From positions 14,446,001 through 14,510,000 of the forward strand of contig NC_135254.1 in NCBI RefSeq assembly GCF_964204865.1: DNA of 64,000 bases. The letters are read 5' to 3'. The notes below the pieces were generated by a model. The model was not told the DNA's origin, made no database searches, and saw nothing but the letters and a program-made list of their open reading frames with translations. Of this stretch, positions 1 through 64,000 are shown piece by piece (position 1 is the stretch's first letter; every line of letters starts with the position of its first letter). The position numbers and the translations under genes were made by a program. Origin of the DNA: Styela clava (taxonomy: Eukaryota).

Positions 1-636
1 AGCTCTAGTAATTGGTATTTTTTTATATTATCTATTGGTTAGGGTTTTTTCTTAGGAATATCCATACATAGCAATTCAATCTTTGCTGCTGGCGTTAGTC
101 AAAATTATTCGAATCGTCTAAATACGAAGATTGATTACGGTCGGTAAAACCTTTCTGATATGATCAAGTCGTCTTATCGACATTCCGCACCCTCGATTAA
201 CTGTAATTCTTATTCTATTATGGGATGTCACCACTTTAATATATCTATATGAATAACATAATTTTGTTAATAATCAGTTTCAAACTTCTTTATATAACTA
301 TACTCTCTGGTTATTTCTAGCTACATCAAAAAATATCGATAAAAGTGCACCTTTGGAAACCACAATGCAGAGACCGAGCAAAGTAAAACGACCAGTTGCA
401 AGTAGCGGTGGTGCGACGGATGATGGGTCAGGCCACGAACCTAGAGCAAAGCGTGTAAGAACAGAAGACACAATTAAAAAAATAAGAGATAGGGTATGTT
501 TTCACAGCGTATTTGCATTACAGTGCGGTTTTCTTATTTACTCATAACTTTACTAATGCTCATGATTTACTGTGAACTGATTTATTGGGAAGTACGTACT
601 AAGTATGAATGTTCAAAAAATGATAAAGAACCTTAA

Positions 637-1300
637 CCCTTTCCATGCGATTTTTATTTAATAATCGTATTTGCTACGCCGAATTTATGCATTTGTACCC
701 CTCACAACTAATCGATCGACTAACGAAAAACTAATGATCCTCTGCTGCCCAGTGACGGCTCGTTGGAAAGCTTATTTAAAGAGCTTGCAATTGGCGATTA
801 AAAAAAGTTTTTTCAAAAGTGGTGGTCTGAGTCACAAATCGGATAGAAAAAAGGCATTTTTTTTTTAGGGAGTTGAAACTTCAAACTGTGATAAAAAATA
901 GAAATATTCGCTAAATCCTTTACTGTTACCGCTTCGTGGTTGGCAAACAATAGCATAATATTGCTGTAGCAATTTCGTGATCTAACTCAAAATACTTTGG
1001 TAGATGGAAGGGATAATATGTCTTCTATTACCACCCAAAAAACACCGAAATTTGCATAAATTTCAAAAACACTCCCTCGTTCTGCCGCAAATAAAATTCC
1101 CGTCGTAAACGAAAGCGAGATTTACCGTCGCTTATGTTAATCTCGAAGAAGACTTCTTATCAATAAACTAAAACCCGGAAAAACTAGACCAACAGTTTGC
1201 GACCGATTGCTAAATAAAACAGTGGAGTACATCAACGTACCCGCCGCAATCCATCGACTTTTGTCGTTGGTACGTATACGTGCCCACCGCACGGAAAGGG
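637..1300. mobile_element. piggyBac-type MITE
   Basis: TIRs CCCTTTCCATGCG / CGCACGGAAAGGG (12/13), flanked by TTAA at 633-636 and 1301-1304. Absent from the homologous CDC73 intron 3 (~10265). Confidence 0.85.
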
Positions 1301-1496
1301 TTAAAATGTAATGTAAAAAAAATCAAGCCTTCGAACTTAAATAGAATGTCCAATTCTGACCAAATTTGATTCGAAAAATATGTGATTATTCGCAATTTAC
1401 TCTCGATCCCAATCTCTAAAAACGATGATGGCTCCCAAATTGAACTCCAGGTTGACAAAAAATTGCTCTCTCTCATTGGCAAAGATTGATATAAAT

Positions 1497-2051
1497 CAGG
1501 GGTGCGCAATTACTTACTTGACCGGGCTGGTATCAGATAACAAACTCAATAGTAATGTATGAATAAACACAAACAGTTTATTTACAAATAACTAGCATAT
1601 CAGCTAATGTACAAAAAAACAGTTAGTGTACCAAGTAGTGCACAATGATTGATGGGACTGATGTAGCCTACTGCTGCATGTGTTCAAAAGCTACCGGTAG
1701 TATAAATAAGGCTCAGAGCAGCTTAAGCTGATTCTAACTATGGCTTGTAGATGTGAATCTGTTAGACAAGATCTGTTTTTTCTATTGTTAATCTTCATAT
1801 ATCGGAATAATAATTCAGATGGGTAAATTTGAGGTGTATGTGGCTCATTTTGCACATCATATTCAGTTGTGGATAATCCGCAGGGAATTGTTATATCTAT
1901 TTTAGTTGCCGATTTGTTATTTTCACCAATATTTTTGATTGAAATTCATATTCATAAAAACAATAGTCGTAATTTCGGCAGGCACAAGTAAGAAGGATGA
2001 AACACTTCATTGGATCGGATCCGGCCGTGGGTCGTATTTTGCCCATCCTCG
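1497..2051. mobile_element. hAT-type MITE
   Basis: Ends CAGGGGTGCGCAA / TTGCCCATCCTCG, 8-bp TSD ATATAAAT on both sides, empty site at ~10735. A related copy lies at ~45248-45780. Confidence 0.8.
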
Positions 2052-2889
2052 ATATAAATTCACTGGGAGATCTTGTTCTTTCTTTTGTCAACAATGCCAT
2101 TTACAAAGGCTAACAGTATCAAATGCGTTTGACTGATCTTGATTATAATTCTTCTGTACAGCAAAGACTTGTTGAAAAACTTGAAGCAAGAGGTAGTGAC
2201 AAAACTGTAACTACAGAACAAATTAAGTCTCTTACCGACGTGATATCAGTGGAAAAAATTGCTGCAATCAAAGCTAAAATTATGATGAGGAAAAGAAACT
2301 ATCATTCAAGTCAGTGAACTAGAAGAGGTATTTGGTTAGTTTATTTATCTTTAAATTACAACGCCTTTAGTTTATTGGGACTTGTTTTGGATAAAAAATT
2401 TTGTATGATATTGAATAGTTGTATATCAGTATTTTACCTCAAATCCTCTTTGTTGACGTATGCAGTTATTAATTGCACTTGATTCATACCGATAGCTTAT
2501 TGCTATTAGTTATCTTTATTGTAATTCATGAATCAGTTAGTCATACTTTGTTATGTTAGCAGTTGAGGCATTATAGGCAGCTGTGATGTCATCGCAGGTT
2601 ACACAACTAACATTGTATTACTGCTCTGCTCTACATTATTGATCTGATCTACACTTTTTCTTTAAATTCTAGTCTTATTTGTAGTTTTTGTTTGTGAAAT
2701 AGGCGCTTCATGGCTGTATTTTTTGTTTCATTATATTATACAAATATGTTATACTTCAACAATACCTGGGTCATGTGCTAGAGCATTATCTACTTTTGTC
2801 TAGCTATTGATAATGTAAACGGATTTTCAGTGGAAACCTTGATAAAGTTGGCGATATGTGAAAAAGATTCATTTCTCCTCAACTTTTTT

Positions 2890-3102
2890 CTATTCTTTTT
2901 TGTATGCCGTATTTATGCACCATTTGCACTAAACAAGGCTATACACAATGAGCCACTACTAAATAAGGGACAACTATAGTTAGAAACGGCCTGAATTTTT
3001 ATGGTTTGTCATCGTCTAACTAATTTTGTACACCTAAGATTTTAACCTGCAATGCGATGCCATGGTTAAGTCTAACACTTTAACCACTAGGCCAGCGCGC
3101 CA
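2890..3102 (-). mobile_element. Degenerate tRNA-derived SINE, family 2 (duplicated with the CDC73 copy)
   Basis: Minus strand TGGCCTAGTGGTT A-box-like head; homologous to 11830-12057. Confidence 0.45.
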
Positions 3103-3247
3103 CCAAAAACAACATACCATTTTCAATCTGCATGATCAAATATACATTGAATTTTCAGGAGTCACAGCTCAAGATGGAGGATTTGCAGAAAAACCAGAAT
3201 CTTTTGACTTGACGTCTGAAATTGTATCAAGGGAAAGAAGATGAAGA

Positions 3248-3390
3248 AGGTCAGGCCATAAATCCAGGTACAAATAATACGGGAGTCACTTGGCTAGTCC
3301 CCGAACTTGTGATTGAACTGAAATAAAGACAATTTGGATAAAATTATGGCCTAGCCTGGTACACATATTACGTTCCAGTGTCCGCCATCT
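3248..3390. mobile_element. Repeat fragment at the CDC73 duplicate breakpoint
   Basis: Reverse complement (cgtaatatgtgtaccaggctaggccataattt) matches the element at 50915-51132 (cgtagtatgtgcaccaggttaggccataattt). Confidence 0.6.
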
Positions 3391-4172
3391 TTTTTCACAT
3401 ATAGCTCCCTTTGATAGCTCCCAGATTTGCATGCAGTGATGCTAGAACGACTGTTCAGGAGCGATTCAAGTTACGGTAAATACTTCAAGGGTGAAAAGAT
3501 TAAAATAAATACTTGATCTCAGAGAAGTCATACGTGTACCTTCTTGCATGAAGCAATTTCAAACTAAGAGCAAATGAAGAAATTGAATATGGATTTATGC
3601 ATAAAATATCCAAGTTATATAATATTATTCCTTTATTTGAATTATTTTCACAGAATCACAGTGTTATACTTTTTTAGGTTTCTGGAGCCGTGCTTCCGTT
3701 TCAAATCTTCCTTACAGTTACACTTTCTCATTCTTTAAAGGCGTTGAAATTCGGTTAAAAATTTAAAAATTACGATTTCAAATTCTAGCATTTCATTAGG
3801 CTATATATATATATCGACTTGGTCAATTGATTATTTGATTATACAATAATTTTGATTTTGGATAATTTTTATTTTTTGTACTTAAGCGACGGATTTTAAA
3901 ATCATTCGTTTTGATTGGCTGTCTAATACTGAACTTACAAATAGCACGCCTACTGCTTTCAAATTTTTTTCTTGAACACTGTTTCCCTCCACCATCTTTC
4001 TCACAAAGACTTCTTGTGATTGTTACGCTTTCATTTTTTGTGTTTTTTCTTTATAGCCTCTTTCGAGTTGTGGTAAAATTTGGCAGAGAATATGGTTTAT
4101 TACACACTTAAGGAGTTATTTGTAAGCACAAACATTTCGATTTAATTTTGGCAAAAATATTGCAGCCTACTT

Positions 4173-4830
4173 CAGGGGTCTCTAACACGCAGCCCTGAAA
4201 GCAATTTTTTGCGGCCTGCGCCGTCGTTGAGATTTTTCCAGAAAAAAACTAAAATAGGACAATGTCAACTATGAGTTTTATCGTATTCATATTTATTCTA
4301 TTGTAATAATTAAATGGTTAATTCAATAATTTTCATTTCGTTTTTATTATGACGAAATAAATAAGTTTCGGTCAGATCATTGAAGTGTGTATTTATGAAT
4401 GATTAATTCTGCATATGCGCAGTTAACGCAAAACTAGATTAAGACCAACATTTTTAATAAAGTAGTAAACCCATAGGCAATTTCTAATAAGCGTAAATGT
4501 TCGGAAGAGCACAGAATAATTTAAGAGAATTGGGAGAATCTGTATTTTGTGTGAAATTATAACAAGGTTCGGTGTCTCATCTGTTGTGCAATTATTGCTG
4601 TTTGAAAATAATACAACATTCGACGACTATACGGCTCATTACACAGGGAAAAATACCATGTGTATACTGGAACAATTCGTCACGAAAAGGTACGGCAATT
4701 AAAATTTTCACTGATGAAACAGAAATTTTTTCTCTACAAACAAAACGTGTGAAGATTCGGTGAAAGTTTGCTTTGCCATAAGTGAGATGATTGCGAAATC
4801 GTCTCGTCCTTTGGTTGAAGGAAATCGGCC
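4173..4830 (+). mobile_element. Degenerate hAT (Charlie/Buster/SPIN, GTF2IRD2-like) transposon 5' part
   Basis: CAGGGGTCTCTAACAC terminus. Broken frames read KRKCSEEHR..W..YF..CLIC..AV..YNIRRLY and FAISEMIAKSSRPLVEG, typical N-terminal motifs of this transposase group; stops and frameshifts are present. Confidence 0.7.
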
Positions 4831-5614
4831 TTTTGCATACGACTATAGCAAACCAACACAATATAAGCCCAACGTCGAGTCTCTCGGCGCTACAAACAAA
4901 ATATCCAGTAGGACTACAAGTAATGAATATGCTTCATGTCTGGTTTGGTGTAAGATTCAAGTGTAATTTCAACAAATATCTTCAGATTTCTTTCGTATAT
5001 CAATTTTGGGACCTCCTGAAGTATGCGCACGAAGATGGCGCACAACCTGAACTCAGGTTAGTGTTCAGGTTATGCGACATTTTCACCATTTTCTGATTCT
5101 TATATATCAGAGAGAGAGTGATGCCTAACGCTTAGTACGATGCGCCACACCATCGAGATCTCTTGTTATGCTTCGTAGTAGGCTACATTAACTCAGGGAC
5201 CAAATGTATTATATAAAAGCACGCCACGGTTTTTATTAAGATAGTGGGAGAGACAAGGATAACAGAATATATTCGTAAGATATTGTAGCGTTATGACGAT
5301 CAAGTTGGCAATAATATTGTCACGGTAGAAGTTGTTGCTACAGTGGTTGAAGATGAATCAGAAGACTCAAGGGTTCCGGATTGGTTGTTTATTGTATGGC
5401 AACTTCGCAATATAAACTTAACAAAAGAACGCAACCGACCTCCAGCACGACGGTCGGAGAAGGAAAGCGGAAGACACAGTTTTTCTCCTAATTATGTGTA
5501 ATGAGTGGTCGGAGTCCAAATCCGACAAAACAAGGGTCAACATAACTGTTTATAAACACAAAATATATATACCACTGATATACACACACAATATCTATAT
5601 GCTCATTGACATAT

Positions 5615-5795
5615 GCTTCCTCCACCACCAAGTCCATGCTTCCGAAAACAAACAATACAGTAAAAACTAATCCCATACCAGACTTGGAATGGTAACCGGA
5701 CGAGAGGCCGTGGTTCGCCATATGGATAAGCCGTCTTATCGGCTTTCCTCTCCCCCGGGATAAATATGTAAATCCTATCCTAAATCCTATCCTAT
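5615..5795 (+). mobile_element. tRNA-derived SINE family 1, 5'-truncated, (ATCCT)n tail
   Basis: Near-identical to the 3' half of the full-length copies at 49625-49950 and 54418-54756. Confidence 0.85.
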
Positions 5796-5989
5796 ATGTT
5801 AATTGTGTGCTGTGTGTATTGATACTGAGGTAGGTATTTGAATATATTAGTTATAAATGGTGTGAGCAAGGACAAAAGAATTTTTTCCACAGGATTCCTT
5901 CAGAATGTGAGATTTATCATAATCAGTCGATAATGGCGATGTAGCCTGAAAAACAAGAAAACAATCTGCGAGTAGGTGTTTAAATGAAT

Positions 5990-6280
5990 GATTATCTGGA
6001 AACATGGTGTCCTCTTATTTATTTAGAGATGAATGAAAATGTTACCACCGGATTCTGTGTTCAACCTGTTCACTGCACTGTATTTCCAAAAAATATGCAA
6101 TTATTGTTTTGTGGCAATGCCAATAAATCTCTCTCCCAGCTGCAAAGAGTATGTTGGCTCAAAGCGTATATATATAATGGACCTTTCCCCAACCTTTGAC
6201 CCCCGACAAATTCTTCCTATACTTTACCAAAATTTTCGGGGCTATTTTAAGAGTGCTTTTGCGAAATGCCGCTTGTAAAA
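5990..6280 (+). mobile_element. Possible eroded LINE ORF2 C-terminal remnant
   Basis: Frames read LPPDSVFNLFTALYF..NYC and CGNANKSLSQLQRV, weakly resembling the post-RT 'LY.SL..P.L.YC..WG......L..LQ' motif of CR1/L2-like LINEs. Confidence 0.25.
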
Positions 6281-6710
6281 TGGGGTATGTGTTTCGAACC
6301 AGCATTATGATTCATCGCATACAATAATCTGTATTTTTAAAAGTACCGGTAGAGAATTTTAGCCCAGTCTATCACAGCTATTTCTACACTAATATTTCAT
6401 TACTGCAATTGAATTGAAACTCCCAGGAAGAAGAGTGATCATTGAATTATCTGATTTATATTTAAGTTTCCGAAACACAACTGAAAACTAGCGAATAGAG
6501 TTCAGAAACACGAAAACGAGGTAATGTTCACGACCACGTTTGAAAATCTGTCTGAGCGGATGCTAAGAGGGAACATTGTTACGTCACTTTTTGAATCTTG
6601 CTGATTAGCCAATGTCCCGAAGTAAAGAAGGAAGTCGATGCTTGGGAAAAGGTCCATACTGGCTGGGTTTCCTCTGTTTTGCATACCGGTAGCCGTCTCC
6701 AAGTTTTTTG

Positions 6711-6808
6711 CGGTATCTCACATTGCTGTCTTGGCTTGTTATTATTAATGCGGTTTTTACCGGTATCTCACATTGCTGTCTTGGCTTGTTATTATTAATG
6801 CGGTTTTG
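6711..6808. repeat. Direct tandem duplication, ~50-bp unit x2
   Basis: cggtatctcacattgctgtcttggcttgttattattaatgcggtttt at 6711 and 6761. Confidence 0.9.
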
Positions 6809-7183
6809 TTAAAGTGAATATAGTCACTTTGGTTTTGTTAGAAACGGACATCTGCCAGAATGTACGGTACCGGTCTACCTGAAGTGTTGCTGCGCGAGTG
6901 CAAAGTGACTATCGTATCGACTGGACCTAAACACAGAAACAGGATCGGTCGTTGCTGTTTTGCGAGCTTTTTTGTGGTACCGGTACCGTACTTTTCTGGT
7001 TTACACTAGTTCAGTAATTACAGAATTAGATACCGCAGTAGACTACGGTACCGTTACCGGTAGGTTTTCACAAATAATAAAGTACGGTACTGTTTGCACT
7101 TGTAAGACTTGTAGTAACTTTTATGTCAATTTGTTAGAGAGTTTAGTTAGTTACGGTAACTGTTTAATTAGTTAACTGTCAAA

Positions 7184-10100
7184 ATGGCGGATGCACTCAG
7201 CCTTCTACGAGAGTACAATATGGCGAAGAAGAAGATTGAAGAACATGATGGCTATATCACGTTCGGAGACTTCTCATGGCCCAAAAATATAAAAACTAAT
7301 TATCCAATTTGGGGGTGAGTGACTTGTTTATGATTTTTCAATATTCTGCATAATAAATTTCAAAATGCTTGATTGATTAGTTTAATTTTGTATTTTATTA
7401 ATCTCTAATGTTAAAATTCCATGTACATTTATTGGAGCTCGAAACTATATTATATATACTTATAAATTGTTGTTCATGAATTTCTTTTTTCAATTCCTTT
7501 TCAATTATTTTATTTTCACGAGAGTGTTTAATGGTGTATTGCAGGGGTCGGCAACCTTTTGAACTCCGCGTGCCATTTTATGAATAATGAGCACCTTCGC
7601 GTGCCAAACATTTTTATGTGTTTGGTTTGCATAATCAACTACCTGATTTGAATAGTCGGAATCGGCTCAATTATTATTATTTATCGCCTCAAAATCCCTG
7701 CGGCTTTTTCGACGGATAATATATAATGATTTTTCTGTTGTGCAAAGCAATCAATCCATGACCGATACGGCCATATTTATAATGTCATGCTATATTATAA
7801 TTTACTCGTATTCAATTTAACCTGCAGTTGCGTCGACAATATAAACGCATTCGCATCACTACCCTAAAATACCACATCAATCCGCGGACATAAAAATGTG
7901 TGGTAAACTTCCTGGTTATATCTAGTTTTGATCCGTATTTTACCAATTTTGCGAATTCGACAAATCTGAGCTGTACTTGCAAAAATGACTCCGTTCTATC
8001 GCAATGCTGCCACTCAGATTTTGTTTTTGATGATGAAACCGTTAGAAAAATCCCTAAATCTGCTATAAAAGCTCACAGAGTAAAATTTATTTTGGTACAA
8101 TAAAAATTGATTGAATATACTTTAATTAATTATCTTATATCTCAACACGACTCGATCGGGAAAAAGTCACGTTTCCAACCTTATAATATGAAATGTATAA
8201 TATTAACACGAAAATTCCCGACGGCAATTTAAAGTAATTGATAAAAAGGTAAATCCGCGCAACATTTAACCGTGTTTCTATTCTAATGGCCGCTCAAACT
8301 TATGTGTGCAATAGGCACACGAAATTTTACAATGCCTAAAGAAGCAGTTTTAATCTGTCACGGGCCTCGTACAACAAATTATTTACGGTTCTATTTTTAG
8401 TATTTTATATTGCCGCTTTTCAATAAAAAAATTTGCGTCGCTGCTCCACTCCTTTTAGACTTAAAGCAACTCGCTGCCGATTATTGTATAATAACTCTCA
8501 GCCAATTCACAATTCTGGGCGAATACAAAAATAAAATAGTTATTATCGTTGACGTGAAATACTTTTTGTGATTCTGGGAGAATAAACACCGACTTAAAAG
8601 TGTTTACGGTCAGAATAACACGTCACGCTGACAAAAATAATTGGCGATTTTAGCAAAAAGCTGTACGAATCGCCCAAAAGTATGAATTGATGAAATAATA
8701 TTCAATATTTCACGATTATCAAAGGGCAAAAAGTAACCCAACAATAGTATAAAAAGTTGCTAGTAGGTGAACGAGTAGTTTCAGGTAGCGAAGCGTTTCT
8801 GAAGTAGCCAAATCTGGCACCGCTGCACCGCATATGCTTATCTACACTGAATTCCCGTACAGATTTAGGCCTCTGATCCATCGCTTTTCCGAAAGTAACG
8901 AAAAGTGGCAACAATTTCGGCAGTTTAACATCACATGTTTTTTCAAAGGATTTGTCGAATTGTTAATTTTTGTTCAAATGTAGAATTTTGGTCGAACTAC
9001 TAAAATAAATATCTGATCTGCATCAAATCACTTGGCGTGCAATGAGAAATCCTCTCACGTGCCAGGGGTTGCCGACCCCTGGTGTATTGCTTGCATCATT
9101 CATTTCCATACTTCATTGATCTGCATAACTGACGCTTTTAGGCATATGTTTTTTATACTCATATAGAATAAGTAGCCGTAAAATATGAATATATTATGAA
9201 GAATGTCTACTATTTCTTCTAAAAATGACATTTATTCACATGATTGTCTCATTATTTTAATAGCATTGTTAATTTTTAGTAAGAAAAGTATGCTTCAATT
9301 ATTGCATATCAGAGTGGGGATAGCTATTTATCATATATTAGTTGTGTATTATTAAATTCTCATTTTGTATTCTATTGGCAATATACAAATTCTCAAAATT
9401 TCTCATTATTTTCTGCCTTATCAGAACTGGTAAGGATGGAAATGCAAAGGAATATTACACTTTGGACTCAATCCTCTTTCTTCTGAAGAATATTAAATTG
9501 TCACATCCCCTGTACGTACGTCATGCTGCTGCAGAAGATATTCCTGTTGTCCGAAGACCAGACAGAAAAGATCTTCTCAGTTACCTGGATGGAGAAATTT
9601 GTAATTGTTATTTTTTCACATTATCTATCGGTTTGAAAAAAAAAAATTCCAGGAATATTCATACATAACAATTCAATTTTTGCTGCTAGTCAAAATTATT
9701 TAAATCGTCTTAATTCGTAGATTGATTACGCTCAGTAAAACCTTTGGTTCTGATATGAATAAGCCATCTTATCGACTTTCCTCACTCTGGGATAGATGTG
9801 ATAATTCTATGCTTTTACATTATGGGATGTTACAATGTTAATATATCTATTATGAATAATCTAACATTCATTAAGATCTGAGACATCCTCAATGCTTAAA
9901 AAACCTAATTTTGTTATTATTCATCTCAAAACTTCTTTATAACTATACTCTCTGGTTATTTCTAGCTACATCAAATAATATCGATAAAAGTGCACCTTTG
10001 GAAATCACAATGCAGAGACCGAGCAAAGTAAAACGACCAGTTGCAAGTAGCGCTGGTACGACGGATGATGGGTCAAGTCAAGAACCCGGAGCGAAGCGTG

Positions 10101-13100
10101 CAAGAACAGAAGACGCAACTAAAATAATAAGAGATAGGGTATGTTTTCACAGCGTATTTCATTAACTTCCTTATTTACTCATTACTTTGCTATTTACTGT
10201 AAACCGACTTACTGGGACCAACTGAGATTTCGTGCTATGAAAATTAAAAATGATAATGGACCTCATTTAAATGTGACAGAGAATGAAGTCTTTAAAACTT
10301 ACATAAAATGTCCAGATCTATCTACTAAACAAATTTGGGTCTGTTTCAATAATATTTGAAAAATCCATGTTAAAAAAATTTGGTTGAAGTCGATTTGCAC
10401 TCATTTAGTGAATCAATTTTATAATATCTTAAATAGATATGAATTGTGAATCGTTGATTAATTATATATCCCGCTTGTCAACAGAACTGTGTAAAATGTA
10501 CACCTGAACCCCACAAAATGAAACAAAGGTTCCCTCTTAATAAGGCTCTTAGTTGACAAAAATTTGATTCCTGTTTCTGACAACCAAATTTTAGTGATAA
10601 AGACTTATCCACAGAAATATGCAAGCCTGCTTTAATTGTCTGTATAAAAAATACTTTGACTTTTCATTATCACCAATAAAAATCTAAAATTGGACTCCAA
10701 CTGACTCGACTTTCTTGCTCGGGCAAAGATTGATATAGATGGACAGGCAGATTTTGTTGTTACTTTTGTCAACAATGCCGTTTACAAAGGCTAACAATAT
10801 CAAATTTGACTGATCTTGAATCAAATTTTTTTATACAGCAAAGACTTGTTGAGAGGCTTGAAGCAAGAGGTAGTGACAAAACTGTAACAACAGAACAAAT
10901 TAAATCTCTTTCCGACACAATATCAGTAGAAAAAATTGCTGCAATCAAAGCTAAAATTATGGCGAGAAAAAGAAAAACTATCAGACAAGTCGGTGAACCA
11001 GAAGAGGAGTTTGGTTAGTTTATTTCTCTATGATGCTTTAAATTACGACGCCTTTGGTTTATTGGGGCTTCTTTTGGAAATATTAAAATCTTTATTTTTG
11101 TATGACAGGCCCATTGAATATTAGTATATCAGTATTTTTACTCAAATCTTCATTGTTGCTGTATCCTGTATGTAGTTATGAATAGTACTTGATTCACATC
11201 AATTACTTATTGCTAATAGTTGACTTCATTGTGATTCATGAATCAGTTAGTCATACTTTGTTTTTGTCAGCGGTTAAGGCATTATAATTAGCTGTGATGG
11301 CATCGTAGGTTACACATTCAGATTCAAAGCCCATGCTACCAACTCAACCAATGTATAATAAATTAGGCAAGCAATGCCGAACTGGAAAGATTAGTAGCGT
11401 TTAATAAAATTTAAAGATATCAGTGGGAGCTTGTACAGGCCCTTTTTCAGGGTGAAAGTTTATATTAGGCGTTGTATGAAAAATTGGCATTTTGCCTTAC
11501 TGCTCTTTATTATTGGCTTACACTTCTTTCTTTAAATTCTTTTTCTAATGATATTTGTAGTTTTTTGTGAAATAGGCACTCTTGTTTCTATTTAGCTGTA
11601 TATTTTGAATTTTTCACAAATGTGGTATTACACTCCTAATTGACCTGAGTCATTTGCTTGAACGTTATCTAGCTATGGGATCTGATAATAGTAGACTATA
11701 TTCCAGTGAAAGCCCTGACAAAATTTGCAATAGGTAAATATTCATTTCTCCAGTTGCATAGAATAATCAATTATATTTTAAAATAAATATATTTAGGAAC
11801 GGTTAACGAAGTATACCTCAACTTTTTTCTCTTCTTTTTTGTATGCCATATTTATACACCTTCTACTCTGAACGAGGCTATGCACAAAGAGGCACTGCTT
11901 GGTAAGGGGCGACTATAGTTTGAAAGGGCCGCACGCAATCTTTATGGTTCGTTATTGCCTACCCAATTTATTACGCTCTGGGATATGAACCCGATATTTT
12001 ACCCCAACTAAAAGTCATGATAGTTAAAAATGCTTGAACCACTAGGCCACAGCACCCATCACAAACAACATGAAATTCTCGAACTGCATGATCAAATATA
12101 CATTGAATTTTTCAGGAGTCCAAGCGCCGGATGGAGGATTTGCAGACGAACCAGAATCTTTTGACTTGACGTCTGAAATAGTATCCAGAGAAAGAAGATG
12201 GAGAACAAGATCGACTGTGTTACAAAGTGCTGGAAAAGATTTCAGCAAAAACGTTTTTTCTATTTTGTCATCAATTAAAGCTCGAGAAGAAGGAAGATCA
12301 GCAAATGACAGAGAAACAAGTGTCAATAATGTTTCATCTTCATCAAATTCACAAAGCTCATCAAGGCAGGCAGCTGCTGTGAGTTTTTTTCCATGTTCAG
12401 TTTTTTAAAAAAAAAAGTGGTTTCAAGTATTAAATCAAATTTTAATATGCGTTTCTTTGAGTTCAGAAAATTTTTATTTTGTTCAATGAAGGGAAATTTG
12501 AAAATTTTCTAGATATCGATATTACTTAATAATGAACAATGACTTCATACTTTAATACCATACATCCTCGCATATAAGCCGATTTTGAAACTCAAAAAAA
12601 AAATTGCTAACTAAACAAAACTTCTCTTATGCAACCATTTGCTGTGATAGGTGCGTACGACGTGTTACGATTTGTAGGGTCAGCTTATATGCAAATTTTC
12701 ATAAATTTATAGTTTTAGTGCCGTTTTTAGGGTGTCGGCTTATATGCGAGGGTATATAGTGATTGCAAATGTGAATTAATTCATTTAGTTTACTTATTAC
12801 ATGACTTAGCATCATGTTTTATCCCCTGATTTAGAAGATTTTGAACAAAACAACAAAGAACTACTGGTAGATTATTATTCTAAATCTAACTTTGGGTTCT
12901 ATAAATGCCAATCTGCTAGATATTATAATGTACTTGCAATTATCTAAGATGCACAATATTTACAGGCATTGAGAAAGCCAAGTGCACCTGCGCCTGGATA
13001 CAGCAGATATGATCAAGAACGGTTCAGGGGTGGAAAAGAAGAAACTTTGGGATTCAGGATTGATACTATGGGTTCCTATCACGACATGAGTTTAAAATCT

Positions 13101-16100
13101 GTAATGGTGGGTACATGATTTATATTCTATCAAATACTCGGCTGTTTTTATGTTATCTGGTTAAAATTTGGACTTGTAACGAATTGAGTCAAGACTCGGC
13201 TCAGATTTTATTTAGAGATTTTATGTTAATTTTGGAATTACTAAGCTAATTTACCTGAAGAGTCAACTTGTACTAAACTGTAATTTGTTTCATTCGTGGT
13301 CGGTTATAACTGAAATTTTTTCCGAATTCTACCAAGTTATCTATTTTTCAAGTAAGCCTGTCATCGGCTAGACTTGTTTAGTGGTTGTTGATAATTCCTC
13401 ACATATTACTGTGTTCATGTACTGGATGTTTGATAAGTCAAGATTTTTGCAAAGTGAATTTATATAGGTCATTGGCCCCTACTAGTGTATTAAATAAGGT
13501 AAAAAACTTAAACAAAGACTAATTAAAACAAAGATTTAAATTTTAAAGCTTTATTACCGTATTTGCCGGTTAAGATATATTGAAACCTGACATCATAATG
13601 AAATTGAAATTGCAGCAAGACTTCATAAACACCCTGTACTGTAAATTCATATTACTTTCACAGGAAGGTGCAGCAGCGAGAAAAAGTACAAGTTCATCGT
13701 TGCCTAGAGCGATTTCAAGACCAACTCCTAAACCTGCCACTCAACCTCAAAAACCCCAGAAACGAACGTCTCGAACACCTATTATCGTACTTCCTGCTGC
13801 TCTATCATCTCTTATTACATTATATAATGCTAAAGATTTATTACAAGATTTGAAGGTGAATTAATTTTTTCTACAAGAAGTACAATTGAATTGGTTGCCT
13901 TTATTAGTGAATAGTGTTACTATATTTGATGAATACAAGAACTCACCGATTGTCAGCATTGCTTACAATTTGTCACAAAGGGGCAGTGATACTCAAACTT
14001 TTACGACCCGTGGAACCCATCCAAAGATTTCAAACACTTGTGCCTCCTGCTCTTCTATAGAAATTCATAGTCTTGCTTTCAATGGAATTCCTTCATTTGT
14101 TTCATTCAACATTTTCAATAATGAGAAATCCAACAATCGAAAGCAGAGGAATAAATGCATTACGGTCAAAGAATTAAACAAATCAAATTTAATTAACGTA
14201 GTCACCGCAAATGGTATTTAGTAGTCCTCTGTGTTCGTGGCCGCAAGAGAAACGCTCTGCGGCCCCCCTAGAGGGCCGATTACTCGATTAAATTTGATGT
14301 TTTTTCATAGTATGTGAGTATGGCAGACAAGAAAGCACAAGGCGCAAGACGGGATAATGAAGTGCTAATACAAAGGCAAAAAGACAATGGAGCTCTAACT
14401 GTCCCTTACAGAGTTATTGATAATATTTCTAAGTTACAAGGACATGAGGACTGGTTTGTACTTTTTAATATTGTGTATATCATATGTTCTTATCGGTATG
14501 TCTCTATACTGTGAGATTGGAAATTGAAACTTATTTTGTGATGAACTTTGGTTTATTGCTATTTAGGACCAATTTCCTACATCCTCGTATAAAGACTATC
14601 ATTTTGCTGTACTAAACATTCGTAATGAATATGAAATCTGACGTGAAATTTTTTAAACTATGAGTATTGCACCAAATATCTCAATACTCTTGTTATTATG
14701 CCCAAGCCAAATGCTCTTGGTATTATGCTTAATCCGACGATCAAGTCAAGTTTATTTTTTCCAACCCGTAATAAAATCAATCTACAATAAAATCGAAATA
14801 CAAGATAAAAGATGATTGCACAATTTTACTGGGAACCAAAGCTGGTTGTAGGCAATACTTCAAAAAGAAAGCTTTCTGGAGTCTTAAACCCATGAAACTA
14901 TGAATTTAGGCAGAGAGTATATTATGCTGATTATATTTCAATTGCTGTTTGACATGTCCATGAATATAACTAAATATCTTTTTCTTGTAGGGAGCGTGTT
15001 GTGGGAGTGTTTGTACAAGGTCCAGCTTGGCAGTTCAAAGGTTGGCCGTGGTTATTGCAAGATGGTTCCCCTGTTGATATTTTTTCACGAAGTAAGACAA
15101 TTTGAATTATTTCTAATCACAGTTTCATGCTCTCATGTTCTTTCCTTTGTTAATACAGGATTTTTGTTGTGGAATTTGGCTAGTAAGGGAAATTTTTGAT
15201 AGGTTTTTTCATGTTGTGATATTGTCAGTTGTTCTCAAACTTTCATGATCCATTGCTCTTTCTAAAGACTTTCAACGCTTGCGGCCCTATGCTCTTCTAT
15301 ATTCAAAAGAATGAATGCTTTGCAGCCAAATGATTAAAATTTAAATTATTATAATCATCGAAATGGTACCGAATGGTGAAGGCATTTGCTTGTGGCCCTC
15401 AGAGAACCGCTTCCTGCCCTGGCCTAAAGGGCTGAGTGCCCAGTTTGAAAAACCTGGTGTTGGAGTTCGCCACAAGAGATCTGCGTTAAATGTGTATTGA
15501 TAAGTTTTGTATTAAAAGTTTATACCCGTCTTTTATTACTTTAATCGGCTATTTATATTGATATAATGATTAATGATGATGTTATATTCATATAAGGATT
15601 GAGATATTAAATATCCCATCAATTCCAACAATTTTCTTGAATGCTTCCATTGTTTGTGTAGTTGTATGATTGAGTGGGATTTCTCATACTTTAACACTCT
15701 GGTATTGCTTTTTAGTTCAAGCCTTTCACATAAAGTTTTTGGAACAGAGGATGGATACCAATGTTGGAAAATGGAATGTTCATGTTATTAATTTAAGTGA
15801 AACTAAGCGTCACATGGACCGAGCAGCATTGTTAAAATTTTGGGAGGTACTTGATAGGTAAGATGCAATGATTTTCTGTTAATTGTCTTGATAGACCACT
15901 AGTACTACATTTGTTATCATATTAATGAAATACTCCAGACTTGAGTTACTGCTAGGCAGACTTGACTCGACACTCAAAAGAAAATTTTCTCCAAAATCCT
16001 GAAATAGAATAAAAATCTGTGAATTATGATTTAACGTGTAGATTAATGCTGCCAACTACTTGAATCATAATCTCAAAGAAGCAGTGCTGATGTTGAGTTA

Positions 16101-16297
16101 AAATGTTGTCAATACTAGTTTGTTTCCCAATGTTATGTTCGTTTAACACAAGATGGAAGTCTTAATGTATATATGATTCTTATTTATCCATTTTACTCTT
16201 TTTTATAGTATTCAGTTACAAAAGTGTTGTTTAGTATTTCAAACCTTCTTACTGCTTCAGGTATATGATAAAAAATAAGCCTCACTTGCGCTTCTGA
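7184..16297 (+). CDS. CDC73: Parafibromin / PAF1 complex subunit CDC73, 11 coding exons, ~557 aa
   Basis: Exons 7184-7314, 9425-9600, 9966-10138, 10839-11013, 12116-12378, 12966-13106, 13664-13855, 14311-14453, 14991-15091, 15716-15857, 16261-16297; all GT-AG and phase-consistent. Motifs [80 protein letters not shown]-terminal PHLRF. Confidence 0.97.
7542..9081. mobile_element. Non-autonomous hAT element (1540 bp) in CDC73 intron 1
   Basis: Perfect 15-bp TIR CAGGGGTCGGCAACC and perfect 8-bp TSD GTGTATTG. Confidence 0.92.
11830..12057 (-). mobile_element. tRNA-derived SINE family 2 (degenerate)
   Basis: Minus-strand head GGGTGCTGTGGCCTAGTGGTT (A box) ... GGGTTCATATCCC (B box); no tRNA cloverleaf; 3' boundary approximate. 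Confidence 0.55.
12558..12759. mobile_element. Tigger/pogo-like MITE
   Basis: Inverted ends cctcgcatataagccga / tcggcttatatgcgagg. Confidence 0.6.
15226..15456. mobile_element. hAT-like MITE (related degenerate copy ~13984-14280)
   Basis: CAGTTGTTCTCAAACT ... AGTTTGAAAAACCTG ends; the interior resembles 13984-14280. Confidence 0.5.
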
Positions 16298-17745
16298 GAA
16301 GTCTTCATTCGGAAAAATGTAACATTTGAGTGTTTGACAATGGTAGTCATGACAGATGAACTCAAAATCGGGGTACATATTTGCGGGAGAATATACTGCC
16401 ACCTGACCAGAAGATCGAATTTTGTCTACAAGTGATCATTGAGTTAGTTATGACTGCAGGTAGTTTCAAATTCACCAGTTATTTAAGAATGATTCATGGC
16501 TCGGAGAATGGGAAGAATGGAATTTGGAGAAGCAATGAATTATATTGATTGCTGTCGTGTCACAGCATAAACTGTTATTGTATAATCTCTGTTGCACGCC
16601 ATTTTTTCTATTTTATTCATTACACATATATGTCTAAATTTAATAAATGAAAAGTACATTGTAGTGCAGGATGAATCACCATAAGCATGCTTTATGTTGT
16701 ATTGTTTTTTCAAGGTTTATTTCAATAGCGTTAAATTCAATAAGTGTGAAACCATCTTAGTTGTGTTATTTTGAGCTTCGCTTACCGCGATATCGACTAC
16801 TTAATGAGCCAAAACTGCTCACCTTATGAGTCTGGGTATATTTGGCAGTAAAACTTGATGCCTATGTGATATTCCATTAGCCATGTAATGGAGAAGTGTT
16901 CAATCTCAACAAAATAAAATATTTAATACTTATGAAGTCTCTATTTTTTAAATGATGTCTCACTGCTTGCATTATGGATCATGTTTTTGTTTTGTATGAT
17001 TCAACATGCTCTTTTTCTGCAAAATATTTGTAATATTCATGATACGGTTTGAAATAAATACTGTTCAAAATTATTTTGTGGTCATTGCAAAAAACTTTAC
17101 TCATGTCGTAGATATCAATTAAGAAATAGTTGAGAGAAGGTTGAATATCAATTCAAAGACTAGAATGCACTTCATTGAAATTGGGTGTCTATGGTTTTAG
17201 TTATCTGCTGTCCAAATTTGATGGATCGAAAGTAAAGACTTGTGAAATGTGACATGAGAAACATCGTTCATAGTTATTGTTTGGCAACGAAGATTTTTTT
17301 ATCTCGTATTTTCTCCAATGCAGTCGATATGTTAGAGCAGGATTTTCATAAGAAGGCGGACAACTGTTTTCGTAGTTGTTCGTGCTTGGACTTGTTTCCA
17401 AATTTGAATGTACGCCCAATACTCATGATCATTTATCCTCCGAGAAGTTATAGTTTACTGATTGTAATTAAAAATCTGCAATATGTTAAAAATAACGATT
17501 AACTATGGTTTTATTCCAATGACAAAAAATATACTAAATAATAATGATGTTTATGAACATTTAAACAAGTTTGTAAGCATAAAAACGAGAAAAAACACAA
17601 CCATAGTAAGCATAAAAGCAAGTAGCGTTAAAAAAAACATTTTTTCGGGGTCAAAGGTCGGAAAAACATCTACGGGAATATAAAACACAAAATTCGTGAT
17701 ATTCACATGTGCGTTGTTTGTGAGTGCCAAAGTCGTTTTAGAAGA

Positions 17746-18126
17746 ATGGCATCAGCAATTGTGCCAAGAGTCGTGCGAGCTGTGGTGGGAGATTTGATTA
17801 AAATTGCTGATAAGACACCAAACTTGAAATCTGTTTCAAAAATTAACATTTCTATGTGCCCGTGGGACAGAAATACGGAATCTACAAAAGAGTTGTGGAT
17901 GCGAGTATCTGGCGAAGAAGTGCGTGATTCCAATAGAAAATGTACAGTAACCACTAACATGAAACATGATGGATCCGAACCTGTTGTGAACATTGAATTT
18001 ATGGACGGAGAAAAGTTAATTCTCAAGGGTGAACATTTGAAATGGGAGGAACTTATGTATCATTTTAATGCATTTTGTCACCATAAAGAGCAAGCGATGG
18101 TTGACTTGCCTCAAAAGTTGTTTTGA
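17746..18126 (+). CDS. MRPL53: Mitochondrial ribosomal protein L53, intronless, 126 aa
   Basis: MASAIVPRVVR (presequence-like) ... CPWDRNTESTKE..VRDSNRKC..KHDGSEPVVNIEFMDGEKLILKGEHL matches the remembered MRPL53 pattern [37 protein letters not shown]. Confidence 0.9.
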   Translation: MASAIVPRVVRAVVGDLIKIADKTPNLKSVSKINISMCPWDRNTESTKELWMRVSGEEVRDSNRKCTVTTNMKHDGSEPVVNIEFMDGEKLILKGEHLKWEELMYHFNAFCHHKEQAMVDLPQKLF

Positions 18127-18257
18127 TTTTATTGATAAATGCAAAAAGAAAAAAAAAAGATATTCTGAAAAAAAATTGTCTGGCGCGAAATGAAATCCTT
18201 GGCAGACACGTTTAGTCAATATGAAATCCACCTAATTTTCAACTAAGAAAGTATATC

Positions 18258-18620
18258 CAGTGGTGGGATTCAAGCGGTTCGCACCAGTTCTATAGAACCG
18301 TCTCACGGAATTGTATGAGATCAGTGAACCGGTTAGCTTTACTGGTTACTGTCAATTTTCTGTTTGTAACAGAACCGGTTGAAAAAAATGACTTGTGATG
18401 GAACCGGCTGACAATAATTTGAATCCCACCACTGGGTTATCCCGTGCCAGTTCTATCTGTCTATAGAACCGTCTCACGGAATTGTATGAGATCAGTGATC
18501 CGGTTAGCTTTACTGGTTACTGTCAATTCTCTGTTTGTAACAGAACCGGTTGAAAAAAATGACTTGTGATGGAACCGGCTGACAATAATTTGAATCCCAC
18601 CACTGGGTTATCCCGTGCCA
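18258..18620. mobile_element. MITE (18258-18434) plus tandem duplication of its 3' ~160 bp
   Basis: TIR CAGTGGTGGGATTCAA / TTGAATCCCACCACTG; 18291-18449 is repeated almost exactly at 18461-18619. Confidence 0.85.
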
Positions 18621-19507
18621 AATAGTGTTTCGTGTGAGACTGAATGTGTTTTTACATCACATTTTTGTTTGGCAATATTTGGGTAACCATATATATTATG
18701 TTTATATACAACTTTCCAAGCTTAAAGTTGAATTCTTTTTTATATTTTACCTACCGGTATTTATTGAACATTTCACCTCATGCACAGAAAAGTCGATCTG
18801 AGGTAGTCAAATGCTGTGTTAAACCTTTTTTTGCTAGGGTACAATGTGACCAAGTCACTGAAAAACTTTCCAAATATATAGGTATAACTAGTCTGGAGAC
18901 AGGTTCAAGAGTTTCAAATAGGTATATGACAACAATTTTGTAATCCAGTCAAAGGCTCTAATATTCAAGTATTTCCTATTTATTATAAATTTCATTGTGA
19001 ATAAAAGGTATAATCTAAGAGATACTTCATAAGGTCCTGAGGTCTAAAAATATTAGATTTTGAACATGTAGTGTTAGGCATTTCTAGCTGTCACCAGTTG
19101 GTTTTGGTTGCAATGAAACAATGACATCATAATGATTGATCTCCTATCTTGTGTTAATATGATTTTTCTTTATTGGAAAGAATTTAAGGTGTAATGAAAT
19201 GTATTCTTTTTGAGGTACATAGAAATATTCTTATTGAAAATGATGGGTTTTTACCTTGAGTCTTGTTATGTTAGTTTTTCAGTTTTCGATCTTACAGTGT
19301 CTTTTTATTTGAAGGCTGTTTAATTTTTTAAAATTTCAATCTCCAAAATCTACACCCTAAACTCACAAGGAAATTTTTAACCTACTCTTACCAAAATTCA
19401 AAAATTTTGTTGTATTATCTGTGACACATTGAACTTATTTGTATATTTTGTTACAGTATTAAAAATAATTATATTCTAATTGTTACATCTATATTTTAAA
19501 TGAAAAT

Positions 19508-22482
19508 ATGGTGTCAACACGTTCACAAAATTCGCCTAGAAAACCATCCACCCCTGTGAGGAAAAAGAGACCTAGAAAAAAACTGTCTGACGAAATCATC
19601 AGCGATGAAGACAGTGACACAGAACTAAGAGTCCGGGAGGATCAAATTCCATCTGAAAATCTAGAAACAATAAATGAAGAGAACGAAGAGATTGAAATGA
19701 GCAAAAATGATGACGACATTAAAACAACAGTTAAATTTAATGATTTGAGACAGAAACGGTTGCCACAAGATGACTTTTCACACACAATAAATAAGATGCC
19801 TATCAAGTTATTAGAAACAATTACTGAAGAGACTGCTCATGATGACAGTGGTAGGGTTGGTGCAGAGATTGGGGCAGATGAAATTCAAGTTAATATTGAA
19901 GCGTCATCTTCAGAATCTATAAAAGTGGATTCAAATGATTCTAGTACAAAAAAGAAGCATAGATTTCATTTTCCTTCTTCTAAATTATTGGTACCAGCAA
20001 ATATAACGTAAGTAATTATGGAGTTTTATATTCTATTTATATATAGATCAGTATTTGCTCAGGATACTAGATTCACATATATATTTAATAATTTTATTGT
20101 ATCCTTCTAGAACAGGGGTCTTAAACTCATTAACCGAGGGGCCATTGGTGGCAGAGTCTGTGTGGGTCTGGGTGCTGGGTCGCATCAGGTTTTCCACAAT
20201 AAAAGCTTAGTCTGCAAAATTCAAATTTTCTCAAATATCTCTATTTTTTTAAACACAAAACAAGTTAAAAAACATGATTGAATAAACTGCGATTGAGTAT
20301 GAATTTCTAAATGGTTTTCATTCCCTTTATTTTTTTCATTAATACTTGCATTTTTTTATATTTCAGCCCAACGAGTATAGACGTTGGCATGGAAATGCAA
20401 GATACTTATATAGATGTAAAATCAGCAAAACAGGGAAAGAAAAAAATAGAAAGCTTATTTGCAGAAGTTACCGTTAACAAAAAAGACTCTCAGCTTAAAG
20501 ATTCTGTAATTACTCCAGACTTTGAAACTAAATTAGCTATTCCGTCTGAAAAATCTTTGCAACAACAACGCAAAGAAAGAAAAGAACAACAAGAATCAAG
20601 TGCTGGAAAAGACTGGTTTAATATGAAACCACCTGAAATGACGAGAGATGTTAAACGAGACTTGGAAATATTGCGAATGAGAGGTGTCCTGGATCCTAAA
20701 AGATTTTACAAACATAATGACAGACAAACTATACCACGATACTTTCAGGTATTTTTTTTTTAAATTAGTTGTTTGAACATATTTATATTCTTCAAATTCC
20801 TCTGAATTGCAAAACAAAAATGAAACCAAAGTGCATGGAAAATTACAATTTTCATGAGGCCTTTTTATATATTCACTGCGATGGAGGCTCGACAAGAAGC
20901 TCCTGTCATGTATAATGTACTTTTTTGGAATGCTCAATCTTCTTATTATCGCAGTGCCTGACGAATTTATGGCACCCTGAACAAGATGGTTTGCAATAGG
21001 TATTGAACCCAATGTCTCCAAGCTTGATGCCAACATGCCTCTAACCCTGACATGGGCAAACCACGGCTTGCGGGCCAAATCCGGCCTGTTGGGTAATTCA
21101 ATCTGGCCCGCTTGATCAAACTAAAACCAAATTCTGATATTTTAGCTAAAAAAGAATTTGTTTAGATTGGAATTAGGTAAATTTAGTTTTGGCACGGGGC
21201 TTATTGTTTTCAACCTTTGCTTCTATACACTGTAAATATTGTTCATGAAATGTAAATTTGTACGTCACTTACATGGCCCGCCAGTCTAGGCGGACAAAAT
21301 CTTTGGCCCCTGGTACAAAAACCTTGCCCGACCCTGCTTTAACCACTGGTCCATTGCTCCCATCATGTTTGCTTGTGCCACAGTATGTTTGATGTGAGCT
21401 AATGGAAAAGTCAATATAAAAATATTAACATGTTGCGGTGTGATTCCAATAAACTTATCGGAGATATTTCTTTAGATTGGTAAAGTTATGGATAGCCCTG
21501 CTGATTTCTATTCATCTCGCGTTCCTAAGAAGCAAAGAAAACCAAATCTTACTGAAGAGCTCCTTGCAGATGCAGAATTTCAGCAGTATCAAAAACGAAA
21601 GTAAGATTTTTTCAAACTCTTTTTTTACTTTTTTCATACCTCAATGTAATTATTTTTACATTTATTCTGTCTTCTTCATTTTAAAAAGGGATTGCAAAGC
21701 TATGTGACAATTTACTTAATGCTCCCATGGCTCAACCAGTCATTTTGGTGAGCATGGCTTGACCTCAAACTTATATCAATATATGTTAAACAAGGTCCAA
21801 TCTTACTTTTTGCTGCCTGTGACCATGATATGCTTTATCAAAGCACCTCATTTACTTCGAGGACATGGGAATAGTCTTCAAATTCTCTTAGAATATTGAA
21901 AATTACTTTCTCCAAAACTTGCTTTCTCCCTGTTGCTTATATTGCTACCCATCCACTCTCCTTGCACAACTGTCTGTATGAAAGACCATATCATTATACT
22001 TATTTGATTTATTGCATTTTATGCTTATCATAAGGGGTGTGTGCCGCACTTTCATGTGTTTTAGACCAGTATGGTCTTGTGTATACATCCCGTCTTCAAT
22101 GTTTATATTTACTAACTCCTGTGTTTTTACTTTTATGAGACTAATAAACATACATACATACATCCAACTATTTGAGCCTTCGCTTTGAATGCTTTTGTTA
22201 AGTGGCTTCACAGTGTGCTCATCTATATGTGTGTGAAGGTACCAGTGACATCTTCCCATATATCTGAGCTCTTTGCTCATGCTTATAATAGAAATATTCA
22301 GATATTTTGTTTTTATCATGCAAGAGTCAATGGCTGACCGAAATTCCCAGTACTGTAACTGTATACATGACATTCATCCTTTTTTTAGATACAATGAAAT
22401 TCAAATGAAGAAGAAAGCTCTTGGTGCTAAGCATCGTAGGATGAAACGAGGGAAATTTTCTAGAAGAAACAAAGATGACTGA
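19508..22482 (+). CDS. DNTTIP2: DNTTIP2 / Fcf2 pre-rRNA processing protein, 4 exons, ~366 aa
   Basis: Exons 19508-20007, 20367-20748, 21476-21600, 22389-22482. Fcf2 domain SAGKDWFNMKPPEMT..DLEILRMRGVLDPKRFYK..PRYFQIGKVMDSPADFYSSRVPKKQRK..EELLADAEF. Confidence 0.93.
21045..21336. mobile_element. hAT-like MITE remnant
   Basis: gggcaaaccacggcttgcgggccaaatccggcc ... ttgcccgaccctg, with typical GGCCC-rich subtermini. Confidence 0.5.
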
Positions 22483-22874
22483 AATATGGAAGCTTTGATC
22501 ATATTTGGATAAGAAACGGCTAGTTTTCCTCATAGGAGTCTTTTGGGTAACTCAATTTTTTCAACTATTCTGACATGAAATATAGGTGGAAAGGCATCAA
22601 CCCCCAATCAATTCAACAAAGAACAGGTGAGCAGCAGGTCATTGGAGATCGCTGAAACTGAATACTGCTTTAGACAAGTGTTCTATTCAAAAAAGCTGTT
22701 ATGATTGTATATTGGAATAAGAATACTACAATGCTGCTCCCTATCGCCCAAGTTGTACCATGTCTGCACGTCAGCCAACACAGAATTTGTATATTTCTCT
22801 GCTTCACAATCTGCAATAAATTAAATTAATGGAATGCCTGGGTTTTGTTGTCATGAGTTTCGATTCCGTACAAG

Positions 22875-23765
22875 TAGGGCTGGGAATGGTTAACCGGTTA
22901 ACCGATTTTAGATGGTTAACGGTTTAGATTTATTTTTAACTGTTGACTGACATCTCAGGTACAAATCATCTTTATAATGTACAATTCTTTCAAAAATGAT
23001 TACGTCATCGCATCGCAAATTTATCTCCTGTGGCCTTTAATTCAAAAGAATATCGCTAGCTGTGTTGGCGAGGACCTAATAAATGGGAAAAATAATTGAA
23101 GTACCAAGATTGCTGATCATGAAAATTTGACAATAATCAAGTATGAATCAGTTTTTCGGTCGAAATATATGGTGACCGTACATTTAAACCCATGTACATT
23201 TGAACCCATGCGTATATCCACGGGTTCAATCTATATGCGGGTGCTAAAACCCATGGGTTAGGGTTAGTATGGGTTTAACTATCCGTGAAACAAAAAAAAA
23301 TTCCATAGGTGCAATTGTCATGGGTTCAAATGTACGTTGGTTCAAATGTAATGGAACCGAAATATATTATTCACGATTTTATTTCAAAATCGTACATCCA
23401 ATGTCTACCAACAAGTGCGTAGTTGATGCTGTTTTTCTTTATAAATCTCAAAGTAGAATTTGCACATCAAACGCAGAAAATTTGTCACATAAATAATATT
23501 TAGTAACGGAATCGGGTTTTACTAAAATACTTCCATATTTCCTACCCACGCTACATATCTCTTGTAGCAGAGCGATCACGAAACTATATCGATTCGTGAA
23601 TAATTTTGAGCGATAGCGGGATAAGGTCACGCGAAATTGCTTTGTAAACATTGTGACGTAACAAGCTAAAATTAAGAAGTATTATGTGAAACGTCACGCT
23701 GCGGTTAACCGATTAATTTTACCCGGTTAACGGTGAAAGTGTTTTCCCTGGAATTCCCAGCCCTA
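22875..23765. mobile_element. hAT-type MITE with nested insertion
   Basis: TIR TAGGGCTGGGAAT / ATTCCCAGCCCTA, TSD CGTACAAG / CTTACAAG (7/8), subterminal GGTTAACCG repeats. Confidence 0.8.
23171..23358. mobile_element. Mutator-like MITE nested in the hAT MITE
   Basis: Perfect 9-bp TSD GAAATATAT, GG..CC termini, repeated inverted TACATTTGAACCC motifs, internal GGGTTAGGGTTAG. Confidence 0.75.
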
Positions 23766-24042
23766 CTTACAAGTGACATATAAACACAAGAGATCCACAA
23801 AAATGGCAATTGCATCTTATCAGATACTTTAAAATGAGATTTTCTACGTACAATGCTTGATGTAACACACGGCACAATTATCAGAATATTTTGAACTCAG
23901 TATGTGACAAAGCCAGTTCAAACATAGTTCATTGTTATATATATGTTCATATATTGTTATATGTCATTGGTGAATGCAAGTAATTTTAGATTGTCACGCA
24001 GGGCATTTTTACCGGTTATCGTCTTCACCAGTAGCTATAGTG

Positions 24043-24900
24043 CAGGAGTGGCCAACCCGCGGCTCTTTCTCCGGTTTCATGCGGCTCTTTTCGTCTTGGT
24101 TATTTTAAGGAAAAAATAATTCGCGAACTACGGTTCGTCATGTTTCGATTATTCATCGTGCATCCTTCTTTTACGAATTTACGTCAAAAATACACAAACG
24201 CTTTCGTTCACTCCACCACTCAATCGTCCATTATTACGTCACAATCAAATTCTTTGTTGTGATATGTTTATTGCACTACAACAGCTGTCGTAATCGTATC
24301 GAAAACGAAGTTCGGCGGAAAACGCGCAGTTTTCCATTTGGGTGAAGTAATTGAAGTGCAGATAAAACGCCACAGATTACGTCGTCGAGGACTCATTTAA
24401 TTCTGAGACGGAAATACCCCCTAGTCGCAGTTGACCTCCATCATCAAGTCCATGCTTCCGAAAACAAATAACTGGCTAAGTATCCCATACCCGACCTGGA
24501 CTGGTAACCGGACGAGAGGCCGTGGTTTGCCATATGATTAAGCCGTCTTATCGGCTTTCCTCTCCCCCGGAATAAATATGTAAATCCTTGAGGCTGCGAC
24601 TGAGTTGAAGATGGTCAATCTTTATGAGGAAGACCCGCTAAAATGAGCTTAATAGGAAGAAACCACTGAGTTGCGCTTAGGATATTGTCAATGTTCGGGC
24701 GACATACGTCTGCGAATATGTGTTTTCTACCCTAAAACACGTGAACTCAAAGCAATGATCTGTTCTGACTGACACCCATGTAAAAGAACCGCTCCGATTG
24801 GCTACAACGACATACAAGCCAAATTTAAAGAGGTTTGTTCAATCCATGAAGTCCCACTAAGAAGCATGTATTACAATAAATGACTTGTAAATTTCTGTCA
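24043..24900 (+). mobile_element. Internally deleted hAT (Charlie/Buster-like) element with hATC dimerisation remnant
   Basis: CAGGAGTGGCCAACCCGCGGCTC end. 24675-24860 reads ALRILSMFG.TYVCEYVFSTLKHV.SK..SVLTDTH..LRLATTTYKPNL..SH*. 3' boundary approximate. Confidence 0.7.
24435..24588 (+). mobile_element. SINE family 1, 5'-truncated, inserted in the hAT remnant
   Basis: Matches the SINE 3' half, ending ataaatatgtaaatcct. Confidence 0.85.
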
Positions 24901-26048
24901 TAATCATGTTGGTATGTGACATTTAAAATAAACATATCTGATAAATCATTGAAAAATAGCCTGCAACTGAAACAAGCATAATTATTTTTATTGATGAGCA
25001 ACTAAGATTTATAATAACTGAAAAAAAGCTTTCTAATATTTAATAAGCAACTACAAAAATTTAGGATTGAATGTAAATTTTGATCGTATACTATTCTTGC
25101 AAAAAAGTATGATTCGACAAATGAAATGATAGTTACTATAATGTTCATGCCATCACCATGCTATTTAAATCAATGAGAAATATTTGCTAATTGCTATACA
25201 CATATATATGTTACTTTGACATGCGTCGGTATGGACATTGATCACTGTAGTCATTTGGTGTTTTGCCGAAAACAATTATGACAGATTTACAAATTAATTG
25301 CAAGCTATCGTAAAGGGGTTTACTATAAAATGGTATGTCTAAACTGCAGTGATTAGTAGCGAACCTGGACTCAAGAAATTTGGATAGGGAAACATAGTTA
25401 TATGTTAAAATACACTGGAGATTTTAATTGTTACAGTAATGTTTTTGACCTATGGGCGTTCTAGTAACAAGTAAGAACAGCTCGGTCAAACCAAGTTGTA
25501 GTGCATAGATGTATTTTGCACGTTCTATTATGAGAACAATAGCTCACAGTGAATTGCAAGAAAGTGAAACAAAAAATAATGAAAACGGTTGATAAAATTG
25601 ATTTTAAATCTGATATAATATAATCTATTATTTACAAATATTAACAATGTTGGTGGATAATTAAATGTAAAAACTTAATAGAATCTGTAAGTGCGTATTC
25701 ATAACTTAATGTTGCTGACTTCGCCGGGGCTAAAAAAATTTGAAGAGAATCATAATGAGACCAGGTGCGTTATGCCAATTAAAGTATTCGTCAATCAATT
25801 TTTGTAAATAGGAATTTTTTTTTAAATAACCAATCTTATCTCTGGAATGAAAAGTCCGACTGGGTCTTATTAATTATGACTTTTATACAAAGCAAAAACA
25901 TAAGACTTGAATGTATAGGTATCATTTTGTAGTACCTTGCTGAAAGTAAAAGAAAAAACGTATTGCTTTGTTCATTTACATGATTATTTTGGTAATACCA
26001 GTCCCCAATATAATGATGTCACCCATACGAATGTATAATATTTTTAAT

Positions 26049-29000
26049 TTATTTTTTGGAACAGTGAAAAATTCTGCCTTCCACCAGTGGCCAAATTTGC
26101 CACCTTACATCTTCATAACTTTTCTGTCGTTCTTTTAAAAGTTTAAAATTATTTTTGTTTTCTTCAATTGCGGTTCTCCGTTGCATCTCAGAAGAATCGG
26201 TTATTTTTTTCGACTCGTCAAATATCCCATCGCGGTTTATTTCAAGCAAATGTTGCATATGCATCGCTCGTCTATCATAGAGTGCGTCACTGACATCATT
26301 TACAAAATCGCGCTTTCTTGAAAGCTCACTGTCGCGTCGTTTTCTGTTGCCATTTATGTCGAGGTCTTTTGGTAATATGTCCTCCATTGATTTCTGAAGT
26401 TTGTGAACTGGCGAATCTTCAAAGCTAGCCGAATATACTTCGTGTAAATGCCCACTTGCTGATATAATTTTTTTTCCACATTCAGTGACCCTCAGCTAAA
26501 AATGTAAAAAATATGGGTACAGTTAACATCCCAATTAGCCGAAATGCAGAAATAAACAATGTGCGTCCTTGTTTTTGATTTTGTATGCATTTGATAGAAC
26601 TTACTTACAATTTTTAGTTCCATCAAATGCATATAAAATCAATTCTACACGTTGGTTTAGAATAAAAAATATTGTTCACAAAATGAATCCGATAAGACGA
26701 CATATTCCGACTACCATATTAGATATGGAAGGCAGCTAATTAGTCAAATATTTCGAATGCACGCTGCCATCTACATGGCAGCACTATGTAGGAAGTCTTT
26801 GAAGAGACATATTGACCATATATCTACTCCTAACTCACAAACCTTTTCTCCTGTTCTTTCTTGATGTTTGAGCAATTGAGCCACATTGGAAATGTGATTC
26901 CTTACCACCGTCGATACGATCGGGCCACTGTCAGGATCGTTGAAAAGCCTGCACGAACGAAAGCATTCATATCCATCTCGCCCTCTTGCCACATAAGCTT
27001 TAGTAGCAAGCTTATAAAATCTTTCCAAGTCCAAGGGTTCCCCGTGGATCTTCACACTCTCGCGAACCACGCGTTTTCCTGGAGATGCTTTAGGATCGAA
27101 TCCAAAACAAAACCCAGAGACCTAAAAATGAGATAGTGCAAATGAATTATAAACGCTGGATTTTTCCAGAAGGAAAGTAAACATCGAGCTATGTACAAGC
27201 ACTGGTCCAAGGCCACTATATAACAATCGGTTCAGAAATATGGTTAAATCGACACTTTACCTGAGCAAATCTTCCTTCATGTCTTGGGTATTTACAAACG
27301 GCATTCTCTAAGCCTCGTAAAAGCTGTTGACCCGTGACTTCTAGAATGACAACGTTATCGTGTATTGGAAGGATTGACATGAGGTCACGTACGCGGAACT
27401 CTTCATCACTGTGAACTGTGTTTGATCGGAAAGTGCCAGAGTTAATGAGAACGATGTCTGCTCTCGTTGTCATTCTCATTACATCGGCGACAAAATTTCC
27501 AAGATTGGTTTCACGACTTCTCACGTGTTTGTACAGCCCGTCCAATGACGTCTGGAAATTTATAGAAATGAGTGTTGCTCATTGTGTTATTAGTGGCTAA
27601 TGCATATGACAAGATATGAATTCCTAATTGAGTAGGGCTTTTTCGCTAGGCTAGTCTTGGCATATAAATCGAAAAAGGCCCGTTACGTTCTGTTTTGAGT
27701 AAGAAAGGAACATTTATATGTAAAGCACAAAAAATCGACACCCTCGTCCGAAAGTTTTGGTTTTCGGCGTATACTTTCACCCTGGAATGCGATTTTTTTG
27801 TATTTTCTTTAATTCGTGTATGTAAAGTTCGTACTTTCAGCATAGTGAAGAAATAAATTACTGATTGATGATCGCAAATAATGAATACAATTAAGATTTT
27901 ATTAACAATATCAAATTTTCGTCAGTTTAGCTCAAAAGTGATGACTTTTGAACAGTTATCTGGTACCGCAGGCTAAAAACTAATGAATTAAATTAATTAA
28001 TCATTTTTGCAAATCATGAGTGACTGTGCATGCGGTACCCCTTTTGTGGTTTAGAAGAACATTGGCTTATCCCGAATAGGTCATTAAAACAGTGTTATAT
28101 TCAGCACAATACCCTTAGTGGTCCGATTGATTCCTGTAGTTGCCTTTCTAATACAGTCATATAACGGTTAACGATATTTTCCATATCTACAGCTGGTTCA
28201 ATCTTGGAGGTTACATCGTATCTGGTAACGCTCACGTCGAAGTCTCCGCCATTTTTTAGAAACAGATCAACGCGGGAAAACGTTTGAAATTCACAGCCAC
28301 TTTTTACTATGACGCAATCTAGAGATAAAATAATGGTTTCATATTCCTGCATTAACACATCATTATAATGATGATTGATGGCCGACAATATATGAGTTAC
28401 GTTACTACGCAATCATGGTACGTTGACTGCACAATGATTAATAGTACGGTTTTTCAATTTATTGTCATGATGCGTGCCCTCATCAATGTGACTCCTGCAG
28501 TGATATAACAAATGAGAATAAAAATAGAGCATAAACGTATCAAAATGATTACTATTTGAAACCGCATTACGCATAAAATTATTAAACTTCTCGACGTTTT
28601 GAACTTTGGTGGGCGTATCAAAACATTTACAAACTATATTATATGGTGCAAGTTTTACGAGTTTACACTGTTTAGACTTTATAATTCAGATTATATTTGA
28701 AGGGAGCTGTTCCTTGTTCATTTTATCTTGTGATGCTTAGTTTATCCGCGTTAATAAAACAACGAAAGAGATAATTACCATCCACAAGTTTGACTCCGTA
28801 CTCATGGTCATGCCCTCCGAGAATTATGTCGATATTTTTCACCTCCTGGGCAAGACGAATGTCGTTCGGCCAACGCATATGCGTTAACGCGATAACCAGA
28901 TTTGCACCTTTTGTCTTCAAATCACTCGCAAGCTCGTTTCCTCGTGTGACGTAGTCTTCAAAACAGAGCTCTGATTTGTCCACAGTTGTCAACGTGTCTA

Positions 29001-32000
29001 ACCATTCTTCTTCTATCAAACCAATGAGGCCAATCTGAGAAGACACACAGTGAAAAAAACTGGGATACACAACAAGAGTAGTTTTAAATTATTTTCCTGT
29101 GTAGATATAGAAGATATGTTTAGAATCATGACAGTAATTGTCTTCTCCGATATCCCGAACATATGGAGTGCATAATATCAATTTTAAAATCCTGGTGGTT
29201 TAAGTAATTAATTATATAGTTTATAATTTGGTAATAAAGGATATAATTGATTAATTGGCCTACCTTTAAACCGTTCCATGGCATGATTCTACTGATAACT
29301 CCATCGCCAAAAGGTTCCCCGTTGTCTTTTTCTGTGACGTTACTAAGAAACCAAGGGAAATTCATGCTTTTCGCGCAGTCTGCTGCATGTTCCACACCGA
29401 AGTCAAACTCGTGATTTCCAAATACAGCTGCGTTTACCTAGGTTTTGAAATAGATATATATATATATAAAACTTAAAATTACAAATTTGAATTCTCGAAT
29501 CCATTTGACTCGCATTAACACATGCCGATTTTTCTAAGTGACAGTTCATAAATATTTCACCTTTATATGATTAAGAACTTCGATCATGTGCCTTCCCTTT
29601 GTGGCACTAGACAGGATGGATGGATTGAGACAGTCGCCGCCAAAAGCAATAAAGGGTTTCTCTCCGTTACAATCTTTTTTTGCAACTTCGAATATTTGTT
29701 GGAAAAGGTTTGAAAATCTAGCAGCGCCACCCACTGGTTCCTTTTTTCGCTCCGTAAGTTCGTAAACATCATTGAAATGCAGAATACTGAACCTTTTTGT
29801 AACCTGTTAAAGTAAGTTATTGCACAAGTTAATATACCGACATTTTGGATAGAAGCCGTAATATCCCGTTATCGATTATGCTGAGAAAAATATTATTCAA
29901 TATAATAAACTCACATCGGCAGGAAGTGAACAGATACTATGTGTCCGACTGCTGGTTGAAACAATGGATTGTTCCTGAGATGGTTTTAATCTGATATCTA
30001 GTATTGATCCTTTCTCTGGAAAATCAGCAATTGTTTTATTTTCGCTGTTGATAGTGGAGTCGTCATTTTGATGAATATCACGCTTTGCTTGTGCGTTATT
30101 AGAGTTTTTAATGTCGGAAAAATGACTGCGGATCCACCTATCTTCAAGTCCTGCATTGTCGTTGCACTTTTCGCTTCTTTGCGATTTTATAAGATCAGCG
30201 TCGCTTGCTGTTGCACATCCTTTCACTTCCAAGGCTCTTACTGTGGGATCTTCGTCGCTGCTGCTTGACTCGGTGCTGATCGCTTTTTCGACTATTCTAT
30301 GTTGATTATGTGGATTTCCAGCCGTTACTACCCCATTTTGTTTATCCGTTGTTTGACTAATATTGGATCTTGTTGGGGACTGGGCAACACTTTGAGAGCA
30401 TCCCATAGTGTCTTTGGTATTTATCGATGATTCGTCATAACTTCCTCTGAAATATATATACATAGAACGAGTTAATTACTCTCAAAATGGCGAGGTAAAC
30501 GGCACAATACAAAAGTGGGCAATCTAAGCACCTCCATCATTTTAAAGTTATATAACTTACCTAGGACTGGGAAGGCCGGGCTTCGAGTTATTGGAATCGC
30601 TGTCACTAAATCCGAAACACGCGTAGCAACCAACGACGTCGTCATCACTTGAATTCTCACTGCATACTTTTTCTGCAAAAATAGACAAATTACAAACAAC
30701 TTTATTCCGTAAATTTTATGAACTTTTGTGAATGAATTTTTATGACGAGGGTTTGTTACCGGTACTGCAGTTAGAAAACGAAATTTAGCAAGTTCGCAGT
30801 TAACGCAAAGCTAAAAATTGTCTTCACTAAGAGGCGAACCCTTTTTTTTCAATCAGCTAAAAAAAATATGGTTAGAGCAAAATAGCCTTAGCCAGTTTCA
30901 ATAAAAGCGAAATCCTTTCAATTCGGCAACATTTAATTCGAAATTGCATGATCTTCTCTTCAAATTTACGGAGACTATGCAATTCTATACTGAACGATTT
31001 TAAAGAGGCAACGAAGAAGTTTTACAGGGGCATGAGCAGGCGCAATGTGTATTGAATATTTTAACGTACTTGTGTGACCTGCATTCGGTTAAATACACTC
31101 AGTGAAAGTATGAAAATTTCATTACTGTACAATTATTAATGGCAAAGGTACGGAACGAGCGGCCATGGTGGGTTAGCTCTGTGTGAAAACGGCCTATTCA
31201 GTCTCGATAATATTATTGTTTTTTACATCACACGCTATGAAGGTCGATGTCACCTTATTTTGCGATAGTTCTCTATCGATATCTGGTGACTACGAATCCG
31301 TGCGTTGCCAAAGTGAAAGCGTTCGTTGTCACTCACGAATATCAACAGGAATCCGAGAGCGTAGTATCGCATTGAGGTATTTGTTGAAGGTGAGACAGAT
31401 ATATGAATAATAAATGGGTCGGGTTTCTCTGGCTATGTATTGGCCCAGGGAAACCGTACGCTGCAGAATCGGAGGCCAGTCGATACTTTGTTCTCCGTTG
31501 AAATATTTGCGGGAACTCGCCCCCGTAAACATATATGCTATGCAATTAAAAAGTTGCTATCTCATAAAATTAAAATAATAGAAACACCGATCGGCCGGTA
31601 TCGTTTTACGTCAATACCATGGTATTTTTAAATTTCAAAATTTATAATTTTTCATGCACCTATAATTGTGGCTTCAATATATGCGGCATTCGGATCCATT
31701 GATGGTGTATTTTGTTATAGAGGCGCGGAATCAATCATGCTTGACAAACTTTTAAAATATATCTTTCACATTGTAAGCCTTTTAACGTTGTAAAAATAAG
31801 CAAAGAAAATAACCAACGATAATACTAACTTACGAGACTTAATACCACCAGGACGCGCAAGCCCGTGAGCTGCGTTCCCGAGGTGAGCAATGACTCCCCG
31901 AACCCGTGTGCATAGCATATTAGTCCACTAATATGAGACTTGTTCACCCTAATAACAGGTCTAAACTTTCAAATAAAAACACAATATGCACCTACCGGCT

Positions 32001-32627
32001 GACTTTACCTCAAAGAAAAATCTTTTCGCAAAATATCCAAAGCGATATCTATCTTGCTGGCAGCGGGCAGAAAACTTCACACTTTTTGAATGCGTGTTAT
32101 AGTCATTTATTTCGATTATTATGATGTCATAAATCCTAACTAAATTGATTTCCAGAATACACTCAATCAACCACGGGAGGTAAATTAATCAAGCTTTTCA
32201 ATGGGTTCGTCAACGGTATAAGAGTCGCGATTGCATCTCTGAAAGTGTCAGGTCGAGCGATTTGAAAATAGAATATGCCGATAGCAGGTAATACGGAGGC
32301 GGCAATCGATTTTACACATTTACGACCGACATACTATTGAAATACGACAGTGCAAGCTTTGCCCGGTGCGCGGCATTCAAAGTCGTTGGACTTGAACATG
32401 AAATACTCATAGAACTGCCTTCCATAATTTGCCCAGGGGTGTATTCAACCTCATCATTTACTGAATAAACTTAATCGATACACTGCCTACCATATTATGT
32501 ACAAAGTGCTACTTCTGAATAACCTTTCCTTGTACCGAATGTTTTATTGATTACTACAACATATTAACATACCTTGAAAGCGTTCCCGTACCGCCGTCGT
32601 GTAGTCCTTTTCCACTGTCTTCGGCAT
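26049..32627 (-). CDS. 5'-nucleotidase family metallophosphoesterase (CG11883-like, no signal peptide); ~795 aa from ATG 30406 or ~864 aa from ATG 32627
   Basis: Exons (minus) 32627-32573 and 30672-30561 (both inferred), then 30446-29915, 29803-29561, 29437-29264, 29034-28779, 28318-28113, 27551-27261, 27121-26843, 26495-26049. Motifs ILHFNDVY, EPVGGAARF, GGDCLNPS, GNHEFDFG, ALTHMR, LGGHDH, ETNLGNFVAD, NSGTFRS, EGRFAQVSG, GRDGY, PLVEGRI. Confidence 0.9.
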
Positions 32628-34584
32628 TTTTATAACCTATAGTTTACTATATTAGAAATCACATAACATTCTAAAAGCTGTAAATACAAAAAAAAGACAA
32701 GTTATTCTGGTATACCGCGTCTGACAAAACGAAAGGAAGAAAGTGGGTCTCTATTTTGACCTTATATATTGTGTCTTTTACGTGGGACTGCGACATAATA
32801 AACTGTTCAAATAACCACGCAAAATGTACACACAAACGTATTCCAACGCCGAATTGTGTGAGAATACCATCGAAGGTATATTAAGCCTTCAAGACATAAT
32901 TTTATCTAAGCCAGTTCGTTGGGTATGTATTTGAACGTATATTACAAGCATAGGTTTGCTCATATCATACAACTTGTTTCGTTTCGAAGCAATACTAAAC
33001 CACCATACAGTATTATAAAGCGTTATCGATTGACGTAACAAAAGCCTGCGTAACGAAGGGACAAAGAAGGAACTCGCCCTAGCGCGTTTAGCCTTTTTAT
33101 TGATGAAACGTTCAGGTTTTGCCTTTTTCTCGCTGTAAGTACACGGCGCGTCACCATTTGTAGCTGAAACCATTTTATTTCTGTGATATTTATGAAATTT
33201 GGAAAGATTGATGAATTTTCAATAATATAATTTCAATATTTCACAAATATATTTTTGAAATAAAAGTTAGTAAAATGCTAATAGCAACCGCCTTATTGAG
33301 ATGACAAGGAAATCGTCACGGCATGTAAAAACAGCTGATTTCTGTTGCCAAATACGAGTGTTGTGCTCAATAGTACACTTCGCTATGCGCGTGCGTAATG
33401 CATATACACAAGGCGGAAGTATGCGTTTTCCCACTCAAGCTGTGACTTCAGGTTATTATTCTTTATATGATTTAAAGACGCGTTAATTTATTTCGTTTCT
33501 GAAATACACGGCCACCTATTTAAAATTCTGTACTACTGGTTGCAATTGTGTAAATATATGAAAAAATTATCTTTTTTTTTTGTTTGCTGGCGTGACGGGC
33601 TATTCATTTCAGTGCTGAAACCAGTATTAAAAAAGCTGTTTTAAAGTGACATCTCGTTGATAAATTCTCGATTAACACATCTAACATTTTCTGCTTATGC
33701 TCAGCGTGCTTTCACCGCAATTTTACCCATGGCGGATTTGAAATAGATTATCTGTTCTCATCTAAGAAGTGTTGATTTAGGATGTTGATAAAACAAAAGC
33801 TACGACCGAAAACATGTGCATGAATCGCAAGACAGTTGTTGCTTTGGCTACAGGTTGATATTTTCCAAAACCATCTTAGCTATACATTGTTCTATGCTAT
33901 TTTTGCTCCTGCATTTTTCCATAAACTCGAGTGTCTCACTAGGTAACTTATTTGTAGAACAATTGTGTCTGGTAAATTATATAAATGAGCAAACATTCAC
34001 ATTTGGCATACATGACAAGGGAGACAATATCCCACATATTTGTCATTTTATTGACTCAAACACCCAGCAACAGCGCATTACAACATCGCAATCAGGGTTC
34101 AGATTATGCACCAATAACATGTTTTCAAAGTATTGTATTATAGTGAATACGACATCCTGACCATTGACACATCTGAGGCAAACATGACTGCATAAATATG
34201 TTTTAGATATAACTGAAATTTTTTTCAATTGCAAGTACAACAGTATATAAAAGGAGTTACAATAGATGGAAAACTAGTTTACATCTTAACTCATAAGCTT
34301 AATAATACAACACTGAAGCACATTTGTCGCTAGCGTTTACCATATCTTTGTCGTAAATGAACTTACAGCAGGAAAAAAAGATTGGGATTATAAACAAGAA
34401 AATTAAATCTTCTAATAAAAGATTAGATAATGAATTTATTGAGGAAAAAAAAAACGAGAAAATTGAACCTTGTAACAAAAAATGGATGAAACAAATCTTT
34501 CTAAAGTAAAGTATATTTGAAATACTGTGGTGATTGAAGAGCCAATGAATGGGCTTCCTTCCGATCCTCCTCCTTTTCAAGACA

Positions 34585-36979
34585 TCATGACTTGATTGCA
34601 AATATTCTGAGGGTTTGAAATAAACCTATTAAAAGAGTAGTTTTACTTTTTGAGATGCTTGAATTGTTATCCAATTCACGAATAGCGATAGGGCTGGAAG
34701 TAGTTTCACTTTCTTCCGACTCATTCAAATTCATGGTTTCATTACCGCAACTGTTGCTCTCTTTCGATGAGTGATACTTCTCTATAAGTTTTGAGAAAGT
34801 GTCAACAATAGCATTACAGAAATCGGTTTGATGCATCAAAAATCCACCTATATGTCCTGTGTTGAGTAGCCTCACCTGCAATAAGAAATATTAACAGTCA
34901 GACAGCTTCAATGACTTGCAACTTCACAAAATAGATTTTGAATTCATATTGCTAAAATAATTTGAAAAAAAAAAGAATGAAATGATTCCTTTTTAATCAT
35001 TAATGGCAAAATTCAAACAATTTGATATTCAGAATATTAAAGTATACTCTGAATTATCAATTGGGTCATAATATAAACAAGCTGGTAGGCGCCCAGTATG
35101 GATCTCCGCCATTGCTTGAGCTATGAAGCCAAGTCATTTCAGGTTTACCAACTGGTAATAGGAAGACGCCATTGTACCAAAACTGCCAGGTCATTGTGAG
35201 CACTGTGCGTCTCATCAGTTTCAATCAGCGAAAGTTATGCTGTGGCTAATAATTAAAGCATGTTCAGTGAAACTCCTAAAGCTTTATCAGTTTATGGACT
35301 ACAGAGATGAAAGACTTGTTCTTTGGATTGTTCGAAAAAGTATTTATTTCCGCAGAGGGTAGCATTCGCGAAATTTTAATATTCAAATTGGTTGAGGAAA
35401 AAGGCGAAAATTTATGAAAATAATCGGAATATTTTTAACCATCGGCACATTTTTCACTGCTGCCATGGAAACAAAATATCAATCTCGGCTTTCGGTGAAA
35501 CGCACATTACTAGGGTGACAGCATTACTCGCGTTGGAAATTTGATACAGATCAGTCAAGCTGTTAAGAAGCTACAGCTTCGACACACTGACAGGACAGAA
35601 TGACTGAGAAAAAGGGTACATATGTTCAAAAAATTAATTCTAAAAACACATGAAATTCCAGAAACAAGAGTTTGATGAAGCTATTTTGAATCTGCCTATC
35701 ACATTTTAATCAGTACATAACATTACAAGCAGAAATAATCCAAATTGAGGAGTATCCAATATGACCATTTTTGATCCATTCAAATATTTGATTCAGTTGG
35801 GAATTTAATCATAAAAAAATTATTGAATGTTACCTCACAACCAGGCCAGACCTCATTCATTGGTCGTAAACTATGTATCGGATAATACGCATCAGCTTTC
35901 GCGATTACGAATGTTGCCATTGATGGGTCAATTGGAACTGAAAAATTTTGGAGATCTGTCACTTGATCCATAACACCTTTCATAAATCTAAGGGTCTGTT
36001 TCCGCCTTCTCTCTCTGTCATCCTTCTCCGATACCTGATCCCCAGCAACATTTTTCATTACATATGTCGGTTTCAGAGCACCTTTATCTTTCACATAGTC
36101 TTTACCTAGTTCATAGGAATCCACAGTGTTATATTTAATCAGGTCATTGATTTGGGTCTCATAATTTGGATCTTTTGCATATTGAGATTCCAACACCCTC
36201 CATGGTATGGCGTTACTAAGAACCCCTTCTGTCCAAACTACAGAAGAAGAAGTCCAAGACATGCAAGGTACAACAGCGACTGGTTTAGGTGAAGTTGTGG
36301 CTGCTAATGAAGCCATATGTCCACCCATTGATATACCAGTAAGACCGAACGGCCCAAAACCTTCTTTTTCAAGCCATTTTAGCAGAACTTGAGTTTCTAA
36401 AATAAGGCATAGACCCATTAAAAATAGGTCTTTGACATGTAGCAAACCGGAACGAGATTGATCTTTTGGTTTTCGTAAACCATAGTACGGATTTTCCAAC
36501 AATAAAGAAGAAATTCCATGCGACAATAACGGCTTAGCGATGAGTTCTCGTCTTCTAGAAAACCCATGGTCGCCCGTTCCAGCCATATGAATGCACAGCG
36601 GATTTAAGTCAAGTTGTTTTATTCTTCTTTTCAAAGAAGTAATACTATCTGGTTTGGATTTCCTTGGAGTTGCAGGTAACACCATTTGGAAGTGTGACGT
36701 CTTACACTCTTCTGGTAGCAGTTTGGGTAAAAGTTTACAGACTGGAGAAACGAAACTACCATCGACAGTCACGCACCCATTGCTTGAGACTGGATTTTCC
36801 AAGGTCACATTAGATTCAGATATGTGATCATTAACATAATCCAAACATGAATCCCTGTTGGAAATCACACCATGGACCTTCAATATTTCCTGCAGTTCTT
36901 CTGGTTTACCCCATCCTCTGGTATAGAATTTTGTTAAGATGAGCCTTCGGTAGAATAAATCCAACTTGCTTAAATTCAT
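34585..36979 (-). CDS. ABHD18: Alpha/beta hydrolase domain protein 18 (DUF2048), 2 exons, ~478 aa
   Basis: Exons 36979-35834 and 34875-34585. Motifs SKLDLFYRRLILTKFYTRGWG, HMAGTGDH, LENPYYGLRKPKDQ, GISMGG nucleophile elbow, WPGCE|VRLLNTGH. The extreme C-terminus is less certain. Confidence 0.92.
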
Positions 36980-37036
36980 TTTGCCACTCCTCGGCCCTCA
37001 CACTTTTAATCAAATACTTTATATTATGTCATTATT

Positions 37037-37052
37037 CTGCAAAAAATTTATT
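37037..37052 (-). promoter_or_regulatory. AATAAA immediately upstream of a splice acceptor (candidate operon junction)
   Basis: Minus strand tttctttttacAATAAAttttttgcAG|aataat, ~57 nt upstream of the ABHD18 ATG. Confidence 0.5.
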
Positions 37053-38348
37053 GTAAAAAGAAATTGCAGCAACACAACTTACAATTTTACACCCTACAAA
37101 AATCACTTGCACGAAAGACTTCATATGCAAAAAAGATTTTCCAATCAACACCAAGGTCATAAGCATAAAGCCTGTCCACAACAAAAAATGCAAGTTCAAA
37201 TCTGAATTACAGGTAAAACACTTCCAAGAGCTCAAAATCCAGTCAATTTTAATTCCAGAATAAAAGCATGCATATTCAGTTGTAGCAGTTCACCAATAAA
37301 TCATGAAACATTTTTAGCATAATCCAAAAGAGAGCATGTAGTTCTTGTAGCATTTCTTGCACAAACCATATTAAAAGAAGGATAAACATGGGCATCCTCT
37401 AGTTAGGATAAGTTTATCAGGTCCAGGGATTTCCAAGATGAATCAAAAACATTTAAAATTGGATACATTTAAATTAGTTAAGTATTGATTTGGGGATTAT
37501 TTTCATCTATCATTTAAAACATTTGACATCCAATAGTCAGACAAAAATAGACTTCAGTTAACTTTTATTAAGAATAAATCCCAGTAATGTTTATTCCAAC
37601 TATCCTGTATTAACAAATTTGAGTGAAGTCGTCGATGAACAAGACACAATTTAGACACATTCGAAATTTATATCCAAAATATTGTTTCAGAATAATTTAT
37701 ATAACTTTAGCTATCCTTGAATTTCAGCCTGTTACGTACTTGACTAGTGGGGGGTGGTTGGGCTAATATCATACTTGGAAGTGGGGGAGAGACATTTTTT
37801 CCCTAGTTTCACTAAGGCCAAAACTTGTTAGTGTAAAGTGATATGATTCACATTTTAGCAAAAAAGTATGAACTATCTTTCAACTGTTATTATACTAGCA
37901 AATTGAACAATAAACTGAGACATTCCAGCCTAGACTAATATTTTGAGGACTCTCTCATATAAAAGCAGTCACTCACTCAGCTACTCCAGCCGTAATTTAC
38001 TGTAAAACAAGTCATAGACGGAAAACTGTGGGAACAGAGTTCTTTAGTCATTGAGGTGAAAGTGTCTCGATTTCACTAAGCTTATAGGAAGCTGACCTAA
38101 AAATGAAATCTAAATAATCATGACAGCTTTCAGTAAAAATGAACAGTGACAGTCGACAGCAATAAAAGTGTCAAACCCAATAATTAAAGTACTGAACCCA
38201 ACGTGGAGCTAAAAGTTTTTTTGTCTTTACTCAAAATGTTTTTATCAACAATAACAAACTAAGTGCTCATGGCGTTACGGCTTTCATCCGCATTTGGCAG
38301 TATGGAGTACAAAAGGCTTATCAATGCCTTTATGTCAATGAATCATCT

Positions 38349-39293
38349 TTATTCTTCTACAGTAGGCAACCAAAATGCCATGTTAGAGCATGTTGACGCA
38401 ATCATCATATATCTCGGATTAAATTGTACGCACTGAAGTGGGCCTGGATGTTTTCCATCTAAAACAGCCGTCTTGCTTCCGTCTTCAGTACTCCAAACAT
38501 GGATTCGACCATCTTGTGATCCAGATAGAATATACTGTGCATCTGGGCTGAAACTGGCCTCTAAATATAAACCTTTAGTGTTAATATGACCCATAAAAGT
38601 TTGGAGTGGCTCGCCATGAAAAGCATCAATCAATCGTAATGTTGAACCATTGGTTGAAATTAGGATCATTTTTCCATCGGAGCTGAATTTTAATCTTGTC
38701 CAGTCACAGTCTTTATCAGGAGTCAGTCGAAACGTTGTAAATGGACCTTTATCAAATGATCTCAAATCATATAATTTAATCATTTCAGAATTTATTCCAG
38801 CTGCAAAAATCAAACCCTCTGGATCGAAAGAAGCGCATGGTCGGCCAGGGAGATGCATTAAACCCTGGCAATTTGGAGATCTCAAGTCCCATAAACGTAT
38901 TGTCTTGTCCAATGATCCAGATAAGAATGTGTCATCCACAGGGGACATACTTAAGGTCACTACTCTTTTTGTGTGTCCAGTGAAATAACGAAGATACTTA
39001 TTATCATGTAATGATTGATATCGAATTGCGTCATCAACTTTGTTTGAAGCATAAATTACAGTGTTTCCAGCGTGAGTGTAGTTTATGTGATCGACACCAT
39101 ATTTTTTACTGTACAATGTTCTCTTTGGTTTTCCTTCTGTACAGCAATCATAAATTACAATCGAATCGTCATCGCTAGCTGATATCAAATTTTCACCATT
39201 TGGTGCAAAATCGACGCTGTTTATTTTTTCATTATTTTCACGAAAAACTTTGGCAACTCGAAAACTTTTTACTACAGAATCCAGTAGCTTCAT
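38349..39293 (-). CDS. WDR82: WD repeat protein 82 (Swd2; SET1/COMPASS and PNUTS-PP1 subunit), intronless CDS, 314 aa
   Basis: [68 protein letters not shown] is near-identical to remembered WDR82. TTTCAG acceptor at 39320-39315. Confidence 0.97.
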
Positions 39294-41424
39294 TATAATA
39301 TTTTTATATTCCAACTGAAAGTTATCAACTAAAAATAAAATGATACAATAGTTCCATCATAACATGAACTAAATGGGGTATAGGAATACAGAATAACTAA
39401 CCAGATGGCATGGCTGATGTAAACAATGAAAATTTACAAGTTTAAGTGTCTAATTACAAGTCTAATTTTACAAGATCACACCATATGAATTAAGATGGCA
39501 TGAACTTCTTTATAATGCCTATACTAGTTATATAAAAGGAGGTAAATTTCACGGTCATATTTTAGAAAACATTATTTCGTTCGTTACCCTGAGTCCCTGG
39601 GAGAATGACAAATGTTATGTGTTCGTTCACACTCTAGTTTACTGCATGTCACAAGGTGTGTTTACATTTTATTTACTGCATTGCTAAGGGGTAATTACAA
39701 CTCAGGGTAACAAGGGAATGAGGGTCAAATTTTATCATAATTGTTTAAAATGCAACAGAGAAAATATTAATCACTGATATTTGATTAGTGATTTTATGAT
39801 TAAACTGGCAATGAACAGCTAGAGTGGAGTCTAATACCAATAAGTTTAGGATATAAATCTCTAAGTAATTAGAATTGACCATATAACCAACATTGCACTT
39901 TGATCACTATCCTACTAATTTTCAGAAGCAGAGAATATGCAAAATAATATAGACAAATATTCTGCTATACAAAGTTGATTTTGTGCTGAGAGTTGCCACA
40001 TTTTACCAGACAATATGCCAATTTCGGGTGGATTCAAAAGAGAGAGAGAGTTTATTTCATTTTGTCAAACCAAGAAAACAATTTATGCACACATAAACAA
40101 ATACCAAAAAAATAGTTTTCGGTATATGACTGGAGGGCAACAATCTGACCTTTGGGGGTCATCAGAGTCAGTTGCCACCCAATTATATTAAATAAGCAAA
40201 AAAACAACTGAAGATGAACAATAAATTTACAAACTGTAGGCCTATATCTCTTTGTGTTAGGAAAAATTATTTATGAAAAAATATGGCAACTCTCTATGAC
40301 TAAAAAATCAGAATATTTTTTTTTAAATGTCTGAAATTTCAAGATTTTATCAGTTTATACTAAGGATGCCGTATTTTACCACTGAGAGTAAAATATTTCT
40401 AAATGTATTGGATAAAATGATCGACTTATATTATTGTTCCTTGCAATACAGCAATATGAAAATGCAAATGAAATGGAACTCAAATCGATATGAAATAGTA
40501 AAATTAATAGATAATCAAATTACTTGAAACGTTGCCTATAAATTGCCTGGTTTTAGGGAGACCCTATGAGTTTTTTTTAAATAAATCATCCAAATTGAGG
40601 TTTTGAGGAGGAGCAAAAAAAACACATTTTTAACATATCTAAGAATATTATAGTTTATAAGAGCATTTGTTAAAACTATTTAATGATAGCATTGAGCTAT
40701 TGAGTTGTTCAATACAATTCATGTCAATCTTAAAATATTCTATGAAGACTGATTTTTTTCTTTTACTTCAAGATTGTGCTAAATTTGATTGGTGATCATT
40801 GATATGTGAGTTTGTGTATTTGAACCAAATGTTGGGACATCAGAGAACTGCGCCCTACTGTTAGAGAGTCAAATGTTAATCATACATATATATTTATGGT
40901 GGGATTTCCGGCATTACTAATTTATGTACGGTAGTTGAGAGGCTAATAACATTGTAAGTATAATTTTATTGAGACTCCATACTGCCATAACCAGCATCAC
41001 AGACCTTAAATTAATAAAAACATGCAAAAAAAAAAACTGATTACAAAATCAGTAGAGCAAACAAAACCTTGAGCGAGGTTTAAAAGGTAGGCTACATAAT
41101 TCAAATAAACAATCTGTTGCCTAAAAGTGGTCGGTGTTCACTCATCTAGTATTTACCACCAAAGTCAATGCACACAATCAACGTCATTTCAGCATGTCAT
41201 GACTGCATGAGGTACAGTGTCAGAGTGACTCAACTCACCTGACTGATCCAGCCTGACTCAACCAAAAATGGAAGTGTGGGCTACAGGCTACAGCAACGAT
41301 GGCATGAAAATATACTTTATATCGGTTCACCAGAAAACTTATGTAATATATGAATATTATGTTGAAACTGCCACAAGATTTCTCATTCCTACATTCGCTA
41401 CCGCTGTAATTGAACATCCTTTGC

Positions 41425-41657
41425 ACCAAAGTTACCCCAGCCCACACTCGCTCAGCCTGACGTCAAGGGGTTAACCAACTATTTTACCACTTTATAAACG
41501 TTAATACAAAAAAACTTGGTGGCTATGACAATATAGAGACCATATGTGATATACACAACGCAAATGCAATACCAAGCCCGGCCCAGTTACCCCTAGTATG
41601 GCCTGTCAAAAACGAGTGTGGGATAGCGTCTCGAGTGTGGGCTGGGGTATTTTTGGT
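41425..41657. mobile_element. MITE with ACC..GGT termini and 8-bp TSD
   Basis: 26-bp TIR ACCAAAGTTACCCCAGCCCACACTCG (24/26); TSD TCCTTTGC at 41417-41424 and 41658-41665. Confidence 0.85.
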
Positions 41658-43271
41658 TCCTTTGCGACCCTCACAGCCTTATGAATAATTCGAGTTCAAA
41701 ACATGACACACTATAACTAACTCGCTCACGGAGTATTGAACATAAAAGTTTACCAAACACTACTGTACTCTACATTAAAATACATTATCCTAAAATATCT
41801 TCACCAGGAAGCAAAACCATAATGCATGCCAGCCATGCCGACGCAAACGCCTGCGAGACGCGACACGCACGTGATACTTATTAGCATATTATGCATTTTG
41901 AATTCATGATAAGTGGCGTGATGCTGTTTGTACGCCTACACACAGTGTTTGCATTCTAAAATAATTCAAAGATTGATATTTGACTAAATTCAACTGTTTC
42001 ATTAATCCGTAACAGGATTTACCAATTTATGAGTTATTTTTTTACTTTGCGTGCGTTCATGAATAACTATACGCACTCGTGATATTTCAATGAGTGCGGG
42101 GGAAATACATCATTTGTTCATCGTGAAGCCAGAGTTCTGATATTAGTGTTCTATAGCAAAATTTACTTGTATATCCAGAAATTTAAATAAAAATATGACG
42201 TGTCTTTTTCAGATGATTGACACGCGTGCAACATGATTGGTGATTTGCCAAACCTATGAGCATATATACATATACATATGCTCATTGGCCAAACGTATCG
42301 ATGCCGCATATACGGTACTGGTGCCATTATAGACGATGCCCTGTTGTTCGAACGATTTGCCGCAACAAGACATATGCATAATCTTGTTCGTTTTATTCCA
42401 TGACAACCACACCACAAATGCGAAGGAATGTAGGGTTTTCCCATCCGCATACATTATTATGCATTGTAAATTTATGGCGGTGCTCAATCCAGTTTATTTA
42501 GAGGTGCACCGATATTTCGCCGAAGATTTTCTGTGCAATTACAGCCCCCCGCTATACCTTCTTCATTTAGATCTAACATAGATGATATTAAATATTCTTA
42601 TTGAAAAAATCAAGATCCATCAAATTACTGCAATTCATATTTTGACAGGAATGGTCCCAGCAGAAGATTATCACAAGAAAATACTATTCTTGTCAATTCC
42701 CATCTTTTAGCGATACAATCAGGCGTTTACCATTAAAACAATTGCGACGACCAATATTTCCGAGTGAAAAAGCTGTGCGAAGCTGCAGCTTTATTTCCTT
42801 TCAATCTCACAACCTTTTACTAGCTGAGGCACCAACATCAACTTGTGAGCATCTCACACTATTAGGCAAAATTAATATATTTAAATCAATCAAACAATAT
42901 AAACAAATATTAAACGGTGAAACTCTTGACTAGATCTATTGCATTTTCACTGAATTCCAAATAGAAAACTATACCATATTCACACTCGAAAAATATCGGA
43001 AATATATAACCCATAGAGGCGGGAACTAAGGTTGGGTACTGAAAGTAAATAGGTATGGATTATCTCCACTAACACGCCACATTTTAATCTTTTGAGAATG
43101 CAAAATGAAAATAAATTATTCGATGTAACAGTAATTACAGTATATCAGCTGAGGTTAATCCTGGTCTTGATATGAAACTCTTGGGTCTATGAGATAATAC
43201 AGTTATCGATATCCAACTTGATATATAAATTAAATGTGTTGGTCTCCATACAATAAATTTGGGAAACTTTA

Positions 43272-46200
43272 TTACAGCTTCGACAATTCCCCCTGATTGT
43301 CACCCACATTGTATTCCACCCAGTCTTGTGCGATTGGGGCAGAAAGCATTTCATCACTTAATTTGAATGATGAACAGAGATGAAGAGCATCAGGTGCAAG
43401 ATCTCGACATGCTTCAGCTGCAACTTCATTTACCTGAGTATAGAAAGTTAATTTTACCGTATATTATAACCATTTAATTCTGCAATCCCTAATGTTTTAA
43501 GTATGTCAAACACATGAGTGATAGGATAGGAAATACATATTATCTCAGAGGATATGAAAACTGATAAAATTGCTTAATCATATGCTGAAGCACGGACTCC
43601 CTATTACCAGACCATGTCTGGTATGGGATTAGTTAGCCATTTATTTGTTTGAGATACATGAACTTGATGGTGGAGGAAGCCGTAACCGATCACAGGTTAT
43701 ATGAACCACCCTATGGCGGTGAGGAGTCCAGAAACCACCGCAGGATGATCAGAGGTGCAATGTGAAGCATATTCCTAATGTTTAGCACGACACGCCACAC
43801 CGCCAAGCCTGCTGTCACCATGTCAGGTATGGTATAATTACGCAATTCAATTGTTTCCATGCATAGTTATGATAAGTAAAAAAAAGTCATCTTTTTAATT
43901 TGTTACTCGAACCTTAAAGATTTTGCAGGTCCGAATGTAGTCAGAGTTGTTTATCTGAAATAGCCCACTTTTAAAAGATGGTTGAAAGTACGATATAAGA
44001 TACTTTACCTGCTTTGCTATTGAAGGCGTGATGACCTCATTTGCCGCAAACCATCCAAGATCACGTTGAATAGTATCAATCAAAAATAAGTGATATAATT
44101 TTGATAAGATGGTTTTGAGTGATGAATGAGTATCTGGAGAATCAATTGTAAACTTCACCCTTTCGCTAATCAACCTTTCTCCATAAGATCTTGCAGCATT
44201 CTGGATGAAAAACAGATTCAATAAGTAATCATTTGAGTAAAATATTCAAAAGCAGAGCGCAACTTAATCATATGGCGAACCACCGCCTCTTGTCCGGTTA
44301 CCACTCGTATGGGATTAGTTAGCCAGATATTTTGTTTCCAGATGCATGAGCTTGATGTTGGAGGAAGGCGCAACCGACCAGCGGCTACATGAACCACCCT
44401 ACGACGGTGAGGATAGGAAAATAGTCATTCAATTATCTTTTACAGTCTAAAAAATACAGTAAACAAACTTAGTACCTGCACAAGATCGCTCTCTTGTAAC
44501 ATCCATGTATCGAAGATTTTGTCCATTCCTCCTTTCATTAATTTCACTCCAAGTTCAGAGAACTGAGAAGTCTCCCTTAGTTGGAGTAAATAATGAAGAT
44601 AAGCCGGGCTCTTCAAATCTGAAATAGAAACAAAGGAATAGTATGAATTTTTTAAAATATACAAATTAATTCAAGCAATTACAAAAGGCAATTTGACAGC
44701 TTATAAATTTGGAATATTGATAACCTATTTTAAATAAAGCATAATAAAATGATAGCAGCACTTCTTGTTTAAATATATAATCTTTATAAATATTGTTACC
44801 TGCTTCAACTGGTTCAAGTTTTTCAGGATTGAAAAGGTTTAATCTCTCTTTGGCAACTTTCTAAATGGTAAAGGCAAATTTGAGTCGCAATTAATCGAAA
44901 ACCCGCATCAATTTTACCATCTTATGGCTATGCTTCATATGCCAGACATTTCAAAGTCTCTACTCTATTAATCAACATCTGTTATGTTTAGGTTACACAT
45001 AAATATAACAAGAAAAATTAACCTGCATGAGAACGCTGTTGTCTCCTTCCGCAGTTATGGAAGCATGACTCGATCCAATAAATGTACCGAATCTGTTAAC
45101 ACTGAGGTAGCCCTGAGAAAGGAAAATATTTGTAATAGAAGTAAATGTATTATATTCAATCATTATCTATTACATGGTGGACAAGGGATTTGAATCAGAG
45201 AATTTTAAGTTGCCATGAAAACATAGCAGAGCTTTAATGCTTTAACCCAGGGGTGAATCACTTTCCAGGGTAGGTTCCAGATAACAGACCTTCTTACTGG
45301 GGTGGAGGGTCAATATTAAACTATGATTAAAAACAGTTTACGGTTTACAAAAACTAGCGTAACAGTTATGTACAACAAACATCTATTGTACCACCAAGTT
45401 GCACAATGATTAACAGGACCTCTGTATCCAGCTGCATGCGTCCAAGCAGCTTTTTTAAATCAGGCTTGAAGCTGCTTGTGCTGATTCGTTACACCGCTCA
45501 TAGGTTTGAAAACACTAGAGGAGATCTGTTTTTGCTTTTATTAATCTTCATACTTCGAAATAATAATTCAGAGATGGGTGAATTTGAGATCGCTCCTTAT
45601 GCACAATATATTCAGGTGCGAATAATGATAAGGAATTATGGTATTTATTTTAGCCGACGATTCGTTATTTCAATCGGTATTTTTAACGAAAATTTATATC
45701 CCTAAAAACCGTGTCATAATTTCAGCACGTACAAGTGGGCCAGATAAAATACTTTGGTGGACGTTATTGATCCCGCTGAAATTCTCTTAAACGTCATATT
45801 AGATTCATTCTCCAGTCTATTTTACTAGGATTTACCTGACCACCACATCTCTCTCTTGCTACAGCAGCCATTTCCACAGCATGCCATCCGATGATTGCTT
45901 TGAGAGCACAGCATAAAGTCACAACATTGAGATGGCCGGTTTTATCAGTCGGTCTCTTGGCCCATTCTTCTTTGACATAATCAAGAGCAAGATTCATGGC
46001 GATTGTTCGAGCCATGAAAGGCATAAGTGATCGTTGTTGCAACTAAAATATATGACTAGGTTAGAATGGTGCTAGGTTGGAATGGTAGTAAATGGTGTTA
46101 AATAAGGATATATTATAAAACAAAGCCAATATAATTATCATACAAAGACTACTCAATGTAGCTCATCCTCCACAGTATATACAGGGTGTCTCAAAAGTAA

Positions 46201-49200
46201 GTATACACTATATTAATTTTGATTTTCTTTTTAAATACTCATGATAGAGCGATCATTTATTCAGAAAACATAGTACGAATGAGTAGTAAAATTTGGGTAT
46301 TGTTTGCATTTTTCAACACCCACAGAATGACAAGGAGATTAACCCAAAAAATGAGGTGCAAAATTGCTGCTTGGCAATTTGGAATTAATTCGGCTCCTAC
46401 ACAACAAATAATTTATGTAATTCATTTTAAATTCATAGAAACTGGATCTGTAGTTGATGCAGAAAGATCAGGAAGACCAAGGAGCGGGCACTCTGAGGAA
46501 AACATTCAGAGCCGAATTAATTCCGAATTCTCTGTTAAAAAGAGTCACTGAGTTTGCCATACTGATTTATATGCTTCCTGCCAAACAGCAATTTTGCACC
46601 TTATTTCTTGGGTAATCTCCTTGTCATTCTGTGGGTCAATCAAAAATGCAAACAATACCTAAATTTTACTTCTTATTCATACTTTGTTTCATGAATAAAT
46701 GAAAGCTCTATGATGGGTACCTGAAAAGAAAATCAATATTAAAAGTGTATACTTACTTTTGAGACACCATGTATAATAAAAAAGGCAATTATCAGTGGCA
46801 AATCTGCAATAAGCGATTTGATTTGTTGGAAAAAATTATCCAAACCGACTTGGACACGAAATTCATTCTCAGTATAATTCATTTTGGAAAAAAGCTGTTC
46901 ACTGCAATATGTTCTTCCAAACATTCACATTACACATTTTGCATTGTCATGCAGATGAGTATACGAGTATAGGTGGATTTCTAGACATATTCATTATAAA
47001 GTTGCCAATCAGAACTGCACAATATATGGCAGACTTTTCTATGTTACCCAAACATTTTCATGTCAAATTTTGAAAATCAAAATTAACTAAACAGATAATT
47101 ATACCAACGCCAGGCACATTTGGCAAGTATACGACATGCAACTGACATGCCCTTTCTCTCCTGCTACTTACTCCATTGTTATGACATAAAATGTGTGCAG
47201 ATAATAATTAATGTATGAGCAATTTTGTGTTATTATGCATAAAGCATAAAAGTGGGGTCTCACAAAAAGTGAGGGCAACAAAAATTTTGTTTGCAGGCCG
47301 CAATTGGCCCGTGCCACCGCAATCAAGAACTAACCTGATACTGCAGAATTGCCATGTCAGATTTGCCTTGAGGACCAACAGTCATTCGAGTAGCTGCATA
47401 CCGCATTGATATGGAAAGACCAGCTTTTGCACAACCGATTGCCATTGAAGCAATACAAATACGTCCGGATAATAATTGGTCAGCAACAGTGAGGAATCTC
47501 CCACGATTACTTTTAATTGAGGTAGTAAATGTCCCGTCCTCTGCTACATCCGAATACCTGTAGTAGTGTAGAAGGATAGTAATTTTACATTTATATATTG
47601 AAAGCTGTTAAGATGGGCTAAACTTATAGAGAACTACAGCCTCTTGTCCAGTTACCTGTCCATCTTAGGTACTTGATTAGTCAATCAGTTTTTGGTTCAG
47701 ATGCATGGAATTAATGTTGAAGGATGCCATAACTGACCAGCAGTTACATTACCACTATGGTATGAGCCCAGCAATCTTCTTGTACATACCCCTCCTCAAT
47801 AGAGGTGCGATTGATTGCAAGCATACTTCTTATGCTTAGCATGATGAGAGAAACTAAGACAAGAAATACAAATTCCAAAAATGACTTTACAATAATTTGT
47901 TCTGAATTTCCTGAAATTGAATAAATGGGATTTTACCTTTATTATATAACATGTAAAAACAATATTATTAAACGTACATGGTAGATAGGGCTGTCCAAGC
48001 GAACCAAATATTCGAAATCGAATCGAATCGCAAATTATTCGAATCGTTTTTCGGCTAATTTCCGAATCACTAAAATTAGGTACAAAAAGCGGAAACCACC
48101 CTTGCAGGACGTTTTTCATCGGACAAGGGGCGGCGCTTCGAGCTTAGACCACTCTCGCTCCCGGCTTAATTGGTTTCCCAATATTTCTCTGCCTTCATTT
48201 TGTGATAAACATGTTATTCCTAATGCCTACCCGGTGGCACATGATCAGCCATTTCATGCATGGTCATCATAACTTAAAAGTTAGAATCGGTAATGACGTT
48301 TTTAAGAGAGTACACCATTTCATGCATGGTCATAATAACTTAAGAGTTATAATCTGTAATGACGTTTTTGAGAGAGTACACAAGGAGAAAAAAGGGCAAA
48401 TTAGAAAACGATAGTTCTATAAATAGAATCGATTTGAAGCTGTTGAGTTAGTTATCATAAGAACATGGTACAGGCAACTCAAAGCTGAAACAGGTGTTTT
48501 GGGATCCTTATGATGGCAATACCTTCTTTCAATGGAATATGTAATTTTTTATGATGGCAACACTGTATTATCCATCTATATACCAAGACAAATAATTGCA
48601 CTCTTGAATTTTGATTGCATATTATAGTCATCAAACTAGCTTCGAATTTGTTAAATGCAATTTTGAATTTGAGCAACAGTTTTATCTATATTAATGGTTG
48701 TTATTATTTTGCTGAAAATTACACAAAAAACATGAGACTAGTGAATAGGATTAGAATAGCATTTACAGGCTTTACATGTCCTATTAACACTGAATCCATT
48801 AGAATTGAGATTGCAATTTTTGAATTGTTTTGCAATTTTTACTCTTAACACTCAACAGTTTGAGACCCAAATTTTGGAGTCCTCCACTTTTTTTTGACCA
48901 GTTCATGCAAGCGTTTGATCACCTTTCATCTGAAATCATTGTATTGCAAAATACCAGCAGTAAGTAAGATGTAACTGCACATATGTTACCATAACATTGA
49001 AGGGTAGGCGGTTATTGTATAATAGAGACAGATTCAGGATTGCGCAACAATATTCGATTATTCGGTTCGATTCGGCAAAAATATTCGATTCGAATCAAAA
49101 AATTATTCGATTTTGGACAGCCCTAAATTGGTAGACAACCCAGACTTATTTTTGAGGTTGATATCGGAATGAATAACATGAACATAATTTTGCTAAAAAA

Positions 49201-52200
49201 TAAAATAAAATATATTTCCTACTTGTTTAGCAAATTTTCTCTTGGAACTCGTACTTTGTCGAAGGATAATTTGGCATTATCAACCCCATTTAATCCCATC
49301 TTGTGGCCCATGTCTTCAACTATGACCCCTGGCATCACTTTCATGTCATTGTCACGAATTCGCACCAAGAAGCCATGTATTCCATGATGGGTGCCATCCA
49401 CAGAAAGCTGATAGAAATGAAACGTAACAATGTGAAATGACACAAAGCTGAGAAGTTACACGCTCTGAGACAAGGGTTTTCAATCTGGCTAAATTGAAAT
49501 CTGGGGTCAAATTTCATCTGCCTCGGGGGTAAATTTTGCAGGCCAGAAAAATCACTTTTTGTTTTTATACAATAAAGCTATACATTTCTCTTCATAAGAT
49601 AACTAAATTTTGCTGAGTCATTAAGGCACGGCAATGTGGCTCATCGTGCTTAGCTTTAGGAATACGCTCGGCACCGCACCTCTGATTACTCTGCGTGGGT
49701 TCGCAGGTTCGAATCCCATGCAGGGATAGTTATGTGCGAGAGGATTGCTGGACTCCTCGCCACTGTAGGGTGGTTCACGTAACGCTGGTCGGTTACGGCT
49801 TCCTCCACCATGTCCATGCGCCTGGGAACGAATAACTAACTGATAACTGACTAATAACACCCGACATGGAATGGTAACCGGATGAGAGGCTGTGGTTCGC
49901 CATATGGTTAAACCGCCTTATCGACTTTTCTCTCCCTGGGATAATTATATATTCTTATCGTGCATCAATTCTTATATAGTATTTCTATAAGGTAAAGTAT
50001 TTAAGGGAATTTAAACTTTTGAAAAATTTGAATCATTAAACGCTCTGTTCAGGCAGTCTTAATTATTTTTTATTGTAAATAACAATATTATTATCTAATC
50101 TCGTCTTAATAATGCATAATGTATCACTTATTGTATTGTATTACTGTAATCAGTATTCTCTGAAGAATGTGAGTTAATACAAGATAAAAAAGATCATCTA
50201 TGCCCATAATGTCTTTTTTGGGAAAATAATTCAAGGAGCACTAGACTAGATAGAGTCCAGCTAGATTCCTTATAATCATATTCCCTCCCTACTTGAGACT
50301 TCTTTTTCAAAATGTTAGTGCAAGTGAAATATCATTGGCAAAATATCACTGAACCTAATATTGAAAAGCACTGTTTCAAACATGACGGGACCATTGTTTG
50401 AATAAAGACAACAGCCAAACCCTTAATCACACAACTCTTAATGTTAATAATCAAGGCGAGCTTACCTGTGCAAATACAATAATGTGTTTGGCATGAATAG
50501 CACCGTTAGTAATCCAATATTTCTGAGCTAGTGTTGTTGGTGTATTAATTATGAATTCTTGCGTTGCCTGAAAGTGAAAAACGGACAGAAATAATGATTT
50601 AGCAATCGAAATAATGCATCACGATACACGAAGATTGCTTTTCATATTAGGACATTTTTAAGAAAGACAAATTTTGCACAAAACAGCAAAACCGAACTTG
50701 ACATAATATATTGAAGCAAGAAAACTGAATGTGTTATATACGTTTACTGAAAAAATTATAACAAAAATATGTCTTTCAGCGTATATTATTGGGTTTTTCT
50801 AAATTTGAAGATGGCATTTGATACATTCTGTTGCAAACCTTAACAATCTTTAAAAACGTCTATTACACTGGATTTGCTATCAATTTGTAACTAGCCAAAT
50901 TTTGTTGAAATTTCGGTACTCCCGTAGTATGTGCACCAGGTTAGGCCATAATTTTATTCCGATTCTCCTTATTTTAGTTCTATACCAGTTCGGGGACTGT
51001 CTGTGTTAGCCAAGTGAATATCCCTATCCCCCCTGCCCATAGGTTTCAGTCCCTTTACACAACTTGATGTAAAGTAGGCAAACAAAATTAGTTACCTCCA
51101 TATTGGTACGCATACCGTACTTCTGGAGCGCCAACATTTTTATATCGAATAATAAACTGCCATTACACTTTTAATATTTTAGGTTTCAGAACATTAATTG
51201 GCAGTTTACGATTTCTGATCAGTTGACCAAATTCTTTTTCGATTTTAAGTTCCTGCCCTGATCAACAAATACCACATATGCCTCAAAATTATGCCAAATT
51301 ATGATTTCATACGTGAATAAGGGTACTAAAAAGTGTAACTTAGATCTCTAATAAAATAACTACTAGGTTTATATATGGCAGCCACTATTTGAAAATCCTA
51401 TTTGTTTTTCTGATACAAATTTACCTTGTCATATACTGCAGTTGTTTCCATCTCCACTGCGTTATTTCCGTAACCAAGTTCTGTCAGTCCAAAACATCCA
51501 ATGTCATGAAGGCTATCAATACCTGAACAAAACAAAAATTGATTTTAACAACCCTAACTTGCAGAGAGATGTGTTAATGGGAATATAAAAGAACAACATG
51601 TTGTTCTCACTGTTTTCCACTTCTCATTCCTTTTTTCACTACCTATCTTCAGAGCCATGATCCACGACAAGAAAAGGCACTAAATCATAAAAATTTCTCA
51701 ACACGTTTTATCCCGCTAACGTTCTGACTTGAACTGTCGCTTGTTAAATTGTCGAGAGCCAGCTGAGAAGCACAGCTCTTCATTTCACTTGGCCGTGTGC
51801 TCGGCTCAGGTGTTCAAGCTCCAAATTTCCATTCCACAGAATTTTTGACTCAAATTTTTTGGTTGACCACTGAATTGTTCAAATCCTTCGACTACGGAGG
51901 TATAGGTAATAATATATTCAGATTTGAAGTATTGATGCTTACCTTTGATAAGCATGTCATGATGTCGTTTTGTTCCAAGCATTACTATAGTTCCTCCAAA
52001 CAAATTAAACTGCACTGTCATTTTTGTTGCCATTGCAGGATCTATGATAGCTGCAATCTCATGAGCTGCAAAAATTCTTAGTGGATTATGCCAGAAGTCA
52101 GTGACAGATATGAAACCAGCCTGTAAAACAGTAAAGATGAATAAAATTTGTCAGTATTATTTATGATGCTTTTCAAGCATAATTCAGACAATCAATTCAA

Positions 52201-53672
52201 AAAAAAATCTTAATCTCACATCACAAATTCTCTGCAATCGTTGTAAAGCAACATCTCTCTCCTCTTCAAGAGATATATTGTATCTTGGAGTCATACAAGG
52301 ATCACTCATAAAGTCTCGAAACTTTGTTCGCATTTCATGATTGTCATGATCCAGTAACTTATTCATTTCATCAATGTCAAAAGATGGCTTGCTACCGCCA
52401 TTCCAATTTGACCTGTGTTTTTGAAAAATGTTTACATTGTTGTAAGGTATGGCCCCCACAAGATTACATAATAACAATTTTTAATTAGTACTTGTACATA
52501 TCAGCTCTTATTATCATAAGTTCAATTCAGATATAAATACTGAAACAACTAACTGGTAACAATTCCCATACCCGACATTGACTGGGAACCGAACGCGAGG
52601 CCATGATTGAGTCGTCTTATTGGTTTCCTCTATTCAGAGACAAATATGAAAATCCTAAAAGAACCCTTGCATGTGCATATTTAAGTCTTTGTCTCCCACG
52701 TCCCACTGAATATGGCTATAGAGAAGTGCATAGGGGAAACATGGTGGGATTCTCGGGGAAACATGCACTGAATACACCAATTTTTATGATCAAATTTTTC
52801 GAAGCCAGATCTAAATTCTTTCATTTGGTAATTCGGCGGGAGTCGCAATGGGGTAGGTATTGAAATTGAAAATTTCTCCGACCCCATAGCACAAGTATGT
52901 AAAGTTTGGAAAGGACGTGACTTGAACATAGAAACATAAGTAATTACTTACAAGATTTCAGGTGGGGTCATTTTGTTAGATAGAGTCTGATTCATAACCG
53001 CAGACGTACTACACAAAGTCTTTGTCATCAAATTGGAAGATTGATTTTGTTCGCAGATATTCATCTGAAATTTAGTCATTAATTCATATAAAGTACATAT
53101 AGTGCATAATATAAGTATAAATTTACATTTTGGTTTAAGAAAAAAAAACATTTAAAAATTCATTATTTCATGGAACGAATAATATTCAATTGATCATTTT
53201 AATTCTGCCAACTTGGCGATACTCTCGAATATAAGCTTACTAATAATATAAAAATTCAAAAGTAAAAATACAGAAATATCATTAGAGTATAAATATATAC
53301 CAAACCAGTCTCAAATATTGAAATCTGCATACCTTCTGACCTGAAAAAAAATGAAATGCATTGTAGAAATATGTGCTATATACACACTAAAAGTTGACAT
53401 AGTAAAGTGCCAGGGCAGCACGGTGATGATGGCAAATGTGCCTTAAACTTCTAATTTTGAAACAACAAAATTGCGTAATTCTGTACCGGTACCGTAATTG
53501 AGGGGGGATTGTATAGTCTTGCAAGTACCGGTATACTGTTGCGTAAAATCTAAATATAGTCACAAACCTTACCTTTTGACATCGTTGATATCTGTCTAAA
53601 ATTATTAACAGAATTGCAAGCTCTGAAAAACTGTCTGTAGTTAGCAAGAGAAATTCTTCCGGAAGACAGCAT
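43272..53672 (-). CDS. Acyl-CoA oxidase family protein, 15 exons, ~684 aa, N-terminal presequence-like segment and C-terminal PTS1 (SKL)
   Basis: Exons 53672-53573, 53340-53333, 53064-52952, 52412-52220, 52120-51943, 51522-51425, 50567-50466, 49407-49223, 47557-47335, 46042-45836, 45112-45023, 44860-44800, 44618-44476, 44200-44009, 43433-43272 (2055 nt, in frame). Motifs [50 protein letters not shown] (catalytic Glu), ELSKL*. Confidence 0.93.
43521..43806 (-). mobile_element. SINE family 1, degenerate, with internal deletion
   Basis: ataggatagg tail, body and head (cgccacaccgcc) homologous to 54418-54756. Confidence 0.8.
44262..44412 (-). mobile_element. SINE family 1 fragment
   Basis: catatggcgaaccac..ggattagtta..gaaccaccctacgacggtgagga matches the SINE body. 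Confidence 0.75.
45248..45780. mobile_element. hAT MITE, relative of 1497-2051
   Basis: CAGGGGTG start; interior (gcacaatgatt, ttaatcttcat, gatgggtgaatttgag, cgtcataatttc..cacgtacaagt) aligns with 1640-2030. Confidence 0.6.
46182..46771 (+). mobile_element. Internally deleted Tc1/mariner element with ~195-bp TIRs
   Basis: TA|CAGGGTGTCTCAAAAGTAAGTATACACT ... AGTGTATACTTACTTTTGAGACACCATG|TA. The core encodes [23 protein letters not shown], an N-terminal HTH/GRPR motif of Tc1/mariner transposases. Confidence 0.88.
46845..46960 (-). mobile_element. hAT transposase hATC remnant
   Basis: [17 protein letters not shown] matches the MFGSTY.CEQLFS.M consensus. Confidence 0.6.
47986..49125. mobile_element. 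hAT-type MITE
   Basis: TIR TAGGGCTGTCCAA / TTGGACAGCCCTA, subterminal TTCGA arrays, internal ~66-bp direct repeat at 48249-48381; TSD imperfect. Confidence 0.75.
49625..49950 (+). mobile_element. SINE family 1, full length
   Basis: A box TGGCTCATCGTG, B box GGTTCGAATCC, then the conserved body. Confidence 0.88.
50915..51132. mobile_element. MITE-like repeat with GG..CC termini
   Basis: Imperfect TIR ggtactcccgtagtatgtgcacca / tggtacgcata..cttctggagcgcc; relatives at 3248-3390 and ~5009-5090. Confidence 0.55.
52545..52657 (+). mobile_element. SINE family 1, 3' fragment
   Basis: aattcccatacccgac..gccatgattgagtcgtcttattggtttcctct..aaatatgaaaatcct. Confidence 0.65.
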
Positions 53673-54417
53673 GGTCAAATAATACAAAAACTCGAGGTTA
53701 GCCTAAATTCTACAGAAAAAAAGGTCTCAGCAACAGATTACTTGAAACCAGACAAACATCAAAGTCCAAAGGTCTGTACACTCTGCGGGAGACCGATTAC
53801 AAACTTGATCAACACGATTAGTCCATGCATGGGCCAAATAAAAAAGATTTGGTGTCAATTTCCGACCCACTCGCAATCTGTGTTGATAGGAGTCAAGAAT
53901 ATCGTTACTTTAGCAGTGCATAACGTAACCCCGTTATCGTGAATTTACATTGTCCTACTTTTATATTTTCCTTGTTTATTGGACCGCGTCAGTGTACATA
54001 ACGATCGTCTCAATATTATATTGTTGTTGATGTTATTATTCTTCTCTTTCGTCATGATGAAATCCCTTTTCTCTTCGAATACAGGACCAATTGTTTTGAA
54101 ATTTTCATCAGTTAAAGATTGATTTTTTTGCCAGAAAGCTATTACTTTTACCTATTTCAAAAATTTCTGTGGACTTTAGAGATTCGTTTGAGATGTGTCA
54201 GAATCAAAAATAGCGACACCTTGTGACATGTCCATATATTTGAGCACAACTCTCTTTTTCATTTAATATTAATTCTTGGATGTTTTGAATCAAAAAAGGG
54301 GAAATGATGCTTCTATTTTTATCAATCCCAAACAATCAAACAATACATGAAAAAATCCATGATGACTGTATTTTTTGGTTAACGAAATAATAAAACTCTC
54401 TATCTCTCTCCACGACT

Positions 54418-54756
54418 TAGGATAGGATAGGATTTACATATTTATCCCGGGGGAGAGGAAAGCCGATAAGACGGCTTATCCATATGGCGAACCCCGGCCT
54501 CTCGTCCGGTTACCATTTCAAGTCGGGTATGGGATTAGTTATATTGTTTGTTTTCGGAAGCATGGACTTGGTGGTGGAGGAAGCCGTAACCGTCCAGCGG
54601 TTACGTGAACCACCCAACGACGGCGAGGAGTCCAGCAATCCTCTCGCACATAATCATCCCTGCATGGGATTCGAATCTGTGAACCCACGCAGAGTAATTA
54701 GAGGTGCGGTGGCGAGCGTATTCCTAACGCTTAGCCCGTTGAGCCACACCGCCGGC
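54418..54756 (-). mobile_element. SINE family 1, full-length young copy (a second fragment follows at 54782-54892)
   Basis: Minus-strand head GCCGGCGGTGTGGCTCAACGG (A box), GATTCGAATCC (B box), (ATCCT)n tail. Confidence 0.9.
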
Positions 54757-55317
54757 TTCCTATTCATTCAATTCGTTTATCACGGTAAGCCGCGGCCTCT
54801 CGTCCGGTAACCAGTTCATGTCGGGTTTGAGAATAGTTTACCATATATTTATTTCAGATGCGTGGACTTGATGGTGGAGGAAGTTGTCACCGACACAAAT
54901 ACAGCAATCAAAAATTTTCGTGTATTAAAGTGATATTCTGGGAAGCACACGCATGGCGGCGACATAGAGCGGCCAAAATAACAAATCGTCCTAAATTTCC
55001 TCTTTATAACTCGGCGTTCATAATATACTGCTTCAGTTTTAATATAGTTCCGTTGAAGTCGGGCCGAAACCATTTTATACGTTGCCTTATTTTCTGGCGG
55101 AGGATAATTATTGAATGATATTCTAGTTACAATTTTTGCGCATAGTTACGAACGTCGATATCTAAGTTCTTCATAAAAAATGATGGTTCAATTGTGTTAG
55201 TACAGACGAAATTTCCCCTCAATAGGACTGATAGATACTTGTAGTATATTGTCTTTATTATTTAATATTGTAACTTTGTTCTACAATAAGCAGTGAAGCA
55301 ATAGTGATCAACCCATA

Positions 55318-58300
55318 ATGGGTTGTGGTTCATCACAAGCTGTTAAAGTTGGTAGTCACAGTGGTCTGGAAAATAGTTCGAGTAATGGATGGACTAAAGG
55401 CAATCTGATGAAAGGTGAGGTAGTAAAACATAAATTGAATTTCACTACGGATTCATAGTAAAACGAACCATTATAAGATTTGAATCGATGGATAATCAAC
55501 TGTGCAATTGAAAGAGCATCCCTACCGATTATCGCGACGAGCCAAATGGACCAACCAGTGACGGGTCACGTAGGCAAAATTCATCAATTTATATGTAGGG
55601 ATTTAAGCTGTGTAATGAAATTTGCAGTTTTTCAATTTTTTTTTTAAACTTGAACAAATGCAAGTTAAATGTATAATGTCCGACTGGCGAATGATCGATC
55701 AGTACTTCATTTTCTAGCTAAATTGCGCAAATATGAAATGTGACAAATATTCTGCTTATGATCGGTCAACGATTATGAAAATTCACATTTTTATTTTTTA
55801 TATTTCTACAGCGGCTTTCAGGGACATAATTTGTATAATGAAGCAATTAAATTTCCATAATTGTAGCAGCCTACATGGTACATTACTTTATTCGACCAAT
55901 AAATCACTAATTTCGATGTCACGCCAGGTCGTAAATATTTATAATCCTTTCTACGCGGGGGTTCTGCTAGTTACCAAAGTTCAAATAGTTTGATTACCTG
56001 TTTGCTAAATGTTGTGACATGTTTTTTAATAGTCGTTTGTTACGTCACACATCAATTTTGTGTTAATCGTGAGTATATTCAGTTAATCGACATTCTTGTT
56101 GTGCAAAGCAATTGTCGAGTACAATATAAATATATTCTTGTTACTTTCGAATTTTAGATGGTGGCCTCGTGGAGGCATTGATGGATACTTGATAGTTGTA
56201 CTGGGGTTTTGTTGAACTCATTGCATGCAGTCCTAAAATGTATTTTTAAAATGCTCCGCAAAGCACATCTTTCTAACTTTTAAAGATGTTACCATTGATT
56301 TAAATAGTGACAATATTATTTATTTTTAAAAAATCCAATCCGAAAATTGGAAATATTCGAAAATTTTGCTAGGCACACACAAAAAAGTGAAAATGGCGTA
56401 TATTTACTCCAAAATGTTAGTAAAAGGCCAATTTACTGTGCTATATCACAGGAAAACAGCCATTTTAATATTGTAAGAATGATCAATTGTAATTTAAGGT
56501 CAGCCCACTAGATATTTCATAAGTAAACTCTTACGGCTTATATTCTTTTTGGCGTCTTCCTAGTATCTATTGGTGACCTACTACATAGTTCGTCAAGCTG
56601 CTGTACAATCGATTAAAATTTAGGGGAAGTAAAACATAACTACTTCTGACCAATTCAATTTACGTCTAATAAAGAATATAAATTATAAAGTACTGCAAAT
56701 TTGATATTAACTGAGAAACAAGTATGATTGTGAGTTCAATTGTTTACAAATTCCATTAAACAATAATTTCAACTTTTTCAATATACATAGTACGGTTAGG
56801 TAGTGACCTCTAACTCCAGAGACTATAAATTATGAAGCCCTGTCTGTCGTGTAATTATTCTTATCAACGTTGGTAAATATGCTTCAAGGGTCTGTACGAA
56901 TATGGAACGTCTAGCAATGTTTACCAAGTCAATATTAAAGATGGTGTTAAGCTGGCTGTTTCAGTTTAGACTTTGCGTTCGGGCCCAATGAAAATACATT
57001 TATAGTATGTTAAACACTAATCATACCAAAATCGTTATATTAAGCATACCCGCTTTATTAAATACAGGTTTGCTCAGCAGTAAGCGCCGTATTCTGCTTA
57101 ATCGCCTTTGATGTTATTTATAATTATTATATCTTCGTTACCCCGTTTGATTTAAATGCAACGCAAAGATTTTCACGAGTTGTTCAAAGTTTCAGATTCA
57201 TATCTTTGCCCATCACAATATCAATATTCGTTTCTTGTAACCAATCCAGGTCCACATTTGAAATAATATTTTATTACCCCACGATGAAGTTAACGATAGA
57301 TTTTACATGAAATATTTTGTGTTTTTAAAATATTGAATTGAATACCTTATTCGCCCTGTCGCTCACATGCAGCAATGGTTTTAATAAATTACTGGTTTAG
57401 AATTTGTCCCCGTTCCCCAAAACAGGTATCATATCGTTTTCGAGTGTTCCCAATGCAATGAATGCCTGTAATGATTCGGATTTTGTCGGTCTTCGTCGGA
57501 TATATAAACGGCTAAGGATTTGGCGACAGCATGAGGATAATTATATCGAAAATATGCAAGTATTTTGAAATATTTGTTCTAGTCGCAACGTAACGTCAAT
57601 GATGCGTCAGTTAGTGATACGCAAATATAATTTACAAACATGTAACTTCTATTTATTATTTGTTAGGATATAGTCGTATATTGTCGTCATGGGCGCGGTG
57701 ATTACAAACAGTAAAAATATTAAACTTTGTGTTAGATAAAACGATTATACTCTAATTTAGTCAAGAAAAACATGTTTTTCTCCATTATGACATACCTTAC
57801 GAAATCGCTGCCGATTTCCGTTTTCTTTGTAAGCAATTCATTATTTATTTACTGTGTAAATACTATTACCAGATTCCATTTTATATTCATCAATGAAATT
57901 ATCACACAAGAGCAATTCTCCGCTATATAGTGAAGGACAATTCTACTTGAGCGTCCTTTGACATTTTTACTATTATCAATATGAATGACTATGTCGTAAT
58001 AAAAATCTTTCAAAGCCTAAGCGGCTATTTATGCAGTGAATTATTAAAATTGCGGAGACACATTTCTCATGTATTACAGAGATTCAGAAATATTATAATA
58101 TTATTTTGTTTTGTTCCCAAAATGGGGGGTTAACCTGTATATACTGCAAAACGTATCATATGCCGGCCACATAACCATTTTGCAATTATTTTCCATTCAC
58201 GTGGTGGCTATTGTGCCCCGATATTTGATGAGGAATTAGAAAACTGTTTGGTAACAATGTAGGAACATTTATTATTTTAAAATAATAGTGACCCATAATC

Positions 58301-59964
58301 TATAATTCATCAGGAGTCAAAAAATAAAAAATCCGATTTACAACTGATGAACTGCGGCCTTGGTATTACTTGGATTGTTTGTAGGTTAGTCGAACATGGA
58401 TATCCATGCCGTCACTTAATCTCCGTAGATAACCGTTTTAATTAATACCACTGGCTTGGCAATCATAACTGTATAAATTGCTAACCCCTCGACCGATCTT
58501 GTTCAGATTTTGATTCGGACGAAGTATTTCGGGAAGCAGACGTGATATCAACAAATTCAACAGAAATAATTGGACGTCGAACGTGGAGTTGTGATTCGGA
58601 CAGTGATAAAAATGGTTATAATACAACATCATCATTACAAAAATCATCCGGCAAAAACGGCACTCCGGCATCAAATGCAAATAATACTGCGACAAACAAA
58701 AACAATGTACAAAGTCCGGAATTATATAGAACTCAAAGTCCTGGTAAAACTCCTGGAAATATGGACCTCAAAGAAAGAATTGATATTTTATCACAAAGAC
58801 GAAGGAGTTTACAATTTGAAATTGGTCGTGATTCGAATACAAGTGACAATTTTGATTATTTACATGCTAATGGTAATGGAAGTCCTAAGCTACAAGGTTC
58901 GTCCAAGCCGCCTGCTCAAGAATTTCCAAAAGTAAGATTAGGGTTTATTTCTAGCAGTAGTAAAACTCAATGAATAATGATGTACTTTTGATGACGGATG
59001 GAATTGAATGTATATAAAGATAAGAATTCGCACAGTAATCAACTTTTCTACATTGCTGCTTGCCACTAAAAAGCACTCAAATGAGCCGACTATTTTACTA
59101 GCAAGTTTCAATATATAAGCATGTAAAGGGGTAGTAATTTTTTTAAACGCTCATCGAATCGCCCATTGAAAATTTGTAAAATTACAGTTTGTTTTCAGAG
59201 TCAGAATATTCGCATGGCGCACTTCTTTTTTAAAGCATTTTTCGAGTCCGACTCTCAATTGAGTTTTTGAAGTAAAAATATTTTTTTCAGAGAAGATCAA
59301 TATTCCCTCCACCTCCCGATCGCAGTGAAAATCCGTCACCATTTGGAACAAGAGCCAGGTATCGGTATGATCATATTTTGAATATAGTGTGAAATAATTT
59401 CGCACACGCTTCTAATTTGTAACCAACAAAAATGTAATTGATTGAATTCTCTCTACTGGACTTTCAATAATTTGAATAAATAACACTATAATTCGTGAAA
59501 TTGTCGATTGGTATTAGATGCCGTCTTACAGAACAATGAGCAAGCAGAAGTTAGTATACCTTTGCGAACATTGAATTGATTTGTGTTACCACCGTTATAT
59601 TCGGTAAAAATGAATTCCACATTATGATTTATAATATTCATATGAATTATATTCATTTCTCATTTGGGAGTTTGCACGCTGGGTGATATCGAGTGACCAA
59701 ACTAAATTTCGAGCTAATTATGATTTGTGTTGTATTTTTATTTGTAAATATACCCAACCCAGCGACACAACCGCATCAATCGCAAAATGCTAGTGTCGAT
59801 AAAATTGGTTAATTTAGCTATTTTGCATGTCGCTAACAATCGCCGTAGATTTATTACGTTTGGCAAATTATTATTTTTATACGTATTCGTTATTTTATTT
59901 CAGATTAACCCTCACAGATAGCCAGAAGGAATTTTTTAAAATGCTGGACGAAAAAATTGCCCAG
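55318..59964 (+). CDS. C1orf21/DUF4612-like protein, N-acylation motif MGC; last exon not identified
   Basis: Exons 55318-55414, 58507-58931, 59291-59358, 59904-59964 are phase-consistent. MGCGSSQAV start and LTDSQKEFFKMLDEKIAQ resemble the remembered C1orf21 motifs MGCASAK and ISESQQEFFRMLDEKIEK. Confidence 0.78.
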
Positions 59965-62900
59965 GTAATAAAAATAAATACGAAATTATGATTATAATTG
60001 ATGATACTTTATGTAACCACCGACTCTATGTTGCTTTTTATGTGATATATATATTTTTTTTTTATATACACAACATATATTGTTCTATAGCCTACGACGC
60101 ACTTTAGCTTAGCATATAGTCATATACCTTGCATAGGTCATGAGCCTACAACAGAAAATCATTATAACAACCGAGGCCATATCTGGCAACAGGCACTAAT
60201 CATTGGAACTATGTCCGTTCAGATTCGTCGGGTGCATTGAACGTCGCTAACACTTAAGTACACACTTGTGGATTTTCTTACACAATACAATACATTACAA
60301 AGTTATCATTATCATAAGATTTTCAATACAAGATTCAATTCAAACGAAGATCTATTGAACCTCATGGTATTGTGCCGTGGCTTTAGTGAGCCACACAATT
60401 AACCAGCGAAGGGTTCGAAATTTGGTTCATTCATATAGAGATTTTTGAATGACTGAATAACCACGCACTTACAGTAAATATACTGATTTTTAAAAAGTAC
60501 TCTCAGATAGTAACAAATTATTTGAATAAAATGCGAATGAATCGATTAGGTTATACTCTTATTTATTAAATATTAAAATTAAGAAAACGGGTGTTCGTTA
60601 GTCGTTTTCGGCTAGGTGCCAAAACAGGAAACTTTACTGTGGATATGTCAGCGAATTTTGATTATGCGTCATAAAAACAGTGATTCATTGTACCTCTGTG
60701 AAATTTTTTTTTAACACAACTGTGTTCTGGAATGGGTACTTATTTTCTATTTGTCGATTCCGCTGTCAATTAATGGTTGACTTTAGCTGCTTCCAACATT
60801 TATAGACATTGCGAAATTACCATCTAAGTATATTTCTAGCTATATCAATCAAATGTTTCCATGGTGCACTAAATATTTAGGTTTTTATTTGTACATAATA
60901 AACTAAAGACAAACAGAGTTAACTGTTCGGAACTATATTTAGAATTTGTACCTAGGTACACGACCAACAATGCGGTAGTGTAACATATACGATCTCAAAA
61001 GCAAATAAATTGTATATATGACAGTAATGCCTTATTATTAGGTGATCAACACCTACGGTATTGGTAACCGTCACAAAACAGTAATCTCAAATAACATATT
61101 CTTTGGAATTTTAAAATCATCCAAAATATGAATGCTGCAATACTGAAATAAATATAAATGAAATAAAATAGTCATGCGTGGCACAGAAATTAATTTTTGG
61201 AAAATGTTTAAATTTGGGGTTTAAAAATGCATTTTTGTCATCGGATTTTTCGAATTTATATATTTTGCATATTTGATGCTGAAACGCCAGTGCCGTTGCT
61301 TATTTTCATCTATGGAGCAGTTCGATATATAATAATAGATACTTGATATTTAGGCGATTGGTAATTTGGCAGTAATATTACTGATTTTAACACGCATCAG
61401 TTGTCCTTTGTCAGAGTATCACATTATAGCACATTGAAAACAAAGCGGCACGTGTCATAACCAAATGTTTTTTTTATGAAAGGCGTATCGCGTTTTACCC
61501 AAGTCAAGCTTTACGCAGGTCCTTAGCAATATTCATCGGTACATGTCTGGCATTGGATCATTATGACATGTACTCTATGTGCACATGACACAATTGGCAA
61601 TAAGAAATAGCCACTTAGATTACTGTATTTTAGTGCATATTCTAAAAAATTACCGAAATCACTATACCCCTGGTGGATACGGAAATTAAAATTATACAAC
61701 TTTTATATTGTAGATCCGTAACAATCAGTTTATTAGGTTAAACCTTTTTGTTTTGATATTGCCAGCTGTATTTATGCTTTATGTTTCGGTCGCACCCATA
61801 TTTTCTTATGTATTGCTATGGCGGCAAGGACGTTTACTAAGATTTACTGTAAGAAAATTCATCGATTTCAAAATGCATTTCTGTGTATTTGAACCTGTTG
61901 ATCATGCGTGACAAATCGCCATGTCTGGTTGTATATTGAACGTAATAAAAGTGTACCTAAATTATCAAATGTGTCCAATTTGGCTATATAAAAGATATGA
62001 ATTACGCGGAAAGTATAGTGATTTTTCTACTTTCTCTTTTTATAAGCCATTTTATGATGGCATAAAATATTATTGCTCATACAGAAGTTACCTTTAGTTT
62101 TATGACATAAAATTGAGCCCTTCGGGTTATTGGGCTTGATGTCAGCACAATACAGAGTTTAACAACTGTGTAACGGAAGGTTGTTTACCTTTCATACGCT
62201 GAAGATTATAATGTTGCAGCAGTCAGTTATTTGCGTAGGAAATTTCTACCATTTGTTGCATTCTGCAGCTGATGAATATTTTCGAATGGGTACCAGGGAA
62301 ACAATTTTACAAATCTTATTGTGCTATTCATATATACCTAAGAAACTGAGCGTATTCAATTGACAGTACAAGTGTGAATAACTATTTGAGCGTTTGTTCA
62401 CGACTTCTTTTCTTATCGAATACCTTTCACATATTGCCTTGTGGTAAACTGAGATGTACAAGAATCTATTAAAAACAAAAAACATAGTAGCGTGGTTATT
62501 GGCCTGTATCATTTTATGAGCGTCAACCGGCGGTCATGTTTCAATACTATCACTTTAGACCTTGATGCTGTTGTTGAATGTTTGTCTAATCATGTTACAA
62601 GACAGTATCTGGTCAACTGTCATGAACTAATGTTTGCCAACAATGGATGGAGCACGCTATAATTTACAAATTAAAGCCGTGACTAGAGCAACAGCAAATA
62701 TCAGAACGATGACTAGTGTTTCTACCAAACGCCAAGAAAATTGAGCGCCAAAATTGTCAGCATTTTTCTGTATTTGACTAACTTTGCAAACTTGGGTGGT
62801 TTTTCATCGCGGTTTGTAACAGATCATATGTCTTTAAAATCATTTCTTCGCAAAATTCGAACTGCATATTGTGCTTATACCTTGGTAAATCCAGTTTACT

Positions 62901-64000
62901 CTATATGTAATCTCCAATGGAAGCGTGCCTTGTAGAAAGCAAACATTATAACGCCCCAATCTGAGCGATCAGCACATGAAAGAGACTGTTTTTGACGTCA
63001 TAGGGAATATTGATATTATTCGATTGTCCTATTTTTTCATCACTCAAATTCGTTTACTAGATAGTATTCACTACTTATTTTTCAACCCTTTTTATTCTAC
63101 CAATCGATATTTCTATATGTACTTTTTTCCTATTTTGTTAATGGTATGATTTCACCAGAAGGCTCAACGGCCTTTGAAATACATTGCTTGAAGAATATCA
63201 GAATACTGACAAAAACTATTCTATATCGTCGTGAAATGTTGATCGGGTTTCTGTTATATATTGTGAACAATATCCAAACAGGTCACACAAATAATTGTTT
63301 CTACTAATATTGAGAAGATTTAGGATTTCCTAAATTTTTTGAGTCAAGCATATAAAATGCATGAATATAATTCTAATATACCGTATGCTGCCTATTTTCA
63401 CCTAGTTTAAAATTTCTTCGAAAAGTTTAGGACCTAAACTGTTCATATTCGAGTATGATAAACAAATAATACGGTCTATTCAGAATCGGTAGATCATTGA
63501 ATCATGGTTGGCAATAATAATATGAAATCATAAGTTTCATGTTTCAAGTGAAATCACTATGATGAAATTAAGTTAGTTTTGGTTATGGAATCAAATTTGA
63601 TCGTTCTAAGATAATTTTATACAATTCCCTGAGTTTTGTTTTTTAATGCCTACAAATCTTAACATTCGTGAGTCGACCCTGTCACGTACAATTGTTCATT
63701 TTCCTTCAATAAGAAGATTTTACAGCTTTATAAAGTAAACACATTTTAATAAAGCTTTGTTTGCGTTGATAACTCTTTGTTCGTCCGATTAACTTTACCC
63801 ATACACTTGATTAGATGGCATGTTCTGTTCTGATTCAGTATAGCTTTATTGAGTTAAAGAACATTCATTTTGTTATTTAAGTTATGACTATATAACTCTG
63901 CTCCTTTGTTTACGCAATTTAAAAAAAAAAACATTAAATATTTTTTATAATTAAAACGTGATTAAACATCGGGCCAATACTTTTGTGGTAATTTACACAA

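What the first reader, a model, noticed from the sequence alone, without database searches (positions are those of the whole stretch)
43272..53672. Acyl-CoA oxidase with both a mitochondrial-type presequence and a peroxisomal SKL
Seen: exon 1 encodes [33 protein letters not shown] (4 Arg, Ser-rich, no acidic residue, RQIS|T-like cleavage context, second Met at position 31), and the C-terminus is ELSKL*. Established: acyl-CoA oxidases are peroxisomal H2O2-producing enzymes, while mitochondria use ETF-linked dehydrogenases. Inference: dual targeting, implying an oxidase-type beta-oxidation entry step or H2O2 source in mitochondria.
Basis: partly seen in the sequence, partly recalled or inferred. 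Interest (0 to 1): 0.75.

Follow-up and report, generated by a model that had tools for sequence, protein, structure and literature searches.

The report
Sea-squirt acyl-CoA oxidase with two addresses
A sea-squirt gene for a fat-burning enzyme usually found in peroxisomes carries both a mitochondria-style entry tag and a peroxisome tag, and its relatives in many invertebrates carry only the mitochondria-style tag.

Summary
ATG 53672 opens the quoted 33-residue exon-1 peptide, and the gene ends ELSKL-stop at 43272.

RNA-type contigs from 4 of 4 runs join exon 1, an 8-nt microexon and a 113-nt exon to the oxidase body. The Met1 frame therefore runs unbroken through 15 exons and 684 aa. It equals a Styela clava RefSeq protein except at residue 39.

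It is a true acyl-CoA oxidase family member. Its best solved relatives are oxidases at E 4e-63, against 7e-15 for dehydrogenases.

The new point concerns the whole family:
- 128 of 162 animal relatives have a 51-100 aa N-terminal extension.
- 99 of those 128 have no acidic residue in the first 30.
- Only 4 of 162 end in a canonical PTS1, and PTS2 motifs are not enriched.

So the presequence looks ancestral and the SKL looks like an ascidian addition (3 of 11 paralog-B rows).

Dual localisation is plausible but untested. No targeting predictor could be run. A mitochondrial signal usually overrides PTS1 (PMC4585086).

The parts
53673..53809 (-). 5' untranslated part of exon 1. It is at least this long and contains a 10-codon upstream ORF starting at 53759.
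   Evidence: Contig ends lie at 53809 (X1), 53797 (X3) and 53745 (X9). Sequence read.
53573..53672 (-). Coding exon 1: Met1 plus 32 residues, the presequence-like peptide, and 1 base of the next codon.
   Evidence: GT donor. Junction seen in contigs of 4 of 4 runs.
53333..53340 (-). 8-nt microexon (exon 2) that keeps Met1 in frame with the oxidase.
   Evidence: four letters lie between the joint 53066/53571 in 4 of 4 runs, and the rest is absorbed by the flanking gt and ag. AG/GT flanks. Frame check.
52952..53064 (-). Exon 3. It begins with ATG (Met37) and encodes a Ser/Thr/Asn/Gln-rich linker ending in the conserved Met-Thr-Pro motif.
   Evidence: joints. The newer RefSeq model P0274 starts here.
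52220..52412 (-). Exon 4, where acyl-CoA oxidase homology starts (LLDHDNH region).
   Evidence: joints. Family alignment.
51943..52120 (-). Exon 5.
   Evidence: joints.
51425..51522 (-). Exon 6 (start of the Acyl-CoA_dh_M domain).
50466..50567 (-). Exon 7.
   Evidence: The loose end at 51424 continues into this exon..
49223..49407 (-). Exon 8.
   Evidence: Frame plus AG/GT. Pfam PF02770. Equals P0312.
47335..47557 (-). Exon 9 (query of the library search).
45836..46042 (-). Exon 10 (ACOX C-alpha1 domain).
   Evidence: PF22924 at 31.4 bits, above its cut-off..
45023..45112 (-). Exon 11, which holds the conserved A-E-G-D-N motif with the presumed catalytic Glu.
   Evidence: Alignment to chain 5ys9.
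44800..44860 (-). Exon 12.
44476..44618 (-). Exon 13.
44009..44200 (-). Exon 14 (ACOX C-terminal domain).
   Evidence: PF01756 at 26 bits, above its cut-off. (own-genome hit L007).
43272..43433 (-). Exon 15. Ser-Lys-Leu is at 43283-43275 and the TAA stop at 43274-43272.

Best explanation
**What the locus is.** It is the Styela clava gene LOC120344988. It has 15 coding exons and encodes a 684-aa acyl-CoA oxidase of the subfamily that databases name after plant ACX2/ACX3. It is the ascidian 'paralog B' of that subfamily.

**Shown here.**
- The main assembled mRNA includes exon 1, the 8-nt microexon and exon 3.
- One polypeptide therefore carries a basic, acid-free N-terminal peptide, a 40-residue Ser/Thr/Asn-rich linker, a complete oxidase body with the catalytic Glu motif, and a C-terminal Ser-Lys-Leu.

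**Inferred.**
- The N-terminal peptide is a mitochondrial presequence inherited from the animal ancestor of this subfamily.
- Full-length protein therefore goes mainly into mitochondria.
- The appended SKL lets a share reach peroxisomes. That share would be either molecules that escape mitochondrial import and fold in the cytosol, or a shorter product lacking the presequence (for example one starting at Met37, as in the newer RefSeq model).

**Open.** Whether it works as an H2O2-forming oxidase inside mitochondria.
For: **One mRNA, one frame.**
- Contigs from 4 of 4 runs (3 studies) show the joints exon 1 / microexon / exon 3 / exon 4 / exon 5 / exon 6.
- The model has 684 codons and 0 internal stops.
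- It is identical to RefSeq XP_039270273.1 except at residue 39.

**True oxidase family member.**
- Pfam pieces lie in order along the exons.
- The best solved relatives are acyl-CoA oxidases at E 4e-63 to 8e-41. Acyl-CoA dehydrogenases reach only 7e-15.
- The E-G-D-N motif aligns.

**Presequence character in this gene.**
- Exon 1 has 4 Arg, 1 Lys and no acidic residue.
- Arg6, Arg13 and Arg17 fall on one helical face.

**Presequence character across the family** (162 relatives returned).
- 128 have an extension of 51-100 aa before the LLDHDNH anchor.
- 99 of those 128 have no Asp or Glu in the first 30 residues, against 0 of 128 for a 30-residue stretch of the mature domain.
- They average 5.0 Lys+Arg in the first 30.
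- The extension is poorly conserved in sequence but conserved in place and make-up.

**No rival peroxisomal signal in the family.**
- Canonical PTS1: 4 of 162.
- Strict PTS2: 1 of 128, against 0.4 in shuffles.
- Loose PTS2: 7 of 128, against 6.5 in shuffles.

**SKL looks selected.**
- It is present in Styela B, in P0278 (84% identical) and in Phallusia B, the last on a differently built tail.

**Precedent.** A Guillardia theta ACOX candidate with a predicted mitochondrial peptide localised to mitochondria-like structures, not peroxisomes, in a heterologous host (PMC9244630, passages read).
Against: - There are no localisation data for any member of the animal clade.
- No dedicated predictor could be run.
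- The hydrophobic moment of exon 1 is not beyond its own shuffles (248 of 2000 reach it).
- Only 4 Arg in 33 residues, with many Asn, Ser and Gln, is a moderate presequence, not a textbook one.
- The hierarchy of signals predicts that a PTS1 behind a working presequence may never be used (PMC4585086). That argues against the 'share in peroxisomes' part.
- The newer RefSeq model starts at Met37, so annotators found some support for a form without the presequence.
- Contigs cannot show rare isoforms.
- 29 of 128 extensions do carry an acidic residue in the first 30.
- 22 of 162 relatives have short N-termini, which may be cut models or real isoforms.
Confidence: 0.4

Rival explanations
1. Mitochondria only. 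The presequence works and dominates, and the SKL is a silent, unused PTS1, as in some other mitochondrial proteins.
For: - Passages in PMC4585086 report that a reporter carrying both a mitochondrial signal and a PTS1 was found exclusively in mitochondria.
- The same paper says that some exclusively mitochondrial proteins encode a functional but unused PTS1.
- Family-wide presequence-like extensions occur without a PTS1.
Against: - SKL is kept in a relative that is 84% identical.
- SKL occurs again on a differently built tail in Phallusia paralog B. This hints at selection, although 8 of 11 paralog-B rows lack it.
- The genome also keeps a paralog A with a presequence and no PTS1, so paralog B may have diverged in destination.
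Confidence: 0.3
2. Peroxisome only. SKL is the working signal, and the N-terminal extension is not a mitochondrial signal in vivo. It could be a decayed PTS2-type presequence, a regulatory tail, or a part mostly absent from the translated product.
For: - The tripeptide is canonical SKL.
- All characterised acyl-CoA oxidases are peroxisomal (established knowledge).
- More distant protist homologues carry R-L-x5-H-L near the N-terminus (P0032, P0085, P0019) or a PTS1-like end (P0124 ARL, P0095 SRL), with no long extension.
- Exon 1 holds R-I-x6-Q-F, one residue too long for a PTS2.
- A Lingula relative has a strict PTS2 at residue 8.
- The newer RefSeq model omits exon 1.
Against: - PTS2 motifs occur at chance rate in the 128 extensions.
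- 158 of 162 relatives would then have no recognisable peroxisomal signal at all.
- The assembled mRNA in 4 of 4 runs keeps Met1, which sits in a good initiation context, in frame.
Confidence: 0.2
3. Isoform switch. Two mRNAs give two products. With the microexon, the long form goes to mitochondria. With the microexon skipped, or with a 5' end or trans-splice at exon 3 (which begins with ATG), a Met37 form goes to peroxisomes.
For: - RefSeq has held both a 684-aa and a 648-aa model for this gene.
- Exon 3 starts exactly with ATG.
- Skipping the microexon closes the Met1 frame after 51 codons.
Against: - All four runs' contigs include the microexon, and none of the listed loose ends at exon 3 shows another 5' end. 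Contigs do hide rare forms, however, and 33 loose ends were not shown.
- In a skipped mRNA, Met1 and Met31 would still precede Met37.
Confidence: 0.15

Closest known systems
Peroxisomal acyl-CoA oxidases with solved structures (chains 5ys9, 5y9d, 7q84, 1is2, 1w07; that the first two are from Yarrowia is recalled)
   Same: - Same family by sequence, at E 4e-63 to 9e-46.
- Same Pfam domains in the same order.
- Conserved E-G-D-N motif.
- C-terminal SKL, as in ACOX1.
   Different: - A 74-residue N-terminal extension with presequence make-up.
- It belongs to a separate animal clade whose other members nearly all lack a PTS1.
Plant ACX2/ACX3-type oxidases, the source of the database names 'ACOX 2/3, peroxisomal-like'
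   Same: - The subfamily is named after them.
- An N-terminal extension precedes the oxidase body.
   Different: - The plant enzymes use a PTS2 (recalled).
- Here the PTS2 pattern is not met in this protein and is not enriched in the animal clade.
Enzymes carrying both a mitochondrial presequence and a PTS1 (CRAT, AMACR, alanine:glyoxylate aminotransferase, yeast Ptc5), as described in PMC4690255, PMC8919083, PMC4585086 and PMC10906886
   Same: - An N-terminal presequence-like peptide plus a C-terminal PTS1 in one gene.
- Internal Met codons that could give a form without the presequence.
   Different: - No acyl-CoA oxidase turned up among these in the passages shown by my term look-ups in those four papers, which are not the whole texts.
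- Localisation here is untested.
Guillardia theta ACOX candidate ID_147553 (PMC9244630)
   Same: An ACOX-like protein with a predicted mitochondrial peptide. Its presequence-GFP and full-length-GFP fusions localised to elongated, non-peroxisomal structures in a diatom host.
   Different: - It is from a protist, and its authors call its classification as ACOX or ACAD uncertain.
- Its C-terminus (SRS) is not a working PTS1.
- Its relation to the animal clade was not tested here.

Membership tests
Acyl-CoA oxidase family (Pfam PF02770 + PF22924 + PF01756) | Middle beta domain, C-alpha1 domain and ACOX C-terminal domain, in that order. | tested here: met
   - Exon-by-exon Pfam scan: PF02770 on exons 6-8, PF22924 on exons 9-11, PF01756 on exons 14-15.
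- Single exons are mostly below the whole-protein cut-offs. Exon 10 (31.4 bits) and exon 14 (26 bits) are above.
- Precomputed Pfam for the identical RefSeq protein P0274 lists PF01756, PF02770, PF22924 and PF00441.
Acyl-CoA oxidase family | Closer to oxidases than to acyl-CoA dehydrogenases. | tested here: met
   nine oxidase chains at E 4e-63 to 8e-41. The best dehydrogenase is at 7e-15.
Acyl-CoA oxidase family | Catalytic base Glu in the E-G-(D/E)-N motif. That this Glu is the base, Glu421 of the rat enzyme, is recalled. | tested here: met
   The exon 11 motif aligns with W-E-G-D-N of chain 5ys9.
Acyl-CoA oxidase family | Electron transfer from FAD to O2 with H2O2 release. | not testable with these tools
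   Needs an enzyme assay.
PTS1 cargo | C-terminal [SAC][KRH][LM]. | tested here: met
   SKL precedes the TAA stop. Its use in vivo was not tested.
PTS2 cargo (as plant ACX2/ACX3) | The nonapeptide R-[LVIQ]-x2-[LVIHQ]-[LSGAK]-x-[HQ]-[LAF] near the N-terminus. | tested here: not met
   - There is no match in exon 1 or exon 3. The nearest is R-I-x6-Q-F.
- The family is not enriched: strict 1 of 128 against 0.4 in shuffles, loose 7 of 128 against 6.5.
Mitochondrial matrix proteins with a cleavable presequence | N-terminal 20-60 residues that are rich in Arg/Lys and Ser, free of acidic residues and able to form an amphipathic helix. | tested here: inconclusive
   - The make-up is met: 4 Arg, 1 Lys and 0 Asp/Glu in 33 residues, and 99 of 128 relatives are acid-free over their first 30.
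- Amphipathicity is 0.52 over 18 residues, but 248 of 2000 shuffles reach it.
- No trained predictor was run.
Mitochondrial matrix proteins with a cleavable presequence | Import into and processing in mitochondria. | not testable with these tools
   Needs import or localisation experiments.
Dual-signal (presequence + PTS1) proteins | Both signals encoded in one translated mRNA. | tested here: met
   - One search shows the joints in 4 of 4 runs for exons 1-6.
- Exons 7-15 follow from frame and from identity to RefSeq.
- No single contig spanning exon 1 to exon 15 was examined.
Vertebrate ACOXL | Orthology to ACOXL/ACOX4. | not tested
   - No vertebrate row appears among the best 120.
- ACOXL is known to me only from passages in PMC8919083.

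The most novel reading that the evidence does not exclude
Many invertebrate animals (cnidarians, molluscs, annelids, brachiopods, crustaceans, tunicates) keep a highly conserved acyl-CoA oxidase that is imported into mitochondria rather than peroxisomes. This would give mitochondria an oxidase-type, or ETF-repurposed, first step of beta-oxidation that textbooks assign only to peroxisomes. In ascidians one duplicate of this gene is being re-addressed to peroxisomes by gain of a C-terminal SKL, possibly twice, which would catch an organelle relocation midway.
Probability: 0.4. Interest if true: 0.8.

Novelty: new variant of a known kind. Interest (0 to 1): 0.62.

Why it matters
Acyl-CoA oxidase is used as the marker that tells peroxisomal from mitochondrial beta-oxidation. 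If a conserved animal clade of this enzyme sits in mitochondria, three things follow.
- Pathway reconstructions and 'peroxisomal' gene names for many invertebrates would be wrong for this gene.
- Mitochondria of these animals would have either an extra H2O2 source or an oxidase-fold enzyme coupled to the respiratory chain.
- The ascidian paralog with both signals would be a natural test of how a protein changes organelle despite the dominance of N-terminal signals over PTS1.

The tests are simple: reporter fusions, organelle proteomics and an enzyme assay.

Tried and rejected
**Direct exon 1 to exon 4 join.** I first tried to join exon 1 straight to the first oxidase exon (52412). The phases do not fit. 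The read lay-out then showed the microexon and a missed 113-nt exon.

**Exon 4 alone.** It found nothing in Pfam or in the solved structures, so exon 9 was used for the one library search.

**PTS2 idea.** Several relatives and protist homologues show R-[LI]-x5-H-L, and exon 1 has R-I-x6-Q-F. Counting against shuffles showed no enrichment, so I dropped it as the family-wide explanation. It is kept as part of a rival.

**Amphipathicity.** It is no stronger than in shuffles, so I do not lean on it.

**Literature.**
- The phrase 'mitochondrial acyl-CoA oxidase' gave 0 papers.
- 'acyl-CoA oxidase' + ACX2 + metazoa + mitochondrial gave 0 papers.
- 'acyl-coenzyme A oxidase 3' + mitochondrial + Ciona gave 0 papers.
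- Searches gave listings. From these I read passages, by term look-up only, in PMC8919083, PMC4690255, PMC10906886, PMC9244630, PMC5737649 and PMC4585086. All other papers were seen as listings only.
- Camoes et al. 2015 was seen only as a reference.
- Supplements were closed and not asked for. Table S3 and Figure 1b of PMC4690255 (predicted signals of Acox in Ciona) and Table S2 of PMC5737649 could bear on prior notice of this feature.

**Findings index.** By words it gave nothing.

**Dispersed repeat.** No tRNA-like head was found in 43000-55000.

**Not done.** Structure prediction, fold search, the ESM Atlas, the third homologue search, and any test for vertebrate or insect orthologues.

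Full report
**1. What is in the sequence**

The frame has a stop 10 codons upstream. The peptide has 4 Arg, 1 Lys, no Asp or Glu, 7 Ser+Thr, and a second Met at residue 31. At the other end the reading frame closes with Glu-Leu-Ser-Lys-Leu and TAA at 43274-43272.

**2. Is exon 1 part of the gene?**

Exon 1 cannot be spliced in frame directly to the first exon with oxidase homology.

One search for sequencing runs found nine small-share runs that behave like RNA, each holding 0.17-0.19 of the words of a 10-kb genomic stretch. Their kind is a guess by the tool.

I laid four of them, from three studies, on 51350-54450. The contigs of all four showed:
- the joints 53573 | 8-nt microexon 53340-53333 | 53064-52952 | 52412-52220 | 52120-51943 | 51522-51425;
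- the microexon as four unplaced letters, with its other four absorbed by the flanking gt and ag;
- ends upstream of the ATG at 53809, 53797, 53745 and 53678.

Transcripts therefore do not start downstream of the ATG.

With the microexon included, the Met1 frame runs on. Without it, the frame stops after 51 codons.

The remaining exons were placed by frame and AG/GT. The result is 15 coding exons and 684 codons with no internal stop.

A later look-up showed that the model is identical, except for Ile/Leu at residue 39, to RefSeq XP_039270273.1, 'acyl-coenzyme A oxidase 3, peroxisomal-like [Styela clava]'. A newer RefSeq model, XP_077969139.1 (648 aa), starts at Met37, the first codon of exon 3, and is identical from there on. 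The window is therefore Styela clava, or something indistinguishable from it at this gene.

Limits of this evidence:
- Contigs cannot show rare isoforms.
- I did not see one contig spanning exon 1 to exon 15.
- I searched the model exon by exon and left the joined search out.

**3. What the protein is**

Pfam pieces lie in order along the exons: the Acyl-CoA_dh_M domain, then ACOX C-alpha1, then ACOX.

| Solved relatives of the RefSeq protein | E-value |
|---|---|
| Acyl-CoA oxidases (5ys9, 5y9d, human and rat ACOX1, plant ACX1, nematode ACOX) | 4e-63 to 8e-41 |
| Best acyl-CoA dehydrogenase | 7e-15 |

The E-G-D-N motif aligns. That it holds the catalytic Glu is recalled.

The genome has at least four ACOX loci:
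- two canonical ones, on C18 and C3, whose likely last exons end in SKL;
- a paralog A on C9, ending in ...DNQGEVV;
- this gene.

**4. The family view**

The one library search, with exon 9, and two homologue searches with returned full-length proteins gave 162 close relatives. They are 60-85% identical to one another. The rows that carry names come from jellyfish, molluscs, an annelid, a brachiopod, crustaceans and ascidians.

| Measure (unless stated) | Count |
|---|---|
| Extension of 51-100 residues (median 77) before the conserved LLDHDNH anchor | 128 of 162 |
| No acidic residue in the first 30 | 99 of 128 |
| No acidic residue in the first 20 | 117 of 128 |
| Control: no acidic residue in a 30-residue stretch of the mature domain | 0 of 128 |
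| Mean Lys+Arg in the first 30 | 5.0 |
| Canonical PTS1 (this protein, P0278, Phallusia B, Lottia SRL) | 4 of 162 |
| End within two residues of ...NQGE(V/L/I) | 50 of 162 |
| Strict PTS2 | 1 of 128, against 0.4 in shuffles |
| Loose PTS2 | 7 of 128, against 6.5 in shuffles |

The extensions align poorly until a short motif (Asn-Thr/Lys-Met-Thr/Ser-Pro) just before the mature domain. This pattern is usual for targeting peptides.

Rows left out of the 128 were 22 with short N-termini, 6 without the anchor and 6 without a Met start.

By contrast, more distant homologues from protists have no long extension. Named members include Selenidium, Protocruzia, Ancoracysta and Chromosphaera. They carry R-L-x5-H-L at the N-terminus (P0032, P0085, P0019) or PTS1-like ends (ARL, SRL, PKL).

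The simplest reading is that the animal branch swapped peroxisomal signals for a mitochondrial-type presequence.

**5. Where the SKL came from**

A quick maximum-likelihood tree of 57 chosen rows gave these results:
- The ascidian paralog B forms one group of 11 rows (SH-aLRT 98).
- This protein plus P0278, both ending in SKL, are sister to the other nine.
- Of those nine, only Phallusia B ends in SKL.
- The tails are built differently: SKL follows ...GEL directly here, but follows an extra Glu/Pro-rich tail in Phallusia.

Two gains are as likely as one gain with losses. The tree cannot tell which. Paralog A rows of the same species have the presequence-like start and no PTS1.

**6. How it most likely works**

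Shown: one mRNA encodes both signals on a complete oxidase.

Inferred:
- The N-terminal peptide is a working mitochondrial presequence. The support is its make-up, its position and its conservation across the family, together with the absence of any other signal in relatives.
- The SKL gives access to peroxisomes for a share of the protein, or for a shorter product.

Published work cautions that N-terminal mitochondrial signals dominate PTS1, and that a new PTS1 on a mitochondrial protein may be without effect (PMC4585086, passages). 'Mitochondria only' is therefore a strong rival.

'Peroxisome only' is weaker, because it leaves 158 of 162 relatives with no recognisable peroxisomal signal.

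An isoform switch through the microexon or a Met37 start is possible. It is not supported by the four runs' contigs.

**7. Known or new**

The protein itself is in RefSeq under a 'peroxisomal-like' name. Enzymes with both signals are a known class (passages in PMC4690255, PMC8919083 and PMC10906886).

One protist ACOX candidate with a mitochondrial peptide has been localised outside peroxisomes in a heterologous host (PMC9244630).

My searches found no paper on a mitochondrial acyl-CoA oxidase in animals (searches gave 0 papers; searches gave nothing to the point). Subscription journals and supplements were not searched.

I rate it a new variant of a known kind. The family-level reading is the interesting part.

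**8. Limits**

- No targeting predictor, localisation or enzyme data exist here.

Noticed in passing
window 53333-53340: The 8-nt microexon with AG/GT flanks is included in the contigs of 4 of 4 runs. The newer RefSeq model (648 aa, Met37 start) and the older one (684 aa) differ in exactly the part that depends on it.
   Followed up: partly
window 53727-53759: There is a short upstream ORF (ATG at 53759, 10 codons) inside the 5' untranslated region covered by contigs of two runs.
   Followed up: no
window 49600-49930, 43574-43810, 44264-44413, 54459-54894, 5621-5746, 24468-24558: A dispersed repeat of about 300 bp, 70-84% alike between copies. Three copies lie in introns of this gene and one just upstream. 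RNA contig depth is very high over the upstream copy. No tRNA-like head was found.
   Followed up: partly
G000 C18:18862521-18865763 (L001), C3:13982636-13986504 (L002-L004), C9:1270974-1274189 (L006): Three further ACOX loci in the same genome. Two are canonical ones whose likely last exons end in SKL. The third is paralog A of this subfamily, which ends without a PTS1.
   Followed up: partly
proteins P0032, P0085, P0019: Protist homologues of this subfamily carry a textbook R-L-x5-H-L (PTS2) at the N-terminus. Others end in ARL, SRL or PKL. A few animal relatives (P0195 Lingula, P0230, P0290) also match PTS2 near residue 4-8.
   Followed up: partly
family alignment, about 25 residues before the LLDHDNH anchor (window exon 3 end, about 52958-52972): A Met-(Thr/Lys/Ser/Pro)-Pro motif sits just before the mature domain in 51 of 128 long forms. 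4 of 22 short forms start exactly with it, so it is a possible conserved internal start.
   Followed up: no
window 53664, 52310, 52079, 52025: Single-letter differences between the window and RNA-type contigs, plus Ile/Leu at residue 39 against RefSeq. These are likely ordinary polymorphism.
   Followed up: no
window 53950-54260: Many short (38-60 letter), deep contig pieces with mismatches, and two odd joints seen in single runs, upstream of the gene. These are probably repeat-derived.
   Followed up: no

Follow-up and report, generated by a model that had tools for sequence, protein, structure and literature searches.

An 8-nucleotide frame-holding microexon in the main transcript of a Styela clava acyl-CoA oxidase with a presequence-like N-terminus and an SKL C-terminus

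The neural SRRM4-type microexons of bilaterians are mostly multiples of three nucleotides in length and are alternatively included. Small coding microexons are usually part of the major isoform, and about half of those in plants are not multiples of three (PMC8831610). It has also been reported that microexons missed by annotation lead to models of truncated proteins with long 5' UTRs (PMC8831610). Targeting of one gene product to mitochondria and peroxisomes has been described in mammals, where alanine:glyoxylate aminotransferase is directed to either organelle by alternative transcripts or starts (Danpure 1997, as cited in PMC3798809). Yeast catalase A, Ptc5 and other proteins have an MTS together with a PTS1 on one polypeptide and are sorted at the protein level (PMC3798809, PMC10906886).

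The window analyzed here is a stretch of 64,000 nucleotides from the tunicate Styela clava (contig NC_135254.1, positions 14,446,001 to 14,510,000 of the forward strand). It contains a 15-exon acyl-CoA oxidase gene on the minus strand, in which an exon of 8 nt lies between the exon for the N-terminal leader and the remainder of the coding region (Table 1). A preliminary description of this DNA had proposed that the exon is a switch between organelles, with inclusion giving a presequence-bearing enzyme and skipping giving either a presequence-less form that ends in SKL or an mRNA that is degraded. The exon resembles the constitutive microexons of 15 nt or less found in a plant survey (PMC8831610) and in the MicroExonator study (PMC7821500): it is very small and internal, has canonical splice sites and belongs to the major isoform. 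The annotation outcome is also the same, in that the model which misses it has a shortened protein (648 versus 684 aa) and a long 5' UTR. However, it differs from these cases in that it is found in a tunicate gene, has a length of the form 3n+2, must be included if the frame is to be kept, and lies in a presumed targeting leader and not in a conserved domain. It is like the neural SRRM4-type microexons in size class and in having a strong pyrimidine tract ahead of its acceptor (PMC7821500, PMC12871342), but its length shifts the frame and inclusion alone is seen in the contigs.

The locus can also be compared with the two dually targeted systems. As in alanine:glyoxylate aminotransferase, a single gene is predicted to encode an N-terminal mitochondrial signal and a C-terminal PTS1, however, no second transcript or start site that would remove the N-terminal signal was found among the S. 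clava contigs of four runs. As in catalase A and Ptc5, the dominant mRNA is predicted to encode both signals on one polypeptide. Unlike the S. clava protein, none of the examples considered from PMC3798809 and PMC10906886 is an acyl-CoA oxidase. A search for the phrase "mitochondrial acyl-CoA oxidase" gave no match in the collection of papers covered.

Table 1. Positions in the window of the exons and introns of the S. clava acyl-CoA oxidase gene.
Feature	Positions	Strand	Length (nt)	Remarks
Exon 1	53573..53835	-		first coding 100 nt are 53672-53573; basis: sequence and contigs
Intron 5' of microexon	53341..53572	-	232	
Microexon GTCAGAAG	53333..53340	-	8	in 4 of 4 runs; tttttttcag/GTCAGAAG/gtatgc
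Intron 3' of microexon	53065..53332	-	268	donor AAG/gtatgc
Exon 3	52952..53064	-	113	entered in phase 0 at ATG (M37), after tttcag
Exon 4	52220..52412	-	193	conserved acyl-CoA oxidase N-terminal domain begins
Exons 5-15	43272..52120	-		acyl-CoA dehydrogenase middle and ACOX C-terminal domains

The coding part of exon 1 starts at the ATG at 53672, runs for 33 codons and one further base, and ends in phase 1 at the donor AAG/gtaagg. The 5' UTR in exon 1 is at least 163 nt long, and the contigs reach 53835, 53797, 53764 and 53745. The end at 53764 is a loose end in run X1 which, when compared by eye with the genome, is genome-like with a deletion of about 10 nt; it looks like an allelic 5' UTR variant and not like an upstream exon or a spliced leader. 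The microexon finishes codon G34 and encodes Q35 and K36, and in doing so leads from phase 1 to phase 0. Since the last base of exon 1 is the first of a codon and exon 3 needs a codon boundary, it is these 8 nt that hold the frame. The microexon is inside the open reading frame and is required for it: with it the product has 684 aa, and with exon 1 joined straight to exon 3 a stop, the TAG at 53011-53009, is met after 51 codons. Past this stop, further ATGs are found at 52995 and 52971. Exon 3 encodes the family-conserved motifs ..C-S-T-S.. and L-S-N-x-M-x-P-P, which are N-terminal to the oxidase domain, and its joint with exon 4 (52412-52220) has a phase 2 intron. At the end of the gene the final sense codons (43283-43275) encode S-K-L and are followed by the stop TAA at 43274-43272. 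By size the 8-nt exon, with its canonical AG and GT, falls within the coding microexons (internal, up to 30 nt). The preliminary description had given exon 1 as 100 coding nt that end in phase 1 at G/gtaagg, and exon 3 as entered in phase 0, and all of these coordinates check out. Its account of what skipping would do to the frame, a 51-codon upstream ORF that ends at TAG 53011-53009 with ATGs at 53064, 52995 and 52971, is also arithmetically correct on the sequence.

Exons 1 and 3 are separated by 508 nt, and this interval contains 31 AG..GT/GC segments of 120 nt or less that restore the frame and are free of stops, so that sequence alone is insufficient as proof of the microexon, although the microexon scores best. 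Among the 20 candidates that use GT only, it has the best splice sites, with pyrimidines at 14 of 17 acceptor positions and a donor, gtatgc, that matches the consensus at 7 of 9. The acceptor has a run of 8 T before cag within the last 20 bases of the intron, and its pyrimidine count is near the top among the 14 acceptors of the gene. Overall the splice sites of the microexon are equal to or better than those of the constitutive exons of the gene. A single TGC is present upstream, at -18 to -16, beyond the pyrimidine run; it is uninformative.

The stretch is contained in 14 public sequencing runs. Nine of these carry about one quarter to one third of the sampled words, which is about the share of the exons and is as expected for RNA. 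Contigs of four of these runs, from three studies, were aligned to positions 51300-54400, and differences were listed from 1 in 100 (min_share 1). The contigs cover the exons and leave out the introns, whose ends read CT..AC (GT..AG when read on the minus strand), and thus represent spliced mRNA. In every one of the four runs one contig joins 53571 to 53066 and has four extra letters, TCTG on the plus strand. Read on the minus strand, the joint consists of the end of exon 1 (...AAAAG), GT, CAGA and AG, followed by ATGAAT. The GT of the joint is the aligner running into the gt of the intron and the AG is the ag of the acceptor taken by the aligner, so the letters inserted between exon 1 and ATGAAT are GTCAGAAG. 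This sequence is unique in the interval, at 53340-53333. Placing the inserted letters elsewhere was considered and rejected, because shifted splits require non-canonical sites, and 53340-53333 alone is flanked by AG and GT. In runs X2 and X4 one unbranched contig leads from the 5' UTR (53835 and 53797, respectively) through exon 1 and the microexon to exons 3-6, and all spliced contigs that reach exon 3 extend into the microexon and exon 1. The 8-nt microexon is genuine and, in each of the four RNA data sets, is part of the main mRNA. The spliced contigs of all four runs thus bear out the earlier claim of an 8-nt exon at 53340-53333 that restores the frame.

The preliminary description had suggested a comparison of the junctions 53573>53340>53064 and 53573>53064. 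At the level of contigs, inclusion is found in four of four runs and the direct joint in none of the four (three studies; assembled contigs, min_share 1). These are assembled contigs, from which rare variants are dropped, and not raw reads, and they speak to presence rather than to absence, tissue or level. Low-depth contigs that are colinear with the interval also occur (depth 6.5 versus 83 in run X1 and 4.4 versus 594 in run X7), and these look like unspliced RNA (or DNA). One low-depth contig represents a divergent allele, which over 547 nt differs by 20 substitutions and several indels. The stretch 53301-53399, which contains the microexon and both of its splice sites, is free of these changes.

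It is quite probable that the 8 bases at 53340-53333 are a genuine coding exon that is included in all or nearly all of the mature mRNA of this gene. The role of the microexon would be arithmetical, in that an exon of 8 nt (3n+2) joins the presequence exon in frame to the enzyme. The residues G-Q-K are probably unimportant in themselves and the length alone may matter; they sit upstream of the C-S-T-S motif, in a leader or linker that evolves fast. How might so small an exon be spliced reliably? The short flanking introns (232 and 268 nt) may favour recognition of the intron as a unit, and the acceptor, with its 8 T and cag, would be of help. Given the short introns and the strong pyrimidine tract, the exon would probably need no special factor.

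The N-terminus of the 684-aa product has the appearance of a mitochondrial presequence and its C-terminus is SKL, in agreement with the preliminary description. In the leader, the first acidic residue is at position 41 and residues 1-36 include 4 R and 2 K. The helical hydrophobic moment of the leader has a peak of 0.52 at residues 5-22, and a processing-type motif, R-Q-I-S-T, is located at residues 26-30. The leader is thus basic, acid-free and amphipathic and has a motif of the type R-x-hydrophobic followed by S/A, as is looked for in an MTS. The C-terminus, ...G-E-L-S-K-L followed by the stop, matches the PTS1 pattern [SAC][KRH][LM]. A ..S-T-S.. motif of the family aligns with the C-S-T-S of exon 3, and if the leader is cleaved at C-S-T-S, the G-Q-K encoded by the microexon would be lost with it. 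When read from M37, the N-terminus matches no targeting pattern, and its fifth residue is acidic. PTS2 is the N-terminal peroxisomal signal of plant ACX2 and ACX3. A PTS2 in place of the MTS, by analogy with these plant enzymes, was ruled out since the motif is absent: neither a strict nor a loose match to R/K-[LVIQ]-x2-[LVIHQ]-[LSGAK]-x-[HQ]-[LAF] near the N-terminus was found in the first 80 residues of P0270, P0271 and P0272 (see below) and of three other tunicate homologues.

Pfam scans of the individual exons identified the acyl-CoA dehydrogenase middle domain (Acyl-CoA_dh_M) and acyl-CoA oxidase domains (ACOX_C_alpha1, ACOX). Two RefSeq models of the gene are available, and they form one 90% cluster of which they are the only members. 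XP_039270273.1 (P0270), "acyl-coenzyme A oxidase 3, peroxisomal-like" [Styela clava], has 684 aa, and its N-terminus is exon 1, G-Q-K and exon 3 (..MSK-G-Q-K-MN..). The 15-exon GT-AG model built from the window matches it at 683 of 684 residues, the one difference being I39/L39. The microexon is thus already encoded in this older public model, which is a computed one with no description of the microexon. XP_077969139.1 (P0265), "uncharacterized protein LOC120344988 [Styela clava]", is the newer model and has 648 aa. It starts M-N-I-C-E-Q at the ATG at 53064, ends in S-K-L and is missing the first 36 residues; the precomputed Pfam domains listed for it are PF01756, PF02770, PF22924 and PF00441. 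That G-Q-K is present in the older model and that the newer one starts at M37 fits the earlier remark that an 8-nt exon is easily missed by annotation. The M37 start could in principle reflect transcripts without the microexon. More simply, it would be explained by the failure of an aligner to place 8 nt (PMC8831610, PMC7821500). The locus is a clean case of an 8-nt frame-shifting exon that is present in one RefSeq model and gone from a later one. The newer model drops the entire putative targeting leader and would mislead a prediction of the localisation of the enzyme.

A profile-free search with exon 4 gave 262 relatives, many of which are transcript fragments with long N-terminal parts, and a word search with the full-length match P0031 recovered the window's own protein, XP_077969139.1. 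The relatives come from cnidarians, crustaceans, molluscs, annelids, a bryozoan, tunicates and marine metatranscriptomes. Leader statistics were obtained for 97 full-length members with at least 55 residues before the D-H-D-N motif. The first 25 residues are acid-free with at least 3 R/K in 85 of these 97, versus 70 of 2165 internal 25-mers. R-x-hydrophobic-[SA]-[TS] is found within residues 10-75 in 49 of the 97 members and in 12 of 777 internal controls. Judging from these counts, a basic and acid-free N-terminus is a trait of the whole family, and the leader therefore belongs to the ancestral protein and has to be kept in frame.

The closest relative is P0271, a transcript-derived protein of 683 aa that is 83% identical and ends in SKL. 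Its reading frame is open across the microexon region, and it has V where S. clava has M37, encoded by the exon 3 ATG at 53064. P0272, a second Phallusia mammillata paralogue, has the C-terminus E-S-K-L, and the combination of presequence and SKL is predicted for both P0271 and P0272. Among the full-length members fetched, PTS1-type ends are present in three lineages only, namely the two S. clava models, P0271 and P0272, and on this distribution SKL is taken to be a derived feature of the family. A second S. clava paralogue, on contig C9, was considered as a second instance of the microexon and rejected, since its leader is in one exon. In this copy the leader up to ..P-P-I-A-L-R is encoded by a single exon (L001 4398-4556), the intron after the leader exon is in phase 2, as is the one before exon 4 of the window's gene, and the C-terminus is N-Q-G-E-V-V (L002 2422-2535), with neither SKL nor a microexon. 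The duplication therefore yields no second instance. The microexon and the two short introns are specific to the SKL-bearing copy or its lineage.

Occasional skipping of the microexon, be it splicing noise or unproductive splicing that ends in mRNA decay, would lead to less enzyme and to no second protein, and is an unlikely but not unreasonable account. The premature stop would fall 57 nt upstream of an exon junction, and the general rule for nonsense-mediated decay is 50-55 nt. Very small exons are intrinsically harder to splice (PMC8831610), and processing intermediates do occur, in the form of the low-depth unspliced contigs of runs X1 and X7. No skipped junction is seen in the contigs, but rare and degraded forms would escape contigs anyway.

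The organelle switch is a good deal less probable. It holds that regulated skipping produces the 51-codon upstream ORF, so that a start at 53064, 52995 or 52971 would give a presequence-less, peroxisomal enzyme with SKL, and that inclusion would give the mitochondrial or dual form. The frame arithmetic is correct, the gene does join a presequence-like N-terminus with SKL, and the use of alternative transcripts for dual targeting is well established (PMC3798809). In addition, the gene is a derived paralogue, the layout of intron, microexon and intron arose, or was kept, in the SKL lineage, and the newer RefSeq protein begins at M37. However, the included form alone is present in the contigs, and the skipped junction is in none of the four runs from three studies. 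M37 is V in the nearest relative, P0271, so the ATG directly after the acceptor is not conserved. A skipped mRNA would offer the ATGs at 53672 and 53582 first, both in frame and both with A at -3, so that skipping would mainly give the 51-codon upstream ORF; three short upstream ORFs in the 5' UTR would also be met before the ATG at 53672. The 51-codon ORF runs across the ATG at 53064, and its stop lies 57 nt ahead of the exon 3/4 junction, so that a skipped mRNA would be poorly translated and would be a likely target of nonsense-mediated decay. The strong splice sites of the microexon are also typical of constitutive exons (PMC8831610).

The preliminary description had named constitutive inclusion as the result that would overturn the switch. 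The evidence leans in this direction, with contigs being blind to minor or tissue-restricted skipping. It is highly doubtful that deliberate skipping in an unsampled tissue or condition gives a purely peroxisomal oxidase, whether ribosomes reinitiate at 52995 or 52971 or reach 53064 by leaky scanning. If it did, a frame-shifting microexon would act as a switch between organelles, in a paralogue whose SKL was acquired after an ancestrally mitochondrial-type acyl-CoA oxidase had been duplicated. Least probable, and very unlikely, is a separate transcript that starts within 53572-53065 or is without exon 1 and encodes the presequence-less protein: XP_077969139.1 does start at the ATG at 53064, but the contigs within the interval are all low-depth and genome-colinear, like unspliced RNA or DNA, the spliced contigs that reach exon 3 all go on into the microexon and exon 1, the N-terminus from M37, with its early acidic residue, is of no targeting type, and an aligner that misses 8 nt is the simpler explanation of the short model (PMC8831610, PMC7821500).

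Constitutive inclusion, the preferred reading, puts both predicted signals on the same protein. If two organelles are reached, sorting between them most likely takes place at the protein level rather than through splicing; the signals may compete, or the protein may pass through mitochondria, as reported for other dual-signal proteins (PMC3798809, PMC10906886). In itself the microexon seems unremarkable, and the setting of its gene is of more interest. This gene is one of a clade of marine-invertebrate acyl-CoA oxidases that have mitochondrial-type leaders and no PTS1, and among the proteins retrieved SKL appears to have been added in one ascidian paralogue lineage only. If such leaders work, an oxidase that produces H2O2 would enter mitochondria.

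The acyl-CoA oxidase gene belongs to a clade that is widespread in marine invertebrates and that is characterized by mitochondrial-type N-terminal leaders and the absence of a PTS1 (proteins P0031 and P0151-P0298). Members are found in cnidarians, crustaceans, molluscs, annelids, one bryozoan and tunicates. The N-terminus is basic and acid-free in 85 of 97 clade members, and the proteins usually end in ..NQGEV/L or ..VRKA. A hydrogen peroxide-producing oxidase in mitochondria would be unusual, and the phrase 'mitochondrial acyl-CoA oxidase' was not found in the literature searched.

Two RefSeq models of the gene differ at the N-terminus. XP_039270273.1 (684 aa) begins at 53672 and includes the leader and the 8-nt microexon; in the newer model, XP_077969139.1, listed as an 'uncharacterized protein' of 648 aa, the first residue is M37 (53064). 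The 684-aa form is backed by the four RNA data sets. In one of these runs, X1, the intron interval (53054-53600) is also represented by a haplotype that diverges by 20 substitutions and by indels of 1-8 nt across 547 nt. This haplotype shows no change in a 99-nt segment that surrounds the microexon (53301-53399), a weak indication, from a single allele, of constraint. The contig-supported 5' UTR contains three upstream ATGs, at 53830, 53826 and 53759, which begin short reading frames of 23, 2 and 10 codons, respectively, and which may exert translational control.

S. clava has a second paralogue of the same oxidase clade. A phase-2 intron before the oxidase domain is common to this paralogue and the gene studied here. 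The leader of the second paralogue is held in a single exon, there is no microexon, and the C-terminus is NQGEVV and not SKL. Phallusia likewise has a copy that carries SKL, P0272, and a copy that lacks it, P0161, and therefore the duplication of the oxidase may be older than the split of these ascidian orders.

Features of the oxidase gene, its paralogue and the associated repeats
Feature	Position	Strand	Remark
Second paralogue	L001:4398-4556, L001:6279-6473, L002:2422-2535		stretches of genome contig C9 (G000), about 1265.4-1273.5 kb
Upstream ATGs	53830, 53826, 53759	-	ahead of main ATG 53672
Repeat copy	54484-54810	+
Repeat copy	49621-49860	-
Repeat copy	43649-43765	+
Repeat copy	L001 3538-3759	-

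The four copies listed are of one interspersed repeat, recognised by a common pseudo-ORF (including a stretch of 38 residues), and they are located within oxidase-gene introns and close to the second paralogue. Directly upstream of the gene, at 54004-54315, the summed contig depth is very high (up to about 3500). Numerous short contigs, 90-95% alike, make up this depth, which suggests an abundant family of repeats, transcribed or multi-copy.
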